Program-made: the position numbers and the translations under genes | Shown here: piece by piece, positions 1 through 64,000 of the stretch | Position numbering within the stretch: the stretch's first letter is position 1 | Layout of the letters: the number at the start of each line of letters is the position of its first letter | Notes under the pieces: model-generated | What the model was told of the DNA's origin: nothing | Databases searched by the model: none | Seen by the model: the letters and a program-made list of their open reading frames with translations, nothing else | Source: Candidatus Woesebacteria bacterium | Lineage (GTDB): Bacteria; Patescibacteriota; Microgenomatia; UBA8517 | Assembly: GCA_016432365.1 (NCBI GenBank) | Contig: CP066686.1 | Span: 273,771 to 337,770, forward strand | Direction of reading: 5' to 3' | DNA length: 64,000 nt

Positions 1-180
1 TACTGGGTACACAACCTCAATGATGCGCTGGTTGCTTCCGGGTACGGCCATAGCAATGCAGGTTACGCTGCTCTGCGGAACCTTAAACTTTCTGGCGAAA
101 GTCGAAGCTATGAGCTCAGAATGAGCATTGATAGCTTTGGCAATGGCCTCAGATACAAAAAATTTAACTAAGTGTTGCAT
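1..180 (-). CDS. partial hypothetical CDS (N-terminal part; start ATG at 178-180, runs off window)
   Basis: Minus-strand ATG at 180 opens a frame reading MQHLVKFFVSEAIAKAINAHSELIAST... that is uninterrupted to the window edge. Sits just downstream of the 207-626 minus gene in an operon-like arrangement. Confidence 0.3.
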   Translation of the reverse strand, partial: MQHLVKFFVSEAIAKAINAHSELIASTFARKFKVPQSSVTCIAMAVPGSNQRIIEVVYPV

Positions 181-206
181 TGTAACTCCTTTTAGTTTCT
201 GTTTGG

Positions 207-626
207 TTAGCGCCAGTTCTGTTCTTCCAGAAACATCTTCGCGGCAAAAGCAGCGGTAGCGAAAGAACCTTTCGGCATGAGTGGCCAGATTTCGACCTTG
301 TCAAAAGGAAATCTGGATGTAAGCTCTCTGCCAAATACTTCATCGGACAAAATGATCCCCCACGCCCTTCCAAGGCGGTTTCGCCAACCTTCAAGCTCTC
401 TTTCTCTTTGCTCGTTCCAGCTAGCGAGGCCGATGATTTGAAGGGGAGGTATATTGTCTCCACCTTGGTGGGTCAGAATGTACACAGACACTTTTTCAGG
501 ATCTTTTTTAAGGTCCTCGAAAGAGTTTGCTGTGGCCTGGCGGAGAGCTGGGCCAATGATCGTTTTAATGTGCTTTTTCAAAACTTCTGCATCCTCTTGG
601 GACGCAATCAAAAATAGGTCGGGCAT
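207..626 (-). CDS. hypothetical protein (139 aa)
   Basis: Complete ORF with native codon composition. No recognisable motif. Confidence 0.5.
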   Translation of the reverse strand: MPDLFLIASQEDAEVLKKHIKTIIGPALRQATANSFEDLKKDPEKVSVYILTHQGGDNIPPLQIIGLASWNEQRERELEGWRNRLGRAWGIILSDEVFGRELTSRFPFDKVEIWPLMPKGSFATAAFAAKMFLEEQNWR

Positions 627-724
627 AACTAACTCCTTTCTGGGATTTACTGCCTATTTATAGCCAGGAGTATATCCTATAGATTCAGAGAATGCAACCC
701 AACTTCAACTGATATAATTAATGA

Positions 725-1204
725 ATGAAGATTTTGATTATTTCTGATTCTCACGGCCATATTGCCAATCTTAAGGCCGTGATGGAAATCGGCAAAAAAG
801 CCAAGATTGGTGTCGTCATCCATTGCGGTGATTGGGACAACATTGAATCAATTAAAGCCGTTCTTGATTTCGGGATTCCTCTCTTTGCAGTAATGGGGAA
901 CGCCGATGTTGAAGAAGGAATTGAAGAATATCTGAAATTTAATGCCCAAAAGTTTGACCAACACCTTCTTAAACTGGATGTCGACGGGTTAAAAATTGGA
1001 ATAATCCACAGAGCCAGCCTGAAAGACGAAAAGTTATATGAATTTAAGACAGTTTTTTCGGGACACTACCATTCAAAAGAAGAAAAAACCATAAATTGGA
1101 CAAAGTTTGTTCGCCCCGGAGCATTAATAAACGGTATAAATTTTGCTCTCTATGAGACAATCAATAACACGGTAGAATTTTTTGAAGAAGACGAAAATGG
1201 ATAA
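725..1204 (+). CDS. metallophosphoesterase, YfcE/MJ0936-like phosphodiesterase
   Basis: N-terminal ILIISDSHGH and GDWD metal-binding motifs typical of the calcineurin-like phosphoesterase family. A -10 box TATAAT lies 6 nt before the ATG. Confidence 0.8.
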   Translation: MKILIISDSHGHIANLKAVMEIGKKAKIGVVIHCGDWDNIESIKAVLDFGIPLFAVMGNADVEEGIEEYLKFNAQKFDQHLLKLDVDGLKIGIIHRASLKDEKLYEFKTVFSGHYHSKEEKTINWTKFVRPGALINGINFALYETINNTVEFFEEDENG

Positions 1205-1775
1205 ATATACGCAATTACATAAATTGAAAGACGACATGGAAAAAGATGACTTGCTTCCTCTCAAGAAAGGCGCGAGTAAGTTGGTTTTTGGATCGGGAAA
1301 CACTAAAGCCTCAATCCTTTGTATCGGAGAGGGCCCCGGGAGAACGGAGGATGCTACCGGGCTTCCATTTGTAGGACAGGCTGGTAAACTTTTGGATAAA
1401 CTGTTGCTCCTGGCCGGACTCGAAAGAAAAAAGGTGTTTATAACGAATATTGTCCATCATAGACCCCCTGAAAACCGCGACCCACTCCCCGGGGAAATAT
1501 CGGCCTATGGAAAGTATCTGGACAAAATAATTGAAATTATCAATCCAAGGGTGGTAATTACATTGGGTAGATATTCAATGGCTAAATTTTTGCCAGATGT
1601 TTTCATTAGTGGAGTTCACGGAAAAAAATTTGATATCAAGTGGAAGGGTAAAAATATCATAGTTATCCCTATGTACCACCCGGCTGCATCTTTAAGGAAC
1701 GGGAAAGTGCTGGAGGCAGAAAAAGCCGATTTCGTGCAATTGGGAGAAATATTGAGTAAAATGAAAACTGCATAA
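1197..1775 (+). CDS. uracil-DNA glycosylase, family 4
   Basis: GEGPG...ED..G.PFVG.AG.LL motif characteristic of family-4 UDG. Start taken at the second Met to limit overlap with the upstream gene. Confidence 0.8.
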   Translation: MDKYTQLHKLKDDMEKDDLLPLKKGASKLVFGSGNTKASILCIGEGPGRTEDATGLPFVGQAGKLLDKLLLLAGLERKKVFITNIVHHRPPENRDPLPGEISAYGKYLDKIIEIINPRVVITLGRYSMAKFLPDVFISGVHGKKFDIKWKGKNIIVIPMYHPAASLRNGKVLEAEKADFVQLGEILSKMKTA

Positions 1776-3427
1776 TGAATAGTTTGAAATTTATTGCCCT
1801 TTCGGGTACCACAGGGGTCACAGAAAATCTTTACGTCTACGAATATGGAAACGACATGATTGTCGTTGATTGTGGCGTCGGATTTCCCGATTCCGAAATG
1901 TTTGGTGTGGATCTTGTGATTCCCGATTTTACTTATGTAGTTCAGAATAAGCATAAGCTTCGCGGGGTTCTAATCTCCCACGGACACGAGGATCATTTGG
2001 GTGCCATCCCCTTTTTGCTTAAAGAAGTTGACACGCCTGTCTACGCGACAAAATTGGTTGCAGGTTTTATTCAAGAAAAGTTGATAGATTCCGGAATGGA
2101 TACTAAAAATGTTAAAGTTTTCGATCCGGACCATGATGTTTTAACCCTTGGAGTATTTAAAGTGACTCCTTTTCGCGTTGCCCATTCTGTTCCTGACGGA
2201 GTTGGTTTTTGTATAGATTCACCGGAAGGGAAGCTTTTCCATGTTCCCGATTACAAATTTGATTGGACTCCGGTAGACGGACGCCCTTTTGATGCAGCCA
2301 AAGTGGCGACGCTCGCCTCTGGTGGCGCGCTCGCCCTTGCATCGGACTCACTTGGTGCCACATCTCCGGGATATACCGAAAGCGAAAAGGCGATTGAAGG
2401 AAGAATTGAGGCGGCAGGGAGAGAAGCGACGGGAAAAATTTATTTAACGACAATATCGTCAAATATCTCGAGAATGCAGCAAACCATTAATGCCGCAGCA
2501 AAACTTGGAAGGAAAGTGGTGCTGATTGGACGATCAATTGAAAGAAAGGCAGAGATTGCGAGGCAATTGGGCTATATATTTTATCCGCAAGGGGTTGTAA
2601 TTCGTTCAAAACAAGCTGCAAAACTTCCTCCAAATAAAGTTCTATATATTATATCCGGCTGTTATGGGCAGCCCGGAAGCGCACTTTACCGTTTAGCAAC
2701 CGGCGAGCATGATTTTTTGACGATAAATAAAGGTGATATGGTAATTTTTTCGGCTGACCCCGGGCCTCCGGGAAGCGCAGGTGGAATAAATTTCTTAGTC
2801 GATAAATTTATCGAAGGCGAGATCGACGTTCACTATTATGATATGCAGGAGGATCTCCATGTCTCAGGGCATGGAAGCATTAAAGATATCGAGATGCTTT
2901 TTGCTCTCGTCAAACCCAAGTATTATATTCCCATCGGAGGAACTATTCGCCACATGAGGGCATATGGACTAATTGCTCAAAGTATGGGTGCAAAAGAAAA
3001 AGAAGTTCTGGAACTTACTCCCGGACAGATTGTGGAATATTCAGGTCAGAACGCAAGAATTGCGGGCAGAGTTCCTGTTAAAGAAGTTTTAATCGACGGA
3101 CTTGGGGTTGGAGATGTTGGAAATACAGTGCTTCGGGACCGACATATTCTTTCCAAAGAAGGGATTGTCATAACGATAATTCATTTTGATAGAAATAATG
3201 GGAGGCTTCTTTCTCCGCCGGAGATATTAAGCCGCGGGTTTGTTTTTGAACAAAAATACGGTAGGGTTTTGGATGAAGCCTCGCGTGATCTATCCCGTGA
3301 GCTTCAAAAGAAGAAATCGGTTAATTCAACATTTGCCAGAAATACCACAATAGACTTTTTGGAAAAATACTTCGCTCAAAAAACCGGCAGACGCCCCATG
3401 GTATTACCTGTCATAGTTGAAGTTTAA
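1775..3427 (+). CDS. rnj: ribonuclease J (metallo-beta-lactamase/beta-CASP)
   Basis: HGHEDH zinc motif, MBL fold followed by a beta-CASP region, about 550 aa. Confidence 0.9.
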   Translation: MNSLKFIALSGTTGVTENLYVYEYGNDMIVVDCGVGFPDSEMFGVDLVIPDFTYVVQNKHKLRGVLISHGHEDHLGAIPFLLKEVDTPVYATKLVAGFIQEKLIDSGMDTKNVKVFDPDHDVLTLGVFKVTPFRVAHSVPDGVGFCIDSPEGKLFHVPDYKFDWTPVDGRPFDAAKVATLASGGALALASDSLGATSPGYTESEKAIEGRIEAAGREATGKIYLTTISSNISRMQQTINAAAKLGRKVVLIGRSIERKAEIARQLGYIFYPQGVVIRSKQAAKLPPNKVLYIISGCYGQPGSALYRLATGEHDFLTINKGDMVIFSADPGPPGSAGGINFLVDKFIEGEIDVHYYDMQEDLHVSGHGSIKDIEMLFALVKPKYYIPIGGTIRHMRAYGLIAQSMGAKEKEVLELTPGQIVEYSGQNARIAGRVPVKEVLIDGLGVGDVGNTVLRDRHILSKEGIVITIIHFDRNNGRLLSPPEILSRGFVFEQKYGRVLDEASRDLSRELQKKKSVNSTFARNTTIDFLEKYFAQKTGRRPMVLPVIVEV

Positions 3428-4884
3428 TCACAGGCTTTAAGTGCGCTAATTGAGATATAGCTAATATTTTCCGGTTTATAGTATCGTTTTTCTTCCACAA
3501 AGAACTTATCCAGCCCCGCCAAGTTTCCATCTCGGGCAACAAAATAGACAGGAATAGGGCTTGTTAGACAACTCAGGTTTAATACAGATCGGTCGAGATT
3601 TCTCGAGTCGATGTAAGTGGGCTTTACCCAGGCCGAATTATTAAAATATGCAAATACCGCGCTTTCGGGGTTACCTGCATCAATCCGGACCCCGGCAATT
3701 ATTTTTTTATCTTTCCCTTTTTGATTCAAATAATCAACCACCTCCGGAATGCCGTAGCCCGATGTCCACCCGGTTAGATATTCGGATTTTTGTGAAAATA
3801 CTGTCATCTTGTCCATGACATTGAAATATGTAATAGGGGAAATAACTAGGAGGTAGGTAATCATGATCGTGGGTATTGTCGAAACACTTCCAATCAAAAT
3901 CGCATGTGCTTTCCTAAAGTTAAAAAGGGTGTATGCGCAAAAGACGGAGATAAGTGGAAAAAAGGCGGATAAATATCTAGGGTTAAGCGACTTGCCCGAA
4001 AATAAGACAAGGATAAAACCTGTCAAAAAAAAGGTTGGGAGAATTCTATCCTTTCTCTTTAATAAAAAATATATTCCACAAATTGACAATATAAAAACAA
4101 AAGGGGTTAAATAAAAAAAAGATATATTGACGGCAGTTGAAAAATTTCTTATCCACAAAGAAAACGGAAAACTTAACAGTTCTGGAATAGATAGCATAAA
4201 CCGGTTATTGGTGTTCAATGAGGTCCAGAATATTTTTTGAAAAAAAAGTGGGGAGACGATAATCAGACTGGAAATAGCAGACAAGGCGAATTCTTTAAAA
4301 TGTTTTTTGTAAATCAAAATTAAACTCACCGAAATTAAAAAAACAAATGCTGAAAGTTTTATAAAGATACCTATACCCAAGATGAGTCCAAGACAAACCG
4401 CGTATTTAGTTTTTTTGGTTTCAAGTATTCTTAGTAGAAAATAAAAACTCCAGATGCCACACCCGGCGATTGCCGATTCCATTAATGCTTGGCGATCAAA
4501 AAAGGCGAAAAGAGGAACAATAATGTAAACAATCGAAGATAAACGCGCAAGCCTTTCATCTCCTAAGTTTTTCGCGATTTTATAAATTCCGGCCAATGTT
4601 AAAAATCCAAACATAACGGATACAATCCTGCCCGCCAAAAGAGGCGAATTAAAAATGTTTTCAAATACTCCAAAAATCCAAATAAGGAGTGGAGGCTTGG
4701 CATCATATAGCGAATAAAATAATCCAGCACTGGTATAGAGAGATTTCCATCCCCAATCCAAATAAATTGCTTCGTCGTTAAAAATTGGGAGTTTGGTTAA
4801 GTTAACTATTCTCGACAAAAAATATATTACGGAAAGCGTAGCTAAGGAATGATTGTGAATAAACTGTGTGATTGTTTTTTTCAT
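3424..4884 (-). CDS. GT-C glycosyltransferase family 39 (ArnT/PMT-like) membrane protein
   Basis: Polytopic membrane protein with an N-terminal DEaiY-type loop (FNDEAIYLDWGW) typical of ArnT/PMT-family glycosyltransferases. Confidence 0.7.
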   Translation of the reverse strand: MKKTITQFIHNHSLATLSVIYFLSRIVNLTKLPIFNDEAIYLDWGWKSLYTSAGLFYSLYDAKPPLLIWIFGVFENIFNSPLLAGRIVSVMFGFLTLAGIYKIAKNLGDERLARLSSIVYIIVPLFAFFDRQALMESAIAGCGIWSFYFLLRILETKKTKYAVCLGLILGIGIFIKLSAFVFLISVSLILIYKKHFKEFALSAISSLIIVSPLFFQKIFWTSLNTNNRFMLSIPELLSFPFSLWIRNFSTAVNISFFYLTPFVFILSICGIYFLLKRKDRILPTFFLTGFILVLFSGKSLNPRYLSAFFPLISVFCAYTLFNFRKAHAILIGSVSTIPTIMITYLLVISPITYFNVMDKMTVFSQKSEYLTGWTSGYGIPEVVDYLNQKGKDKKIIAGVRIDAGNPESAVFAYFNNSAWVKPTYIDSRNLDRSVLNLSCLTSPIPVYFVARDGNLAGLDKFFVEEKRYYKPENISYISISALKACD

Positions 4885-4956
4885 TGAGTAATTTTAACAG
4901 GTTTTAAAAAGCACCTATCTCCTGTTGAGGTTTAGCTTCCGTTCGTTATACAATGA

Positions 4957-7083
4957 TTGGCGATGATAAAAAAGCACAAAAGAAGAATAGATAAACGCGG
5001 TTTCAAATTAAAGATTAAGAGGGACACCTCTTTTTCTATCGCCAAAATTTTCTTTTTTGCACTGGCCGCATTAGTTCTTCTTTCTTTTTCTCGGCAGGGG
5101 GCGATACTACTCAAGTTTAACGATCTTCTTGTAGCTTATTTTTCCTGGTCATCATTTTTTTTACCATTTCTCTTTTTGGCTTTTGCATTTTTGATGTCTA
5201 GGGCCAAGTTTCCTATGGCTCAACCGAATGTTATTGTTGGTGGAATCCTTTTCTTTATTTCCATTGTGACTTTGACCAGAGCTGGGATTTTGGGAAATTC
5301 TGCATGGGATGGAATGAGCGCCTTAATTACAGGAATAGGTGCGGCGATTGTATTAATTGGGACCAGTTTTGTCGGTTTGATAGTCCTTTTTAATACTTCA
5401 ATTGACCAGGTTTTTAAATACGTCGCCGGACTACTTGTGCAGGTCGGGGGTTTTATCAAAAGCCCGGCTCCTATTAAAATTGGTGGCATACAGATGAGTA
5501 AAGGGCCAATGAAAGTTTCCGGTGGGGGTAACTTCAAACAACAGGTAAATATAAATCAAGCAAAACTCCCGATATCGGTAGCTGATAATAAACCCAAAGA
5601 GCCATTGGAGCAGAAACTTGTAAGCAATATTCCCGGCGAAGAAAAAATATGGAAATATCCAAGCTTTGATCTATTGAGTGATGCTGGGATAGGAAAGGCA
5701 GACAGAGGAGATATAAAAGGCAACGCGGCAGTCATCGAAAAAACACTTGAATCTTTTGGGATTACCGCAAGGGTGGTTGAGGTGAATCTTGGTCCGGCGG
5801 TGACTCAGTATGCAATTGAGGTTGCACTCGGTACAAAACTCTCCAAGATTACATCTTTGGAAAGGGATTTGGCTTTGGCTTTGGCAGCCCCAACCGGTAC
5901 AATTAGAATTGAAGCCCCGATCCCAGGAAGATCTTTGGTTGGTATCGAACTGCCAAATAGAGCAGCCGAATTCGTAACACTTAAGAGAATGATGGAGTCG
6001 GACGAGATGCTGGCGGCAAGATCAAAATTGGCGGTATCTTTAGGGTTTGATGTTTCAGGTAAACCCGTTGTCGCCGATATCGCCAGAATGCCCCATGTAC
6101 TTATCGCAGGACAAACCGGAAGCGGTAAATCGGTTTGTATTAACGCCTTTCTTGCATCTATCCTTTTTAGGGCAGCTCCAACCGAAGTAAAACTAATTTT
6201 AGTCGATCCCAAACGAGTTGAGCTAACGGGTTATAACGGTATTCCGCATCTACTTTCTCCCGTTATTGTAGAACCGGAAAAGGTAATATCTGCTCTCAGG
6301 TGGGTTATGGCCGAAATGGATAGAAGATATAAACTTTTTGCAGAAGCCGGGGCTAGGAATATTGACGGTTACAACGAAATGAGCGGGTTTCAAGCCCTGC
6401 CCTTTATTGTTCTTTTTATCGATGAACTTGCTGATATTATGCTTTTCTCTCCTGTTGAAGTCGAAGATGCAATTACTAGGATTGCGCAAATGTCACGAGC
6501 TACAGGAATTCATATGGTTTTGGCCACTCAAAGGCCATCGGTAGATGTCATTACGGGTTTAATTAAAGCTAACGTTCCTTCCCGTATCGCTTTTGCCGTC
6601 GCCTCTCAGGTCGATTCTCGCGTTATTCTTGACACACAAGGAGCAGAGAAACTGCTGGGTAAAGGAGATATGTTATATCTTCCACCCGAACAGGCAAAAC
6701 CACTTAGAATTCAAGGCGCGTTTGTCAACGATAAAGAAATTGAGGCGTTGGTGGCTTTCGTTAAAAACCAGGGAATTCCAACTCAATATACTGACGAAGT
6801 GACAACTATGAGCAAGGCCGGATCAGTTTCGGTTCCGGGGGTCGAAGGTGATACAGACAATTTGTTTAAGGAAGCGGTTAAGGTTGTTTGTCAGTACGAT
6901 AGAGCTTCGGCATCACTTTTGCAAAGAAGGCTGTCAATTGGTTATGCGAGAGCTGCCAGAATTGTAGATCAACTTGAGGCGGCGGGGGTTATCTCTACTT
7001 CAGATGGAAGTAGCAAGCCCAGGGAAGTGCTGGTCCAAAATGCAGATGAGTTTCTTGCCTCGTTTGGGGGTGGCGGTCAATGA
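4957..7083 (+). CDS. ftsK: DNA translocase FtsK/SpoIIIE
   Basis: N-terminal TM segments, Walker A GQTGSGKS, ATQRPS motif and a C-terminal gamma-like domain. Confidence 0.9.
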   Translation: MAMIKKHKRRIDKRGFKLKIKRDTSFSIAKIFFFALAALVLLSFSRQGAILLKFNDLLVAYFSWSSFFLPFLFLAFAFLMSRAKFPMAQPNVIVGGILFFISIVTLTRAGILGNSAWDGMSALITGIGAAIVLIGTSFVGLIVLFNTSIDQVFKYVAGLLVQVGGFIKSPAPIKIGGIQMSKGPMKVSGGGNFKQQVNINQAKLPISVADNKPKEPLEQKLVSNIPGEEKIWKYPSFDLLSDAGIGKADRGDIKGNAAVIEKTLESFGITARVVEVNLGPAVTQYAIEVALGTKLSKITSLERDLALALAAPTGTIRIEAPIPGRSLVGIELPNRAAEFVTLKRMMESDEMLAARSKLAVSLGFDVSGKPVVADIARMPHVLIAGQTGSGKSVCINAFLASILFRAAPTEVKLILVDPKRVELTGYNGIPHLLSPVIVEPEKVISALRWVMAEMDRRYKLFAEAGARNIDGYNEMSGFQALPFIVLFIDELADIMLFSPVEVEDAITRIAQMSRATGIHMVLATQRPSVDVITGLIKANVPSRIAFAVASQVDSRVILDTQGAEKLLGKGDMLYLPPEQAKPLRIQGAFVNDKEIEALVAFVKNQGIPTQYTDEVTTMSKAGSVSVPGVEGDTDNLFKEAVKVVCQYDRASASLLQRRLSIGYARAARIVDQLEAAGVISTSDGSSKPREVLVQNADEFLASFGGGGQ

Positions 7084-7706
7084 ATACGATTGGTCAAATC
7101 ATAAAAAATGCCCGTGTCGTAAAAGAATATTCTTTGAGCCGCCTCGAGGAAATTACAAAAATTAAAAAAGGCTTCATTTCTTCAATTGAAGAGGAAAATT
7201 GGGAGGAACTTCCCCCTTTCCCGACAGTGTTGGGATTCGTGAAGAGTATTGCCGGAGCACTTGAAGTGGACGAAAGAACTGCGGTGGCAACTTTAAAGAG
7301 GGACTATCCGCCAAAAAAATTGAGGATCAATCCTAAACCGGATGTTTCTCGGAAGTTTGTCTGGAGTCCAAAGTTGACTTTTATTATAGGTGTTGGACTT
7401 GTCTTTACAGTAATATTTGGATATTTGGCATTTCAATATACCAGATTTATTTCACCTCCGGCACTAAGTGTAGATAGTCCTGTTGAAGATCAAATTGTGT
7501 CAGGAAATAACGTGTTAGTTTTTGGTAATACGGATGTAGATGTAAAAATAACTGTCAATAATCAGCCGGTATTGGTTGACAATGATGGAAAATTCTCTGT
7601 AAGTATGGAAGTTGTGCCCGATACAAAAGAGATTGTAATTCAAGCAGTTTCAAGATCTGGTAAAATGAATGAAGTAAGGCGAAAGATACTAGTTACTAGT
7701 AACTAG
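7080..7706 (+). CDS. RodZ-like HTH membrane protein
   Basis: N-terminal HTH (XRE-like) segment, single TM and a C-terminal beta-rich domain. Overlaps the ftsK stop codon. Confidence 0.6.
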   Translation: MNTIGQIIKNARVVKEYSLSRLEEITKIKKGFISSIEEENWEELPPFPTVLGFVKSIAGALEVDERTAVATLKRDYPPKKLRINPKPDVSRKFVWSPKLTFIIGVGLVFTVIFGYLAFQYTRFISPPALSVDSPVEDQIVSGNNVLVFGNTDVDVKITVNNQPVLVDNDGKFSVSMEVVPDTKEIVIQAVSRSGKMNEVRRKILVTSN

Positions 7707-7724
7707 ATACTAATTTCTAAATAC

Positions 7725-7958
7725 GTGGATAACATTCAGACACTTTTAATAGTTGTAGTAGTAAGTTTGACCTTGCTTCTGGTCATTGTCGGAGTGCAGG
7801 TTATGTTAATTATTATCGATCTTCGGCGTGCCATTAAAAGATTAAATTCTATTTTGGAAGACGCGATTTTGGGCGGAGGACTAATTCGTCCGGAGCGACT
7901 TAGTTCTGTCTTGGAGCTTCTGCATAAAAACAAAAAACTGGAAACCCATGGAGGTTAG
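7725..7958 (+). CDS. small hypothetical membrane protein (GTG start)
   Basis: 77-aa ORF with one strong TM helix. No RBS. Weak support. Confidence 0.3.
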   Translation: MDNIQTLLIVVVVSLTLLLVIVGVQVMLIIIDLRRAIKRLNSILEDAILGGGLIRPERLSSVLELLHKNKKLETHGG

Positions 7959-8158
7959 TGCCACTCAAGTTTTTGAGCAAGCTTTCTTAAGTCCAATTTT
8001 GGAAGTTTGTCTGTTTCGACCAAGTATTCCTCAAGACCAATTTTTTCTGTAAGGTAGTCGGCAGTTAGCTCTTTTAGTCTCTTTTCTCCAGAATTTACTT
8101 CTTCAGCTGTAAACTGATGTTTTAATAAACCAATTCTTTCTAAAAATCTTTCTTGCAT
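7955..8158 (-). CDS. small hypothetical protein (67 aa)
   Basis: ORF only. Convergent with the preceding small ORF. No other signals. Confidence 0.2.
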   Translation of the reverse strand: MQERFLERIGLLKHQFTAEEVNSGEKRLKELTADYLTEKIGLEEYLVETDKLPKLDLRKLAQKLEWH

Positions 8159-8216
8159 CGTAGGTTGATTCTAACACAAGCTGGATTACAGTCAAATTTG
8201 AGGTTATACTTTAGCC

Positions 8217-10022
8217 ATGACGACAAAAGAGATCCGCGAAAAATATATAGCTTTTTTTAAAGCCAGGGGACACAAAGAAATTGCTCCGTCTCCACTCGTT
8301 CTGGAAAACGATCCGACTACCCTGTTTACCTCTTCCGGAATGCAACAAATGATACCTTTTCTTAAAGGTGAAAAACATCCATTAGGAACTCGGCTGGTTG
8401 ATTCTCAACCATCACTCCGGCTTCAAGATATTGAAGAGGTTGGAGACAATCGACATACGACATTTTTTGAAATGCTTGGCAACTGGTCACTCGGGGATTA
8501 TTTTAAAAAAGACCAATTGCTTTGGGTTTGGGAATTCATGACCAAGGAAATTGGGCTTGACCCAAAAAGGCTTTACGTAAGTTGTTTTGTTGGTAACGAC
8601 GAGGTTGGAAAGGATACGGAGTCGTATGATATTTGGAAAAAAATTGGAGTAGATGACGGGCATATTCATTTTTACGATGCCAAGAAGAATTGGTGGAGTC
8701 GTGCAGGTGAGCCCTCCAAAATGCCTGCAGGTGAAATTGGAGGTCCAGACTCTGAAATATTTTTTGAATTTGAAAATGTATCCCACTACCCCGCATTTGG
8801 GAAGTTTTGTCATCCGAATTGTGATTGTGGAAAATTTTTAGAAATCGGGAACTCCGTTTTCATGCAATTTATGAAAAATGAAGACGGTACGCTTTCAGAA
8901 TTGCCTCAAAAAAATGTCGATTTCGGTGGAGGACTAGAGCGAATCGCTGCCGCATTAAATAATGACCCAGATGTGTTTAAAATCGATATTTTTAAGTCCA
9001 TAATCAACAAAGTCGAAAAGGAAGTCGGTTTTAATTATGGAACAGATACAAAAAAGACGAAAAGTTTCAGAATAGTTGCAGACCATCTTAGGGCTTCGTG
9101 TAATTTACTTGCCGAAGGCGTTCTCCCATCAAATAAACTTCAAGGATACGTTCTTCGCCGTCTAATCAGGAGAGCGATGTTCCATTTTCATTTACTCGGT
9201 GCAGGAATTTCCGGCAGTGGAGTGTCACATGTTGCGGAAAGTTTAAGGCGGGAGTACACGAGCATAGATAAAAACTGGGATTTCGTAGAGGAGAACCTAA
9301 ATGTTGAAGCAACAAGATTTGAGTCGGCCCTAAAACGTGGTCTGGCCAAGCTAACACGTGCAGTATCCGATGGAGTCAAAATCGACGGTAAGGTTGCTTT
9401 TGATCTTTATCAAAACGACGGCTTCCCCTTGGAACTTACAATGGAAATTTTGAGCCAGAATGGTATGAATTTTTCTGCCGAAGAGAAAAATTTATTTGAG
9501 AGTGAATTTGAAAAGCACAAAGAAAATTCAAGAAGTATGTCAGCAGGAATTTTCAAAGGAGGACTGGAAAACAAATCAGACGAAACAATAACTAAACTTC
9601 ATACGGCTACTCATCTGCTTCACGCCGCGCTACGGGAGATCTTGGGTGAACATGTCGGTCAAAAAGGAAGCCATATAACGAATGAGAGATTGCGCTTCGA
9701 TTTTTCTTATCCGCAAAAATTAACAGACGACGAAATTAAAAAAGTTGAAAACTTGATCAATGAAAAAATAAAAGAAGATTTGCCGGTAACTTTTTCTGAA
9801 ATGAGTTTAGATGAAGCAATTAAAACCGGAGCCCTCCATTTCTTTGCAGAAAAATATGGAAAAAAAGTAAAAGTGTACACAATGGGGTCTTTTAGTCGCG
9901 AGATATGTGGTGGCCCTCATGTAACACACACAAAAGATGTTGGTGGTGTTAATATTATTAAGCAAGAGAAAATAGGAGCGGGAATTGTTAGACTTTATGC
10001 ATCATTAGAAGGCAAAAGTTAA
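8217..10022 (+). CDS. alaS: alanyl-tRNA synthetase, short form lacking the C-Ala domain
   Basis: Class II AlaRS catalytic core at the N-terminus (FTSSGM..., NWS(L)GDYFK). Editing-domain HxxxH...CGG(P)H zinc motif near the C-terminus. Only 601 aa. Confidence 0.85.
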   Translation: MTTKEIREKYIAFFKARGHKEIAPSPLVLENDPTTLFTSSGMQQMIPFLKGEKHPLGTRLVDSQPSLRLQDIEEVGDNRHTTFFEMLGNWSLGDYFKKDQLLWVWEFMTKEIGLDPKRLYVSCFVGNDEVGKDTESYDIWKKIGVDDGHIHFYDAKKNWWSRAGEPSKMPAGEIGGPDSEIFFEFENVSHYPAFGKFCHPNCDCGKFLEIGNSVFMQFMKNEDGTLSELPQKNVDFGGGLERIAAALNNDPDVFKIDIFKSIINKVEKEVGFNYGTDTKKTKSFRIVADHLRASCNLLAEGVLPSNKLQGYVLRRLIRRAMFHFHLLGAGISGSGVSHVAESLRREYTSIDKNWDFVEENLNVEATRFESALKRGLAKLTRAVSDGVKIDGKVAFDLYQNDGFPLELTMEILSQNGMNFSAEEKNLFESEFEKHKENSRSMSAGIFKGGLENKSDETITKLHTATHLLHAALREILGEHVGQKGSHITNERLRFDFSYPQKLTDDEIKKVENLINEKIKEDLPVTFSEMSLDEAIKTGALHFFAEKYGKKVKVYTMGSFSREICGGPHVTHTKDVGGVNIIKQEKIGAGIVRLYASLEGKS

Positions 10023-10123
10023 AATTTAGAAGTTAAAAATACAAGTTAAAAATCAAAAGTCGCTATTTTTATTTTTGAATTGCAATTTTGACTTTTGCAT
10101 TTTGAGTTTTAAATTATCACTTT

Positions 10124-12283
10124 ATGAATTTAAAAGATTTTTTGAACGTACGCGACAAGCCACCCGAACTTTTTTGGTCGGTTGTACTCGAACCGGGATG
10201 GGTGCAAGCGGGTATTTGGTATGTGGAAGCCGGAAGTGCAAATATGGTCAACATTGGTCCCGGAGCTGCTTGGGAAGTTGACGACGAACTGGTTGGTGCG
10301 GCTGATGCAGCATTATCTTCTACAGTACAAAAACTCCCCGAAAATTATCCGGAACCGACAAAAACCGTTTTTGGAGTTCCTTCAGCTTGGGTGAAAAGTG
10401 GAGAGATAGTCGAAGAACATTTGGCAAAAATTAAAAAGATTTGCGCAGATTTATCTTTGAACCCGGCGGGATTCGTTGTTATAAACGAAGCAATTGCCCA
10501 TTTCTACAAATCTGAGGAAGGGTCTCCGGTTAACGCAATTATTGTTGGGTTGGGCAATAGTTATTTGGAATTATCTGTTTTTAAACTCGGAAATTTGGTT
10601 GGTTCTACTTCGGTAGCCAGAAGCGTTTCTTTAATAGAGGATATAACTGAAGGTCTCTCCAGGTTCGATCAGGCCGCCCCCCTACCTTCCAGATTTATAA
10701 TTTTTGACGGAAAAGGCGGGGAACTTGAGGAGGCAAAAGAAACAATTTTACAAGCTTCTTGGATAGAAGAAGATAAAATCAAATTTTTGCATGCACCAAA
10801 AGTTGAAACTTTATCTTCGGACAGAAAAATATTAGCAACCAGTCTTGCTGGAGCGAGTGAAATAGGCCAGGTGTCCCAGATAAAGTCTGAGATTGAAACA
10901 GAACAGCCTACACAGGAAGAAATTAGAGAAGAAAGCAATGTCGCCCCTCCCGAAGAAGGCCTTACTCCCGAGGCTCTGGGTTTTTCAATCGGACAAGATG
11001 TTACCGTATCGGCCCCTTCGGAAGTTGTGTCTCAACCTCCACCCGTTAAGGAGCCCCCATCTCCGGCGCCTATCTCCCACGTTGCCCCCGAAAGACGGGG
11101 AATGAGCGAGTATATTAAGAAGACAAAAAGTCTTTTTCGTAAACCTCCGATTCTTCCTGGTAGATTCGCTATGGTTTCCGGAGTATTCCTGGTGATTTTT
11201 CTCTTAGTTTTAGGTTTAGGGTGGTGGTTCTTCCCTAAAGCGCATGTAGTAATTTATGTGACACCAAAAACTTTTCAGGAGGAATCAGAAATAACACTTA
11301 ATACCGGCGGGTCAGATTCGGGGACGAATAGCGTACCGGCAGCTAAGATATCAGTCCAAGTTTCCGGAGAAAAAACAAAGGCCACATCCGGTTTTAAGTT
11401 AATTGGAGACAAGGCCAAAGGAACTGTCCAGATAGCCAACGGTAATAGTAGTCCGATTGATTTGGCGGCAGGCACTATTCTTTTGTCTTCAGGAGGGCTT
11501 AAATTTGTCACCAACAGTGAGGCCTCTGTTTCTTCACAGCTTTTACCCGGCTCCCCGGGAACGGCAATGGTAGATGTTACCGCCGGCGACATCGGATCTC
11601 AATACAATTTACCCAAAGGTGAGGTTTTTAAGGTTGGGAACTTTTCAAAATCCTTAGTTGCCGGTACTTCTACAGGGGACTTTTCTGGAGGGAGTAGTCA
11701 ACAGATTGCTGCAGTTAGTAAAGATGACCAAAACGCGCTTGAAACTCAATTAAAAGATGAACTAACCGCCAAAGGGAAGGTGGAACTTTCTACAAAAGTG
11801 ACCGACAACCAGATTTTGATAGACGCCTTTTCCGGCGTTGATACAATAACCGAGAATTATGATCATAAGGTTGGAGATGCAGCTGATAGTCTAAAATTGT
11901 CTTTGTTGTTGTCGCTTTCCACAGTTGCTGTTGATAAACAGAAACTATTGGAGTACGCCCGAAACAACCTGAAGGATAAAGTGCCATCGGGGTTTGTACT
12001 ACGCGACTCGCAGATTGACTTTAAATTTACGTTTGTTTCACAAAAAGACGATAATTATGTTTATAAAGTGGCCATAGGAGCAAATTTTTTGCCGCAAGTA
12101 AATACAGACGCGATCGCCAAACAAATATCCGGTAGAAGCATATCTGTTTCAGAAAGTTATTTAACTTCAACTCCCGGGTTTTCCCGTGCAGACATAACCC
12201 TGAATCCACGCTTCCCGGGTCCATTTGGGGTGATACCCAGAGTCCTTAAGAATATTAAGATAGAAGTGGTGGCAGACAAATAA
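10124..12283 (+). CDS. hypothetical membrane protein: possible actin-like (FtsA/PilM-like) N-domain, Pro-rich linker, TM, large extracytoplasmic domain
   Basis: 719-aa ORF. A central hydrophobic helix (VSGVFLVIFLLVLGLGWWFF) is preceded by a PPxP-rich linker. The fold assignment of the N-domain is an inference. Confidence 0.6.
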   Translation: MNLKDFLNVRDKPPELFWSVVLEPGWVQAGIWYVEAGSANMVNIGPGAAWEVDDELVGAADAALSSTVQKLPENYPEPTKTVFGVPSAWVKSGEIVEEHLAKIKKICADLSLNPAGFVVINEAIAHFYKSEEGSPVNAIIVGLGNSYLELSVFKLGNLVGSTSVARSVSLIEDITEGLSRFDQAAPLPSRFIIFDGKGGELEEAKETILQASWIEEDKIKFLHAPKVETLSSDRKILATSLAGASEIGQVSQIKSEIETEQPTQEEIREESNVAPPEEGLTPEALGFSIGQDVTVSAPSEVVSQPPPVKEPPSPAPISHVAPERRGMSEYIKKTKSLFRKPPILPGRFAMVSGVFLVIFLLVLGLGWWFFPKAHVVIYVTPKTFQEESEITLNTGGSDSGTNSVPAAKISVQVSGEKTKATSGFKLIGDKAKGTVQIANGNSSPIDLAAGTILLSSGGLKFVTNSEASVSSQLLPGSPGTAMVDVTAGDIGSQYNLPKGEVFKVGNFSKSLVAGTSTGDFSGGSSQQIAAVSKDDQNALETQLKDELTAKGKVELSTKVTDNQILIDAFSGVDTITENYDHKVGDAADSLKLSLLLSLSTVAVDKQKLLEYARNNLKDKVPSGFVLRDSQIDFKFTFVSQKDDNYVYKVAIGANFLPQVNTDAIAKQISGRSISVSESYLTSTPGFSRADITLNPRFPGPFGVIPRVLKNIKIEVVADK

Positions 12284-12402
12284 ATCAAGACTCCAGAAAG
12301 TCGGAAGACTCAGAATACTCGGTTGATCGGTGCGTCAGAATCTCTGGTTTCTGATTTTCTGAGTCTCTGAGTTATCTGAGTTTTCTGATAGACTGTTTTG
12401 GT

Positions 12403-13083
12403 ATGTCTCAAAAAACAATATTACGTATCGCAGCAGTTGTTTCCGGAATATCAGGAATAATAATTCTTATCGGGGTAATTTACCCGATAGTTGCCTATGA
12501 CGCCACGTATTCCAAAAACTTTCAAAAAATAGTTTCTCCGGTTTCAGATACCGCCGGAAGTGTGGTTGCAGGGGTAAGTACCTCAGGCTCCGTTGATTAT
12601 ACCCAAGCGAGCAATTGGTTTACGGGGGGTGCAGTAAAATCCGACTTCACCAATTCAAAAGTTGAGTATTATACAATTTCTATTCCCAAAATTAAGGTTA
12701 TAGATGCTACGGTAGCAATCGGAGGAGAGGATTTGAGTCAACATATTATTCAATACCCGGGCACAGCACTTCCGGGTAAAAGGGGCAACTCCGTTCTTTT
12801 TGGTCATTCAATTCTTCCCATTTTTTATAACCCCAAAAACTATCTTGCGATTTTTTCGATGCTGCCAACATTGAAAATCGGGGATGAGATCGACGTTGAC
12901 TACGACGGTGTTTCGTATAAATACAGGGTTGAGTCAATGTTTGAGGTCAAACCCACAGATATTCAGGTATTGGATCAGGACTCGAGCGACTCATTTTTAA
13001 CTCTGGTAACTTGTGTACCGCCCGGGGACCCGACTCTTTCCAGGAGGTTGATAGTAAGGGCAAGGGTGGTTCCACCACAATAA
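12403..13083 (+). CDS. sortase family transpeptidase
   Basis: N-terminal TM anchor, LFGH motif and catalytic TLVTC motif. Confidence 0.8.
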   Translation: MSQKTILRIAAVVSGISGIIILIGVIYPIVAYDATYSKNFQKIVSPVSDTAGSVVAGVSTSGSVDYTQASNWFTGGAVKSDFTNSKVEYYTISIPKIKVIDATVAIGGEDLSQHIIQYPGTALPGKRGNSVLFGHSILPIFYNPKNYLAIFSMLPTLKIGDEIDVDYDGVSYKYRVESMFEVKPTDIQVLDQDSSDSFLTLVTCVPPGDPTLSRRLIVRARVVPPQ

Positions 13084-13127
13084 AAAAGAGACTAGATGCT
13101 AGAATCTAGTTACTAGTTTTTAAAAAT

Positions 13128-13514
13128 ATGAAAGTACTTGGAATTGATTATGGAAGAGCAAAAGTGGGATTGGCAATTGGTGTGGGAAGTTTTGCGGAGC
13201 CATATGACGTAATTCGCTATACAGACACAAACTCACTAATTGAAAAAATAGGGGAAATCGTTAAAGTGGAAAAGGTCGAAAAAATCGTCATTGGTTTATC
13301 GGAAAACGAAATAGGGGAAGCAACTAAAAAATTTGCGGAAGCTCTTCACTCTTCACTTTCCCCTCTTCCTTTTGAGTTCTTCGATGAAACTCTTACCTCA
13401 CAGGATGCTCAAAAGTTGAGCAGGGAAGCCGGAATGTCCCGTAAAAAAGCTCGCGGGATGGAAGACGCCTTCGCCGCCTCAATCATGCTTCAGAATTATT
13501 TGGATAGTAATTAA
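13128..13514 (+). CDS. ruvX: Holliday-junction resolvase-like RuvX/YqgF
   Basis: GIDYG..KVGLA N-terminus and a conserved acidic DE..T residue. About 128 aa. Confidence 0.85.
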   Translation: MKVLGIDYGRAKVGLAIGVGSFAEPYDVIRYTDTNSLIEKIGEIVKVEKVEKIVIGLSENEIGEATKKFAEALHSSLSPLPFEFFDETLTSQDAQKLSREAGMSRKKARGMEDAFAASIMLQNYLDSN

Positions 13515-13579
13515 AAAACTTGACCCACCTTCGCCAAGACTTCGTGGGGTCTGTATATTGCTTGTAGAGTCTATGGAAT

Positions 13580-13608
13580 TTGACTTTTAGCCTCAAATAT
13601 GCTACACT
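13580..13608 (+). promoter_or_regulatory. sigma70-like promoter TTGACT-17-TACACT
   Basis: Seen directly. Would give a roughly 350-nt leader before the cold-shock-domain gene. Confidence 0.4.
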
Positions 13609-13965
13609 ATCGGATACTTGAATTCCATATTTTGCTTGGGATTTAGGTTCAATTAGCTCATTAATCCCGTACAGAATTTACTTTGCGCCACGAACTACGT
13701 TTGTGCTCGCAAAGGGCTTTTTTACGGGATCTGCAGTGCTAGTCGCACTTTGACAAAAGAGAGATAAAGAACTCCTTTTAGCCTTGTTCCAGCAATAATT
13801 TCGCATTCGCCTTTTCAGCACTGTTCGTACACGGCTCTTGCCAAATTCTGACGGGACTTCGCTTCTGCATGCTTGAAGGCAGCACTCCGCGCATCTGTTA
13901 CAACTCGTGCTCGGAACGCTGCTCATTCAAGCGGCCTACCAATGGGTAGAAAAGGAGTGAGTGAT

Positions 13966-14583
13966 ATGGAAACCGGAACGGTAAAATGGTTCGACGCCCG
14001 GGAAGGTAAAAAGTTTGGCTTCGTGACGGCTGAGGATGGGAAAGAAATTTTCTTCCATTACAATGACGGAAGACCCATTCAGGTCAATGTCACAAAACGC
14101 CGAGTCGAGTTTTCCGACCAGCCTACGTTTCAGACCAAAGACGGAGTTCGCCGTCTTCGCGACCCCAAGCCCGGAGACAAAATCGTTTTTGTCAGGACGC
14201 AGGGTTACAAGGGTGATAAGGCATCGCCTTGGTCTTTCAAGTCGATCCACGACAAAGCAATCGACCAAATTGCCAAGTTGCCGGAACCGACTGTGTACCG
14301 AGCCCTCGAGACGATGAATAATGTCGGCGACGTGGCCGGTGAACCCAAGGTGTTGTGGGAAGGGTCCGATTTGGAAGCGCTCCTTGCCAAGTACCCAGTA
14401 CCTTCTGGTAGGCAGTCTCCCGGTTCCGATCCACTGATTCCGTATTATTCGGATTCAGACAATATCTTTGAGATTCGGCACTGGTTCGAGAAGAAGGTTG
14501 GAGAAATCTGGGAGCAATGCCCCGATCCACGCTTGCTGTCGGGAGCAAACCGACAGTTCGAACGTATCACCAACCGTTGGTAA
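13966..14583 (+). CDS. cold-shock domain (CspA-like) protein fused to an uncharacterised 140-aa C-terminal domain
   Basis: METGTVKWFD...KGFGFV RNP motifs of the CSD. Strong SD AAAAGGAGTGA 6 nt before the ATG. Locally GC-rich. Confidence 0.75.
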   Translation: METGTVKWFDAREGKKFGFVTAEDGKEIFFHYNDGRPIQVNVTKRRVEFSDQPTFQTKDGVRRLRDPKPGDKIVFVRTQGYKGDKASPWSFKSIHDKAIDQIAKLPEPTVYRALETMNNVGDVAGEPKVLWEGSDLEALLAKYPVPSGRQSPGSDPLIPYYSDSDNIFEIRHWFEKKVGEIWEQCPDPRLLSGANRQFERITNRW

Positions 14584-14698
14584 TCTCTCTTTAGAAATTT
14601 AAGTCTTGGGCCCTGGGGGTATTTTTTTTACTATACCTTCAGGGCCCGGTTTGTTTTATGAGGTTGACTTCCTGTTTCCCATGCTATACTTTAGATAC

Positions 14699-14893
14699 AT
14701 GTTTAAAAGCGTAATTGCACCAATGCAGGCCTGGCTACTTTCTCAGGGAAGATGTGTTGGTTGTGGTACAAATCTTTCTGAAGGCAAAAGTAAAAAAACA
14801 AAGTTTGGTGAACAAATTACATGCAAAAAATGCGGCAGAATCTTTATTAAAAAAGACAATAAATATAGAAGAGCTCTTCTAAACGAGGTTTAA
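14699..14893 (+). CDS. small zinc-ribbon protein (CxxC...CxxC)
   Basis: MFKSV... ORF with CVGCG...CKKCG. Promoter TTGACT-15-TGcTATACT sits directly upstream with its -10 box 8 nt before the ATG (leaderless). Confidence 0.45.
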   Translation: MFKSVIAPMQAWLLSQGRCVGCGTNLSEGKSKKTKFGEQITCKKCGRIFIKKDNKYRRALLNEV

Positions 14894-14918
14894 GTAAAAT
14901 TTGGTATACTAATCTTTC

Positions 14919-15869
14919 ATGAAAAAGTTATTTCTTTTGCTTCTAGTTCTAACTTTGGTTGCGGCAGCATCTATTGTTTGGTTTTACATCAATGTCCAAC
15001 CCGCAGGTACAAATAAAAACTTCAAAAATTTTCTTATCGAAAAAGGTGCTTCGGCTTCCAAAATTGGAACCAACCTAGAACAGGCGGGTTTTATTAAAAA
15101 TGCTTTGGCCTTTAAAATTTATGTAAAGTTCAGCGGACAGGATGGAAAAATTTTTCCCGGTGAATATAGACTTAATAGCGCCATGTCTATGTTCCAAATT
15201 GTCAGTCAACTGACCCGCGGACCGCTTGAGCTTTGGGTAACAATTCCTGAGGGGCTTAGACGAGAGGAGGTTGCTATGAGGTTTACAACAGGACTTGATC
15301 GGGATGCTGTGTTTACCAATGAATTTCTGCAAGCCTCGAAAAACTATGAGGGTAAACTCTTTCCTGACACCTATCTTTTTCCTAAAGACGCGAGCGCTTC
15401 TTCGATTGTAAACAAAATGACCAAGACCTTTGATTCAAAAACTTCAGGTCTTGTTGCGGGACCGGACTTAACATTCAATCAAAGAATTGTCTTGGCCTCA
15501 ATTCTTGAAAGAGAAACTAAAACCAGTGCAGAACGTCCAATTGTCGCCGGGATAATGATGAATAGAATTAGAGCGGGGATGCCTCTACAGGTAGACGCAG
15601 CAGTTCAATACGCTGTTGGAACATCCAAAAACTGGTGGCCTATATTGTCTCGAGATGACCTTCAAATCAATTCGCCTTTTAATACCTATAAATTTTCCGG
15701 ACTTCCCCCTGCCCCGATCGCAAGTCCGGGAATTTCAGCCCTTGAGGCGGCTTTTAGTCCGGCCTCTACCGAGTACTGGTACTATATACACGATAAAAGC
15801 GGAATAATTCATTACGCCGGGACTCTTCAGGAGCACAACGCAAACGTTGCGAAATATTTAGGAAAATGA
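14919..15869 (+). CDS. mltG: endolytic murein transglycosylase MltG (YceG-like)
   Basis: N-terminal TM followed by a YceG-like domain with the conserved acidic catalytic region. Confidence 0.85.
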   Translation: MKKLFLLLLVLTLVAAASIVWFYINVQPAGTNKNFKNFLIEKGASASKIGTNLEQAGFIKNALAFKIYVKFSGQDGKIFPGEYRLNSAMSMFQIVSQLTRGPLELWVTIPEGLRREEVAMRFTTGLDRDAVFTNEFLQASKNYEGKLFPDTYLFPKDASASSIVNKMTKTFDSKTSGLVAGPDLTFNQRIVLASILERETKTSAERPIVAGIMMNRIRAGMPLQVDAAVQYAVGTSKNWWPILSRDDLQINSPFNTYKFSGLPPAPIASPGISALEAAFSPASTEYWYYIHDKSGIIHYAGTLQEHNANVAKYLGK

Positions 15870-16118
15870 AGCTCTCAAACCTGACGGTCGGAGTATCTTC
15901 TCCCTAACTTCGTCGGGAGTGGAATCCCTTCGAAGCGGAACATTTTCGCTTATCCGCGGGCTAACGCCCGGGGTATTTGCGAAGGGGGATAAACCATATA
16001 TTTCCCCCTTGACCCTGCCACTACACTTACTTGCTCCCAAATACTACGTGTTTGCGTCGCAAGAGCGTGAGTGCGTGGTCTGCGCCCCAGCCAGAAACCT
16101 TGCAGTTCTAACTGGGGC

Positions 16119-16146
16119 TTGACATGAGGCTAAATACGGCTATAAT
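16119..16146 (+). promoter_or_regulatory. consensus promoter TTGACA-16-TATAAT for rpoBC
   Basis: Seen directly about 90 nt upstream of the rpoB ATG. Confidence 0.5.
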
Positions 16147-16234
16147 CCTCCCTAGGCGTACATGAATAGGTACGCTCGTCTCGCTTCGAATCTGCGGGCC
16201 TTTAGTGTTTAAAAATATAAAAATACCCACAAAA

Positions 16235-19200
16235 ATGACGTCAAAAAATATTCGCCGCAATTTCGGCAAGGATGAAAAAAACCTACCGATAATCAACCTA
16301 TCTGAAGTACAAACAGAAAGTTGGAAATTATTTTTGGGCGAGGGTATTAAAGAAGAGCTGATTCAAGTTTCCCCAATTGACGATTTTACAGGTAAAAATT
16401 GGCAACTCTCTCTTGGTGATCACTCCTTAGGTGCTCCGACAGTTTCTCCAATGACAGCCCAGAAAAAAGGAATCACTTATGCATGTCCTTTAAAAATCCG
16501 AGCTACCCTTGTAAATAAAAGAACAGGTAAAGAAGTAACCCAAGATGTGTTTTTGGGTGATATTCCTCAGATGACAACCCGTGGTACGTTTATAGTTAAC
16601 GGAATAGAACGTGCCGTTATCAATCAGATTGTAAGGTCCTCAGGAGCTTATTTTTCGGGCGAACTTGATCCATCAAGCGGCAGGGTGCTTTATAAGGCGG
16701 AGATTAGACCCTTACACGGCAGCTGGCTTGAGTTTGAAGTTACCAGAGGAGACTTGATTTACGCGAGAATTGACCGCAGGAGAAAAGTTTTAGCTACAGT
16801 ATTTTTGAGAGCTATAGGAGTCGAATCTGATCAAGACATTACCAACGCCTTTGAAGCGATGGATAAGAATCCGGATCATAAATATATTGCGGCAACACTT
16901 GCAAAAGATTCAACAAAGACCAGAGAAGAAGCTTTAATTGAGGTTTATAGAAAAATGAGACCCGGTGAACCCACAGTTTTGGAAAATGCTGAGGCTCTTT
17001 TCCAAACACTGTTTACAGACGGTAGAAGATATGATTTAGGAAAAGTTGGTAGATTTAAAATAAACAAGCGCTTGGGAGTTAACCTTCCAAACGACAAATC
17101 TACTTGGGTTCTTACCAAACAAGATGTAGTAGCTGCAATAAATTATCTTATCGGGCTTCAAAATGGAGTAGGAAAACTTGATGATATTGACCATTTGAGT
17201 AACCGAAGACTCAGGCGTGTCGGAGAGCTTGTGGCAGTAAACGCTTTCCGTGTCGGTCTTTTAAGACTCGAAAGATCGGTCAAAGAAAAGATGTCTTTGA
17301 TTTCACCCGACGATAAGCCCCTTCCCGCGAATCTTATTAATGCCCGTCCTTTGATAGCTTCACTTAACGAGTTTTTCAGAAGCAACCAGCTTTCAACAAT
17401 TTTAGATGACACGAATCCTTTGAGCGAGGTAGACAATCTTAGGCGTGTTTCCGTTCTTGGAACAGGTGGAATTAATCGTGAGCGCGCCAGCTTCTCTATT
17501 CGTGATGTCAACGCCTCACAATACGGCCGAATTGACCCGGTAAGATCACCTGAAGGACCAAACATCGGACTTGTTACTTACCTTGCTCTTTACGCCAAAG
17601 TTGACGAATTTGGTTTTATTCAAGCCCCGTATAGAAAAGTAGAGAAAGTGGGTAAAAAAGTAAAAGTAACAGACGAAGTTGTGTATCTTACTGCGGACGA
17701 TGAAGAAGATAAATATATAACTCACTCAGGAGTAAGTGTTGATAAAGATGGTTTTATCACAGATAGCAGAGTTCCGTTAAGATACATGGGTAAGTTTATT
17801 GAAGGCGCAGCGGAACTTGTTGATTATATTGACGTCACTCCAAGAGAGGTAGTCGGAGCCTCAGCCTCACTAATTCCTTTCTTGGCAAATGACGAGGGAA
17901 ACCGCGCCCTTATGGGAAGTAACATGCAATGTCAGAGCGTCCCGCTAGTTAACCCCGAGTCCCCAATTGTCGGAACAGGAATGGAAAGGACAATTTCTGA
18001 AGGTATGCAAAGAGTTATCCGCGCGAAACATGCCGGAGTTGTTGAATACATTGACGGTGAAAAGGTAATCGTTAAACTGGATAAAAAAGCTGAAACAGAT
18101 ACGACAGTTGATATTGAAGACACCGAAATTATCGATGGAGGCAAGAAAGAAGTCTACCATTTAACCAAATTTAAACGTACAGCCCACTCCACTGCATATA
18201 ATCAAATCTCCCGAGCTGTCCCTGATCAAAGAGTTGAGGTCGGAGATTTGTTGGTTGACGGTCCTGCAAGCCAGGATGGTGAGCTTGGACTTGGCCGCAA
18301 TCTTGTTGTCGCTTACGCCAACTTTGGTGGTTATGGTTTTGAGGACGCCATATTAATTTCAGAAAGACTTGTTAAAGAAGATTTGCTGACTTCAATTCAC
18401 ATCGAAGAATATGAGGCAGAGGTCGTTGATACAAAACTTGGTCCCGAAGAGATTACAAACGATATTCCTAATGTTTCTGAATCCGAACTGGCCAATCTGG
18501 CCGGAGATGGAATAGTAATGATTGGGGCGCAAGTTGGGCCGAATGACATTTTGGTCGGTAAAATAGCTCCCAAGGGTGAAACAGAACTTACTTCAGAAGA
18601 AAGACTTCTTAGAGCAATTTTTGGTGAGAAGGCCCGCGAAGTGCGAGATACCTCTCTCCGTGTTCCCCATGGCGAAAAAGGAATAGTGGTTGATGTCCAA
18701 ACACTTGATCGTGATAAAGGCGACGAGCTTGGGCCGGGGGTAATACAAAAAGTAATAGTCAGGGTTGCTCAAATCAGAAAAATTACAGTTGGAGATAAGG
18801 TGGCCGGACGCCATGGTAACAAAGGAGTTGTTGCCAAAATGATGCCTGTTGCAGACATGCCCCATCTTGCCGACGGAACTCCCGTCGATGTAGTTATTTC
18901 TCCTCTTTCTGTTATTTCCCGTATGAACCTTGGTCAGTTGATGGAGACACATCTTGGTTGGGCTTTGTACAAAAAAGGTGAAAAAGCAGCCCTTCCCGTT
19001 TTTGACAAAATTGGCGGGGACGCGATAGCCAAGGAATTGGAAAGCGCAGGTCTTGCGGTAAACGGTAAGTCACGTCTCTATGACGGTAGGACAGGTGAGG
19101 CTTTTAAGGAAGATACGGTAGTTGGAGTTGGATACATAATGAAGCTTATCCACATGGTGGAGGACAAGACACACGCCCGTTCAACCGGTCCATACTCGCT

Positions 19201-19603
19201 TGTTACACAACAGCCTCTTGGAGGAAAAGCTCAAATGGGAGGTCAGAGACTCGGAGAGATGGAGGTCTGGGCACTTGAAGCGCATCGTGCAAGTCACACC
19301 TTGCAGGAAATGCTTACTATTAAATCCGACGATGTTTTGGGGAGAGCCAAAGCTTTTGAGGCAATAGTTAAGGGAGTAGAAATTCCTGAGTCAACCATCC
19401 CTGAATCATTCAAAGTACTTGTTCGTGAACTTAATTCTCTTAGCCTTGCAATCGACCCCAAAGGGGTGAGTCTTGCCACGGTTGACGAGAATTCTGATGC
19501 TGAGGGTATGGAACTTGCAAAAGCGGCTGGAGCAGAAATGGTTGCAACAGATGAATTGGTCGCAGATAAAGGTCCGATGGAAGTAGAGGAAGTTATAGTT
19601 TAA
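16235..19603 (+). CDS. rpoB: DNA-directed RNA polymerase beta subunit
   Basis: MTSKNIRRNFGK N-terminus and conserved beta-subunit blocks throughout. The ORF track's extension to 16205 uses a GTG, judged less likely. Confidence 0.95.
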   Translation: MTSKNIRRNFGKDEKNLPIINLSEVQTESWKLFLGEGIKEELIQVSPIDDFTGKNWQLSLGDHSLGAPTVSPMTAQKKGITYACPLKIRATLVNKRTGKEVTQDVFLGDIPQMTTRGTFIVNGIERAVINQIVRSSGAYFSGELDPSSGRVLYKAEIRPLHGSWLEFEVTRGDLIYARIDRRRKVLATVFLRAIGVESDQDITNAFEAMDKNPDHKYIAATLAKDSTKTREEALIEVYRKMRPGEPTVLENAEALFQTLFTDGRRYDLGKVGRFKINKRLGVNLPNDKSTWVLTKQDVVAAINYLIGLQNGVGKLDDIDHLSNRRLRRVGELVAVNAFRVGLLRLERSVKEKMSLISPDDKPLPANLINARPLIASLNEFFRSNQLSTILDDTNPLSEVDNLRRVSVLGTGGINRERASFSIRDVNASQYGRIDPVRSPEGPNIGLVTYLALYAKVDEFGFIQAPYRKVEKVGKKVKVTDEVVYLTADDEEDKYITHSGVSVDKDGFITDSRVPLRYMGKFIEGAAELVDYIDVTPREVVGASASLIPFLANDEGNRALMGSNMQCQSVPLVNPESPIVGTGMERTISEGMQRVIRAKHAGVVEYIDGEKVIVKLDKKAETDTTVDIEDTEIIDGGKKEVYHLTKFKRTAHSTAYNQISRAVPDQRVEVGDLLVDGPASQDGELGLGRNLVVAYANFGGYGFEDAILISERLVKEDLLTSIHIEEYEAEVVDTKLGPEEITNDIPNVSESELANLAGDGIVMIGAQVGPNDILVGKIAPKGETELTSEERLLRAIFGEKAREVRDTSLRVPHGEKGIVVDVQTLDRDKGDELGPGVIQKVIVRVAQIRKITVGDKVAGRHGNKGVVAKMMPVADMPHLADGTPVDVVISPLSVISRMNLGQLMETHLGWALYKKGEKAALPVFDKIGGDAIAKELESAGLAVNGKSRLYDGRTGEAFKEDTVVGVGYIMKLIHMVEDKTHARSTGPYSLVTQQPLGGKAQMGGQRLGEMEVWALEAHRASHTLQEMLTIKSDDVLGRAKAFEAIVKGVEIPESTIPESFKVLVRELNSLSLAIDPKGVSLATVDENSDAEGMELAKAAGAEMVATDELVADKGPMEVEEVIV

Positions 19604-19615
19604 AATCAAACACTT

Positions 19616-22600
19616 ATGGAACAATTAGCCGATCTAAAAAATTTAGCAGATTTCAAGAGTCTATTAATAAGATTTGCGTCACCTGACGAAATCAGAGCCT
19701 GGTCCCGTGGAGAAATCACCAAACCTGAGACAATTAACTATAGAACCCTCAAACCAGAAAAGGACGGACTTTTTGACGAAAGAATTTTTGGTCCTACAAA
19801 AGATTGGGAGTGTTACTGTGGAAAGTATAAGAGAATCAGATATAAAGGTGTTATCTGCGACAAATGTGGAGTTGAAGTCACTCAAGCCAGAGTAAGGCGC
19901 GAAAGAATGGGGCACATCACATTAGCTTCCCCCGTTGCCCATGTCTGGTTTTTTAAAGGAGCACCAAGCAAAATTTCACTTCTTTTGGGAGTAGCGCCAC
20001 GCGGTGTTGAACAAGTAGTCTACTTTGCCAGATATTTAGTTACCGAAGTAGATGAGGCAAAACGAAAAGATGCAATTGCCAATATTGAAAAGGCTAAAGA
20101 CGCAAGACTAAGCGAAATTGTTGAAGATTTTAAATCAAGACACGACGCTTTAAAAATTGAAGAAAAAGAGGCTAAAGAAAAGATTGCAAACAAAATTAAA
20201 GATAAAGAACAAGCTTCCTTAGCGATTTCTGAAGTCGAACTTAATCTTCGCAAAAAAGAGGCTGCAATCAGCGAAGAGGAAAGAGGAACTGTCACAAAAA
20301 CAGAACAGCTCTTTAACGATCTTTCATCTGTTATAAAAGGGTTGAAGACCTTGAGTATTTTGAGCGAAGAAGAATATGATGAACTTTATGCCCACGACGC
20401 TTCCGAATTTTTCACCGCCAAGATGGGAGCGGACGCAGTTCTTTCCGCAATTGAAAAAATCAATTTGGAAGAAATAACAAAAACTCTTCGCGAAGAAATA
20501 AATCTAATCAAAAGCGGCAGTTCAAAATATGTAAAATTAGTTAAAAGACTCAAACTTGTTGAAGGACTAAGACGAGCTAAAGTTAATCCGTCATGGATGG
20601 TTCTTAAAGTTTTACCGGTTCTTCCTCCCGACCTTCGCCCCATGGTTCAACTTTCAGGTGGACGTTTTGCTACAAGTGATTTGAACGATCTTTATAGAAG
20701 GGTAATAAACAGAAACAATAGACTTAAACACTTAATTGGGCTTGGCGCTCCTGAAATTATCTTGAGAAACGAAAAAAGAATGCTTCAGGAAGCGGTCGAT
20801 TCGTTAATTGATGCATCTCAGAGGAAAGCCACCAGGAAATCTCGTGGTAGACAACCACTACGAAGTTTAAGCGACATGCTTCGTGGAAAACAAGGAAGAT
20901 TCAGACAAAATCTTTTGGGTAAGCGTGTTGATTATTCAGGCCGAAGTGTTGTTATTGTAGGCCCAGAACTTAAACTTACCCAGTGTGGACTTCCCAAAGA
21001 TATGGCTCTTGAGATGTTCAAACCTTTCGTTTTGCGTGAGATGATCGCAAGGGGAATTGCCCCCAACGTTAAAAGTGCTAAGAATATGCTTGATAGGCGT
21101 CCTCCCGAGGTTTTTGATATTTTGGAAGAGATTACTAAGAATCACCCGGTTCTTCTAAATCGTGCTCCTACGTTGCACAAACTTTCTATCCAGGCCTTTT
21201 ACCCGGTTCTTATTGAGGGAAGTGCTATAAGACTTCACCCCGCAGTCTGCGCAGGATTTAATGCTGACTTTGACGGAGACCAAATGGCTGTTCACGTTCC
21301 TTTGAGCGAAAAAGCAATCGAAGAGGCCAGGACTCTTATGCTTCCATCCAATAATCTTTTGCGCCCCTCAGATGGCTCTCCTGTAGCAACTCCTTCAAGC
21401 AAGGAAATTGCCTTGGGTGCTTACTATCTGACAAGTTTGGATGATAGGATTCCTGCACTTAATACGATTTTTGCTGACAAAGATGAAGCCATTTATGCCT
21501 ATCAGGCGGGAATAGTAGAAGTAAGACAGAAAATAACCGTCAGAATCGGTGATAAGATGGTTGAGACAACCGCAGGAAGACTTCTTGTCAACGAAGTTCT
21601 TCCCGAGAACTTTGAGTTCTTTAACGAAGCTGCGACTTCATCTGCAATAAAGAGCCTTTTTGTAAAAGCCTACGCAACAGTTTCTAAAGAACGTGTTGTA
21701 CAAATGGTTGACGATATTAAAGATTTGGGATTTTTCGGAGGAACAATTTCCGGAATTTCGTTCGGTATTTTTGATGCTAAGGTTTACCCCGGCAAGGCAA
21801 AGGTACTTGAGGCGGCTGACGCTCGAGTTTCTGAGATTGAAGATAATTTTGCCGGAGGCCTTATTACGGCAGAGGAAAAGCGACGTCTGACACAGGAAGT
21901 TTGGATAGAAACCTCAGAAGATTTGGCTGACAAAACATGGGCCCTTTTGGAACCCACAAACCCAATCCGTGTTGTAATTGACGCTAAAGTCGGACGTGCT
22001 TCCCGTGACCAAGTTAAACAGCTTGCGGCCATTAGAGGTTTGGTTGTCGATCCGCTCGGGAAAATTGTTGATCTTCCCATTAAGTCCAACTTCAGGGAAG
22101 GACTTTCCATTTTCGAATACGTAACATCATCCCGTGGATCCAGAAAAGGACTTACAGACACTGCCATTAAAACTGCAGATGCAGGATACCTTACAAGGCG
22201 TTTGGTTGATGTTGCCCACGATGTATTGGTCAGACTCGAAGACTGTGGAGCTAAAGATGGTTATACGATTATGAAAGATGTTCGTACACAAGCCTTTTAT
22301 GCTAGGATTTTGGGAAGAATTGCGGCTAAAGACGTATTAGGTAAAAATGGTAAAACAGTTTTGGCAGCCGCTGGAGATTTAATCGATGAAGAAAAGGCCA
22401 AGAAAATCGACGAAGACGGAGTATCTATGGTTGAGGTTAGATCAGCTCTTACTTGCAAGGCCAGATATGGAATTTGTCAGAAATGTTATGGTTGGGATCT
22501 TAGTACCAAAAAGATTGTCGATATAGGAATGCCTGTTGGAGTTGTCGCAGCCCAATCCATCGGAGAACCAGGAACTCAGCTTACACTTCGTACAAAGCAC

Positions 22601-23338
22601 GCAGCCGGAGTAGTCGGAGTCGATGTCACACAAGGACTTCCGAGGGTAGAAGAATTGGTTGAATCCCGCATTCCTAAGGTTGTTTCTGCTCTATCTGAAA
22701 TTAATGGAAAAGTTCGCGTCGGGGAGAGTGAAGAAGGTTGGAAAGTTACAATTACATCAAAAGGTACACCCAAAGAAGAAAAAGAATATATTATTCCCAA
22801 AACCCTACAGCTTGCGGTAGAAGATGGGCAGTTGATTGAGGCTGGTGCAGCGCTTGCCAAAGGACCATTGGACATTAAAGATATACTTTCCATAAGAGGA
22901 CTTAGGGCGGCTCAGGAATATTTAGTTCACGAAATTCAAAAAGTCTATGAGTCTCAGGGGATTCCTATAAACGACAAGCATTTTGAAGTCATTGTTAGAA
23001 AGATGAGTGACGAAGTCAGGGTCGTAACAACCGGAAACACACCATTCCTTCCGGGGGAACTTACAAGTCGGGCCTCATTTGAGGAAGAAAACGAGAAAGT
23101 CTTGGCTGCGGGTGGAGAGCCTTCAAGCGCTCAACAGGTAGTTTTGGGTATTACCCGCCGCGCGCTTTATACCGAAAGTTGGTTGTCAGCGGCATCTTTC
23201 GAGCAGACTACAGATGTTTTGACTGAGGCGGCACTTTTGGGACGCGAAGACAAATTGGTCGGGCTTAAGGAGAACGTTATAATCGGAAGATTGATTCCGG
23301 TAAGTATTGAAAGGGCGACGATGTCTGAAAATAACTAA
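19616..23338 (+). CDS. rpoC: DNA-directed RNA polymerase beta' subunit
   Basis: Zinc-binding CxxC...C motifs, NADFDGD catalytic motif. 1240 aa. Confidence 0.95.
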
Positions 23339-23339
23339 T

Positions 23340-23786
23340 ATGCCGACGATTAATCAACTGACAAGGAAGGGAAGGAAAAGGAACATCAAGAAAGTTAAGA
23401 CGACTTCTTTAAAAAGATGGTTTAACGCAAAAGATAGAACTTTCAAAGAAACTCCGTCATCCTTTAAAAGAGGTGTTGTTTTGGCGGTTCGCACAATGAC
23501 TCCCAGAAAGCCGAACTCAGCTCTTCGAAAAGTAGCCAGAGTCCGCCTTTCCAATAAACAAGAGATTACGGCTTATATTCCAGGGGAAGGACATGAGCTT
23601 GCTGAGCATTCAATTGTTTTGGTTCGAGGAGGTCGTGTAAAAGATTTGGGTGGAGTAAAATATCATATAGTTCGTGGCAAGTTTGATACCACGGGGGTAT
23701 CGGGACGTCTTACAGGCAGAAGCAAGTATGGCGCCAAGAAAAGTGGACAGGTGAAAGCAGGAGCAAAACCTGCACCGGCAGCCTAA
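23340..23786 (+). CDS. rpsL: 30S ribosomal protein S12 (with about 20-aa internal insertion)
   Basis: MPTINQL..., PNSALRK and GGRVKDL motifs. Confidence 0.9.
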
Positions 23787-23796
23787 TTAAAAAAGT

Positions 23797-24276
23797 ATGG
23801 CAAGAAAAGGACAAATCAAAATTAAAGTAGCAGACGTTGACCCGATTTACGGGAGTAGGCTCGTGACAAAATTAATAAACAGGAGTATGAAGGATGGTAA
23901 GAAATCCGTTTCCCGTAGAGAAGTTTACGAGGCGATGGAACTAATTAGAGAAAAAGCCGGTGAAGACCCCGTCATTATTTTTGACAGGGCAATGGAAAAC
24001 ATCAAGCCGACAATGGAAGTTCGTCCCCGCCGTGTTGGAGGTGCAGCTTACCAAGTACCTCAGCAAGTCCGCGGTCCCAGGCGCGAATCCCTTGGAATTA
24101 GATGGCTTGTTGCGGCGGCAAATTCTAAATCCAATACAGAATTCCATACCTATGCGGAAAAATTAGCATCAGAAATTATGGATGCAGCTAAAGGTGAGGG
24201 AGTTTCTGTTAAAAAGAGAACAGATGTAGAAAAAGTAGCAGAAGCAAACAAGGCATTTTCCCACTTTAGATGGTAA
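23797..24276 (+). CDS. rpsG: 30S ribosomal protein S7
   Basis: Typical S7 sequence ending ...AFSHFRW. Confidence 0.9.
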   Translation: MARKGQIKIKVADVDPIYGSRLVTKLINRSMKDGKKSVSRREVYEAMELIREKAGEDPVIIFDRAMENIKPTMEVRPRRVGGAAYQVPQQVRGPRRESLGIRWLVAAANSKSNTEFHTYAEKLASEIMDAAKGEGVSVKKRTDVEKVAEANKAFSHFRW

Positions 24277-24290
24277 TATAGACTATTTTT

Positions 24291-24812
24291 ATGCCTGAAC
24301 AACAGGAATTTGGACCTGACACATTCGAAGTTTATACAGAAAAAACTCTTCAAAAACTATCTTCGTTTAATTTTAAAGATTTAACCAGATATTTAAACAC
24401 AGATAAAATAGGATCGTATTCATTCAATATACCCACGGATAAGGCGGAGAATGAAAAGTTAACGGATTTTGTTACAACGGTTTTGGAATTATCGAGACTC
24501 GCAGGCATTAAGGAGAACGGTGTGGCTAGAAAAGACGTTGAAGACGTATTGGAAAAAGTTAAAAAAGGTGATTTTTTGTTACTGAAAAGTCACGCCTCAG
24601 AGGAAGGTGCTATTGTAGATGTCTGCCTCTCACTGGCAAGAGACAAAAAAACACCTCAAGGGAGAATCCCCCTTCCGTTTACAGGTGGAAACCTTGGTAT
24701 TTGGGTAAACGCTAACAAAAGCATTTCTTTTACAGGAAATAGACGTTATGATCATGCTGCGATCATGCTTACAAGTGTTTCAAAAAAAATGAATCTCAAG
24801 ATTTCTGATTGA
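24291..24812 (+). CDS. hypothetical protein inserted between rpsG and fusA
   Basis: Only long ORF in a 640-nt gap of the otherwise conserved str operon. Native-like composition, no motif. Confidence 0.5.
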   Translation: MPEQQEFGPDTFEVYTEKTLQKLSSFNFKDLTRYLNTDKIGSYSFNIPTDKAENEKLTDFVTTVLELSRLAGIKENGVARKDVEDVLEKVKKGDFLLLKSHASEEGAIVDVCLSLARDKKTPQGRIPLPFTGGNLGIWVNANKSISFTGNRRYDHAAIMLTSVSKKMNLKISD

Positions 24813-24915
24813 ATTGAGGTGTTTGTCCTGTTACAATCACACTTGCTCCTAATTGGAGCTTTTCTGTGTCTGGTGTTTTCTAATCACTATTCACTAATAA
24901 CTATTAACTATTTTT

Positions 24916-27084
24916 ATGGCTGAGGTTGCAAAGAAAAAAGCGGCGATAGTAACAACTGCGACAAAAGATCGCAATGTTTCCTATGAGAAAATCAGAAATA
25001 TCGGTATTATTGCCCATATCGATGCCGGTAAAACCACGACAACAGAAAGACTCCTATTCGAAACAGGCAGAACTTACAAACAAGGTTCGGTTGATGACGG
25101 TACAACAGTCACAGACTGGATGGCTCAGGAACGTGAGCGTGGAATCACTATTGTCTCTGCCGCAATTACCGCTTTTTGGGATCTCAAAACTGCCTCTTCC
25201 GTCGAAGCTGGTCATTATCGTATCAATTTAATTGATACACCCGGCCACATTGATTTTACCGCAGAAGTTGAACGATCTCTCCGTGTTTTGGACGGCGCTC
25301 TTATGGTCTTTGACGGTAGAACAGGGGTCGAATCTCAATCCGAAACAGTTTGGAGACAAGCTGACAAATACAACGTACCCAGAATTTGTGTTTTAAATAA
25401 ATTGAATTTGATCGGGGCGGACTTTGAGGCTTCAATAAAATCTATCAGGGAAAGACTTAAGGCCAATGCTTCTCCCGTAACCATTCCAATAGGGCAGGAA
25501 CATGAACATAGAGGTGTAGTAAACCTGATTTCGATGAAGGCCCTTACTTATAAGGCGGTTGAGGATCACGCACTAACCGAAGAAGAAATTCCGGCGGAAC
25601 TATTGGATATGGCTAAAAAATATAGGGGTGAGCTCATAGAAAAAGTTTCTGAATTTGACGACGAGGCTTTGAATCTGTTCTTGGAAGGCAAAGAACCTGA
25701 TGAGAATATTCTCAAAAGAGCCATCAGAAAAGGTGTAATTTCCGGAAAGTTCTTCCCGGTTTTTGGAGGGGACAATAGGACCGCCGAGAGCCAACTTCTA
25801 CTTAATGGTGTAGTTGAATATCTTCCTTCTCCAATCGACCTTCCGCCCGTTGCCGGAACAAACCCCAAAACAGGTGAAGAAGAAAAGAGAGAAAGAAGAA
25901 ACGAAGCTCCGATGAGCGCTTTGGCATTCAAAGTTATGACCGACCCACACGTGGGTCGCCTTGTCTACATGAGGGTTTATTCAGGTTCAATCAAGTCGGG
26001 ACAGGAGGTTTACAATTCCACAAAACAGAAATACGAGAGAATTGGTAAGTTGGTTCTACTTCACGCCGATCAACGTGAGCTTATTGAAGAAGCGTTTGCA
26101 GGAGAAATTGTGGCTGTGGTAGGTGTGAAAGAAACCTCTACTGGGGACACGGTTTGTGATTCAGCCCATCCAATAGTACTTGAGTCAATTAGCTTTCCCG
26201 AGCCTGTTATTTCGTTGGCAATTGAGCCTGCTACCAAGAGCGACCAGGAAAAGATGGGCAATGCCCTAAGTAAACTTTCGGACGAAGATCCAACATTCAG
26301 AATTAAATCGAATCCCGAAACCGGACAAACCATTATTTCAGGAATGGGAGAGTTGCAGCTGGAAGTGCTTGTAGACCGTATGAAGCGCGAATTTAACGTT
26401 GTTGCAACCACGGGTGCACCTCAGGTGGCGTATAAAGAAACAATCAAGAAAATAGGCGAGGGTGAAGGTAAATATATCAGGCAAACCGGAGGCCGTGGAC
26501 AATACGGACACTGTTTACTTAGACTTGAGCCTCTTGGCCGCGGGGAAGGATTTGAATTTAAGAGTGAAATAAAAGGAGGCGCAATTCCATTGGAATATAT
26601 AGGCCCGATCGAAAAAGGTGTCAAAGAAAAGATGGAAAATGGAGTTATGGCAGGTTTCCCCATGGTGGACATGAGGGTAGTAGTATTTGACGGAAGTTTC
26701 CACGACGTAGATTCTTCAGAAATGTCGTTTAAGATTGCGGGTTCAATGGCCTTGGAAGACGCTTTTAAGCATTCTGATCCCGCTCTTCTTGAGCCTATCA
26801 TGAAAATTGAAGTCTTTACCCCGGGAGAATATATGGGAGACGTTATAGGAGATCTTTCGTCAAAACGTGCTCAAATATCAGGAAGCGAAGAAAAGGCGGG
26901 CGAAACTGTAATTTACGGTGTTGTTCCTCTTTCGGAGCTTTCCGGTTATGCCACGAAACTAAGGTCCCTTACCCAAGGCCGTGCCAGGGCTTATGTTGAG
27001 CCTTCCCACTACGACGAAGTCCCAAGTCACATTACAGCTCAGATTGTAGCTAAAGCAGGCAAGGTGGTAATGGCAAGAGGGTAA
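24916..27084 (+). CDS. fusA: elongation factor G
   Basis: G-domain AHIDAGKTT, DTPGHIDF, NKLD. Confidence 0.95.
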   Translation: MAEVAKKKAAIVTTATKDRNVSYEKIRNIGIIAHIDAGKTTTTERLLFETGRTYKQGSVDDGTTVTDWMAQERERGITIVSAAITAFWDLKTASSVEAGHYRINLIDTPGHIDFTAEVERSLRVLDGALMVFDGRTGVESQSETVWRQADKYNVPRICVLNKLNLIGADFEASIKSIRERLKANASPVTIPIGQEHEHRGVVNLISMKALTYKAVEDHALTEEEIPAELLDMAKKYRGELIEKVSEFDDEALNLFLEGKEPDENILKRAIRKGVISGKFFPVFGGDNRTAESQLLLNGVVEYLPSPIDLPPVAGTNPKTGEEEKRERRNEAPMSALAFKVMTDPHVGRLVYMRVYSGSIKSGQEVYNSTKQKYERIGKLVLLHADQRELIEEAFAGEIVAVVGVKETSTGDTVCDSAHPIVLESISFPEPVISLAIEPATKSDQEKMGNALSKLSDEDPTFRIKSNPETGQTIISGMGELQLEVLVDRMKREFNVVATTGAPQVAYKETIKKIGEGEGKYIRQTGGRGQYGHCLLRLEPLGRGEGFEFKSEIKGGAIPLEYIGPIEKGVKEKMENGVMAGFPMVDMRVVVFDGSFHDVDSSEMSFKIAGSMALEDAFKHSDPALLEPIMKIEVFTPGEYMGDVIGDLSSKRAQISGSEEKAGETVIYGVVPLSELSGYATKLRSLTQGRARAYVEPSHYDEVPSHITAQIVAKAGKVVMARG

Positions 27085-27193
27085 AGTGTATTTGGGTGTT
27101 GACACCCCTATTTAGCCTCGGATATAATTCAACCTAACGAGCGTTAATTCGCTCTTGTTTCTTGAAAAAGGAACTTATATAATAAGCACTTGA

Positions 27194-28384
27194 ATGGCAG
27201 ACGCAAAACAACATTACGACAGAAGTAAACCACATGTAAATATTGGTACCATTGGTCATGTTGACCACGGTAAAACCACACTTACCTCAGCCATTACCAT
27301 GGTTCTTGCCAAGCAAGGTTTAGCCAAGGCTAAGAAATATGAAGATATTGATTCAGCTCCCGAGGAAAGAGAGCGTGGAGTCACTATCAATCTTTCTCAT
27401 CAGGAATACGAAACAGCAAAAAGGCACTATGCCCACATCGATGCTCCAGGCCATGCTGACTATATTAAGAACATGATTACCGGTGCTGCTCAAATGGACG
27501 GTGCTATTTTGGTAGTCTCAGCAGCGGACGGTCCTATGCCTCAGACAAGAGAGCATGTAATTTTGGCCAGACAGGTTAATGTTCCTGCACTTGTAGTATT
27601 CCTTAACAAGTGCGATACGGTCGATGATCCTGAAATCATTGATTTGGTTGAAGCAGATGTGCGTGAACTCCTTAAGAAATATGAATATCCAGGAGATGAG
27701 GTCCCTGTAATTCGTGGAAGCGCTCTTAAGGCTACAGAGGGTGACGCTGAAGCAGAAAAGAAGATTGTCGAACTTATGGATGCGGTTGATAACTATATTC
27801 CTGATCCTGTTCGTCAGACCGACAAGCCTTTTCTTATGCCTGTCGAGGACGTATTTACGATCTCTGGACGTGGAACAGTTGTTACAGGACGTGTTGAGCG
27901 CGGAATTATTAAAGTTAACGAGGAAATCGAAATAGTTGGGCTCAAAGATACTCAAAAATCGGTTGTAACAGGTCTTGAAATGTTCAGAAAGACACTTGAT
28001 GATGCCCAAGCCGGAGACAATGTTGGAATACTTCTTCGCGGAGTTGAAAAAGATCAGGTCGAGCGCGGTCAGGTTCTTGCAAAATCAGGGAGTGTTACAC
28101 CTCACACCGAATTTGATGCAGAAGTTTACATTCTTTCCAAAGAAGAGGGTGGACGCCATACACCATTCTTTACAGGCTACAAACCTCAGTTCTACATTCG
28201 TACAGCGGATGTTACGGGTGAGGCCACTCTTCCGGAAGGAATCGAAATGGTTATGCCTGGAGATAACGCCAAAATGCACGTCAAACTTATACAGCCGGTA
28301 GCCTTGGAAGATGGTCTTAGATTCGCAATTCGTGAAGGTGGCCACACAGTTGGTGCCGGAGTTATAACAAAAGTAACAGTTTAG
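27194..28384 (+). CDS. tuf: elongation factor Tu
   Basis: [22 protein letters not shown]. Confidence 0.95.
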
Positions 28385-28400
28385 TTTGTAGCACATTCGT

Positions 28401-28709
28401 ATGGCAACAGGAAGACTAAGGGTAAAACTCAAAAGTTATGACCACAGGGTCTTAGATGAGGCGGCTTCAAAGATAATTGATACCGCTTTAGCTACTGGTG
28501 CCAAAATTGTAGGTCCAATTCCTCTCCCCACAGACCGCTCCATGATGGCCATTAAAGAGTCTCCTTTTACTGATAAAGATGCTCAAGAGCACTATGAAGT
28601 TTTAACCCACAAACGATTAATCGATATAATTGACCCATCCCCGCGTACGGTTGATTCCCTAGGGAATCTGGATCTCCCTGCAGGCGTAAGTATCGAAATC
28701 AAAATGTAA
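28401..28709 (+). CDS. rpsJ: 30S ribosomal protein S10
   Basis: Typical S10 ([10 protein letters not shown]..). Confidence 0.9.
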
Positions 28710-28720
28710 GCCCCATAGTC

Positions 28721-28749
28721 TTGACTCTTGGCCTCATTTGTGTTATCAT
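28721..28749 (+). promoter_or_regulatory. promoter TTGACT-17-TATCAT of inserted mini-gene
   Basis: Seen directly. Precedes an SD-ATG at 28795. Confidence 0.4.
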
Positions 28750-28794
28750 TCCCCAACTTACATTCTGTAAGAATCTTGCACTTTGGAGGCATAA

Positions 28795-29094
28795 ATGATT
28801 TCTGTTAAACCTATCAACAATGCGCAATCGTTGGAAGTTAGGAAAAAGAAGTTCGGTCTGGAAATTGAATTGACTGCCATTTTTGGTCTCGGTATCACGA
28901 CCAAGGCGAAAATTTCCACGAGAGATTTGAAAGCCAGCCTTGAACAGCCGATTGGCGAACATCGTGATTTCGACGGATCTCTAAGGCGAGTGGTTCGGAC
29001 CGGTTTCAATCACACCCATCTTTTTTTCAAACCGAACAGCAATAACGACCTAGTTGTGGTCGAAACATCGGATCTACTGATCGCAATAAGTTAA
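28795..29094 (+). CDS. hypothetical 99-aa protein (autonomous inserted gene)
   Basis: GGAGG SD 7 nt upstream of the ATG, with its own promoter and intrinsic terminator. Locally about 48% GC. Confidence 0.55.
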
Positions 29095-29117
29095 GCATCA
29101 TTGAAATACAAGTCAGT

Positions 29118-29158
29118 AGCCCTGAACAATCAGCAATACGTTCAGGGCTATTTTTTTG
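29118..29158 (+). terminator. Rho-independent terminator (10-bp stem AGCCCTGAAC/GTTCAGGGCT plus T7)
   Basis: Perfect inverted repeat followed by ATTTTTTTG. Confidence 0.65.
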
Positions 29159-29199
29159 TCCTTCGACTTCGCTCAGGATCTTCGAGTCATCGAGCCTGA

Positions 29200-29228
29200 T
29201 TGACGTTCGTCTCAGGATGATATATAAT
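29200..29228 (+). promoter_or_regulatory. promoter TTGACG-17-TATAAT for rplC and downstream S10-operon genes, followed by a roughly 160-nt structured leader
   Basis: Seen directly. The leader contains GCGCC-TTCGG-AGGCGC tetraloop hairpins. Confidence 0.45.
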
Positions 29229-29394
29229 TCCCCTCATGACATCCTCATCGGATGAATAGATAGTCTTCGTAAGATGCCTTCGGGCGCCTTCGGAGGCGCT
29301 CGTTTAATGACGGTTGGAATCACCAGCTGGTTTCAGAACATATGATAAGTGAACTTCGCTTTAAGCGTAAGCCCGCCTTGTCATTCGCAGACTC

Positions 29395-30189
29395 ATGATT
29401 AATACAATTTTAGGTTCAAAAGGAGTAAATTCTCAAACCTTTATACAAGGGTTCAGAATTCCCGTTACAAAGGTAACAGCGGGTCCTTGTGTCGTGACTC
29501 AAATTAAAAAAACCGATAAGGACGGCTATTGGGCAATTCAACTCGGCTTTTCAGCCAAATCCGGCAAAAATACTTCAAAATCACTTCAAGGTCACCTCAA
29601 AGAAAGTCAAAAGTCAGAAGTCAAAAGTCAAAATTTTCCAAGATATCTCAGAGAAGTTAGAGTAGACAGCGAGCCGGAATATAAAGTCGGGGACACAGTA
29701 AACGCCTCCGACATTTTTCATCCCGGGGATATTGTTTCCGTCATGGGTGTAAGTAAAGGCAAAGGCTTTGCTGGAGTAGTTAAGAGGCATGGTTTCCGCG
29801 GTGGCCCAAGAACTCACGGTCAATCTGATCGCGAACGCGCTCCCGGATCAATCGGTCAAACTACAACTCCGGGAAGAGTTTACAGGGGTAAAAGAATGGC
29901 GGGGAGAATGGGGGGAGAGCAAGTAACAGTAGAAAATCTTCATATAATTAGTATAAATGCAGAAAAAAACGAGCTGGAAGTTTCAGGACAAATTCCGGGA
30001 ACAGTTGGCTCTCTGGTTACAATAAACAAGATCAAATCAGGAAGCCTTAAAGAACTTGAACACGAAGTAGTGGCGCAAATGGTAGAGGGTGAAGGAGCAG
30101 CGGAAGAATCAAAAACAGGAGATGATAAGGCCGAATCCGCCCCAGCCCAGCCGACAGCTTCGGCACCCGAAGGAGGAGCTAAAGAATAA
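29395..30189 (+). CDS. rplC: 50S ribosomal protein L3
   Basis: Typical L3 blocks. Contains a KESQKSEVKSQNF insertion and an acidic C-terminal tail. Confidence 0.9.
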   Translation: MINTILGSKGVNSQTFIQGFRIPVTKVTAGPCVVTQIKKTDKDGYWAIQLGFSAKSGKNTSKSLQGHLKESQKSEVKSQNFPRYLREVRVDSEPEYKVGDTVNASDIFHPGDIVSVMGVSKGKGFAGVVKRHGFRGGPRTHGQSDRERAPGSIGQTTTPGRVYRGKRMAGRMGGEQVTVENLHIISINAEKNELEVSGQIPGTVGSLVTINKIKSGSLKELEHEVVAQMVEGEGAAEESKTGDDKAESAPAQPTASAPEGGAKE

Positions 30190-30191
30190 AT

Positions 30192-30890
30192 ATGGCAAAA
30201 ATAGATCTATACACAATAAAAGGGGTTAAAAGCGGGGATATGGTTCTTCCCAAGTCTTTTGATGAAGAAATAAATATGAATACGCTTGCCCAGGCTCTAA
30301 GAATTTATGAAGAAAATGCTCATCCGGGGCTTAGGAATACCAAAACAAGATCTGAGGTCAATAGAACAACCAAAAAAGTTTATAAACAAAAAGGAACGGG
30401 TGGCGCGCGCCATGGTTCACGCCGTGCCAACTTATTTGTCGGTGGTGGAATCATTTTCGGACCGCGTCCTGAGCGTCGCATTTTGAACATTTCGGATAAG
30501 CTAAAAATTAAAGCAAAATTAATGGCCTTTGCATATAAATTGGACAAAAAGGAAATTGTTGCAGTAACCGGCATTTCTAAAATCACAAAAACAAAAGAGC
30601 CCGCAGGGCTTTTGAATAAGTTGGGGGCGGAGATAAAGGCAAAAAGATTTACTTTTGTTCTTTCGGAGGGAGCAGTGGCAGTAAACAAGTTTTTAAGGAA
30701 TCTGAAGGATGCGAACTTTGTTTTGTATAAAGATGTCAACGCTCTAGACATCTATTACGGTGGGACAATAATTATGGACGACGGAATTTTTGGGAATGAA
30801 CAAAAGGAAGTCAAAAGTCAAAATTCGAAGGTCAAAAATGCAAATAAAAAGGAAAAAGTAACGAAAGTTAAAAAAACTGAGAAAAAATAA
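30192..30890 (+). CDS. rplD: 50S ribosomal protein L4
   Basis: Typical L4 with a Lys-rich C-terminal extension. Confidence 0.9.
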   Translation: MAKIDLYTIKGVKSGDMVLPKSFDEEINMNTLAQALRIYEENAHPGLRNTKTRSEVNRTTKKVYKQKGTGGARHGSRRANLFVGGGIIFGPRPERRILNISDKLKIKAKLMAFAYKLDKKEIVAVTGISKITKTKEPAGLLNKLGAEIKAKRFTFVLSEGAVAVNKFLRNLKDANFVLYKDVNALDIYYGGTIIMDDGIFGNEQKEVKSQNSKVKNANKKEKVTKVKKTEKK

Positions 30891-30893
30891 GCC

Positions 30894-31169
30894 ATGATAA
30901 CACCCGTTTTTACAGAAAAAAGTTTAAAATTAGCCAAAGAAGGTAAATATACTTTTTGGGTTAATGTTAAGCAAGACAAAATGTCGCTTAAGGCCCTAAT
31001 TGCCAAACTTTTTGGAGTACACGTAATCGATATCAAAACAGTTACGACTTCGGGGGAAACCAAAAAGAACAATCGGGGAGTGAAAGTTACAACATTAAGA
31101 GGTAAAAAGGCGATAGTTACCTTAAAAGAAGGTGAAAAAATAGATTTATTTGAAGAAAACAAAAAATGA
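30894..31169 (+). CDS. rplW: 50S ribosomal protein L23
   Basis: Typical L23. Confidence 0.9.
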   Translation: MITPVFTEKSLKLAKEGKYTFWVNVKQDKMSLKALIAKLFGVHVIDIKTVTTSGETKKNNRGVKVTTLRGKKAIVTLKEGEKIDLFEENKK

Positions 31170-31918
31170 GAAGATTAAAATCAATATTACAAAAACGATC
31201 CGGACGAGCTCACGGCAAAGTTGTGGTTAGGCACCAGGGCGGTGGAGAAAAACGCTTTATGCGTGAAGTGGATTTTAAGAGATCTAAATTGGATATCTGG
31301 GGAAAAGTTGAAGGAGTTGAATACGATCCGAATAGAAATGCACTTCTTGCAGTAGTTTTGTATACCGACGGAACAAGGGTTTACATTTTGGCCCCCGTTG
31401 GGCTTAAAATTGGTGATAAAATAATCGCTTCGGAAGCGGCTCCGGTTACTCCGGGGAACGCCCTTCCTTTGAAGAACATTCCGGTTGGGGCATTAGTGCA
31501 CAATATAGAGATTACCAGAGGTAAAGGTGGACAAATTGTAAAAGGGGCCGGAAGCGCAGCCACCATTTTCGGGAAAGAGGATGCCTGGGTTTTGGTCAAG
31601 CTTCCCTCCGGAGAAATCAGAAGATTTGACCCCGAGTGCTATGCGAGTATTGGACAGGTGGGTAATGTTGATGCTAAGAACGAGGTTTTAGGCAAAGCTG
31701 GAAGAGTGCGTCACATGGGAATTAGACCAAGCGTCCGCGGAGTTGCAATGAATCCCGATTCTCATCCTCATGGAGGAGGAGAAGGAAGAAGTGGAATTGG
31801 TATGAAACATCCTAAGACTGTTTACGGTAGGAGCGCGGTTGGTAAGACCCGCAACAAGAAGAAGTATTCTAATCGGATGATAGTTCAAAGAAAAGGAGGC
31901 AAGTCGCTCTTAGGCTGA
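31166..31918 (+). CDS. rplB: 50S ribosomal protein L2
   Basis: GRNxxGxITxRHxGGG-like block and SHPHGGGEG motif. Confidence 0.9.
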
Positions 31919-31919
31919 T

Positions 31920-32201
31920 ATGTCAAGAAGTTCTAAAAAGGGGCCGTTTATAGACCCAATACTAGTCAAAAAAGTGGAAAGTGGAAAAGGGGAAAAAGAG
32001 ACCCCGATAAAAACGTGGTCGAGGAAATGCCGAATTGCACCCACATTTATCGGTAAATATTTTCAGGTTCACAACGGACATGTATTCATCGATGTTTTTA
32101 TAACCGAAGACATGGTTGGGCACGCTTTAGGTGAATTTGCTCCCACAAGAACATTCAGAGGCCACGGAGAGATTGTAAAGCGCACTCTAGAAAAGACCTA
32201 A
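31920..32201 (+). CDS. rpsS: 30S ribosomal protein S19
   Basis: Typical S19. Confidence 0.9.
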
Positions 32202-32202
32202 C

Positions 32203-32664
32203 ATGGAGAAAACATATACATCAACACAAAAATATTTGATTATGAGTCCTAGAAAAATAAGACTTGTGACCGATCTTATAAAAAAACTTAAGCCGGTTGA
32301 TGCTGTTGCCCGGCTTCCGTTTGTACAAAAGAGAGCGGGGGAAGTTGTTGCAAAAGTAATTAAAAGCGCCATAGCTGATGCTAAAAATCAGGGGGCCAGT
32401 GATACGGATTTGATTTTCAAAGAGATTCAGGTAGGAGAAGGACCAAGATTAAAAAGAGGACGCGCGGCAAGCCGTGGAAGATGGCATCCAGTCAAAAAGA
32501 GAATGGCCCACATCCGAGTTGTGTTAACAACCAGAGCAAAAAAATCCGAAGTACGAAATCCTAAATCCGAAACAAAAACTGAAAATTCAAAAGTCAAAAA
32601 TCTAAAGGCAAAAGTGCAAGTTAAAAGTGAAGATAAGAGCAAGAAGAAGGAGGAGGAAAAATAA
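32203..32664 (+). CDS. rplV: 50S ribosomal protein L22 (Lys-rich C-terminal extension)
   Basis: Typical L22 core. Confidence 0.9.
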   Translation: MEKTYTSTQKYLIMSPRKIRLVTDLIKKLKPVDAVARLPFVQKRAGEVVAKVIKSAIADAKNQGASDTDLIFKEIQVGEGPRLKRGRAASRGRWHPVKKRMAHIRVVLTTRAKKSEVRNPKSETKTENSKVKNLKAKVQVKSEDKSKKKEEEK

Positions 32665-32665
32665 A

Positions 32666-33316
32666 ATGGGACAAAAAGTTAACCCGATAGGTATAAGAAT
32701 AGGTTCGTTTTTACCTTGGAAATCAAGGTGGTTTGCCGACGACGGACTATTTAAAGATTTTTTACTGGAGGATATAAAGATCCGAAAGGGTCTTATGGAA
32801 AAACTTAAACTTGCAGGCATTACGGAAGTTGAGATCGAAAGACTTCCCAAAAGCATGACAGTTACAATTACGGTCAGTAGACCGGGTGTTGTAATTGGTC
32901 GGGGTGGAACCGGAATTGAAGATGTTAAAAAATATATTTTAGGTGCCGTAAACGAAGTCCGTACTAAAAAGGTAAAAGATTTAAAAATTGATATTAGAAT
33001 TAATGAGGTCAAAAATCCCGAACTTTCGGCACATTTGGTTGCCGGAAGAATTGCCGGAGAGTTGGAGCGCAGAATTCCCCATAGGAGGGTTGTTCAAAAA
33101 GCGTTGGAGAGAGTTATGGCATCGGGTGCTCTTGGGGCCAAAGTAGTACTCGCTGGGCGTATTAACGGTATAGAAATTTCAAGAGTAGAAAAATTTCATA
33201 TGGGCAGTGTCCCGGCCCAAACCTTAAGAGAAAGCATTGATTACTCTCAAGTTCCGGCGCTTTTGAAGAGAGGTTATGTTGGAGTAAAGGTGTGGATACA
33301 CAAAAAACAGGAGTAA
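32666..33316 (+). CDS. rpsC: 30S ribosomal protein S3
   Basis: MGQKVNPIGIR... with KH and S3-C domains. Start chosen at the internal Met right after the rplV stop. Confidence 0.9.
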   Translation: MGQKVNPIGIRIGSFLPWKSRWFADDGLFKDFLLEDIKIRKGLMEKLKLAGITEVEIERLPKSMTVTITVSRPGVVIGRGGTGIEDVKKYILGAVNEVRTKKVKDLKIDIRINEVKNPELSAHLVAGRIAGELERRIPHRRVVQKALERVMASGALGAKVVLAGRINGIEISRVEKFHMGSVPAQTLRESIDYSQVPALLKRGYVGVKVWIHKKQE

Positions 33317-33420
33317 AATTCAAAAATCAAAATGCAAAAATCAAAAATTCAAATCAAAATTAAAAATTTCCAAATTTTGACTTTTAACTTTTAAATTTTA
33401 AATTTGAGCAAAGCGAACAT

Positions 33421-33831
33421 ATGTTACAACCAAAAAGAAGAAAATTCATAAAAGATTTTAGAGGCCGAAGGCGAGGATTGGCAACTCGTGGTAGTGAAAT
33501 CTCTTTCGGGGATTTTGCGATGAAAGCCCAGGAAGTAGCCTGGGTGACCAGCGCGCAAATTGAGTCAGCAAGGCGTACAATAACACACAACCTTAAAAAA
33601 GGCGGAAGAGTTTGGGTTAGGGTTTTCCCGGATAAACCAATTACAAGTAGACCGGCCGGAAAAAGAATGGGAGGCGGAAAAGGAGACATTTCAACGTATG
33701 TAGCAGTAGTTAAACCGGGAATGATCCTTTTTGAAGTAGCGGGAGCGGCCGAGGCCATTGTCCGTGAGGCCATGAGAAGAGCGTCAGCAAAATTGCCGAT
33801 AGATATAAAGATAATTAGTAGGGAGGACTAA
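33421..33831 (+). CDS. rplP: 50S ribosomal protein L16
   Basis: Typical L16. Confidence 0.9.
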   Translation: MLQPKRRKFIKDFRGRRRGLATRGSEISFGDFAMKAQEVAWVTSAQIESARRTITHNLKKGGRVWVRVFPDKPITSRPAGKRMGGGKGDISTYVAVVKPGMILFEVAGAAEAIVREAMRRASAKLPIDIKIISRED

Positions 33832-33834
33832 AAT

Positions 33835-34074
33835 ATGAAAAGAAAAGAATTTACAGGTTTAAAAAATAAGTCGATCAAAGATCTGGAAAAGCTTGTCAGA
33901 GAGAAAAAGGAAGAATCTCTCAAGAAAAAAATGGAAGGAATCTCGGGTAAAGACAAAAATCTAAAGAATTACAGAAACCTGAGGCGCGAAATTGCACAGG
34001 CTTTAACTTTGATTAAAGAGAAGCAGATAATTGAGGAGCTAAAAAGCAAAAGCGAAGAAGTCAAAACTAAATAA
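33835..34074 (+). CDS. rpmC: 50S ribosomal protein L29
   Basis: Typical L29. Confidence 0.85.
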   Translation: MKRKEFTGLKNKSIKDLEKLVREKKEESLKKKMEGISGKDKNLKNYRNLRREIAQALTLIKEKQIIEELKSKSEEVKTK

Positions 34075-34077
34075 ACT

Positions 34078-34326
34078 ATGAAAGTATTTACAGGAAGAGT
34101 AATCGCAACAAAAATGGCCAAAACAGCAACGGTCGCCGTGGAGCGTGTTGTAATACACCCTTTGTACAAGAAAAGGTTTATGAGGGATACAAAATATCAG
34201 GTTCATGATGAGAGTGGGGTAAAAATCGGAGATGTTGTTAAATTCACGGCCAGTAAGCCTTACTCAAAGACAAAGAAATGGAAAGTTTTGGAAGTAGTTA
34301 ATCGGAAAGGAGAAGCTAGTAGCTAG
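34078..34326 (+). CDS. rpsQ: 30S ribosomal protein S17
   Basis: Typical S17. Confidence 0.9.
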   Translation: MKVFTGRVIATKMAKTATVAVERVVIHPLYKKRFMRDTKYQVHDESGVKIGDVVKFTASKPYSKTKKWKVLEVVNRKGEASS

Positions 34327-34350
34327 ATTCTAGTAACTAGTGACTAAAGT

Positions 34351-34716
34351 ATGGTTCAATTACGCACAATGTTAGTTTCGGCAGATAATAGCGGGGCCAA
34401 AAGACTCATGATCATTGGGGTTCCGGGAAGAGTTGGTAAATTCGCGACTCTCGGAGATGTTGTTCTTTGTGTAGTCAAGGGGGCTGACGCGGCGGGAATA
34501 GTCACTGACCATGAAAAAGTTAGAGTTTTAATAGTACGCACACGAAAAGAAGTCGGTAGAAGTGACGGGACCTACATCCGCTTTGACGATAATGCCGGGG
34601 TTGTGATTGATAAGCAAGGCCTCCCCAGGGGCACAAGAATTTTGGGTCCGGTTGCCAGAGAAATTAAGGATGTCGGATATAACAAGATTGCGTCGTTAGC
34701 TAGAGAAGTCATTTAA
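34351..34716 (+). CDS. rplN: 50S ribosomal protein L14
   Basis: Typical L14. Confidence 0.9.
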   Translation: MVQLRTMLVSADNSGAKRLMIIGVPGRVGKFATLGDVVLCVVKGADAAGIVTDHEKVRVLIVRTRKEVGRSDGTYIRFDDNAGVVIDKQGLPRGTRILGPVAREIKDVGYNKIASLAREVI

Positions 34717-34722
34717 TAATAT

Positions 34723-35037
34723 ATGTTGAAATTTAAAAAAGGAGATACAGTTAAAATAACAGCGGGTAAAGATAAAGGAAGAGAGGGGAAAATTGAGAAA
34801 ATTTTACCAGTCGAATCTAAAGCTTTAATCCCCGAGATCAATCTTTACAAAAAACACGTAAAAGGATTTGGAGACGTAAAAGGGGGAGTTTACCCACTTC
34901 CTCGTCCAATGAGTTTCGCCAAATTTGCTTTAATTTGCCCGAAATGTAAAAAGGTAACTCGAGTCGGATTCAAGTTTGCAGGGGACGAAAAAAACAGGAT
35001 TTGCAGGAAATGCGGAAAGGAAATTGACAATAAATAA
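34723..35037 (+). CDS. rplX: 50S ribosomal protein L24 with C-terminal zinc-ribbon extension
   Basis: KOW motif at the N-terminus. CPKC...CRKC at the C-terminus. Confidence 0.85.
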   Translation: MLKFKKGDTVKITAGKDKGREGKIEKILPVESKALIPEINLYKKHVKGFGDVKGGVYPLPRPMSFAKFALICPKCKKVTRVGFKFAGDEKNRICRKCGKEIDNK

Positions 35038-35038
35038 T

Positions 35039-35584
35039 ATGGATAAACAAAGATTGCAGGAAAAGTTTGAAAAAGAGGTCAAACCGGTATTGGCCAAAGA
35101 ATTTGGCATAGATAATTCTATGGCAATCCCGAGAATTAAGAAGATTGTTATCAATATGGGTGTGGGAGAAGCGGCCAAAAACCAAGCTCTAATGGATGGA
35201 TTAAGACGGGATATTGCTGCCATTTCCGGTCAATTTCCTTCGGTGAGGAATGCAAAGGTTTCAATTGCAAGCTTTTCGCTTCGTGCAGGGATGCCGGTTG
35301 GTTTGTCTGTAACTTTGAGAGGAAACAGAATGTATTCATTTTTAGACAGGCTCATGTCGACCACCTTGCCGCGTCTAAGAGATTTCAGAGGAACATCTAT
35401 AAAATCGTTTGATAAGTCGGGCAATTACACTTTAGGGTTTGTGGAGCACACTGTTTTTCCGGAAATTGATCCGGCAAAAAGCGCCGCCCCTCATGGGCTT
35501 GAAGTGACGGTCGTGATATCAGGTGGCGACGTGGTACAATCCAAAAGACTTTTGGAACTAATGGGGATGCCATTTCAAAAATAA
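35039..35584 (+). CDS. rplE: 50S ribosomal protein L5
   Basis: Typical L5. Start at the internal Met right after the rplX stop. Confidence 0.9.
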   Translation: MDKQRLQEKFEKEVKPVLAKEFGIDNSMAIPRIKKIVINMGVGEAAKNQALMDGLRRDIAAISGQFPSVRNAKVSIASFSLRAGMPVGLSVTLRGNRMYSFLDRLMSTTLPRLRDFRGTSIKSFDKSGNYTLGFVEHTVFPEIDPAKSAAPHGLEVTVVISGGDVVQSKRLLELMGMPFQK

Positions 35585-35587
35585 TAT

Positions 35588-35773
35588 ATGTCAACAACTG
35601 CAAAAGAAGTCAGAGAAACCAAAAAATTGAAGTTTAAAGTTAGATATCGAAACAGATGTAAAATCTGCGGGAGATCGCGTGGTTACATACGGAAGTTTGG
35701 AATTTGTAGGCTTTGTTTCAGAGAACATGCGTTAAGAGGTGAAATCCCTGGTGTCAGAAAAGCGAGTTGGTAA
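35588..35773 (+). CDS. rpsN: 30S ribosomal protein S14 type Z (zinc)
   Basis: 61 aa with CKICGR...CRLC. Confidence 0.9.
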
Positions 35774-35777
35774 TTAT

Positions 35778-36176
35778 ATGAAGAAAACAAAAAATAAAGT
35801 TACAAATTATTCGGTAGGAGACTTTTTAATAAAAGTTAAAAATACCGCCATGGCTAAGAATAAAAAACTTGAGGTACATGGCAATAACAAAATTGTGGCA
35901 ATAGCCGAGGCTCTCAAAAAGCTTGGTTATCTGGACGAAGTTAAAAAGGATAAAAACGATCTAAATATCTCCCTGGCATTCAAAAACAAGAAGCCGGTTT
36001 TAATGGATCTAAGGTTGATAAGCAAGCCGGGACTTAGAATCTACTTGGGAGTCGATGAAATTGGCGCCAAGAAAGGTCCATCAACTTTTATTATTTCGAC
36101 CCCGAAAGGAATCCTTTCGTCACGCGAATCGATAAAGTCCAGAACGGGCGGGGAAGTAATTGCGGAAATTTGGTAA
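35778..36176 (+). CDS. rpsH: 30S ribosomal protein S8
   Basis: Typical S8. Start at the internal Met after the rpsN stop. Confidence 0.85.
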   Translation: MKKTKNKVTNYSVGDFLIKVKNTAMAKNKKLEVHGNNKIVAIAEALKKLGYLDEVKKDKNDLNISLAFKNKKPVLMDLRLISKPGLRIYLGVDEIGAKKGPSTFIISTPKGILSSRESIKSRTGGEVIAEIW

Positions 36177-36177
36177 T

Positions 36178-36729
36178 ATGAGCAAAATCGGAAGACAACC
36201 AGTCAAAATTGTTTCGGGAGTAACAGTTGAAGTTACGGGCCAAACTGTTAAGACAACCGGTCCAAAAGGCGTCCTTACCAGACACCTACCTTATGGGGTC
36301 AAAGCAGAAGTCAAAGATGGAGAAGTTCTTGTAACGGTAAAAGGTTCGAGCAAATTAGCTAGTAGTTTGCACGGAACGTTCAGGTCGATAATAAACAACG
36401 ATGTCTTTGGAGTATCTACCGGATGGAGCAAAAAACTTGAACTGGTCGGGACCGGTTTTAGGGCAGAACTTACGGGAAAAACATTATCCCTAACCGTAGG
36501 CTATTCTCATCCTGTAAAAATTGAAGCACCGGTTGGGATTACTTTTAAAATTGAAAAAATGATAGTTACAGTAGATGGTTTTGATAAAGAAATTGTCGGA
36601 CAGGTTGCGGCAGACATCCGCGGAGTCAGGCCTCCGGAACCTTACAAAGGTAAGGGAATTAAATATGTAGATGAAGTTATCCGCAGGAAGCCAGGAAAGG
36701 CTGCAGCCAAAACGACAGGAGCGGCCTAA
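36178..36729 (+). CDS. rplF: 50S ribosomal protein L6
   Basis: MSKIGRQPV..., two L6 repeats. Confidence 0.9.
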   Translation: MSKIGRQPVKIVSGVTVEVTGQTVKTTGPKGVLTRHLPYGVKAEVKDGEVLVTVKGSSKLASSLHGTFRSIINNDVFGVSTGWSKKLELVGTGFRAELTGKTLSLTVGYSHPVKIEAPVGITFKIEKMIVTVDGFDKEIVGQVAADIRGVRPPEPYKGKGIKYVDEVIRRKPGKAAAKTTGAA

Positions 36730-36762
36730 CTAAAATTAATAATTAATAATTAAAAATTAAAA

Positions 36763-37083
36763 ATGGAAATCAAACAAAAAAGATATCAACAAAGAAAAAG
36801 AAGGGTTAAAGCAAAAATTTTTGGTACTAAAGCTCGCCCAAGACTTAGTGTTTTTCGTTCAAATAAATATTTGTATTCTCAGGTAATTGACGATGAAGCC
36901 CAAGTGACTTTAGTTTCCGCCAAGGGACCTAAAAATGATGGTGCAAAAGTTGGAGAAGAATTGGCAAAAAAGGCGATGAGTAAGAAAATCAAAAAGGTTA
37001 CTTTTGACAGAAATGGATTTATTTACCACGGCAAAGTTAAGGCTTTGGCAGATGGAGCAAGAAAAGGAGGACTTGAATTCTAG
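36763..37083 (+). CDS. rplR: 50S ribosomal protein L18
   Basis: Typical L18. Confidence 0.85.
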
Positions 37084-37107
37084 TTTCTGAAACTAGTTCA
37101 GAATAAA

Positions 37108-37620
37108 ATGGCAAATTTTAATAGGAGGCAACAATACGATACAGGACCAAAAGAGTTCGAAGAAACAGTGGTCCAAATAAATAGGGTTTCCAAGAAGACA
37201 AAAGGTGGAAATCAGGCAAGATTCTCCGCACTTGTTGTTGTGGGAGATAAAAAGGGGAGAGTCGGAGTAGGGCTTGCCAAGGCCCATGACGTACGAAACG
37301 CGATCAGGAAATCAATTGAAGCAGCCAAGAGAAAATTAATCGTAGTCCCGCTCTCTGGTACCACAATACCATATTCGGTCAACGAGAAATTTTCGGCAGC
37401 AAAAATATTATTAAAACCAGCACCCCCAGGGAGTGGAATTATTGCGGGAGGCCCTATGAGAGTAGTTCTTGAGGCAGCCGGAATAAGAGATGCAGTAGGA
37501 AAGATTTTGGGAACTAAAAATAAAATCTCAAACGTTTATGCCACCCTTAAAGCCTTGGAACAAATTACCGGTATTGTAGAAATGAAGAAAAAGCCGGCAA
37601 AGGCAGAAACTAAAGAATAA
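37108..37620 (+). CDS. rpsE: 30S ribosomal protein S5
   Basis: Typical S5. Confidence 0.9.
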   Translation: MANFNRRQQYDTGPKEFEETVVQINRVSKKTKGGNQARFSALVVVGDKKGRVGVGLAKAHDVRNAIRKSIEAAKRKLIVVPLSGTTIPYSVNEKFSAAKILLKPAPPGSGIIAGGPMRVVLEAAGIRDAVGKILGTKNKISNVYATLKALEQITGIVEMKKKPAKAETKE

Positions 37621-37625
37621 TCAAA

Positions 37626-38039
37626 ATGGAAAAAAATAAACTACCAAAGATAGTTCAAAGACCAAAAAAACGTGTAGGACGTGGTGTTGGTTCGGGTAAA
37701 GGTAGTCATACTTCAGGACGTGGTCAAAAAGGACAAAAATCAAGAACTTCAAAAGGAATTCTTTTTGAAGGGCTTAAAATGAAGAAGTCCTTCCTCAAAA
37801 GGCTTCCGCTTCAAAGAGGGAAGGGAAAATTTAAGGCCGGTGGAAAACCGCTGACTCTCAATCTGAGAGACTTGGAAGTTCTCCCGACCGGATCAAAGAT
37901 TACAGTTGAACTTTTGGTGAAAGAAAAGCTAGTTGATGCAAAATTGGCCAAAAAATTTGGAGTAAAAATATTAGGCGGAGGCAAAACAACCAAAAAATTT
38001 ACGTTCGAAGTCCCAACCTCAAAAAGTGTAGTTAAATAA
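37626..38039 (+). CDS. rplO: 50S ribosomal protein L15
   Basis: Gly/Arg-rich N-terminus (GRGVGSGKGSHTSGRGQKGQ). Follows rpsE directly, so no L30 gene. Confidence 0.85.
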   Translation: MEKNKLPKIVQRPKKRVGRGVGSGKGSHTSGRGQKGQKSRTSKGILFEGLKMKKSFLKRLPLQRGKGKFKAGGKPLTLNLRDLEVLPTGSKITVELLVKEKLVDAKLAKKFGVKILGGGKTTKKFTFEVPTSKSVVK

Positions 38040-38080
38040 ATTTCCTTAAGTTTCTGTGATTTTCCCCAAATTCCTTTTTT

Positions 38081-38150
38081 TCAAAAAAAAGACACCCCCT
38101 TTATAATCCTTGCGGATAACCTTATTACAGGTTGGGGGTGTTGTTTTACA
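38081..38150. terminator. bidirectional intrinsic terminator (A-run, 8-bp GC stem ACACCCCC/GGGGGTGT, T-run)
   Basis: Seen directly. Serves rplO on the plus strand and the convergent 38179-38862 gene on the minus strand. Confidence 0.5.
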
Positions 38151-38178
38151 CTTTGCGGGTTTGTTGTGTTTGGTTTTA

Positions 38179-38862
38179 TTACTTGTTGGAAATGGCGATG
38201 TTGTTGCCGAAAACTTTCTTGAAAGCTTCAACAACGTTGTCTACAATCGACATGTGATTGTCGTCGAGTTCAGTCCAACTGAAGGCGTTTGCAATCTCGA
38301 CGCGCGCCTCGTAAGGCTGTATTGAAACTTGTGTGACGCCCGGGATCTGCATAACGATGCGGACAAATTCTCCGCCGCCATCAATGCCGACCTTGCGTAG
38401 ATACTCAAGGCTGGAAATCCGAAGTGGACGCTGGAAAGTCTCATAGCGTGTATTCGAGATTTCAAAGTTGGTGGCGAAACCCCGAAGCCGATCGTTTGGA
38501 TAAGTCTCAATGACAAGTCTTTTCCGGGGATGTAGCTCGTCATACCTTGCTTGAAATGCCTTTTTGACAATCTGGTCGATCTTTTCGTTCCAGAGCGTTC
38601 GACGTCCGAAGGAATCTTTCTCCTTCAGGTAGATCGCAACTTCATATGGTTCAACAAAAATATGGTCAACCCCATCGATCTGGCGCAGTTCCTGAACCAT
38701 CTCGGCTACGATACGGTCATGGTCGCGAAGAGCTTCGAGGTGCAAACTTCGAGCCGAACCATGGGACGTATAGAGCGAGATGTTTTGCTTGCCGATTTCC
38801 ACATTAGTTGAGAAAGTTCTCCCCAACGCGTGGTGCACACGAACATTGAATATCAGTTTCAT
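38179..38862 (-). CDS. hypothetical 228-aa protein with internal tandem duplication (two domains of about 110 aa), inserted on the opposite strand between rplO and secY
   Basis: SD GGAGAAAG before MKLIFNV.... Own promoter and terminator. Locally about 48-50% GC. Repeats aligned by eye (IFVEPYEVAIYL / VSIQPYEARVEI and others). Confidence 0.6.
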   Translation of the reverse strand: MKLIFNVRVHHALGRTFSTNVEIGKQNISLYTSHGSARSLHLEALRDHDRIVAEMVQELRQIDGVDHIFVEPYEVAIYLKEKDSFGRRTLWNEKIDQIVKKAFQARYDELHPRKRLVIETYPNDRLRGFATNFEISNTRYETFQRPLRISSLEYLRKVGIDGGGEFVRIVMQIPGVTQVSIQPYEARVEIANAFSWTELDDNHMSIVDNVVEAFKKVFGNNIAISNK

Positions 38863-38945
38863 AATCTTTCTCCGATTTCTCATCATCATCAGAATAGAAT
38901 TTCCGAAGCCAAAACCCGCAATTTCAACGTGCAAAACCGAACCGC

Positions 38946-38974
38946 ATTCTATAACAACCACACATCAAAGTCAA
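38946..38974 (-). promoter_or_regulatory. promoter TTGACT-17-TAGAAT (minus strand) for the inserted 228-aa gene
   Basis: Reverse complement read directly from the sequence. Confidence 0.45.
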
Positions 38975-39039
38975 GATTATGGGATATTGTGTAGAAAAAC
39001 CCTGTCTTTAGGATCAAAATTGGGATATAATTTACAAAC

Positions 39040-40323
39040 ATGTTTAATTCAATAATTCACTTTTTTGATAAAGCGGTCAAAACCCCCTCTATCAGGAGAA
39101 AATTACTAGTCACTGCCGGGGTCTTGATTATCTTTAGGCTTGCAGGGCATATTCCGGCAGCCGGTATAAACAGGGAAACTTTGACCGCTCTTTTTAACGG
39201 GAGTCCTCTTCTTTCGCTTTTAGATGTATTTTCAGGCGGAACTTTGGCCAACTTTTCCATTCTTGCACTGGGGCTTAACCCTTACATCAATGCCTCGATT
39301 ATTTTTCAGATGTTGGGCTATGTGATTCCGAGTCTGGAAGCACTTCAAAAAGAAGGGGAATTTGGTCAGGAAAAAATCAATCAATACACACGACTTTTAA
39401 CAGTCCCATTAGCCGCTCTTCAGGCTTTTGGAATGTATGCCCTTTTGAAGGGTCAGCAGGTTATCCCAAACTTGGAACCTGTAGCTCTTTTGTCATTAGT
39501 AATAACTATGACTGCAGGTACCGTTTTTGCTGTTTGGCTTGGAGAACTAATTAGCGAATACGGTTTTAAAAATGGAGTTTCCATTCTGATCTTCACCGGA
39601 ATTGTTGCGCGTTTACCCATCACTTTAGGGCAATCGGCTAGTGTTGTTCAGTCGCAAGACGTTCTCAAGGTGATAATTTTCTTGGCGGTTGCAGTTGTTA
39701 TTGTTGGACTTGTGATTTTCATCAGCGAAGCGGCACGTCAAATTCCGATTCACTATGCCAAAAGAAGGACAGAAAGCGGGCTTGCCTCAACTTCTTATCT
39801 TCCTCTTCGTCTTAATCAGGCCGGAGTAATCCCTATAATTTTTGCCGTATCTTTGGTTCTTTTACCCTCGCTCTTGGGTCAGTTTTTGGTAAATGTTCCC
39901 AACGCTGCGGTTGCCAATATTGCCCGAACGATCAGTACGGCTTTTAACCCCCAATCACTTACTTACAACTTGGTATATTTCTTTTTGGTTTTCGGATTTA
40001 CCTATTTTTATACGGCAGTTGTCTTTAACCCAGAAAAAATTTCTGAAGATTTGCAAAAAGGTGGAGGTTTTATCCCCGGAATTCGTCCCGGCAAGGAAAC
40101 GGCAAAGTATCTTTCTTTTGTTCTTGCCCGTTTAACTGTGGTGGGTGGGGCATTTTTGGGAATGGTGGCCATTTTGCCGTCATTTTTCCAGAGTTTTGTC
40201 GGAGTACAAAGCCTGGCCATTGGAGGAACTAGTATCTTGATTGTTGTTTCTGTAGCCCTAGAAGTAATTCGTGAGATTGAAGGTGAAATGGTTATGGGTA
40301 AATACGAAGGGCTAATACGATGA
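39040..40323 (+). CDS. secY: preprotein translocase SecY
   Basis: 10 TM segments and conserved SecY blocks. Confidence 0.9.
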   Translation: MFNSIIHFFDKAVKTPSIRRKLLVTAGVLIIFRLAGHIPAAGINRETLTALFNGSPLLSLLDVFSGGTLANFSILALGLNPYINASIIFQMLGYVIPSLEALQKEGEFGQEKINQYTRLLTVPLAALQAFGMYALLKGQQVIPNLEPVALLSLVITMTAGTVFAVWLGELISEYGFKNGVSILIFTGIVARLPITLGQSASVVQSQDVLKVIIFLAVAVVIVGLVIFISEAARQIPIHYAKRRTESGLASTSYLPLRLNQAGVIPIIFAVSLVLLPSLLGQFLVNVPNAAVANIARTISTAFNPQSLTYNLVYFFLVFGFTYFYTAVVFNPEKISEDLQKGGGFIPGIRPGKETAKYLSFVLARLTVVGGAFLGMVAILPSFFQSFVGVQSLAIGGTSILIVVSVALEVIREIEGEMVMGKYEGLIR

Positions 40324-40955
40324 ACATTTTACTAATGGGCCCTCAGGGATCGGGTAAAGGTACTCAGGCTGCAAAAATTTGTGAAGAATTCGGCTTTTTT
40401 TATTTTGAATCCGGCTCATATTTGAGAAGAATTGCGGAAACCGACCCCTGGCTTAAAGATTGGTTGAATACAGGAAAACTAGTACCTGACAAAGAATTAA
40501 CTTCCTATCTTTCTGCGTTCTTAGATAAAAACAACCTATATGATGATATAGTTTTTGATGGATTTCCTAGGACTGTTGTTCAATATCATTTTTGGAAAGA
40601 CTGGCTTAAAGACAAGGGTGTTAGTCTGGATCTTGTTTTTGTACTCAAGATAAGCAGCGAAGAAACTGTCAGAAGATTGTCAGCCAGAAGACAGGATCCA
40701 GAGAACGGAAAAATATATAACCTTATTACAGACCCACCGCCTGCAGATATAAATGTAAGTACATTGATTCAAAGAGAGGATGACAAACCGGAGGCTATCA
40801 AGGTGCGTCTGGCCTATTACCACAACATAACGGAGCCTTTAATAGCTGAATTAAAAAAGGATACAAAAGTTGTCGAGGTGGATGGTGAGCGCCCGATTGA
40901 CGCAATCTCCAAAGATCTAATAGAAATAATTAAAGAAAATGGCCATAAAAATTAA
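40320..40955 (+). CDS. adk: adenylate kinase
   Basis: GPQGSGKGTQ P-loop, LID and NMP-binding regions. Confidence 0.9.
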   Translation: MNILLMGPQGSGKGTQAAKICEEFGFFYFESGSYLRRIAETDPWLKDWLNTGKLVPDKELTSYLSAFLDKNNLYDDIVFDGFPRTVVQYHFWKDWLKDKGVSLDLVFVLKISSEETVRRLSARRQDPENGKIYNLITDPPPADINVSTLIQREDDKPEAIKVRLAYYHNITEPLIAELKKDTKVVEVDGERPIDAISKDLIEIIKENGHKN

Positions 40956-41691
40956 AACTCCGGAAGAAATTCAAATTATGGCCGAGGGGGGTAAAAAACT
41001 TGCTCGAGTAAAGAATGCCCTCAAAGAGGCTGTCAAAGCCGGGGTGCGCGCTTCAGATATCGAAAAACTTGCAATGGACTTGATCCACGCGGAAGGGGCT
41101 GAAGCCTCTTTTGCCAAGGTGCCTGGTTACTCCTGGGCCACTTGCATTAATGTTAACGAAGGCCTGGTTCACGGAATTCCGAGCCGGGACATGATTTTTA
41201 AGGACGGAGACCTTGTTAGCGTAGATGTTGGAGTCTATTTTAAAGGCTTCCACACGGACACCTCCACTTCTGTCGGAATAAATTTGAGCCCGGAAAATAA
41301 GAAATTTCTCAATATCGGCCAAAATGCCCTAGAAAAGGCAATCTCGAAGGTAAAGGTTGGTAACTATATTTATGATATCAGCCAGGCCATAGAGACGACT
41401 ATAGAGGCTGCAGGGTACACTACAATAAAGGCACTGGTAGGACACGGGGTGGGCCATGAACTTCACGAGGATCCCCAGATTCCCTGTTTTGTACCCGGTA
41501 AAGTTAGCGACAGCCCTGTTATAAAAGAAGGAATGGTCTTGGCGGTTGAGGTAATGTATGCTCAGGGGAAGGATAAAGTGGAGATTTTAGAAGACGGGTG
41601 GACAATAGCCATGACTGATGGTAAAATAGCAGGACTTTTTGAAGAGACCGTTGCGGTGACCGGGAAAGGAGCATTAGTTCTCACTCGATGA
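40939..41691 (+). CDS. map: methionine aminopeptidase type I
   Basis: Pita-bread fold with metal ligands D, D, H, E, E. Confidence 0.9.
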   Translation: MAIKIKTPEEIQIMAEGGKKLARVKNALKEAVKAGVRASDIEKLAMDLIHAEGAEASFAKVPGYSWATCINVNEGLVHGIPSRDMIFKDGDLVSVDVGVYFKGFHTDTSTSVGINLSPENKKFLNIGQNALEKAISKVKVGNYIYDISQAIETTIEAAGYTTIKALVGHGVGHELHEDPQIPCFVPGKVSDSPVIKEGMVLAVEVMYAQGKDKVEILEDGWTIAMTDGKIAGLFEETVAVTGKGALVLTR

Positions 41692-41903
41692 AAAACCAAA
41701 GTACAGTTGAAGTTGATGGGGCCGTTTTGCAAGCATTGCCCAATACGATGTTCCGGGTACAGCTTACAGATGGCAGACTCATCCTGGTAACTTTGAAGGG
41801 GAAAATGAGGAGGGCTTATGTTAGAATATTCCCCGGCGATAGAGTGAAGGTGGAAATGACGCCGTACGACGAGAACAGGGGAAGGATAATATACAAATAT
41901 TAA
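41688..41903 (+). CDS. infA: translation initiation factor IF-1
   Basis: S1-like OB fold, 71 aa. Confidence 0.9.
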   Translation: MKNQSTVEVDGAVLQALPNTMFRVQLTDGRLILVTLKGKMRRAYVRIFPGDRVKVEMTPYDENRGRIIYKY

Positions 41904-41964
41904 AAATCAAAAATAAAAAAGTAAAAATATTTTTGATATTTGATATTTAATTTTTAATATTACG

Positions 41965-42078
41965 ATGAAGGTTATTAGTTCGATTAAAGCACGATGTAAA
42001 GATTGTAAGATTGTTAAGCGCCACGGGGTGCTTTACATCGTTTGTAAAAACCCGAGGCACAAACAACGCCAGGGATAG
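41965..42078 (+). CDS. rpmJ: 50S ribosomal protein L36 (C4 zinc type)
   Basis: [37 protein letters not shown]. Missed by the ORF track because it is under 60 aa. Confidence 0.85.
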
Positions 42079-42150
42079 TAACTAGAAATTAGAAACTAGA
42101 CACTAGTTAAAAACTAGCTTCTAGCTTCTAGCATCTAATAGCTAGAATTT

Positions 42151-42564
42151 ATGGCTAGAATTGCAGGAATTGAATTACAAGATAATTGGAAAGTTGATTA
42201 CGCTCTGACGAAGATCAAAGGGTTGGGGTGGTCGTTGTCAAAGAAAATAATGGAGACTGCCGGGATTGATCCTAAAAAGAGAATTTCCGAACTTTCTGCT
42301 GATGAGGTCACAAAGATATCTACCGAACTTGAAAAATATTCGATAGAGGGAGACCTTTTCAGAATGGTTAGGGGAAACATTCAAAGGTTACAGGTTATTG
42401 GTTCTTACCGTGGGACCAGGCATACAAAAAATCTTCCCGTAAGAGGACAGAGAACTAAGACAAATGCCCGCACAAAGCGCGGTAAGCGAAAGACAGTCGG
42501 AGCTTTCAAAAAAGAAATGTTAAGCAAGATGACAGCCGGTAAGACTGAGGAGGCTAAAAAATAA
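42151..42564 (+). CDS. rpsM: 30S ribosomal protein S13
   Basis: MARIAGI... typical S13. Confidence 0.9.
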   Translation: MARIAGIELQDNWKVDYALTKIKGLGWSLSKKIMETAGIDPKKRISELSADEVTKISTELEKYSIEGDLFRMVRGNIQRLQVIGSYRGTRHTKNLPVRGQRTKTNARTKRGKRKTVGAFKKEMLSKMTAGKTEEAKK

Positions 42565-42569
42565 ATTGA

Positions 42570-42977
42570 ATGGCGACAAAAATAAAAGCTAAAACAAAGG
42601 CAAAAGGAAAAAATGCGGTCTCAAGTGAGGCTCAACTGGGCAAGATATTTATATCTGCCTCGTTTAATAATACCCTGGTGACTGTGACCAATGCCCGAGG
42701 AGAAACTTTAGCTTGGGGTTCATCGGGTGCATCTGGTTTTAAAGGAACCAGGAAATCAACACCTTATGCCGCAACGACTGCTGTTGAAAAAGTACTCGGT
42801 AAAGCCAAAAACGAACACGGAGTTGATGAAGTCGAGGTTTATGTTAAAGGTCCGGGGCCGGGACGCGATGCCGCTCTTCGCGCAATTCGTGCCACGGGGG
42901 TTAAAATATCTTTAATTGCAGACGTTACACCGGTTCCGCACAACGGACCAAGACCGAAGAAGAAGCGCAGAGTATAA
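42570..42977 (+). CDS. rpsK: 30S ribosomal protein S11
   Basis: Typical S11. Confidence 0.9.
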   Translation: MATKIKAKTKAKGKNAVSSEAQLGKIFISASFNNTLVTVTNARGETLAWGSSGASGFKGTRKSTPYAATTAVEKVLGKAKNEHGVDEVEVYVKGPGPGRDAALRAIRATGVKISLIADVTPVPHNGPRPKKKRRV

Positions 42978-42989
42978 AAACTAAATAAA

Positions 42990-43589
42990 ATGGCAAGATA
43001 TACAGGACCAAAAGACAGATTATCAAGACGCGAAAACTTTGATATTTTTAGTGCCGGTACAAAACTTACCAGGCTCAACGTGGTTCCGGGTGTTCATGGG
43101 GCTAAAGGAACTCGAGGATCCTCTCAGTTTGGCAGGCAGCTTAGAGAAAAACAAAAAGTCAAAAGGATTTACGGACTAATGGAGGCTCAGTTCAGAAGAT
43201 ACGTCGACGAGGCATCTAAGACCAGGGGAAATACAGGTGAAGCTCTTTTGGTTAGCCTTGAAGAACGTTTAGACAATGTGGTATTCAGACTTGGATTTGC
43301 CCCGAGCCGCCCTGCAGCCAGACAGCTTGTGTCTCATAGGCACGTTTTAGTCAATGGTAAAAAATTGAACATTCCTTCTTATAAAGTCAGAGTTGGAGAA
43401 ACCATCGGAATTGATGCCAAGGCTATTGCTATTCCCGAAGTCAAGCGAAGCCTAGACAAAGAAGATTTTACACCGCCAGCTTGGCTTGAAAGAAAAGCAG
43501 CTATCGGCAAAATGGCCAAAGCGCCTGTCAGAGCAGATATAGTGGAAGCTATTAGCGAACAGGATATAGTTGAGTTCTACTCGCGTTAG
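42990..43589 (+). CDS. rpsD: 30S ribosomal protein S4
   Basis: MARYTGPK... typical S4. Confidence 0.9.
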   Translation: MARYTGPKDRLSRRENFDIFSAGTKLTRLNVVPGVHGAKGTRGSSQFGRQLREKQKVKRIYGLMEAQFRRYVDEASKTRGNTGEALLVSLEERLDNVVFRLGFAPSRPAARQLVSHRHVLVNGKKLNIPSYKVRVGETIGIDAKAIAIPEVKRSLDKEDFTPPAWLERKAAIGKMAKAPVRADIVEAISEQDIVEFYSR

Positions 43590-43629
43590 ACGCGAGGTTT
43601 GAGGCCAGGCCGAAAACACAGCCACCTTA

Positions 43630-43720
43630 TTGCCAAAGTTTCTCATAGATACTTTGGCAAGCGAGAAGAAAGCGGGCGTTCTCTATCCTTGTTGAAAAAG
43701 TTCCGTAGGTACTTTTTCAA
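43630..43720 (+). promoter_or_regulatory. two related 10-bp-stem hairpins (TTGCCAAAGT..ACTTTGGCAA; TTGAAAAAGT..ACTTTTTCAA) between rpsD and the rpoA promoter
   Basis: Seen directly. Likely an attenuator or terminator pair. Confidence 0.4.
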
Positions 43721-43736
43721 GCAATAGAAGTCATGC

Positions 43737-43765
43737 TTGATTCCTGTTTGATCCTGGGTTATAAT
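43737..43765 (+). promoter_or_regulatory. promoter TTGATT-17-TATAAT upstream of rpoA
   Basis: Seen directly. Confidence 0.45.
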
Positions 43766-43806
43766 ACTCCCTAGTCTCTGATTGGGGACTATATTTTGAA
43801 AGAAAA

Positions 43807-44724
43807 ATGAACGAACCAATGTTTGAAATTAAAGAAGAAGAAAAGAGTGCGGGTTATGGAAAATTCGTAATCACCCCCTTGGAGAGAGGCTATGGCTTGA
43901 CCGTAGGGAACTCTCTTCGCCGCGTTCTTTTGACTTCTCTTTCCGGAATTGCCGCAACTTCAGTCAAGATCGCTGGTGTTAAACATCAGTTTTCCACACT
44001 CCAGGGAATGAAAGAAGATATTGTCGAATTTGTACTTAATCTCAAGAAGGTCAGGTTTTCAGGAGACTTGGACAAACCCGTTAAAGCCACTTTAGAAGTG
44101 TCCAAAAGTGGTGAATTTACAGCAAAAGAAATCAAAGTCGGGTCAGGAATAACCATAGCCAATCCGGATCAGATATTAGGTACTCTTAACAAGGGATCTA
44201 AAATTCAGGCTGATATAACGATCGAAAAAGGGGTAGGATATTCGCTTGCTGATGAGCGCCCTTCAGAGACAATCGGCATGATCCCGGTTGATGCTTCTTT
44301 CTCTCCTGTCAAGCGTGTTAGTTATAAAATTGAAGAAACCCGTGTTGGACGTCTTACAAATTACGATAAACTTATTTTAGAAATTTGGACTGACGGAACA
44401 ATGGATCCTGAAGTCGCCTTGACCGAATCTGCCAAGATCCTGCTTTCATACTTTGGTCAGATTCTTAACCCTAAAAAGGTTGAAAAGGCAGAGATCGAAA
44501 AGAAGGATGATTTGGGCTTGGTTGGCAAACTCTCCGTAGAGGAAATCGGTCTTCCTACAAGAGTGGCAAATGCTCTTATAAAAGCAGGGTTTGAAACAGT
44601 TGAAGAACTCGCCTATGCCAAAAAAGAAGATCTTGTAAATGTCAGGAACTTGGGTGAAAAGTCCCTCAAAATAATTGCAGCCGCACTCGGAACCAAGGGA
44701 GTCGAGTTTCTCGCAATCAAGTAA
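43807..44724 (+). CDS. rpoA: DNA-directed RNA polymerase alpha subunit
   Basis: N-terminal dimerisation domain and C-terminal alpha-CTD. Confidence 0.9.
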   Translation: MNEPMFEIKEEEKSAGYGKFVITPLERGYGLTVGNSLRRVLLTSLSGIAATSVKIAGVKHQFSTLQGMKEDIVEFVLNLKKVRFSGDLDKPVKATLEVSKSGEFTAKEIKVGSGITIANPDQILGTLNKGSKIQADITIEKGVGYSLADERPSETIGMIPVDASFSPVKRVSYKIEETRVGRLTNYDKLILEIWTDGTMDPEVALTESAKILLSYFGQILNPKKVEKAEIEKKDDLGLVGKLSVEEIGLPTRVANALIKAGFETVEELAYAKKEDLVNVRNLGEKSLKIIAAALGTKGVEFLAIK

Positions 44725-44730
44725 CACAAT

Positions 44731-45189
44731 ATGAACAAAAAGGTGTTCGGAAGAAAGCTTTCCCGAAGTAGGCCAGCTCGTGAAGCATTGTTTGCTTCCC
44801 TTGCGCGGGCCATGATGTTGAGTGGAAAAATAGTGACTACCAGAGCAAAAGCGAAGGCGGTTCAACCTGATTTGGAAAAATTTGTTACACTGGCAAAAAG
44901 GGGTGATCTTTCAGGAAGGCGCAGGATTTTGGCAAGTTTGGATAATTCCAAAGATGCTTTGGAAGCATTGTATAAAAAAATAGTACCGGTTTTTTCGGCA
45001 AGGACATCCGGGTTTACAAGAATAATTTCTCTTCCAAGACGTAAAGGGGATAATGCGCAAGTGGTTAGAATGGAATGGACAGAGACTATAATTAAAAATG
45101 AAGAATTAAAAATTAAGAATAAAAAAGCGCCAAAAAAAGAGGAAAAAGTTAAAAAGACAGTAAAAGGAAAGGGAAAAATTGAAAAATGA
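44731..45189 (+). CDS. rplQ: 50S ribosomal protein L17
   Basis: Typical L17 with a Lys-rich tail. Confidence 0.85.
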   Translation: MNKKVFGRKLSRSRPAREALFASLARAMMLSGKIVTTRAKAKAVQPDLEKFVTLAKRGDLSGRRRILASLDNSKDALEALYKKIVPVFSARTSGFTRIISLPRRKGDNAQVVRMEWTETIIKNEELKIKNKKAPKKEEKVKKTVKGKGKIEK

Positions 45190-45578
45190 AAACATATCAA
45201 CCCATAAAAAAAGAAGTAAAAAGAGATACGCGCACGATTGATGCCGGTGGGCGCGTTTTGGGTAGAGTAGCAACCGAAATTGCTACAGGACTCATGGGTA
45301 AAGATAAAGTTACATATAGCCGTCATATGGACTCAGGAGACAAGGTGATTGTAACAAATGCAGATAAAGTGGTTATAACAGGCAGAAAGGCCCAGCAAAA
45401 GGTTTATCAAAGCCACTCAGGTTACCCGGGCGGTTTCAAAGAGGTAAAATACGAAAGAATGATGGAAGTTCATCCTGAGCGCGTGCTTGAGCACGCTGTC
45501 GAAGGGATGCTCCCCGACAATAAGTTGAAAGCACAAAGGATGAAGAGGCTTACAGTAGTAACAGGAGATAAAAAATAA
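45186..45578 (+). CDS. rplM: 50S ribosomal protein L13
   Basis: Typical L13. Confidence 0.9.
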   Translation: MKTYQPIKKEVKRDTRTIDAGGRVLGRVATEIATGLMGKDKVTYSRHMDSGDKVIVTNADKVVITGRKAQQKVYQSHSGYPGGFKEVKYERMMEVHPERVLEHAVEGMLPDNKLKAQRMKRLTVVTGDKK

Positions 45579-45579
45579 A

Positions 45580-45990
45580 ATGGCAAAAACTAAAAAAATT
45601 GATTATTTGTACGGAGTGGGAAGAAGAAAGACTTCTCAGGCGAGAGTCAGAGTTTACCATGGAAAAGGTGAAAATACTGTTAACGGAAAACCAACAAATA
45701 AATATTTTGAGGGAGACGTACAGACAAAGGCATTAGCAAAGCCTTTTGGGGCAACCGAAACTTCCGATAAATATTATTACTCCGGCCGTGTTACGGGTGG
45801 TGGTAAAGAAGGTCAACTTTCAGCCCTTGTACTTGCTCTCTCCCGCGCTTTACTTAAAATTGCTCCCGAAAAGAACAGAGTAGTTCTTAGAAAACTCAAA
45901 TTGTTAACCCGCGACTCTCGTGTCCGCCAACGCAGAATGGTTGGAATGGGTGGTAAAAGCAGGAGGAAAAGACAGTCCCCTAAGCGTTAA
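45580..45990 (+). CDS. rpsI: 30S ribosomal protein S9
   Basis: Ends ...GKSRRKRQSPKR. Confidence 0.9.
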   Translation: MAKTKKIDYLYGVGRRKTSQARVRVYHGKGENTVNGKPTNKYFEGDVQTKALAKPFGATETSDKYYYSGRVTGGGKEGQLSALVLALSRALLKIAPEKNRVVLRKLKLLTRDSRVRQRRMVGMGGKSRRKRQSPKR

Positions 45991-46024
45991 AGTACGGCAA
46001 CTTCTTTGTTATACTGTTTTAAGC

Positions 46025-47086
46025 ATGGAAAAAACCAGTAGTTTAAAGTTGAAAGAAGCGTGCGTCATTGGAAGTATATACTACAACGATTATCAAACCG
46101 AAGGTTCTATAGGAAATGTCAGGGGAAAAGCGGCCATTAATTCGCTTATAAACATTCTGGAAAAAGGTTGTAAAGTTGCAATTATTATTGCCAAAGAGAC
46201 AGATCCAAAGTTTGTAGACGATTTAAAGGAGAAATTGTCGATTTTGGGTAATAAAAGTGAAAACATTGTTTGGAATTTTGAAAGAGAGAGCGGTTATAGT
46301 GAGGCAAGAAGAGAAGCGATTTCACTTGCAAGGTCAAAATATACTGAACCTCCCCCAAGAGTCTTCATAATGCAAGAAATTGAGAAAAACCTTTCGGAAA
46401 ATTATGAAGATTTTTTGAATACTTTGTCAAAAGATCGGGTATTGGTAATGATGGATAGAGGAATAAATATTTCCAACAATCAAGATTTATGGCCGGAACC
46501 GGATCATTCGGACGTCAATTTACCCAAGGACCAACTTTGGGGAGAGAGAAGTCAAAATATTAAAATGGCACGCCAGGAAGAAGTTTTTGGTTTGACCGAC
46601 AAAACGAAGGGTAATCATCTTTGGGACAGACTAAATGGAGTCAGAATTATAAGAAATGAATTAATGAAGACCGGAAATGTGGAGATAAATCCAAGTGACT
46701 TAATACTTTTAAAATACGAATATTCTGACGGATATACCGAAGAAGACAGGAGATTTAAAATGGATGGTTACTCAGCCAGTGTTTACAATCCAATTCCAAT
46801 TTTGGAAGCTTTGGGGGCGGAGAATCAAATGGCCCAAGTATCAGTAAATTATTTACACCCTGAAGAACAAAGGCAGCAGGAAGAAAATGACCCCAATTTT
46901 AGAGAAAAAAGATTAAGACAAAAAACCGATCTTCCGGCAAATAATTTTGAAATTGTGGCAAATATTAAAAAGTGGCAAAAAGAAGGTAGGTGGCCACAGG
47001 TTTTACTCGAAGCATTAAAGGGGGATAAAGTACTACATATAGTTCATCTTAAGGAAGACGAATACTTCTACGGATATAGCAACTAA
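46025..47086 (+). CDS. hypothetical protein (353 aa)
   Basis: Start set at the internal ATG after the rpsI stop. N-terminal region may be a nucleotide-binding alpha/beta fold (inference only). Confidence 0.5.
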   Translation: MEKTSSLKLKEACVIGSIYYNDYQTEGSIGNVRGKAAINSLINILEKGCKVAIIIAKETDPKFVDDLKEKLSILGNKSENIVWNFERESGYSEARREAISLARSKYTEPPPRVFIMQEIEKNLSENYEDFLNTLSKDRVLVMMDRGINISNNQDLWPEPDHSDVNLPKDQLWGERSQNIKMARQEEVFGLTDKTKGNHLWDRLNGVRIIRNELMKTGNVEINPSDLILLKYEYSDGYTEEDRRFKMDGYSASVYNPIPILEALGAENQMAQVSVNYLHPEEQRQQEENDPNFREKRLRQKTDLPANNFEIVANIKKWQKEGRWPQVLLEALKGDKVLHIVHLKEDEYFYGYSN

Positions 47087-47128
47087 GTTAATCCTGCAAA
47101 ATAATTGTTTTTATGATATTAATTAACA

Positions 47129-47641
47129 ATGGAGATCGGATTGATAAGCTCTTCAGATATGATGGACCTCCCCGACTACTGGGAGAAAAGACGTGAACTA
47201 TACATCAAGATATCGGACAACTCTAAATTTCAGGAAAATATGAAGAATAATAAAGAAAAGTGGACTCAAGAATTACTGAAAAGATACCCAAACCTTACAT
47301 CTAGTAAAGACAGTTTAGAAGAATCGATAAGAAGTGTAACCTTTATCGACTATTTGGTAAGAAACGAACTTCATACGGCAGATGCTCCATTTTTGCAACC
47401 TCGAGATGCAAATTCAAGTGACCCGATGCAAAAAACAGGGATTGAAGATTTGGTTGAAAAGTTCGTAAATGGTGACTTTGCCGCTGCAAGTGAGCAAGTT
47501 CAAAATGGCATTGAACTTATTGATAACAGCGCATTTTCTGTTGGACACAATATTCATATGGGTTTATTGGCACTTCACATTCTCCGAGAGGAGGCTGTGG
47601 GACTTCGCGGACATTTAAAAGCTTTAGAAAAGTCTAAATAA
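47129..47641 (+). CDS. hypothetical protein (170 aa)
   Basis: ORF only. Confidence 0.45.
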   Translation: MEIGLISSSDMMDLPDYWEKRRELYIKISDNSKFQENMKNNKEKWTQELLKRYPNLTSSKDSLEESIRSVTFIDYLVRNELHTADAPFLQPRDANSSDPMQKTGIEDLVEKFVNGDFAAASEQVQNGIELIDNSAFSVGHNIHMGLLALHILREEAVGLRGHLKALEKSK

Positions 47642-47691
47642 TTTCTTTCTGGGCACCGTGATGACCTTAAAATATTTGGTATACTTCAGAC

Positions 47692-48135
47692 ATGTCAGGT
47701 GAAAGGTTTACATTAAGAGTGGCGGTCTATCTTGTTTTGATTAAGAATGGTAAAACACTTCTTTCCAGGAGATTTAACACCGGCTGGATGGATGGAAAAT
47801 ATAGTTTAATAGCTGGCCACATTGACGGGAAAGAGTCGGTTTTTGGTGCTATGATCCGCGAAGCATTCGAGGAGGCGGGGATAAAAGTTTTAAAAAGCGA
47901 CGTGAAACCGTTGAAAGTGCTTCATAGAATGTCCGATGATGGTATGGAATATATGGACTTCTTTTTTATTGCCGAAAGATGGGAAAGGGAGCCAATAATT
48001 AAGGAACCAGATAAATGTGACGATATGGGTTGGTTTCCGGTTAACAATCTGCCTGACAATACTTTGCCGTACGTTAGATATGTGATTGAAAATTTCGAGG
48101 ATGGAGTTTCTTTCGTAGAATTTGGCTGGGATTAG
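47692..48135 (+). CDS. NUDIX hydrolase
   Basis: Nudix box GHIDGKESVFGAMIREAFEEAGI. A -10 box TATACT lies 6 nt before the ATG. Confidence 0.85.
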   Translation: MSGERFTLRVAVYLVLIKNGKTLLSRRFNTGWMDGKYSLIAGHIDGKESVFGAMIREAFEEAGIKVLKSDVKPLKVLHRMSDDGMEYMDFFFIAERWEREPIIKEPDKCDDMGWFPVNNLPDNTLPYVRYVIENFEDGVSFVEFGWD

Positions 48136-48166
48136 TTATCCTCAAATTAATCTGTTAAAATACGCA

Positions 48167-48189
48167 TGAGCGGTGTAGTTTTACCGGTA
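48167..48189 (+). repeat. direct repeat of the tRNA-Pro 5' end (GCGGTGTAGTTTTACCGGTAAG) within the tRNA leader
   Basis: Matches positions 3-24 of the downstream tRNA. Followed by GATGGGT/ACCCATC and GGTGC/GCACC hairpins but no T-arm. Confidence 0.4.
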
Positions 48190-48264
48190 AGCTTCGATGG
48201 GTCCCCACCCATCTCAGGTGCTTCGCACCAAGCTTGGCCGCTAAACTCCACCCCTCGTATAACT

Positions 48265-48335
48265 CGGGGTGTAGTTTACCGGTAGAATGGGCGCATGGGG
48301 TGCGTCCGGACTGAGTTCAATTCTCAGCACCCCGA
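48265..48335 (+). tRNA. tRNA-Pro (anticodon GGG), 71 nt, CCA not encoded
   Basis: Hand-folded cloverleaf. 7-bp acceptor stem with C1:G72, U8, D-loop ACCGGUA, anticodon stem GGCGC/GCGUC with loop AUGGGGU (U33, G37), 4-nt variable loop, T-arm CUGAG-UUCAAUU-CUCAG, discriminator A. Confidence 0.6.
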
Positions 48336-48337
48336 CT

Positions 48338-49390
48338 ATGTTTGCAGACTCTTTCGGTTTTGAAAATTTGGTGGCTGGTAGCCATGTAGTTTTTAAGGAA
48401 AGAGCACTTCAACTTACCCAAGCGGAGCGTGAAGTCAAAATAGACAATGCACGAAAACTCTACGCGGGAGTAGAGGTTCTTCGGAGATTTAGAAACGAAG
48501 CGCTATCAGAACAGGGTTCAAATCGACAAAAGGTGTTATCTGAGGCACACAAGTTTTCAGAATATATGGCAGGGACAATTTTAGATCTGTCATTACCAGA
48601 AAAGCCAATTTCTTGCAGTCCTCAGGTTCTAAAAAATATTCAAGATGTTCAAGGGAGGCTTCAAAATAAAAATGCAAGTTCTTATCATTCTAACCCGCCT
48701 TCAACTGTCGTACACAATTTATTCAGAGCTACCGAAGACATGCTTGTCAGGATAGAAGAAAAAGCCGGATCCGTTGTCAGTCCAGATCATAAATTATCAG
48801 CCGACGAGCTAAAATATGTACTTGTCGAATTTCTTTCAGGGACAAATATGTTGCCGAGAGATGCTATTGGAAAGTTTTTTAACAAATCCTCAAAAATCGG
48901 TGGAATTTTAAGTGGGGGGAGTGTTTACCTGGAAATTGTCAAAAAGGTTGTAGAAAAGTATGGGAATGGTTTTACAATCAAGACATTTGTTATTGCTGTA
49001 GATAAAGAAAAAAAGGTGGTGGCTTATGAGCAGGGGTCGAATGATGACAAGGTCGCTGACGTAATCTTAACCGACGATATGATTGATAGAGGGGGGACAA
49101 TGACCACGGCGCTTCAAAATGCCGGCGGAACTTTTCAAAACGCTACAATCTATTCGGGTAATGGTCGTGAACTGCCCGGGGAATTTCAGAAAAGGCAAAC
49201 TCAAAAACGAATGGGTCATTTAACAATACTATTTCAGGATTATGCAGATCTATCTATGGCAGGTAAATATGTCGATGCAGATAGGATTTTTGAGCAGGCG
49301 AATTCTTATGCTAAAGATAACGGAGTAGAGCTTCAGCCTGGTTGGTATATAAGAAAGGCAAAGATTGACGAACTTCGCAAGAGAAAGTAA
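48338..49390 (+). CDS. hypothetical protein with C-terminal type-I phosphoribosyltransferase (PRTase) domain
   Basis: PRPP-binding motif VILTDDMIDRGGTMTTA and a preceding GGILSGG PPi loop. Start moved to 48338 because the ORF-track start lies inside the tRNA. Confidence 0.6.
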   Translation: MFADSFGFENLVAGSHVVFKERALQLTQAEREVKIDNARKLYAGVEVLRRFRNEALSEQGSNRQKVLSEAHKFSEYMAGTILDLSLPEKPISCSPQVLKNIQDVQGRLQNKNASSYHSNPPSTVVHNLFRATEDMLVRIEEKAGSVVSPDHKLSADELKYVLVEFLSGTNMLPRDAIGKFFNKSSKIGGILSGGSVYLEIVKKVVEKYGNGFTIKTFVIAVDKEKKVVAYEQGSNDDKVADVILTDDMIDRGGTMTTALQNAGGTFQNATIYSGNGRELPGEFQKRQTQKRMGHLTILFQDYADLSMAGKYVDADRIFEQANSYAKDNGVELQPGWYIRKAKIDELRKRK

Positions 49391-49446
49391 TGAGTTGAGT
49401 TTTCCTTCTTGCATTTTGTTTGGTGCCATAGTACAAATGTAGCGTA

Positions 49447-50532
49447 ATGGTGAAACACAAAAAACCCGAAACTGAGGCTCCAACTAAACAAGAAGGTGGC
49501 GCACAAAAATTGGCTGCAATCCGACTTGCGATGGACCAAATCGAAAAACAATACGGTAAGGGAAGTATAATGCGCCTCGGTGGAGACAGCGGTGAGAAAT
49601 TTAAGTTTGATGTAATTTCCACGGGCTCCATAGCGGTTGATTTGGCACTTGGAGTGGGTGGTTTCCCAAGAGGCCGAATTATAGAAATCTATGGCCCTGA
49701 AGCTTCGGGCAAAACCACATTGGCTCTTTCTGTTATTGCTGAAGCTCAAAAAATGGGCGGACAATGCGCTTTTGTAGACGCAGAACACGCCTTGGATCCT
49801 ACACGTGCGGAAATTTTGGGGGTGGATCTGGATAATCTTTTAATGTCCCAACCGGACACTGGTGAACAAGCTTTGGAAATCACGGAAACTTTAATTCGTT
49901 CAGGTGCGATAGATGTGGTTGTAGTTGATTCGGTTGCCGCACTTGTGCCGAGAGCGGAACTTGAAGGAGAAATGGGTGACAGTGTTATGGGAATGCAGGC
50001 CCGTTTAATGTCTCAAGCCTTGAGAAAACTTACCGGTGCAATTTCAAAATCAAAAACGGTTTTGATATTCACCAACCAACTTCGCCAAAAAATCGGTGTT
50101 ATGTTTGGCAACCCGGAAACAACCCCCGGAGGACTTGCGCTTAAATTCTATTCGTCAGTTCGCATAGATCTAAGAAGAATTGAAGTTCTTAAAGATGGGG
50201 AAAAAGTGATTGGTTCAAGACATCGTGCAAGGATAGTCAAAAATAAATGCGCCCCTCCCCTTAGGGTTGCCGAGTTTGACATAATGGAAACAGAGGGAAT
50301 AAGTAGATTTGGTGGAATTCTGGATGTGGGTCTTGAGTTGGGGCTAATCGGCAAAAACGGATCTTTCTTTAATTACGATGGCAAGCCAATAGCTCAAGGC
50401 AAAGAAGCGGCAAAATTGTACTTAAAAGATAACTCTAAAGTGGCTGACGAAATTGACAAAAAGATTCGCGACCTAGTTGCTTCCGGTAAACCTCTGCCAA
50501 AAGAAATTGGTGAAGAAAATAAAGAAGAATAA
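49447..50532 (+). CDS. recA: recombinase RecA
   Basis: Walker [10 protein letters not shown] and L1/L2 loops. Short N-terminal extension. Confidence 0.95.
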
Positions 50533-50539
50533 TTTTTAA

Positions 50540-51217
50540 TCAGATTCTGTTGTATTGGTGAAACCTTGGTGATTGTGGACAGTTTTTGGCCCCGCCCAGC
50601 CCACTGAATGTAGCTGGTTTATAGCCGGTAACTCTCTCCAAAGCCCCGATAAAATCTTTCACTTTGCCAATTATCTCTTCAAACGGAATGTCTTCTGGTT
50701 TATCGAATTGTCTAAAGTGGGGATTGGGCTCGTCACCTTTTTCGGAAAAAGAGATTTTAAACATGGTTTTCCTCCACCGTTCAATTGTGTCCTCCCGCTT
50801 TTGATAATTCCCCATTTTTTCGGCAAACTTATCGCTTATTGCCGCCTTTTCCCTTGAACTAACAGCTGTTTCAAGTTCCATTTCGAACTCTTTGATGTTT
50901 GGTTCTTCAATACTCTGTTCAACGAGCTGTACCTGATCAAGTAGTGCGACATGGACATCTTTACAAGAAGTCGTCGGATAATATGTTGCTGCTTCTAGGT
51001 AGTGGATTACTCCATCTGAATAATGCGTGTTTGTCATTTTCTCGCCGCAAAAAGTATTTGGATCTAAATCAATTCCTGCAAGCGACGCTCCAATTTGAAT
51101 AAGTTTTGTATGGGGACACCAAGGTTTTTCCCCGTGGCCTTCCGGGAAATTAACAGGAATAATCGGTTCAAACTCCAACATACTGGCGATTGTAGTTTTT
51201 AGTGAATATAATGTCAA
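50540..51217 (-). CDS. hypothetical protein (possible LAS/M15-like zinc hydrolase; weak)
   Basis: PHT...GASLAGIDLD and IHY segments faintly resemble the VanY/M15 SxHxxGxAxD and ExxH motifs. Inference only. Confidence 0.45.
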   Translation of the reverse strand: MTLYSLKTTIASMLEFEPIIPVNFPEGHGEKPWCPHTKLIQIGASLAGIDLDPNTFCGEKMTNTHYSDGVIHYLEAATYYPTTSCKDVHVALLDQVQLVEQSIEEPNIKEFEMELETAVSSREKAAISDKFAEKMGNYQKREDTIERWRKTMFKISFSEKGDEPNPHFRQFDKPEDIPFEEIIGKVKDFIGALERVTGYKPATFSGLGGAKNCPQSPRFHQYNRI

Positions 51218-51852
51218 GCATGCCGCAAATAACTTCTATCAAACAACAAAAAGCTAAAAATAGAGTCAATGTGTATTTGGACGACAAATTTGGGTTTGGA
51301 ATAGATCTCGATAATTTTGTGTTGCTTCACCTCAAAATTAATCAGGAACTGACGGATGAAGAAGTCGTGGAAATTGTTAAAAAAGCCGAATTTCAAAAGA
51401 CATTGGATAAGCTTCTCCGTTTTGCGACCCTCAGACCAAGAAGTGAAAAAGAAGTGAATGATTATTTTCGGCGTAAAAAAGTCCACGAGAGTATGTGGGA
51501 ACCACTTTTTGAAAAACTTAAACACTTTGAACTTATAGACGACCTTAAATTTGCCAAGTGGTGGGTAGATCAACGCCAAAATTTTAAACCCAAACCAACC
51601 AGAATTTTGAAGATCGAACTTACTCAAAAAGGCATAGTCAAAGAAATTATAGAAAATGTACTGGGGGAAACAAAAGTTGATGAAGAAAAAATGGCACGAG
51701 AACTTCTGACTCGAAAGGCGTACAAATGGAAAGGTTTAGAACCGCGTTTAACGCGGCAAAAAATGTCGCAGTATTTGGCAGGAAAAGGGTTTGGATGGGA
51801 TTTAATTGAGAAGATTGTAAAAATTGCAGTGGGTGACAAACATCTTTTGTGA
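51202..51852 (+). CDS. recX: RecA regulator RecX
   Basis: Three-helix repeat architecture (NVYLDD.F.F..., FAKWWVDQR). Start ambiguous between 51202, 51211 and 51220. Confidence 0.8.
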   Translation: MNIMSSMPQITSIKQQKAKNRVNVYLDDKFGFGIDLDNFVLLHLKINQELTDEEVVEIVKKAEFQKTLDKLLRFATLRPRSEKEVNDYFRRKKVHESMWEPLFEKLKHFELIDDLKFAKWWVDQRQNFKPKPTRILKIELTQKGIVKEIIENVLGETKVDEEKMARELLTRKAYKWKGLEPRLTRQKMSQYLAGKGFGWDLIEKIVKIAVGDKHLL

Positions 51853-51885
51853 CGTTGTCACCCACTTTGTTGCTAAATTTTTTCG

Positions 51886-52215
51886 TTAAACCAGCTCAGG
51901 TTTGAAATAGTCGTCGGTGTGTGGAAAAGTGTATCCTGCCCACTCATCGGACGCTGTTTCCAAGGATGCCGAAAATGGCAACCAACCAACTCTTGTGTCG
52001 CCCATCACGATATCCATAACTCTGGACGTTCCCGGGTTGTTGTTTAACCAAAAGGTCAGCCTCATTTCTACCAAAGCCCCTGCCTCGTGGTGTTTTGGAT
52101 CGACCTTTCGCAAGAACCTCATTGGGTCCTCGATGCCTCTTGAAAGAAGCACCCGTACGAAAGCAGCCTGGGCAGCACCAACACTTGCGGTAATCTCTAT
52201 CGCTATCGCTGACAT
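51886..52215 (-). CDS. hypothetical 109-aa protein, GC-rich with SD
   Basis: About 50% GC. AAGAGGAG SD before the ATG. No motif recognised. Confidence 0.45.
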   Translation of the reverse strand: MSAIAIEITASVGAAQAAFVRVLLSRGIEDPMRFLRKVDPKHHEAGALVEMRLTFWLNNNPGTSRVMDIVMGDTRVGWLPFSASLETASDEWAGYTFPHTDDYFKPELV

Positions 52216-52385
52216 TGTAAAACTCCTCTTCCCGTCTCGGGAAATTGTGAGACTCGTCTCGAGTCTAGGGTGTGCGAGTGGCGTCGATTTCAGCCAAACT
52301 TAGGCAGTATAGCACAATCAGCCTCAAAAGTCAATAATTATGGGGTACGATTGAAACCATATTTTGGATATGTTATATTGGCGTT

Positions 52386-52775
52386 ATGGAACAAACGAAC
52401 AGCTTTAGGTGGTATTATTCAATCGTTGAACAGGCTCACGATCGAATTCAAGATCCAGATTTTGACTATATTGATTTTGCCAGGCAGAATATGGACGAAT
52501 TTAGAAGAGACAATACAACACCGGACAAGCGTCAAGAAATTGCAGTTCAAGTTTCAGAGACATTAAGTCAGAAAATGAATCAGGTAGATACAATGGATAC
52601 ATTGTATAAGTATCTTGATTTCAAAAAAGTTTTAGGTGCCGCCGATCCAACGCTGAAATCGTTTATGAGAACATGTTTACGTATGGGTGATTTTGTTGCT
52701 GCTGATATTTTAACCCCAAAGGAGAACTTGGAGGCTTCTATTTCTGGTGCTCAGTTAATGTCTCTTCTGGCTTAG
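52386..52775 (+). CDS. hypothetical protein (129 aa)
   Basis: Promoter TTGAAA-17-TATATT with its -10 box 6 nt before the ATG (leaderless). Confidence 0.5.
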   Translation: MEQTNSFRWYYSIVEQAHDRIQDPDFDYIDFARQNMDEFRRDNTTPDKRQEIAVQVSETLSQKMNQVDTMDTLYKYLDFKKVLGAADPTLKSFMRTCLRMGDFVAADILTPKENLEASISGAQLMSLLA

Positions 52776-52938
52776 AGCAAAAGTTGTGCACTTGTTATTA
52801 ATCTGCTAAAATACTCCCTAGAGTCAAAGAAAATGGTACAAAGAGCCTCACAAATAGCTTCTTTCGCCACTCAGGCCATCTGAGATTTCTTTCTTTGCTC
52901 TACTAGTGCCTAATGCCTAGTTTCTAATTACTAATTTT

Positions 52939-54102
52939 ATGACCGCGCAAGACGATTACAAAGATAAACTGGCCAAGGTTGCCAAGATGACAGTTGATGA
53001 GGCTAAAAAGGCCCTTTTGGATGAAGTTCAAAAGGAGCTCACCGGGGAGATTGCCAAAAAAATCAGGGCTGCCGAAGAAAAGATCAAAGAGGAAGCCCAC
53101 GAAAAATCTCTCGAAATTCTCCTGGATGCCATGAAGCAAGGCGCTACCGGTTACGTTGCCGAATATACGGTTTCTTCAGTTACCGTGCCTAACGAAGACG
53201 CCAAAGGCCGAATTATCGGCGCGGGAGGACGTAACATCCGTACTTTTGAAAAAGAGGCGGGGGTTGAAATCGAAATCGACGAAACAAACGATATCAGGCT
53301 TTCTTCGTTTGATGCTGTTCGTCGCGAAATTGCCAGGCGTGCTCTTGAAATCCTTATCAAAGACGCCAGAATTCAGCCTTCCAGGATTGAAGAAGTTGTC
53401 CGCCAGGTGAAAGCCAGCATGGAAGAAGTCCTTTTAGAGGAAGGAAAGAAAATTACTCACGAATGCGGAGTCTACAACTTGCCGGTAGAATTAATGAGAC
53501 TTATCGGCCGTTTCAGATTTAGGACCTCTTATGGACAAAACTTAGGAATCCACACCATAGAAGAAACAAAAATGGGAATCGCGATTGCCCAGGAGGTTGG
53601 AGCAAATGCAGATGTGGTGCGGCTCGGATGCTTATTGCACGATGTTGGTAAAATCGTAACCGATGAAGAGGGGAATCATATTGAGCTTGGTGTCAATCTT
53701 CTTAAAAAATATGGACTACCCAAAGAAGTTGTTGCTTGTGTAGCAGAACACCATGAGGATAGGCCTTTTTCATCCAACGAATCCGTAATTGTTTGGATGG
53801 CTGATGCAATTTCCGGTTCACGCCCCGGGGCCAGATACGAACCACACGAAGGATATGTTAAAAGAATGACCAAAATTGAAGAAGTTTCAAAAGGTTTCCC
53901 CGGAGTGGACCAGGTATTTGCATTCCAGGCAGGACGTGATGTCCGCGTGATAGTCAATCCCGACGAAGTAGATGATGACAAACTTACGGTTTTGGCTCAT
54001 GACATAGCAAGGAAACTTGAAAAAGAAGCAGAATATGCAGGACAAATTAAAGTCTCCGTTATTCGCGAAGTTCGCGCCACAGAAACAACTTCAGCTAAAT
54101 AG
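52939..54102 (+). CDS. rny: ribonuclease Y
   Basis: Coiled-coil N-terminus, KH domain (GRIIGAGGRNIR), HD domain (HDVGK...). Confidence 0.9.
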   Translation: MTAQDDYKDKLAKVAKMTVDEAKKALLDEVQKELTGEIAKKIRAAEEKIKEEAHEKSLEILLDAMKQGATGYVAEYTVSSVTVPNEDAKGRIIGAGGRNIRTFEKEAGVEIEIDETNDIRLSSFDAVRREIARRALEILIKDARIQPSRIEEVVRQVKASMEEVLLEEGKKITHECGVYNLPVELMRLIGRFRFRTSYGQNLGIHTIEETKMGIAIAQEVGANADVVRLGCLLHDVGKIVTDEEGNHIELGVNLLKKYGLPKEVVACVAEHHEDRPFSSNESVIVWMADAISGSRPGARYEPHEGYVKRMTKIEEVSKGFPGVDQVFAFQAGRDVRVIVNPDEVDDDKLTVLAHDIARKLEKEAEYAGQIKVSVIREVRATETTSAK

Positions 54103-54184
54103 TTTTGAAGTTGACAGTCTTCGATGATTTTTGCATAATCTAATCCCAGGGGAGTATTAATGTTTAACCTGGAATTACACAACA

Positions 54185-54215
54185 ATTTAAAACGACCGAC
54201 CCGGTCGTTTTTTTT
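54185..54215 (+). terminator. Rho-independent terminator (ACGACCG-ACCC-GGTCGT plus T8)
   Basis: Seen directly after rny. Confidence 0.6.
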
Positions 54216-54245
54216 GCGGCTAAAGAAAGGAAGGAGGTGATTTAG

Positions 54246-54446
54246 ATGGCAGAAAGGTTTGTGCTTAACAAAGAAGGGGAGTTGTTGGCGACCATCGAAG
54301 AAGACGAAAATTCAAAAACAACAACCGTGATGGATTGGAGGGGAAAAGAAGCATTTAAAATAGAAGAAAGAAAAGATATTCACGGAAAAACCTTTACAAA
54401 GGCGGTAGATCCCTTGAGTGGTTACGGTAACGAAAGTTACGAATAA
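54246..54446 (+). CDS. small hypothetical protein (66 aa)
   Basis: Strong SD AAGGAGGTGA 7 nt before the ATG. Confidence 0.5.
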   Translation: MAERFVLNKEGELLATIEEDENSKTTTVMDWRGKEAFKIEERKDIHGKTFTKAVDPLSGYGNESYE

Positions 54447-54542
54447 TCATTTTACTTGACCCCAGTCACAATTTCGCATTCGCCTTTTTAATTCTATTCG
54501 AATACGGCTTATGCCAAATTATAACGGGGCACGGCAATTCAC

Positions 54543-54571
54543 TTGACAATAATTGATATTTGCCGTATTCT
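54543..54571 (+). promoter_or_regulatory. promoter TTGACA-17-TATTCT for hup; -10 box 10 nt before the ATG
   Basis: Seen directly. Confidence 0.45.
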
Positions 54572-54581
54572 TGACACGAAT

Positions 54582-54857
54582 ATGACAAAAGGTGACTTGA
54601 TTGATCAAGTGGCAAGAAAAGCACATCTTACAAAAAAAGCTGCAGAAGAAGCTGTTGAGGTTTTTCTTAATGAAATCGGACGCATTTTATCTAAAGGCGA
54701 GAAAGTTGTTCTTTCCGGATTTGGAACTTTCAGAGTAATTTCGATGAAAGGTAAAACCGTTAAGATTCCAAAAACAGAAAAAATGGTTACAATTAAATCT
54801 CACAGATCTCCCCGTTTTACTCCAGGAAAGAAACTCAAACGCCAAGTGGCGAGGTAA
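54582..54857 (+). CDS. hup: HU-family DNA-binding protein
   Basis: MTKGDLIDQVA..., the GFGTF beta-arm motif and RSPRF motif. Confidence 0.85.
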   Translation: MTKGDLIDQVARKAHLTKKAAEEAVEVFLNEIGRILSKGEKVVLSGFGTFRVISMKGKTVKIPKTEKMVTIKSHRSPRFTPGKKLKRQVAR

Positions 54858-55003
54858 ATTCGAAATACGAAGCTTCAAACGCGAAACAATATTTGAATTC
54901 TAAATCCGAATGTTTAAAACATTAGAATTTATGATTTTGAATTTGTTTAGAATTTCGCGCTTCGAATTTCGGATTTGGAAAGTATACGTAGTATACTTGA
55001 CGT

Positions 55004-55993
55004 ATGGACCGAGCGATTATTGTAGACCACCTCGTAAAAAATTTTGAAGTTGTTCAAAAGGACCCGGGTTTGACGGGAGCTGTAAAGTCTCTTTTTTCCC
55101 CGAAGAAAAAACAAGTGCATGCTCTGCGGGGAGTTTCTTTTTCTATTCAAACAGGTGAACTTGTTGGGTTTATTGGACCAAATGGTGCAGGTAAAACCAC
55201 AACTCTGAAAACTTTATCCGGACTTCTGTATCCGACCAGTGGTTTTGTCAGCGTAATGGAACATGATCCTTGGGAGAGGAAACCTGAATTTTTAAAACAG
55301 ATTGCACTAGTCATGGGTCAAAAGAATCAACTTTGGTGGGACCTTCCGGCTATTGAGACTTTTGAATTAAACCGCGCAATTTATGAACTAAGTACCAGGG
55401 AATATGAAGAAAACCTCAAGGAGCTGGTTGAACTTTTGGAAATTGGAAAACTTATTAATACTCCTGTCAGAAAACTTTCGTTGGGACAACGTATGCGGAT
55501 GGAGCTTACTGCGGCGCTTCTTCATAAACCAAAGGTTTTATTTTTGGATGAACCGACGATTGGCTTGGATCTTGTCGCTCAGCAAAAAATGCGCGATTTC
55601 ATCTATGAATACAATAGAAAAAATCAGGCCACAATAATTTTAACTTCGCACAACATGGACGATTTGGTTGACCTCGCAAGGCGGGTAATTGTTGTTGACG
55701 AAGGAAAAGTTTTGTTTGATGGAGCGTTTGAAGAACTAGTTGAAAAGTTTGCCAAGGAAAAAATTATTAAGGCGACTCTAGCAAAAGATGACGGAATTGC
55801 AGACCTTGAAAAAATCGGAAAGGTAAGAAAACTCACTTTTCCGCAAGTGGTTATTGAAGTACCTAGGAATGCTATTGCAGTTGCGGCTGCCGAGCTTTTA
55901 CAAAATTTTCCGGTTGATGATTTGACGATAGAGGAAATTCCGATAGAGGATGTGATTCGCAAAGTTTTTAGAGACGGTATTTCCGGAAAATGA
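55004..55993 (+). CDS. ABC transporter ATP-binding protein
   Basis: Walker A GPNGAGKTT, signature LSLGQRMR, Walker B LFLDEPT. Confidence 0.9.
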   Translation: MDRAIIVDHLVKNFEVVQKDPGLTGAVKSLFSPKKKQVHALRGVSFSIQTGELVGFIGPNGAGKTTTLKTLSGLLYPTSGFVSVMEHDPWERKPEFLKQIALVMGQKNQLWWDLPAIETFELNRAIYELSTREYEENLKELVELLEIGKLINTPVRKLSLGQRMRMELTAALLHKPKVLFLDEPTIGLDLVAQQKMRDFIYEYNRKNQATIILTSHNMDDLVDLARRVIVVDEGKVLFDGAFEELVEKFAKEKIIKATLAKDDGIADLEKIGKVRKLTFPQVVIEVPRNAIAVAAAELLQNFPVDDLTIEEIPIEDVIRKVFRDGISGK

Positions 55994-56793
55994 ATAAATA
56001 TTTTCAGATCTTCAAAATTTCCTTTCAGGAAGAATTTGCTTATAAAATCAACTTCGTGATGTGGAGGGTACGAAATGTTTTTCAGATAATTGTCACATAT
56101 TATCTTTGGGATACTATTTTTTCCTCTCCGGGGAGACAGGTTTTTGGTTATGACAGGGCAAAAATCATGACATATATTTTTGCTCTGATGATAGTTCGTT
56201 CAATAGTTCTCTCTGCACGGGCGGTAGACGTTTCAAGCGACGTTGCCGAAGGGAACCTTTCGAATTATCTTATTCGTCCGATGAGTTATTTTAAATATTG
56301 GTTTACCCGGGACGTTGCCAGCAAGGTTTTGAATTTGTTTTTTGCCGCCGGTGAGTTTATGATTCTTTTTATAATTTTAAGACCTCCGTTCTTTTTTCAA
56401 ACAAATATTTATGTTTTTCTGTCATTCCTAATCGCAATAGTTCTAGCGGTACTGATATATTTTTCACTACTTTTTATAATTTCAGCTGTCCCTTTTTGGG
56501 CGCCCGAGCTCGGATGGGGGTCTCAATTTTTAGTAATTATTGTAATGCTGGAATTTTTATCAGGGGCTGTATTTCCGATAGATATTTTACCCGGCATTTA
56601 CCAAAAAATTATAATGTCCCTGCCGTTTCCTTATATGATATTTTTTCCTGTCCAGGTTTACTTGGGTAAAATCACGGGGATGCCACTAATACAGGGATTT
56701 GTGATATCGACAGCTTGGGCAGTGGCACTCTATTTGGCTATGCGATATGTTTGGGGCAAAGGCCTAAAGGAGTATCAGGCATTCGGAAGGTAA
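55990..56793 (+). CDS. ABC-2 family transporter permease
   Basis: 6-TM hydrophobic protein, overlapping the ATPase stop. Confidence 0.75.
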   Translation: MNKYFQIFKISFQEEFAYKINFVMWRVRNVFQIIVTYYLWDTIFSSPGRQVFGYDRAKIMTYIFALMIVRSIVLSARAVDVSSDVAEGNLSNYLIRPMSYFKYWFTRDVASKVLNLFFAAGEFMILFIILRPPFFFQTNIYVFLSFLIAIVLAVLIYFSLLFIISAVPFWAPELGWGSQFLVIIVMLEFLSGAVFPIDILPGIYQKIIMSLPFPYMIFFPVQVYLGKITGMPLIQGFVISTAWAVALYLAMRYVWGKGLKEYQAFGR

Positions 56794-56815
56794 TTATGGT
56801 GAGCGGAGTCGAACC

Positions 56816-57604
56816 ATGAAAAAATTACGATATTATTTTAAAATTTGGTGGTTACTAACCAGAAATTCATTTTCTATTGTATTGGGGCAAAGAGTTGCTC
56901 TATTGTTTTTTTTGACAGGTAAAGTACTTAGATTTTCTTTGTTTATTGGCTTTCTGTATTTTTTAATACAAGGGACAAGCGGTCTTGCCGGGTATTCAGG
57001 TAATCAAGCAGTTTTCTTCTTTCTTGTTTTCAATTTGGTAGACGTAATATCCCAGTTTTTCTTTAGGGAGGTTTACCGTTTTAGGCCGAAAATTATTTCC
57101 GGTGATTTTGATCTAACTTTGGTTAAACCAACAAATACATTATTTGTTTCGCTTTTGGGCGGAGCAGATGTGATAGATTTTTTTACGATTCCTCCACTTA
57201 TTGTCGCCGTTTTTTATGTTGGTTCCCAGTTTCACCCCTCCGTACTAAGTATTTTGTACTTTGTGCTGCTTATTGTGAATGGTTTTCTAATTGCGGCGGC
57301 TTTCCATATAACCGTCCTCGCTTTGGGAATAATTACACTTGAAATCGATCATACAATAATGATTTATCGGGACCTGACTTCCTTCGGACGATTTCCGGTA
57401 GATATTTATAAACAGCCGATTCAAGGACTTTTAACATATTTAATTCCGGTCGGAATTATGATAACCTTTCCGGCAAAAGCGTTGATGGGACTTATTAGTG
57501 GAAGTGGAGTCTTGATATCTATGTCTATCGGAATTTTGGCTTTACTTATTTCGTTCAGATTTTGGAATTTTGCCTTGAAAAAATACGCCAGCGCGAGTAG
57601 CTAA
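56816..57604 (+). CDS. ABC-2 family transporter permease
   Basis: Polytopic membrane protein in the same operon. Confidence 0.75.
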   Translation: MKKLRYYFKIWWLLTRNSFSIVLGQRVALLFFLTGKVLRFSLFIGFLYFLIQGTSGLAGYSGNQAVFFFLVFNLVDVISQFFFREVYRFRPKIISGDFDLTLVKPTNTLFVSLLGGADVIDFFTIPPLIVAVFYVGSQFHPSVLSILYFVLLIVNGFLIAAAFHITVLALGIITLEIDHTIMIYRDLTSFGRFPVDIYKQPIQGLLTYLIPVGIMITFPAKALMGLISGSGVLISMSIGILALLISFRFWNFALKKYASASS

Positions 57605-57609
57605 CAAAT

Positions 57610-58578
57610 ATGAAGAAACTTCTAGTAATTTGCGGTCCAACCTCCACTGGCAAAACTTCACTGGCTATCAAAATTGCCAATAAGTTGAATGGGGAAATTG
57701 TTTCTGCTGATTCACGTCAAGTTTACAAGATGATGAATATAGGAACGGGTAAAGATTTGCCCGTTAATTCAAAATTAATAATTAATAATTTAAAATTGGG
57801 CGGCTTCTATAAAATAGAAGACGTTCCTGTATGGGGATATGACCTTGCAGACCCAAAGGGGGAGTTCAGTGTTGCCCAATATCTCAAAATTGCACATCGT
57901 ATTATTGATGATATTTCCATAAGAGGTAAACTTCCGATATTGGTCGGTGGAACCGGCCTTTATATAAAAGGAGTCATCGACGGAATTGGTACGGCGTCTG
58001 TGCCAAAGAATAATAAACTTCGAAAGAACTTGGAAGGGAAAACCGCGGATGAACTTTACGAAAATCTTTCTCAACTAGATTCTCTTAAAGCGGGTTCGTT
58101 AAACTCTTCCGATAAAAGAAACCCTAGACGTTTAATACGAGCTATCGAAATCGCGCAATACCAACTAACAAAAAAAACCCCACCTTCCGCCCATCACACG
58201 ATCGGAAATAATTTTGATGTTATGTATGTCGGTTTGACTGCTCCCAAGGAATTTGTAGATAGAAAAATAGTGAAGAGGGTAATAGATAGGGTAGACAAGG
58301 GGATAAAAACGGAGATCGAGAATTTGTTAAAGAACGGTGTCAGTTGGGATGATCAGGCTATGATGGCCATGGGATATGGGTTGTGGCGGGACTATTTTGA
58401 AGGAGATGTGTCTGAAGACACCATACTTACAGAGTGGGCCAGGGACGAGGTGCAGTATGCCAAACGGCAGATGGTTTGGTTCAAAAAAGACGATAGAATA
58501 AAATGGTTCGATATAACTGATCCCGAATATCCAAATAATGTGGAAAATTTGATCCAAAAATGGTATAATCAGGCATAA
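57610..58578 (+). CDS. miaA: tRNA dimethylallyltransferase
   Basis: GPTSTGKT P-loop and DSRQVYK motif. Confidence 0.9.
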   Translation: MKKLLVICGPTSTGKTSLAIKIANKLNGEIVSADSRQVYKMMNIGTGKDLPVNSKLIINNLKLGGFYKIEDVPVWGYDLADPKGEFSVAQYLKIAHRIIDDISIRGKLPILVGGTGLYIKGVIDGIGTASVPKNNKLRKNLEGKTADELYENLSQLDSLKAGSLNSSDKRNPRRLIRAIEIAQYQLTKKTPPSAHHTIGNNFDVMYVGLTAPKEFVDRKIVKRVIDRVDKGIKTEIENLLKNGVSWDDQAMMAMGYGLWRDYFEGDVSEDTILTEWARDEVQYAKRQMVWFKKDDRIKWFDITDPEYPNNVENLIQKWYNQA

Positions 58579-58579
58579 T

Positions 58580-59554
58580 ATGCCACGTAAAATCGAGATC
58601 TCTCATAAAACAATAATTTTTTCAGTTTTCTTTCTGATTTTTTTGTGGTTTCTTTTTTACATTAAAGATCTGCTTTTACAGCTTTTTATCGCGCTCCTCT
58701 TTACTACAATTCTTGACCCTTTTGTTACCAGATTGGCGTCTTTCAAGATTCCAAGAGGTATCGCTATTCTTTCATCTTATGTTTTGATCTTGGGGCTTTT
58801 AGGTGGAATTATTGCACTCCTGGCCCCGCCGCTTGTAGAGCAGACAACGAATTTTGCAAATTCGCTTCCGGGCTATATTTCTCAATTGGGTATACCTCCA
58901 GTGGTTAGTTCAGAAGTAAATCGCGAGTTTTTGACGAGGGTGGGCAGTATTCCGGGACAGCTTCTTGTATTTGGGGCAAGCCTTTTGGCGAATGTAGTAT
59001 CAGTTTTGGCAGTGTTAGTTTTTACTTTTTATCTGCTTCTTTCCAGAAACAAGCTGGATGAGCAACTTGGACTTTTCTTTGGCACAGAGAAAGCAGGGAA
59101 GCTGGTTGATCTTTTGGCTAGGCTTGAAGGAAAGTTGGGAGGCTGGGCCAGGGGTGAGCTCACTTTAATGTTCCTTGTTGGTTTGCTTAATTATATTGGG
59201 TTAACAATTTTAGGAATGCCTTTTGCACTGCCGTTGGCAATTCTTGCAGGTTTATTCGAAGTTATCCCTTATTTAGGGCCACTTGTTGCGGCAATCCCCG
59301 GAGTTTTAATTGGTTTTGGGATTTCCCCTGTTACGGGTTTTGGTGTTGTGATCATGGCGATACTAGTTCAACAACTTGAAAATTATGTATTTGTTCCGAA
59401 AATAATGGGAAAGTCAGTTGGGGTTTCTCCGATTATTATTCTTTTGGCGTTTGCGATAGGAGAAAGACTGGCTGGTGTAGTGGGAATGATAATCTCCGTA
59501 CCTTTTGTAATCACGCTTCAGGTTTTGGCACAAGAGTATCTTGTGAAAGATTAG
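58580..59554 (+). CDS. AI-2E family transporter (PerM/UPF0118)
   Basis: 8-TM protein with conserved QLENYVF.P motif. Confidence 0.85.
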   Translation: MPRKIEISHKTIIFSVFFLIFLWFLFYIKDLLLQLFIALLFTTILDPFVTRLASFKIPRGIAILSSYVLILGLLGGIIALLAPPLVEQTTNFANSLPGYISQLGIPPVVSSEVNREFLTRVGSIPGQLLVFGASLLANVVSVLAVLVFTFYLLLSRNKLDEQLGLFFGTEKAGKLVDLLARLEGKLGGWARGELTLMFLVGLLNYIGLTILGMPFALPLAILAGLFEVIPYLGPLVAAIPGVLIGFGISPVTGFGVVIMAILVQQLENYVFVPKIMGKSVGVSPIIILLAFAIGERLAGVVGMIISVPFVITLQVLAQEYLVKD

Positions 59555-59562
59555 ATATCCAC

Positions 59563-59781
59563 AAAAAATCCCGCATGTGCGGGATTTTTGTACTCTAGAG
59601 AGTAGTAAGCCATTTTCGCTACGCTCAAATGTCTTGGCTTCTCTCTAGTGCACGATACGAAAAACCCCTCCTTATGGAGGGGTAAATCGTACTCTAGAGA
59701 GTAGTAAGCAAATCTTGCTACTCGTTATCCATAAAAAATCCCACGAAAGTGGGATTTTATATACTCTAGAGAGTAGTAAGC
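59563..59781 (-). repeat. three tandem modules of (rnpB 3'-terminal 21-mer GCTTACTACTCTCTAGAGTAC plus intrinsic-terminator hairpin)
   Basis: The antisense 20-mer TACTCTAGAGAGTAGTAAGC occurs identically at 59591-59610, 59690-59709 and 59762-59781. Each copy is flanked by a hairpin of different sequence that conserves the stem (ATCCCGCA/TGCGGGAT; CCCCTCC/GGAGGGG; ATCCCAC/GTGGGAT) next to a T-run. Confidence 0.7.
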
Positions 59782-60115
59782 CAGGTTCTGTTAGGCCCTG
59801 AACAAATTTCAGGGTTTGACGATCATCCATCTAACGCCCTCGAACTTCGGAACGTGGCTCGATTACTCGAGCCGTTGGTAAAGCTCCTGTAACGTTCCTT
59901 TCGGAGGTTGCAGCGGGGAGGATTGCCTCTTTTCACTCGTTTTTCCCTACCTTTAGGGTAAGAAAATCGACATAGTCTCTGTGGCTCTAACTGGCTACAT
60001 TCCTTGCGGAACATATCCCAGGCTTACGCCTGGCACCCTGCTTTTCTGCTGCCTGGACTTTCCTCCCCTCATAGCCTTGCGGCGACGTGGGGCGATCATC
60101 CTTTCTCTAGAGTGA
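59762..60115 (-). ncRNA. rnpB: RNase P RNA (bacterial type A)
   Basis: The reverse complement carries GAGGGGAGGAAAGUCCAGGC (P4 5' strand, CR-I) and AGCAGGGUGCCAGGCGUAAGCCUGGG (the P10-P12 region). It also has AGGUAGGG.AAAA.GAGUGAAAAG (CR-II-like) and a P18 hairpin followed by ACAGAACCUGGCUUAC (CR-V, P4 3' strand). P1 pairs ACUCUAGAGA with UCUCUAGAGU. Confidence 0.8.
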
Positions 60116-60124
60116 AACTAGTAT

Positions 60125-60153
60125 AGCAGAATAACCCCAAAGAATCAATGGTA
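60125..60153 (-). promoter_or_regulatory. promoter TTGATT-17-TATACT (minus strand) for rnpB, overlapping the pyrH 3' end
   Basis: Reverse complement read directly. The -10 box lies about 7 nt before the P1 5' strand. Confidence 0.4.
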
Positions 60154-60178
60154 TTATAGGCTATTCTACTATAACCAT

Positions 60179-60895
60179 CTAGGAAACTAAAGTTCCCGTT
60201 TTTTCTCCCTGAAGAATTTTGTCGAGATTTTTCAATTCTTTAATATTGAAGACTATTATTGGCATGTTATGTTTTTGGCATAATGCAAAAGCTGTCGCGT
60301 CCATCACCTTTAGATTTTTCTCTATTGCCTCTTGGTATGTTAATTTATCGTAAAATGTTGCGTTTGGATTAATTTTTGGATCTTCCGAATATACTCCGTC
60401 GACATTTGTGGCCTTTAAAATTACGTTGCAGTGCATTTCTATTGCACGTAGGGCAGCCCCACTGTCTGTGGTGAAGAATGGATTTCCGGTTCCGGCCGTG
60501 AATATCACAATTCTCCCCTTGTCGATGTGTCTCATGGCACGCCTTCTAATATATGGTTCGGCCACCGACTTGATCTCAAAGGCTGTCATCATTCTGGTTG
60601 GTGCACCGGTTCGCTCCAATGCGTCCTGAAGAGCAATACCGTTTATTATTGTTCCCAACATCCCAATATAGTCCGCGGCAGCTTCATCCACATTTGTCGA
60701 CCTTTCTCTGCCTCTGAAAATATTTCCGCCACCTACAACTATTGTCAGTTCAACACCGGTCTTTTTCCAAATGTCACATATTTGTAGAGCTATCCTTTCG
60801 AAGTTTTCAAAGCCAATCCCTTTTCCGTCTTTTTCACCAAACAATTCTCCGGAAAGTTTCAGAAGCACTCTTTTGTATTTGAGTTTTTTCTTCAA
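60179..60895 (-). CDS. pyrH: UMP kinase
   Basis: Amino-acid kinase fold (KLSGE..., VVGGGN, TAGTGNPFF). Confidence 0.9.
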   Translation of the reverse strand: MKKKLKYKRVLLKLSGELFGEKDGKGIGFENFERIALQICDIWKKTGVELTIVVGGGNIFRGRERSTNVDEAAADYIGMLGTIINGIALQDALERTGAPTRMMTAFEIKSVAEPYIRRRAMRHIDKGRIVIFTAGTGNPFFTTDSGAALRAIEMHCNVILKATNVDGVYSEDPKINPNATFYDKLTYQEAIEKNLKVMDATAFALCQKHNMPIIVFNIKELKNLDKILQGEKTGTLVS

Positions 60896-60950
60896 ATGCC
60901 TAAGTGTATTGTATCACTGAGTTCTGATATATTGATACTAATACACCACA

Positions 60951-62480
60951 ATGCTTGCCAAAATTACTTCCGGCGCAACCGTAGGTCTTACCGCTACACT
61001 AGTTGATGTTGAGGTTGACGTTGCGGAACAAGGGCTTCCAAGTTTTACTATTGTTGGTCTGCCGGATAAAGCTGTTGAGGAATCCAAAGAAAGAGTAAGG
61101 AGCGCGATAAAAAATTCAGGTGCAGATTTTCCTATAAATAGAATTACGGTAAATTTGGCTCCTGCAGACTTGCCAAAAGCCGGACCTGCATATGATCTCC
61201 CAATTGCGCTTGGAATTTTAGTTGCCTCAGGCCAAATTGCCCCTGAAATTGACGATGCATTATTTTTTGGTGAACTGTCTCTTGATGGAAGCCTGCGTCA
61301 TACAAACGGAATTTTACCTATGACGTATTTGGCCAGAATTAAAGAAATGAAGCGTGTTTTTGTTCCAAAAGTAAATGAAACTGAGGCGGCGGTTGTGCCG
61401 GGAGTTGAAGTTTATGCAATTGATTCACTTTTGACATTGGTACGTTACTTTCATAAGACAGTTGAAATCGATCCAGCACCAAAAATTAGTCTTAAAAAAC
61501 TTCTGGTCGTAAGAGAGGCGGAATTTGATTTTTCCGAAGTTGTAGGACAAGAACAAGCCAAAAGAGCGATGGAAATAGCGGCTGCAGGAAATCACAATTT
61601 ATTTATGAAAGGTACACCGGGATCAGGTAAAACAATGCTGGCACGCGCCTTACCCGGGATTTTGCCAACCCTAACGGAAGACGAAGCTTTGGAAGTAACA
61701 AAAATTTATTCTATAACCGGAAATCTTCCCGAAGGTGAATCGATAATTACAAAACGTCCTTTTAGAAGTCCGCACCACACTACAAGCCGGATTGGTTTAA
61801 TCGGAGGGGGGACAAATCCCATGCCAGGAGAGATTTCTTTGGCCCACCGTGGAGTTTTATTTTTGGACGAATTTCCCGAATTTCCCAGAAACGTTTTGGA
61901 GTCGCTCCGACAACCAATGGAAGATTCAGTTGTGTCAATCTCTAGGGCCAAGGGAAGCGTAACTTATCCTGCCAATTTTCTTCTGGTTGCCGCCAGTAAT
62001 CCCTGCCCATGTGGATATTTTGGCGACACTAAGCGCGCGTGTACTTGTTTGCCGGGGAACATCTCACGCTATCAACACAGAATTTCCGGCCCGATTTTAG
62101 ATAGAATTGATATTCACATAGATGTTCCGTCGGTAGAAACACAAAAGCTAATATCGAAAAGTGAAAAAGGAAAAGCTGAGTGTTCAAAAGAGATACAAAA
62201 ACGGGTACAAAAAGCACGCGATATGCAGTTGAAACGCTTTGAAGGAACCAAATTAAAATCCAATTCAGAGATGAGTACGCGCAATGTTAAAGAATTTTGT
62301 GATTTATCGGAAGATTGTCGTGTAATTCTCACCAGTGCTGTTGCAACAATGGACCTCTCCGCCCGCAGTTATTTCAAAGTTATCAAAATTGCTAGGACTA
62401 TAGCTGACCTGGCAGGGAAAAAAGAGATCTCCTCAACCCACATAGCAGAAGCGCTTCAATACAGACCAAAAACTGAATAA
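60951..62480 (+). CDS. comM: YifB/ComM family Mg-chelatase-like AAA+ ATPase
   Basis: N-terminal ChlI-like domain, Walker A GTPGSGKT, C-terminal Mg-chelatase ChlI motifs. Confidence 0.85.
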   Translation: MLAKITSGATVGLTATLVDVEVDVAEQGLPSFTIVGLPDKAVEESKERVRSAIKNSGADFPINRITVNLAPADLPKAGPAYDLPIALGILVASGQIAPEIDDALFFGELSLDGSLRHTNGILPMTYLARIKEMKRVFVPKVNETEAAVVPGVEVYAIDSLLTLVRYFHKTVEIDPAPKISLKKLLVVREAEFDFSEVVGQEQAKRAMEIAAAGNHNLFMKGTPGSGKTMLARALPGILPTLTEDEALEVTKIYSITGNLPEGESIITKRPFRSPHHTTSRIGLIGGGTNPMPGEISLAHRGVLFLDEFPEFPRNVLESLRQPMEDSVVSISRAKGSVTYPANFLLVAASNPCPCGYFGDTKRACTCLPGNISRYQHRISGPILDRIDIHIDVPSVETQKLISKSEKGKAECSKEIQKRVQKARDMQLKRFEGTKLKSNSEMSTRNVKEFCDLSEDCRVILTSAVATMDLSARSYFKVIKIARTIADLAGKKEISSTHIAEALQYRPKTE

Positions 62481-62524
62481 ATAATGTTGACTTTTACAAT
62501 CTCCACGAATAGACTGCAAACTAT

Positions 62525-63136
62525 ATGACTTCTGAAATAGAAATTCCTCAATGGATGTCAAGAACAAGTAGAGCGTTGACGGGCAGAGAACACAGAGCGA
62601 TCTTTTCAAGAGATCGAAAAGCAGGAGTGGAAGTGAAAAAAGAAACACTTATTAAAACATTGGATAGATGTTTGTATTATTGGAATTTTTTAAAAATTGA
62701 TAATGCTTTGGAGGGTGTTGCAAAAGCGTTTGATCTGAGGATTGCTTATAAACTTGTAAGAGGTTACAACGCAAGTATCCCTGTAGAAAAACATGATACC
62801 GCAGAAGCACTTGGCAAAAAAATATTGTCTGCTGTTAGTTTAAAAGATGAAGATGTTAGAACGATTGTTAATACGGGTATAGAAACAAGACTTGTTTCCG
62901 AGGACGATTCTCAGAGGTTCACAGAATTTAGCTTAGCCCTATATAACGATTCAATCTTTGTAGGTTCTACACAACCCGAGCCGAGTAAAAACGACACCAG
63001 TTATTTGGTTAGTGTTACCCAGGATTTAGGAAATCCAGTCAATATTAAGAGTTCGGAGGTTTTCAGATATGGACTGGATGGATATTTGGCGGACCTTGTA
63101 GCAAACTATCCGACCTTTTTTCCAAAGAAAAGTTAA
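62525..63136 (+). CDS. hypothetical protein (203 aa)
   Basis: ORF with promoter TTGACT-17-TAGACT 8 nt upstream. Confidence 0.5.
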   Translation: MTSEIEIPQWMSRTSRALTGREHRAIFSRDRKAGVEVKKETLIKTLDRCLYYWNFLKIDNALEGVAKAFDLRIAYKLVRGYNASIPVEKHDTAEALGKKILSAVSLKDEDVRTIVNTGIETRLVSEDDSQRFTEFSLALYNDSIFVGSTQPEPSKNDTSYLVSVTQDLGNPVNIKSSEVFRYGLDGYLADLVANYPTFFPKKS

Positions 63137-63218
63137 CAGACTTCAATATAGTTCCCACTTTCGCAGGGACGACACCGTTATGTTTAACTAAACTGCGAAA
63201 CTCGTGTAAAATATCAAT

Positions 63219-63662
63219 ATGAAATTAGTAGTTCAAAGAGTTAAAAAAGCTAAGGTTGTTCGCGTGTCTGATAAAAAAACAGTTGGGGAGATTGGATTAG
63301 GTTTATTTGTACTTGTGGGCTTTAAAAAAGGGGATACAAACGAAGCTGTTAAACTGCTGGCCGATAAACTGTCAAAATTAAGAGTAATGAGCGACGATCA
63401 AGAGAAAATGAATAAATCGATAAACGAAGTCGGAGGCAAGATTCTGGTTGTTTCCCAATTTACGCTATATGCCGACACCAAAGGTGGAAACAGGCCGTCA
63501 TTTATCAATGCCGAAGAGCCAGAGAAGGCCAAAAAATTATATGAATACCTCATTTCAAAATTGCGCGAACTTAGTGTCGATGTAGAGACCGGGAGTTTTG
63601 GGGATTACATGCAAATAGAAGCACTGTTAGACGGACCTGTGACTATTCTGTTTTCAGAATAA
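63219..63662 (+). CDS. dtd: D-aminoacyl-tRNA deacylase
   Basis: VVQRV N-terminus and conserved SQFTL motif. Confidence 0.85.
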   Translation: MKLVVQRVKKAKVVRVSDKKTVGEIGLGLFVLVGFKKGDTNEAVKLLADKLSKLRVMSDDQEKMNKSINEVGGKILVVSQFTLYADTKGGNRPSFINAEEPEKAKKLYEYLISKLRELSVDVETGSFGDYMQIEALLDGPVTILFSE

Positions 63663-63698
63663 GAATCCTGAGCGTAGTCGAATGGATGACTATTCTAT

Positions 63699-64000
63699 AT
63701 GACTAAAGCAGCGTTAATCATCGCCAAAGTTTTTAGCAATATTGTTTTGGTTTTTACATTCCTTGTTGTTATGCTAACCGTATTTTTGACCGGTTATGCT
63801 CAAGGATATGGCTATGGTTGGAATGGTGCAGTTGAAGAGTATCAAAAATTATTGTCGGACAAAGTTTCCTCGACCTCCAAGCCATCAGCAACAACCTCTC
63901 CGGTTCATCGAACTCAACCAGCTCCTATTGCCTGGGGTGGCCCCCAACTTTGGGACGCAGTTAATAAAAGCAGAGTCGAACACGGTGTTAACCCTCTAAA
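63699..64000 (+). CDS. partial hypothetical membrane-anchored protein (runs off the 3' end of the window)
   Basis: ATG at 63699, TM helix, then a hydrophilic domain (possibly CAP/YkwD-like) open to the end of the window. Not in the ORF track because no stop lies in the window. Confidence 0.4.
   Translation, partial: MTKAALIIAKVFSNIVLVFTFLVVMLTVFLTGYAQGYGYGWNGAVEEYQKLLSDKVSSTSKPSATTSPVHRTQPAPIAWGGPQLWDAVNKSRVEHGVNPL

What the first reader, a model, noticed from the sequence alone, without database searches (positions are those of the whole stretch)
59555..60160. Unannotated RNase P RNA on the minus strand followed by a triplicated 3'-end-plus-terminator module with compensatory hairpin substitutions
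The reverse complement of 59762-60115 contains the universally conserved RNase P RNA blocks: the P4 strands, CR-I, CR-II, CR-V and a P18 hairpin. Downstream of its 3' end, the terminal 21-mer GCTTACTACTCTCTAGAGTAC (P4 3' strand plus P1 3' strand) is repeated twice more at 72- and 99-nt spacing. Each copy is followed by a different but structurally equivalent GC hairpin plus T-run, a covariation signature of selection on structure. At first glance the array resembles a short CRISPR-like repeat array, which it is not. It could reflect tandem duplication used as redundant termination or 3'-processing, decoy P1/P4 strands, or a recombination scar. I am not aware of a described equivalent.
Basis: partly seen in the sequence, partly recalled or inferred. 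Interest (0 to 1): 0.7.

Follow-up and report, generated by a model that had tools for sequence, protein, structure and literature searches.

The report
RNase P gene with stacked terminators
This is an ordinary RNase P RNA gene of a Woesebacteria (candidate phyla radiation) genome, followed by two leftover copies of its last 21 bases, each with its own terminator hairpin; E. coli has long been known to carry the same kind of repeat behind its RNase P RNA and tRNA-Tyr genes, so it is a curiosity, not a new system.

Summary
Rfam places a full-length class-A RNase P RNA at 59761-60111 (-), 105.9 bits against a cut-off of 100. Its last 21 nt recur exactly at 59689-59709 and 59590-59610 (spacing 72 and 99 nt; 0 expected). 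Each copy is followed by a stable hairpin plus T-run.

Two details are wrong. P18, P13 and P14 are absent, and the hairpin near the 3' end sits at the P19 position. The "covariation" is one compensated base pair between terminators 1 and 3; terminator 2 is unrelated.

All eight other distinct related rnpB loci examined lack the 171-nt extra block; one of them (L048) has a separate duplication of its own. Module 3 is the ancestral 3' end plus terminator (100% to L002; same terminator and flank in L055). Module 2 is the GW2011_GWB1_39_10 allele (98% over 50 nt), extended into a palindrome by an inverted copy of the 3' end. The gene itself is a mosaic, and rnpB orientation flips among close relatives.

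I read the array as a recombination or template-switch scar at a hairpin-rich hot spot that now acts as three tandem terminators. E. coli K-12 rnpB (113 bp x 3.5) and tyrT/tyrV (178 bp x 3.1) show the same principle. Interest is low to moderate.

The parts
60120..60148 (-). Promoter-like site for rnpB: TTGATT, 17 nt, extended -10 TGcTATACT. It ends about 8 nt before the RNA start.
   Evidence: Consensus scan, 9/12 with TG. Coordinates. The same region is conserved in GWB1_39_10, L055 and L053. Function is inferred.
59761..60111 (-). rnpB: class-A RNase P RNA, reduced form without P13/P14 and P18.
   Evidence: Rfam RF00010, 105.9 bits, E 2.3e-31, full model. Orthologues in relatives score 89-123 bits.
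59796..59814 (-). Extra 7-bp hairpin at the P19 position (between the P2 3' strand and the P4 3' strand). It is part of a 25-nt insertion shared only with the GWB1_39_10-type genomes.
   Evidence: Insertion relative to the Rfam model. In the alignment of 9 loci it is identical in L041/L045/L046 and absent in L002, L005, L048, L049, L051, L024 and L042. L055 has a different insert.
59761..59781 (-). Copy 1 of the 21-mer: the real 3' end of the RNA (end of the P4 3' strand plus the P1 3' strand). Last base is T instead of C.
59733..59758 (-). Terminator T1: AAAATCCCAC-TTTC-GTGGGATTTTTT, an A-tract/T-tract (bidirectional type) hairpin. It is followed by ATGGATA, a copy of the permease-proximal flank.
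   Evidence: Fold -14.0 kcal/mol, z -4.6. 33 nt at 79% to T3, including TGGATA. Function as a terminator is inferred.
59710..59732 (-). Spacer 1 (ATGGATAACGAGTAGCAAGATTT).
   Evidence: No homologue in any fetched locus or in the rest of the window. No significant similarity to rnpB bodies.
59689..59709 (-). Copy 2 of the 21-mer (stub; the P4 3' strand upstream of it is not retained).
   Evidence: Exact match. With T2 it matches the GWB1_39_10-type rnpB 3' end plus terminator, 98% over 50 nt.
59660..59683 (-). Terminator T2: ACCCCTCC-ATAA-GGAGGGGTTTTT. It is unidirectional (no T-run on the other strand).
   Evidence: The only hairpin in this intergenic region (59555-60178) flagged by the strict terminator scan. 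-19.0 kcal/mol, z -4.9. The same hairpin is the sole rnpB terminator in L041/L045/L046.
59633..59656 (-). Inverted partial copy of the 3' end (ATCGTGCACTAGAGAGAAGCCAAG). It pairs with copy 2 across T2, or with copy 3.
   Evidence: 19-nt arms, 16/19 complementary, flanking T2. P about 1e-5. The extended hairpin folds at -36.5 kcal/mol, z -8.4; pairing with copy 3 gives -23 kcal/mol, z -4.6. It is the only part of spacer 2 with a detectable source.
59611..59659 (-). Spacer 2. It contains the inverted stub. Its last 12 nt resemble the 12 nt before copy 2.
59590..59610 (-). Copy 3 of the 21-mer (stub). It sits at the ancestral position of the rnpB 3' end.
   Evidence: Exact match. Copy 3 plus T3 is 100% identical over 53 nt to the single rnpB 3' end and terminator of L002. 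In L055-L058 the terminator and flank are the same as here.
59563..59589 (-). Terminator T3: AAAAATCCCGC-ACAT-GCGGGATTTTTT, bidirectional type. It lies 9 nt from the stop codon of the convergent AI-2E-family permease gene (58580-59554, +).
   Evidence: -15.5 kcal/mol. ORF list. Orthologous terminator in L002, L005, L042 and L055.

Best explanation
What it is. The locus is a normal, reduced class-A rnpB gene of a Candidatus Woesebacteria genome. It is transcribed from a sigma-70-like promoter and ends at T1. Downstream lie two non-functional 21-nt stubs of the RNA's 3' end. Each stub has its own intrinsic terminator, and an inverted stub lies between them.

How it arose (inferred).
- The rnpB locus of this clade is a recombination hot spot rich in palindromes: the P1 strands, CTCTAGAG, and bidirectional terminators.
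- The ancestral arrangement was core, then T_A, then the permease stop. It survives as module 3.
- A GWB1_39_10-type 3' cassette (core plus T_B) and an A-type cassette with a few bases of permease-side flank (core, T_A1, TGGATA) were added upstream of it instead of replacing it.
- The route would have been illegitimate or unequal recombination, and/or snap-back template switching at the terminator hairpins. Template switching would also explain the inverted stub.

How it works now (inferred).
- The array acts as three tandem Rho-independent terminators.
- T1 makes the RNA's 3' end; T2 and T3 catch read-through.
- T1 and T3, being bidirectional, also stop the convergent permease gene from transcribing antisense into rnpB.
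- The stubs are passengers. They are identical either because they were functional 3' ends until recently or because they were recently copied.
For: Gene and repeats are real.

The array is derived.
- In a 9-locus alignment the ~171-nt block is absent from all 8 relatives.
- L002, L005, L024, L041/45/46, L042, L049 and L055-58 have one module each.

The modules match alleles seen singly elsewhere.
- Copy 3 plus T3 matches L002 at 100% over 53 nt, and has the same terminator and flank as the closest relative L055.
- Copy 2 plus T2 matches the GWB1_39_10 type at 98% over 50 nt.
- Flanking genes are only 83-90% identical.

Recombination inside the locus.
- The window has an L048/L049-like P15-17 region (93% and 86%) but the 25-nt P19-site hairpin of GWB1_39_10.
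- L055 has GWB-type P15-17 but another P19 insert and T_A3.
- All four character combinations occur.

Rearrangement hot spot. rnpB is inverted relative to the permease gene in L053 (permease 93.5% aa identical) and in L024/L042.

Palindrome involvement.
- There is an inverted copy of the 3' end across T2 (16/19, P about 1e-5, -36.5 kcal/mol).
- The same layout (3' end, terminator, inverted 3' end, direct stub, second terminator) arose independently in L048, where a 52-nt module is duplicated at 71% identity.

Literature.
- Template switching that creates or extends hairpins is an established mutational process (papers PMC5453318 and PMC10710096, found).
- Extended outer stems raise terminator efficiency, including E. 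coli rnpB T1 (PMC3643576).

Precedent. E. coli rnpB and tyrT/tyrV carry tandem units that each include the RNA's 3' end.
Against: - No transcript data, so use of T1, T2 or T3 is not shown.
- The order and mechanism of events cannot be reconstructed uniquely. Spacer 1 and most of spacer 2 have no detectable source.
- The 33-nt similarity between the regions around copies 2 and 3 suggests a local duplication, whereas the T_B and T_A3 identities suggest allelic exchange. Both may be needed.
- Perfect identity of the 21-mers beside diverged flanks could also mean selection on the stubs.
- Stubs behind rnpB in two Woesebacteria lineages and in E. coli could reflect a selective advantage and not only mutational propensity.
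- L001 may derive from the same reads as the source genome, so it is an independent assembly, not an independent sample.
Confidence: 0.6

Rival explanations
1. The stubs are selected for an RNA-level role. In read-through transcripts the extra P1/P4-3' strands and the inverted stub could offer alternative closing helices. They could act as decoys that keep the ribozyme core from mispairing. Or they could form long duplexes (3' end, terminator, anti-3' end) that mark read-through RNA for RNase III or exonuclease trimming. That would be a 3'-end quality-control device.
For: - The 21-mers are 100% identical while the adjacent sequence differs.
- The extended hairpins are very stable (-36.5 and -23 kcal/mol, z -8.4 and -4.6; L048 z -6.0).
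- A similar architecture arose independently in L048 and, in principle, in E. coli.
- In all three cases the stub keeps the P1 3' strand but not the AGAACC part of the P4 3' strand.
Against: - Seven of the 9 related loci, including the closest relatives, do without stubs, so any function is dispensable.
- Module identities are explained by their being functional 3' ends in other lineages.
- No promoter-like site lies inside the array.
- No Rfam family matches there above noise.
- No expression data.
Confidence: 0.15
2. The array is old, and relatives lost modules. An ancestor of the window, L055, L002 and GWB1_39_10 lineages already had the three-module array. Each relative then resolved it by deletion between the 21-nt direct repeats and kept a different terminator.
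For: - Each of T_B and T_A3 is found alone in a relative, at the same position.
- Direct repeats of 21 nt are good substrates for deletion (general knowledge).
- The GWB1_39_10 junction GGGGTTTTTGTTTGTGGATATC could arise by deletion between the two T-runs.
Against: - It needs at least three independent losses against one or two gains.
- A-type single terminators are also present in distant relatives (L005, L042, L024, L051). This indicates that a single module is ancestral.
- Modules are 98-100% identical to relatives whose flanking genes are only about 84-86% identical, which fits recent exchange better.
- It does not remove the need for recombination to explain the mosaic gene.
Confidence: 0.15
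3. The repeats are att-site scars. Integrative elements that target the 3' end of rnpB (as many do with tRNA and tmRNA genes) integrated serially. Each brought a replacement 3' end plus terminator and displaced the old one, and the elements were later deleted.
For: - Direct repeats of the 3'-terminal ~21 nt of an RNA gene, each with a different downstream sequence, are what such integration produces (general knowledge).
- The core contains the near-palindrome TACTCTCTAGAGTA.
Against: - Only 51 and 78 nt lie between copies, and there is no integrase or cargo.
- No further copy of the core occurs in the 64 kb window.
- No viral or proviral contig in IMG/VR carries the core, exact or degenerate.
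- No paper links rnpB to an attB in the searched library.
- The sequence after copy 1 is chromosomal-type (T_A plus the permease flank), not element-type.
Confidence: 0.06
4. Assembly artefact, or a CRISPR-like array.
For: Three short repeats with unique spacers look superficially CRISPR-like. Repeats can be collapsed or expanded by assemblers.
Against: - The repeats (21-33 nt) are shorter than reads, and the 21-22-nt exactly identical stretches are shorter than the k=31 of Logan (from memory). The Logan contig crosses the whole array and is identical to the window.
- The repeat is the 3' end of rnpB.
- The spacers are unequal and consist of terminators.
- No CRISPR repeat family matches in the array: none in the window at gathering threshold, and the only weak CRISPR-DR hit of the permissive scan (16.4 bits, E 1.9) lies inside the gene.
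Confidence: 0.03

Closest known systems
E. coli rnpB 3'-flanking repeats: 113 bp x 3.5 (Reed & Altman 1983, PNAS 80:5359, cited from memory; the paper was not held)
   Same: They lie immediately downstream of rnpB on the same strand. Each unit holds a copy of the last ~24 nt of the RNA (CGGCTTATCGGTCAGTTTCACCTG) followed by a Rho-independent terminator. The stub lacks the AGAACC part of the P4 3' strand. Verified here in K-12 MG1655. The 3'-end sequence occurs 1-9 times per genome across 5426 E. coli genomes.
   Different: The E. coli units are a homogeneous head-to-tail tandem repeat (equal length, 96% identical) that also includes the P2 3' strand. Here the modules are unequal (72 and 99 nt) and share only 21-33 nt. 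They carry different terminators that match alleles of other lineages, and they include an inverted stub. There is no sequence homology between the two arrays; the origins are independent, in a different phylum.
E. coli tyrT/tyrV 3' repeats: 178 bp x 3.1, the rttR/tpr region (Egan & Landy 1978, from memory)
   Same: A stable-RNA gene is followed by tandem units that each begin with the gene's 3'-terminal ~19 nt, the 3' strand of the closing helix.
   Different: It is a tRNA gene, not rnpB. The units are long and homogeneous, and they encode an sRNA and a small peptide. Termination there is not by one hairpin per unit, as far as I recall.
Tandem and extended intrinsic terminators of stable-RNA genes (e.g. 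rrnB T1-T2, rnpB T1; Cambray et al. 2013, PMC3643576)
   Same: Several hairpin/T-run terminators sit in series behind a highly expressed RNA gene. A-tract/U-tract outer stems and flanking complementarity extend the core hairpin, and this was measured to raise efficiency for rnpB T1. T1 and T3 here have such A/T outer stems, and T2 has a long outer stem.
   Different: Those terminators are not accompanied by copies of the gene's 3' end. Efficiency here is untested.
Template-switch (snap-back) mutations that create or extend hairpins, and tandem-inversion duplications (Loytynoja & Goldman 2017, PMC5453318; Monttinen et al. 2023, PMC10710096; Kugelberg/Roth TID model, from memory)
   Same: There is a direct-inverted-direct arrangement with a junction at a pre-existing palindrome (the terminator). 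The inverted segment is a copy of the immediately adjacent sequence, including the T2-specific ACGAT. L048 has the same layout.
   Different: The inverted segment has small indels. T2 and T3 differ, so a single template-switch event does not explain the whole array. The mechanism is inferred from the pattern only.
attL/attR duplications left by integrative elements in tRNA and tmRNA genes
   Same: There are direct repeats of the 3'-terminal part of an RNA gene, and the gene remains intact.
   Different: No element, integrase or cargo lies between the repeats, and no attP-bearing contig was found.

Membership tests
Bacterial RNase P RNA class A (Rfam RF00010) | Covariance-model score at or above the gathering score over the full model | tested here: met
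   105.9 bits against 100, model 1-367, E 2.3e-31.
Bacterial RNase P RNA class A (Rfam RF00010) | Universal core: both P4 strands, GAGGAAAGUCC (CR-I), ACAGAAcCuGGCUUA (CR-V), and P1/P2/P3 closing helices | tested here: met
   All are aligned with high posterior probability in the cmscan alignment and conserved in 9 related loci.
Bacterial RNase P RNA class A (Rfam RF00010) | Peripheral helices P13/P14 and P18, typical of class A | tested here: not met
42 model positions (P13/P14) and the P18 hairpin are deleted, and there is an extra hairpin at the P19 position.
rnpB 3'-flanking tandem repeat of the E. coli type | Directly downstream of rnpB, same strand; each unit contains a copy of the RNA's 3'-terminal nucleotides | tested here: met
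   Copies at 59689-59709 and 59590-59610. E. coli reference checked.
rnpB 3'-flanking tandem repeat of the E. coli type | Each unit contains an intrinsic terminator | tested here: met
   T1-T3 hairpins plus T-runs, -14 to -19 kcal/mol. Terminator activity itself was not tested.
rnpB 3'-flanking tandem repeat of the E. coli type | Units are head-to-tail copies of one sequence, with equal period and high identity | tested here: not met
   Periods are 72 and 99 nt. Only 21-33 nt are shared, T2 is unrelated to T1/T3, and an inverted stub is present. Tandem Repeats Finder was not run on this region.
rnpB 3'-flanking tandem repeat of the E. coli type | Common descent with the E. coli units | tested here: not met
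   There is no similarity beyond the universal GGCTTA of P4. Arrays are absent from the nearest relatives, so the origin is independent.
CRISPR array | Several near-identical repeats of ~23-50 nt, similar-length unique spacers, usually cas genes, and a repeat that is not part of another gene | tested here: not met
   There are three copies, and the first is the 3' end of rnpB. Spacers are 51 and 78 nt and made of terminators. No CRISPR-DR family matches in the array. Flanking genes are pyrH, comM and a permease.
Integrative-element att duplication in an RNA gene | Direct repeats of the gene's 3' part bound an inserted element that encodes an integrase | tested here: not met
   51 and 78 nt between copies, no ORF of that kind, no other copy in the window, and none in IMG/VR.
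Template-switch / tandem-inversion duplication product | Direct-inverted-direct copies of one short segment, with a junction at a pre-existing palindrome | tested here: inconclusive
   The arrangement is present (copy 2, T2, inverted stub, copy 3; 16/19 arms, P about 1e-5) and is repeated in L048. But the terminators after the two direct copies differ, and the second junction has no clear palindrome.

The most novel reading that the evidence does not exclude
Two readings are not excluded.

(a) The 3'-terminal 21-mer of rnpB could be a preferred crossover site. Woesebacteria lineages would then exchange and stack 'terminator cassettes' through it.

(b) Stubs of the closing-helix 3' strand behind stable-RNA genes could be recurrently selected as a quality-control device for read-through transcripts. 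They occur in two Woesebacteria lineages, in E. coli rnpB and in E. coli tyrT. The device would work through alternative or decoy pairing, or through long duplexes around the terminator.

Either reading would turn a 40-year-old E. coli oddity into a general principle.
Probability: 0.1. Interest if true: 0.55.

Novelty: new variant of a known kind. Interest (0 to 1): 0.3.

Why it matters
- The gene itself matters only for annotation. These reduced Woesebacteria RNase P RNAs score 89-123 bits against a gathering score of 100, so many relatives fall below threshold and would be missed by pipelines.
- The stub/terminator stack shows that the old E. coli observation (copies of a stable RNA's 3' end repeated in its 3' flank) recurs independently in a very distant, tiny-genome phylum.
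- The related genomes catch the process in the act. They show single-module alleles, a mosaic gene, orientation flips and a second independent duplication.
- This makes the locus a small natural model for how intrinsic terminators turn over by duplication, template switching and recombination.
- It does not reveal a new molecular system.

Tried and rejected
1. Exact look-up of the 238-aa pyrH ORF found nothing. The database gene call is the 229-aa version.
2. Literature searches for the 1983 E. coli paper and for rnpB as an integration site found nothing usable. I verified the E. coli repeats directly on K-12 instead.
3. The degenerate 18-mer scan of GTDB genomes gave 37 loci, of which only 3 were relevant (L024, L041, L042), all single-copy. 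The JGI metagenome scan gave only two GWB1_39_10-type contigs. Two IMG/VR scans gave nothing.
4. I tested whether spacers 1 and 2 are decayed rnpB sequence, that is, an internally deleted old gene copy. A MAFFT alignment suggested similarity to the L055 3' region. Shuffling shows it is not significant (p 0.35-0.93). Only the inverted 3'-end copy stands out. Rejected.
5. I tested whether the 'inverted stub' is a direct remnant of the rnpB 5' end (P1 5' strand). It gives a poorer match than the inverted copy of copy 2 plus its T2-specific ACGAT flank, and in L048 the inverted copy includes the AGAACC complement, which the 5' end lacks. Rejected.
6. A permissive Rfam scan of 59300-60300 gave only sub-threshold terminator-like noise besides rnpB.
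7. The small hairpin formed by spacer 1 with copy 2 is not better than shuffles (z -0.9).
8. Control: the window's only tRNA gene (tRNA-Pro) has no downstream copy of its 3' end.
9. Logan contigs of the source strain (L001, L047) break inside rnpB. These breaks fall in a stretch conserved among many Woesebacteria, not in the repeats.
Full report
**1. The observation**

The minus strand of 59761-60111 matches Rfam RF00010 (bacterial RNase P RNA, class A) over the whole model: 105.9 bits against a gathering score of 100, E 2.3e-31. A sigma-70-like promoter with an extended -10 (TTGATT, 17 nt, TGcTATACT; 60148-60120) ends about 8 nt before the RNA start.

The 21-mer GCTTACTACTCTCTAGAGTAC occurs three times on the minus strand:
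- 59761-59781, the true 3' end, with one mismatch
- 59689-59709, exact
- 59590-59610, exact

There are no other matches in 64 kb at up to 3 mismatches, and none in 100 shuffles. Spacing is 72 and 99 nt.

Each copy is followed by a hairpin plus T-run:

| Terminator | Coordinates | Energy (kcal/mol) |
|---|---|---|
| T1 | 59733-59758 | -14.0 |
| T2 | 59660-59683 | -19.0 |
| T3 | 59563-59589 | -15.5 |

A Logan assembly of run SRR12113420 (L001) is identical through the whole array. The 21-22-nt exactly identical stretches are shorter than Logan's k-mer size (k=31, from memory), so an assembly artefact is very unlikely.

**2.

- The Rfam alignment shows that P13/P14 (42 model positions) and P18 are missing. 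The hairpin CCCTGAAATTTGTTCAGGG (59796-59814) lies between the P2 and P4 3' strands, which is the P19 position, not P18.
- The repeat is larger than 21 nt. Copies 2 and 3 share 33 nt at 88%. T1 and T3 share 33 nt at 79%, including the downstream TGGATA.
- T1 and T3 differ by one compensated stem pair (CCCAC/GTGGG against CCCGC/GCGGG) and by their loops. T2 is an unrelated hairpin. So there is very little true covariation.
  - With copy 2 it forms a 19-nt, 16/19-complementary outer stem around T2. The chance probability is about 1e-5. The whole hairpin folds at -36.5 kcal/mol, z -8.4.
  - It can alternatively pair with copy 3 (-23 kcal/mol, z -4.6).

**3. Context and organism**

- rnpB lies downstream of pyrH (60179-60895, -) and converges on an AI-2E-family permease gene (58580-59554, +). 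The permease stop codon is 9 nt from T3. comM/yifB follows on the other side.
- Homologues of the permease and ComM are almost all from Candidatus Woesebacteria / Patescibacteria.
- The exact proteins are QQG42061-QQG42063 of an NCBI Woesebacteria MAG with a 1.08-Mb contig.

**4. Related loci**

I obtained rnpB 3' regions from ten other lineages.

| Locus | Relatedness | rnpB 3' end and flank |
|---|---|---|
| L055-L058 | closest; permease 89.8% nt, last 400 nt 94.8% | one module: core, then T_A3 and flank, the latter two identical to window module 3 |
| L002 | permease 95% aa | one module; copy plus T_A3 100% identical over 53 nt to window module 3 |
| L041/L045/L046 (GW2011_GWB1_39_10 type) | comM 84.6% nt | one module whose terminator is the window's T2; 98% over 50 nt including the 21-mer |
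| L049 | comM 89% aa | one module with an A-type terminator ending TTTTTTTATGG, as in T1 |
| L005, L024, L042 | more distant | single A-type terminators |
| L051 | comM 85% aa | A-type terminator; only 53 nt of downstream flank available |
| L048 | comM 91% aa | independent second case (below) |
| L053 | permease 94% aa | rnpB inverted relative to the window; 3' flank not seen |

- In a joint alignment of nine loci, the window has about 171 nt that all eight relatives lack.
- The spacers have no homologue in any fetched locus or in the rest of the window. They are not significantly similar to rnpB bodies; only the inverted 3'-end copy stands out.
- In L048 the 52-nt '3' end plus terminator' module is duplicated 96 nt downstream at 71% identity, with compensated stem changes. 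An inverted copy of the P4'/P1' strand sits right after the first terminator. This is the same layout as in the window: direct copy, terminator, inverted copy, direct copy, terminator.
- In a simple survey, 2 of 9 Patescibacteria loci have downstream stubs.

**5. The locus recombines**

Segment identities and the alignments show incompatible character distributions.

| Genome | P15-17 region | Hairpin at P19 site | Terminator |
|---|---|---|---|
| Window | L048/L049-like (93% / 86%) | 25-nt hairpin, identical to GWB1_39_10 | T_A1, T_B, T_A3 |
| GWB1_39_10 | replaced, GWB type | 25-nt hairpin | T_B |
| L055 | GWB type | a different insert | T_A3 |
| L049, L048 | ancestral type | none | A-type |

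All four combinations of two unique characters occur. That requires recombination within a few hundred bases.

In addition, rnpB with its promoter is inverted relative to the permease gene in L053 (permease 93.5% aa identical to the window's). There the promoter begins about 12 nt after the stop codon. rnpB is co-directional in L024 and L042. pyrH is present or absent between rnpB and comM. The site is therefore a rearrangement hot spot.

**6. Interpretation**

- Module 3 is the ancestral 3' end and terminator, left in place.
- Module 2 is a GWB1_39_10-type cassette that has been extended into a long palindrome.
- Module 1 is an A-type cassette that still carries 6-7 nt of the permease-side flank, so it was copied from a complete '3' end, terminator, flank' unit.
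- The array is thus a stack of alternative 3' cassettes. It would have been produced by illegitimate or unequal recombination, and/or by snap-back template switching at the palindromic terminators.
- Template switching that creates inverted copies of adjacent sequence and extends hairpins is well documented (PMC5453318, PMC10710096).
- I cannot order the events uniquely. Two routes fit about equally well:
  - a tandem duplication giving modules 1 and 3, followed by insertion of the T_B palindrome with a 33-nt duplication; or
  - two successive additions.
- An alternative is an old array with differential loss in relatives. It needs at least three losses, and it fits poorly with 98-100% module identity against 84-86% flank identity.

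Functionally, the most likely consequence is plain. There are three tandem Rho-independent terminators behind a highly expressed RNA gene that faces a convergent gene. T1 and T3 have A/T tracts on both sides and so are bidirectional; T2 works only in the rnpB direction. Extended outer stems are known to improve terminators, including E. coli rnpB T1 (PMC3643576). All of this is inference; there are no transcript data.

**7. What is known**

- In E. coli K-12 MG1655, rnpB is followed by 3.5 tandem 113-bp units at 96% identity. Each contains AGATGAATGACTGTCCACGAC, then CGGCTTATCGGTCAGTTTCACCTG (the 3' end of M1 RNA), then the terminator AAAACCCGCTTCGGCGGGTTTTT.
- The 31-nt M1 3' end occurs 1-9 times (median 2) per genome in 5426 complete E. 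coli genomes.
- This matches my recollection of Reed & Altman 1983, which I could not retrieve.
- The tyrT/tyrV locus has 3.1 units of 178 bp, each starting with the last ~19 nt of tRNA-Tyr.
- In E. coli as here, the stubs keep the P1 3' strand and GGCTTA but not the AGAACC of P4.

The window differs in three ways. Its modules are heterogeneous and match different alleles. It contains an inverted stub. And it clearly arose independently, in another phylum.

**8. Rivals**

- A selected RNA-level role for the stubs is not excluded (about 0.15). The closest relatives manage without stubs.
- att-site scars of integrative elements are unlikely (about 0.06). There is no element or integrase, no other core copy in 64 kb, and nothing in IMG/VR.
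- CRISPR and assembly artefact are rejected.

**9. Verdict**

The finding is real and the description is largely accurate, but it is not a new kind of system. It is an ordinary reduced rnpB gene plus a recombination-derived stack of 3'-end stubs and terminators: a new, heterogeneous variant of a phenomenon known from E. coli since around 1980. Interest is 0.3. The most novel reading left open is the 21-mer as a cassette-exchange site, or stubs as a conserved read-through quality control. I give that about 10%.

Noticed in passing
L053:1228-1297 against window 59555-60178; also L024:1452-1830 and L042:1975-2350: The rnpB gene with its promoter has opposite orientation relative to the same permease gene in close relatives. 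L053 (permease 93.5% aa identical to the window's) has permease then rnpB, co-directional, with the promoter about 12 nt after the stop. The window, L002, L055 and GWB1_39_10 are convergent. pyrH is present or absent next to rnpB in different lineages.
   Followed up: partly
window 59796-59814; L041:2026-2050; L055:4045-4080: The J2/4 (P19) position of rnpB is an insertion hot spot. There is a 25-nt hairpin insert in the window and GWB1_39_10, a different ~35-nt insert in L055-L058, and none in seven other relatives.
   Followed up: partly
window 59827-59896 against L041:1930-2000 and L055:4105-4175: The P15-P17 region is completely replaced in GWB1_39_10 and L055 by a longer sequence containing the direct repeat AATCTTAAGAG. 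The window keeps the L048/L049-like version, so the window gene is a mosaic.
   Followed up: partly
rnpB hits in L005-7, L024, L041, L049, L051, L055-6: Most of these Woesebacteria RNase P RNAs score below the Rfam gathering threshold (89.1, 96.1, 96.6, 99.6, 99.8 bits against 100). Threshold-based annotation would miss them; the window's gene passes only narrowly (105.9).
   Followed up: no
L055:4440-4600 (between pyrH and the rnpB promoter): L055 and L056 have about 150 nt of extra hairpin-rich sequence here (e.g. ATTCCGTA...TACGGAAT) that is absent from the window and GWB1_39_10. It may be a small inserted element.
   Followed up: no
L001 end (window ~59926) and L047 end (window ~59907): Two Logan contigs of the same strain, from two runs, both stop inside rnpB at the stretch GGCAATCCTCCCCGCTGCAACCTCCGA. 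This stretch is identical in many Woesebacteria. It is probably a de Bruijn graph branch caused by co-occurring relatives, not by the repeats.
   Followed up: partly
window 58980-59554 against L055: The last 400 nt of the permease gene are 94.8% identical to L055, but the first 575 nt only 86.4%. This suggests a recombination boundary inside the gene next to the rnpB locus.
   Followed up: no
window 62525-63136 (+): A 203-aa ORF between comM and dtd has no Pfam hit on record for its gene call in L047. Relatives carry different genes at this position (P-type ATPase, MFS transporter).
   Followed up: no
L052 (E. coli K-12 NC_000913.3 3269846-3270238): The number of places matching the M1 RNA 3' end ranges from 1 to 9 per complete E. 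coli genome (median 2). The 113-bp repeat behind rnpB therefore seems to be copy-number polymorphic within the species.
   Followed up: no
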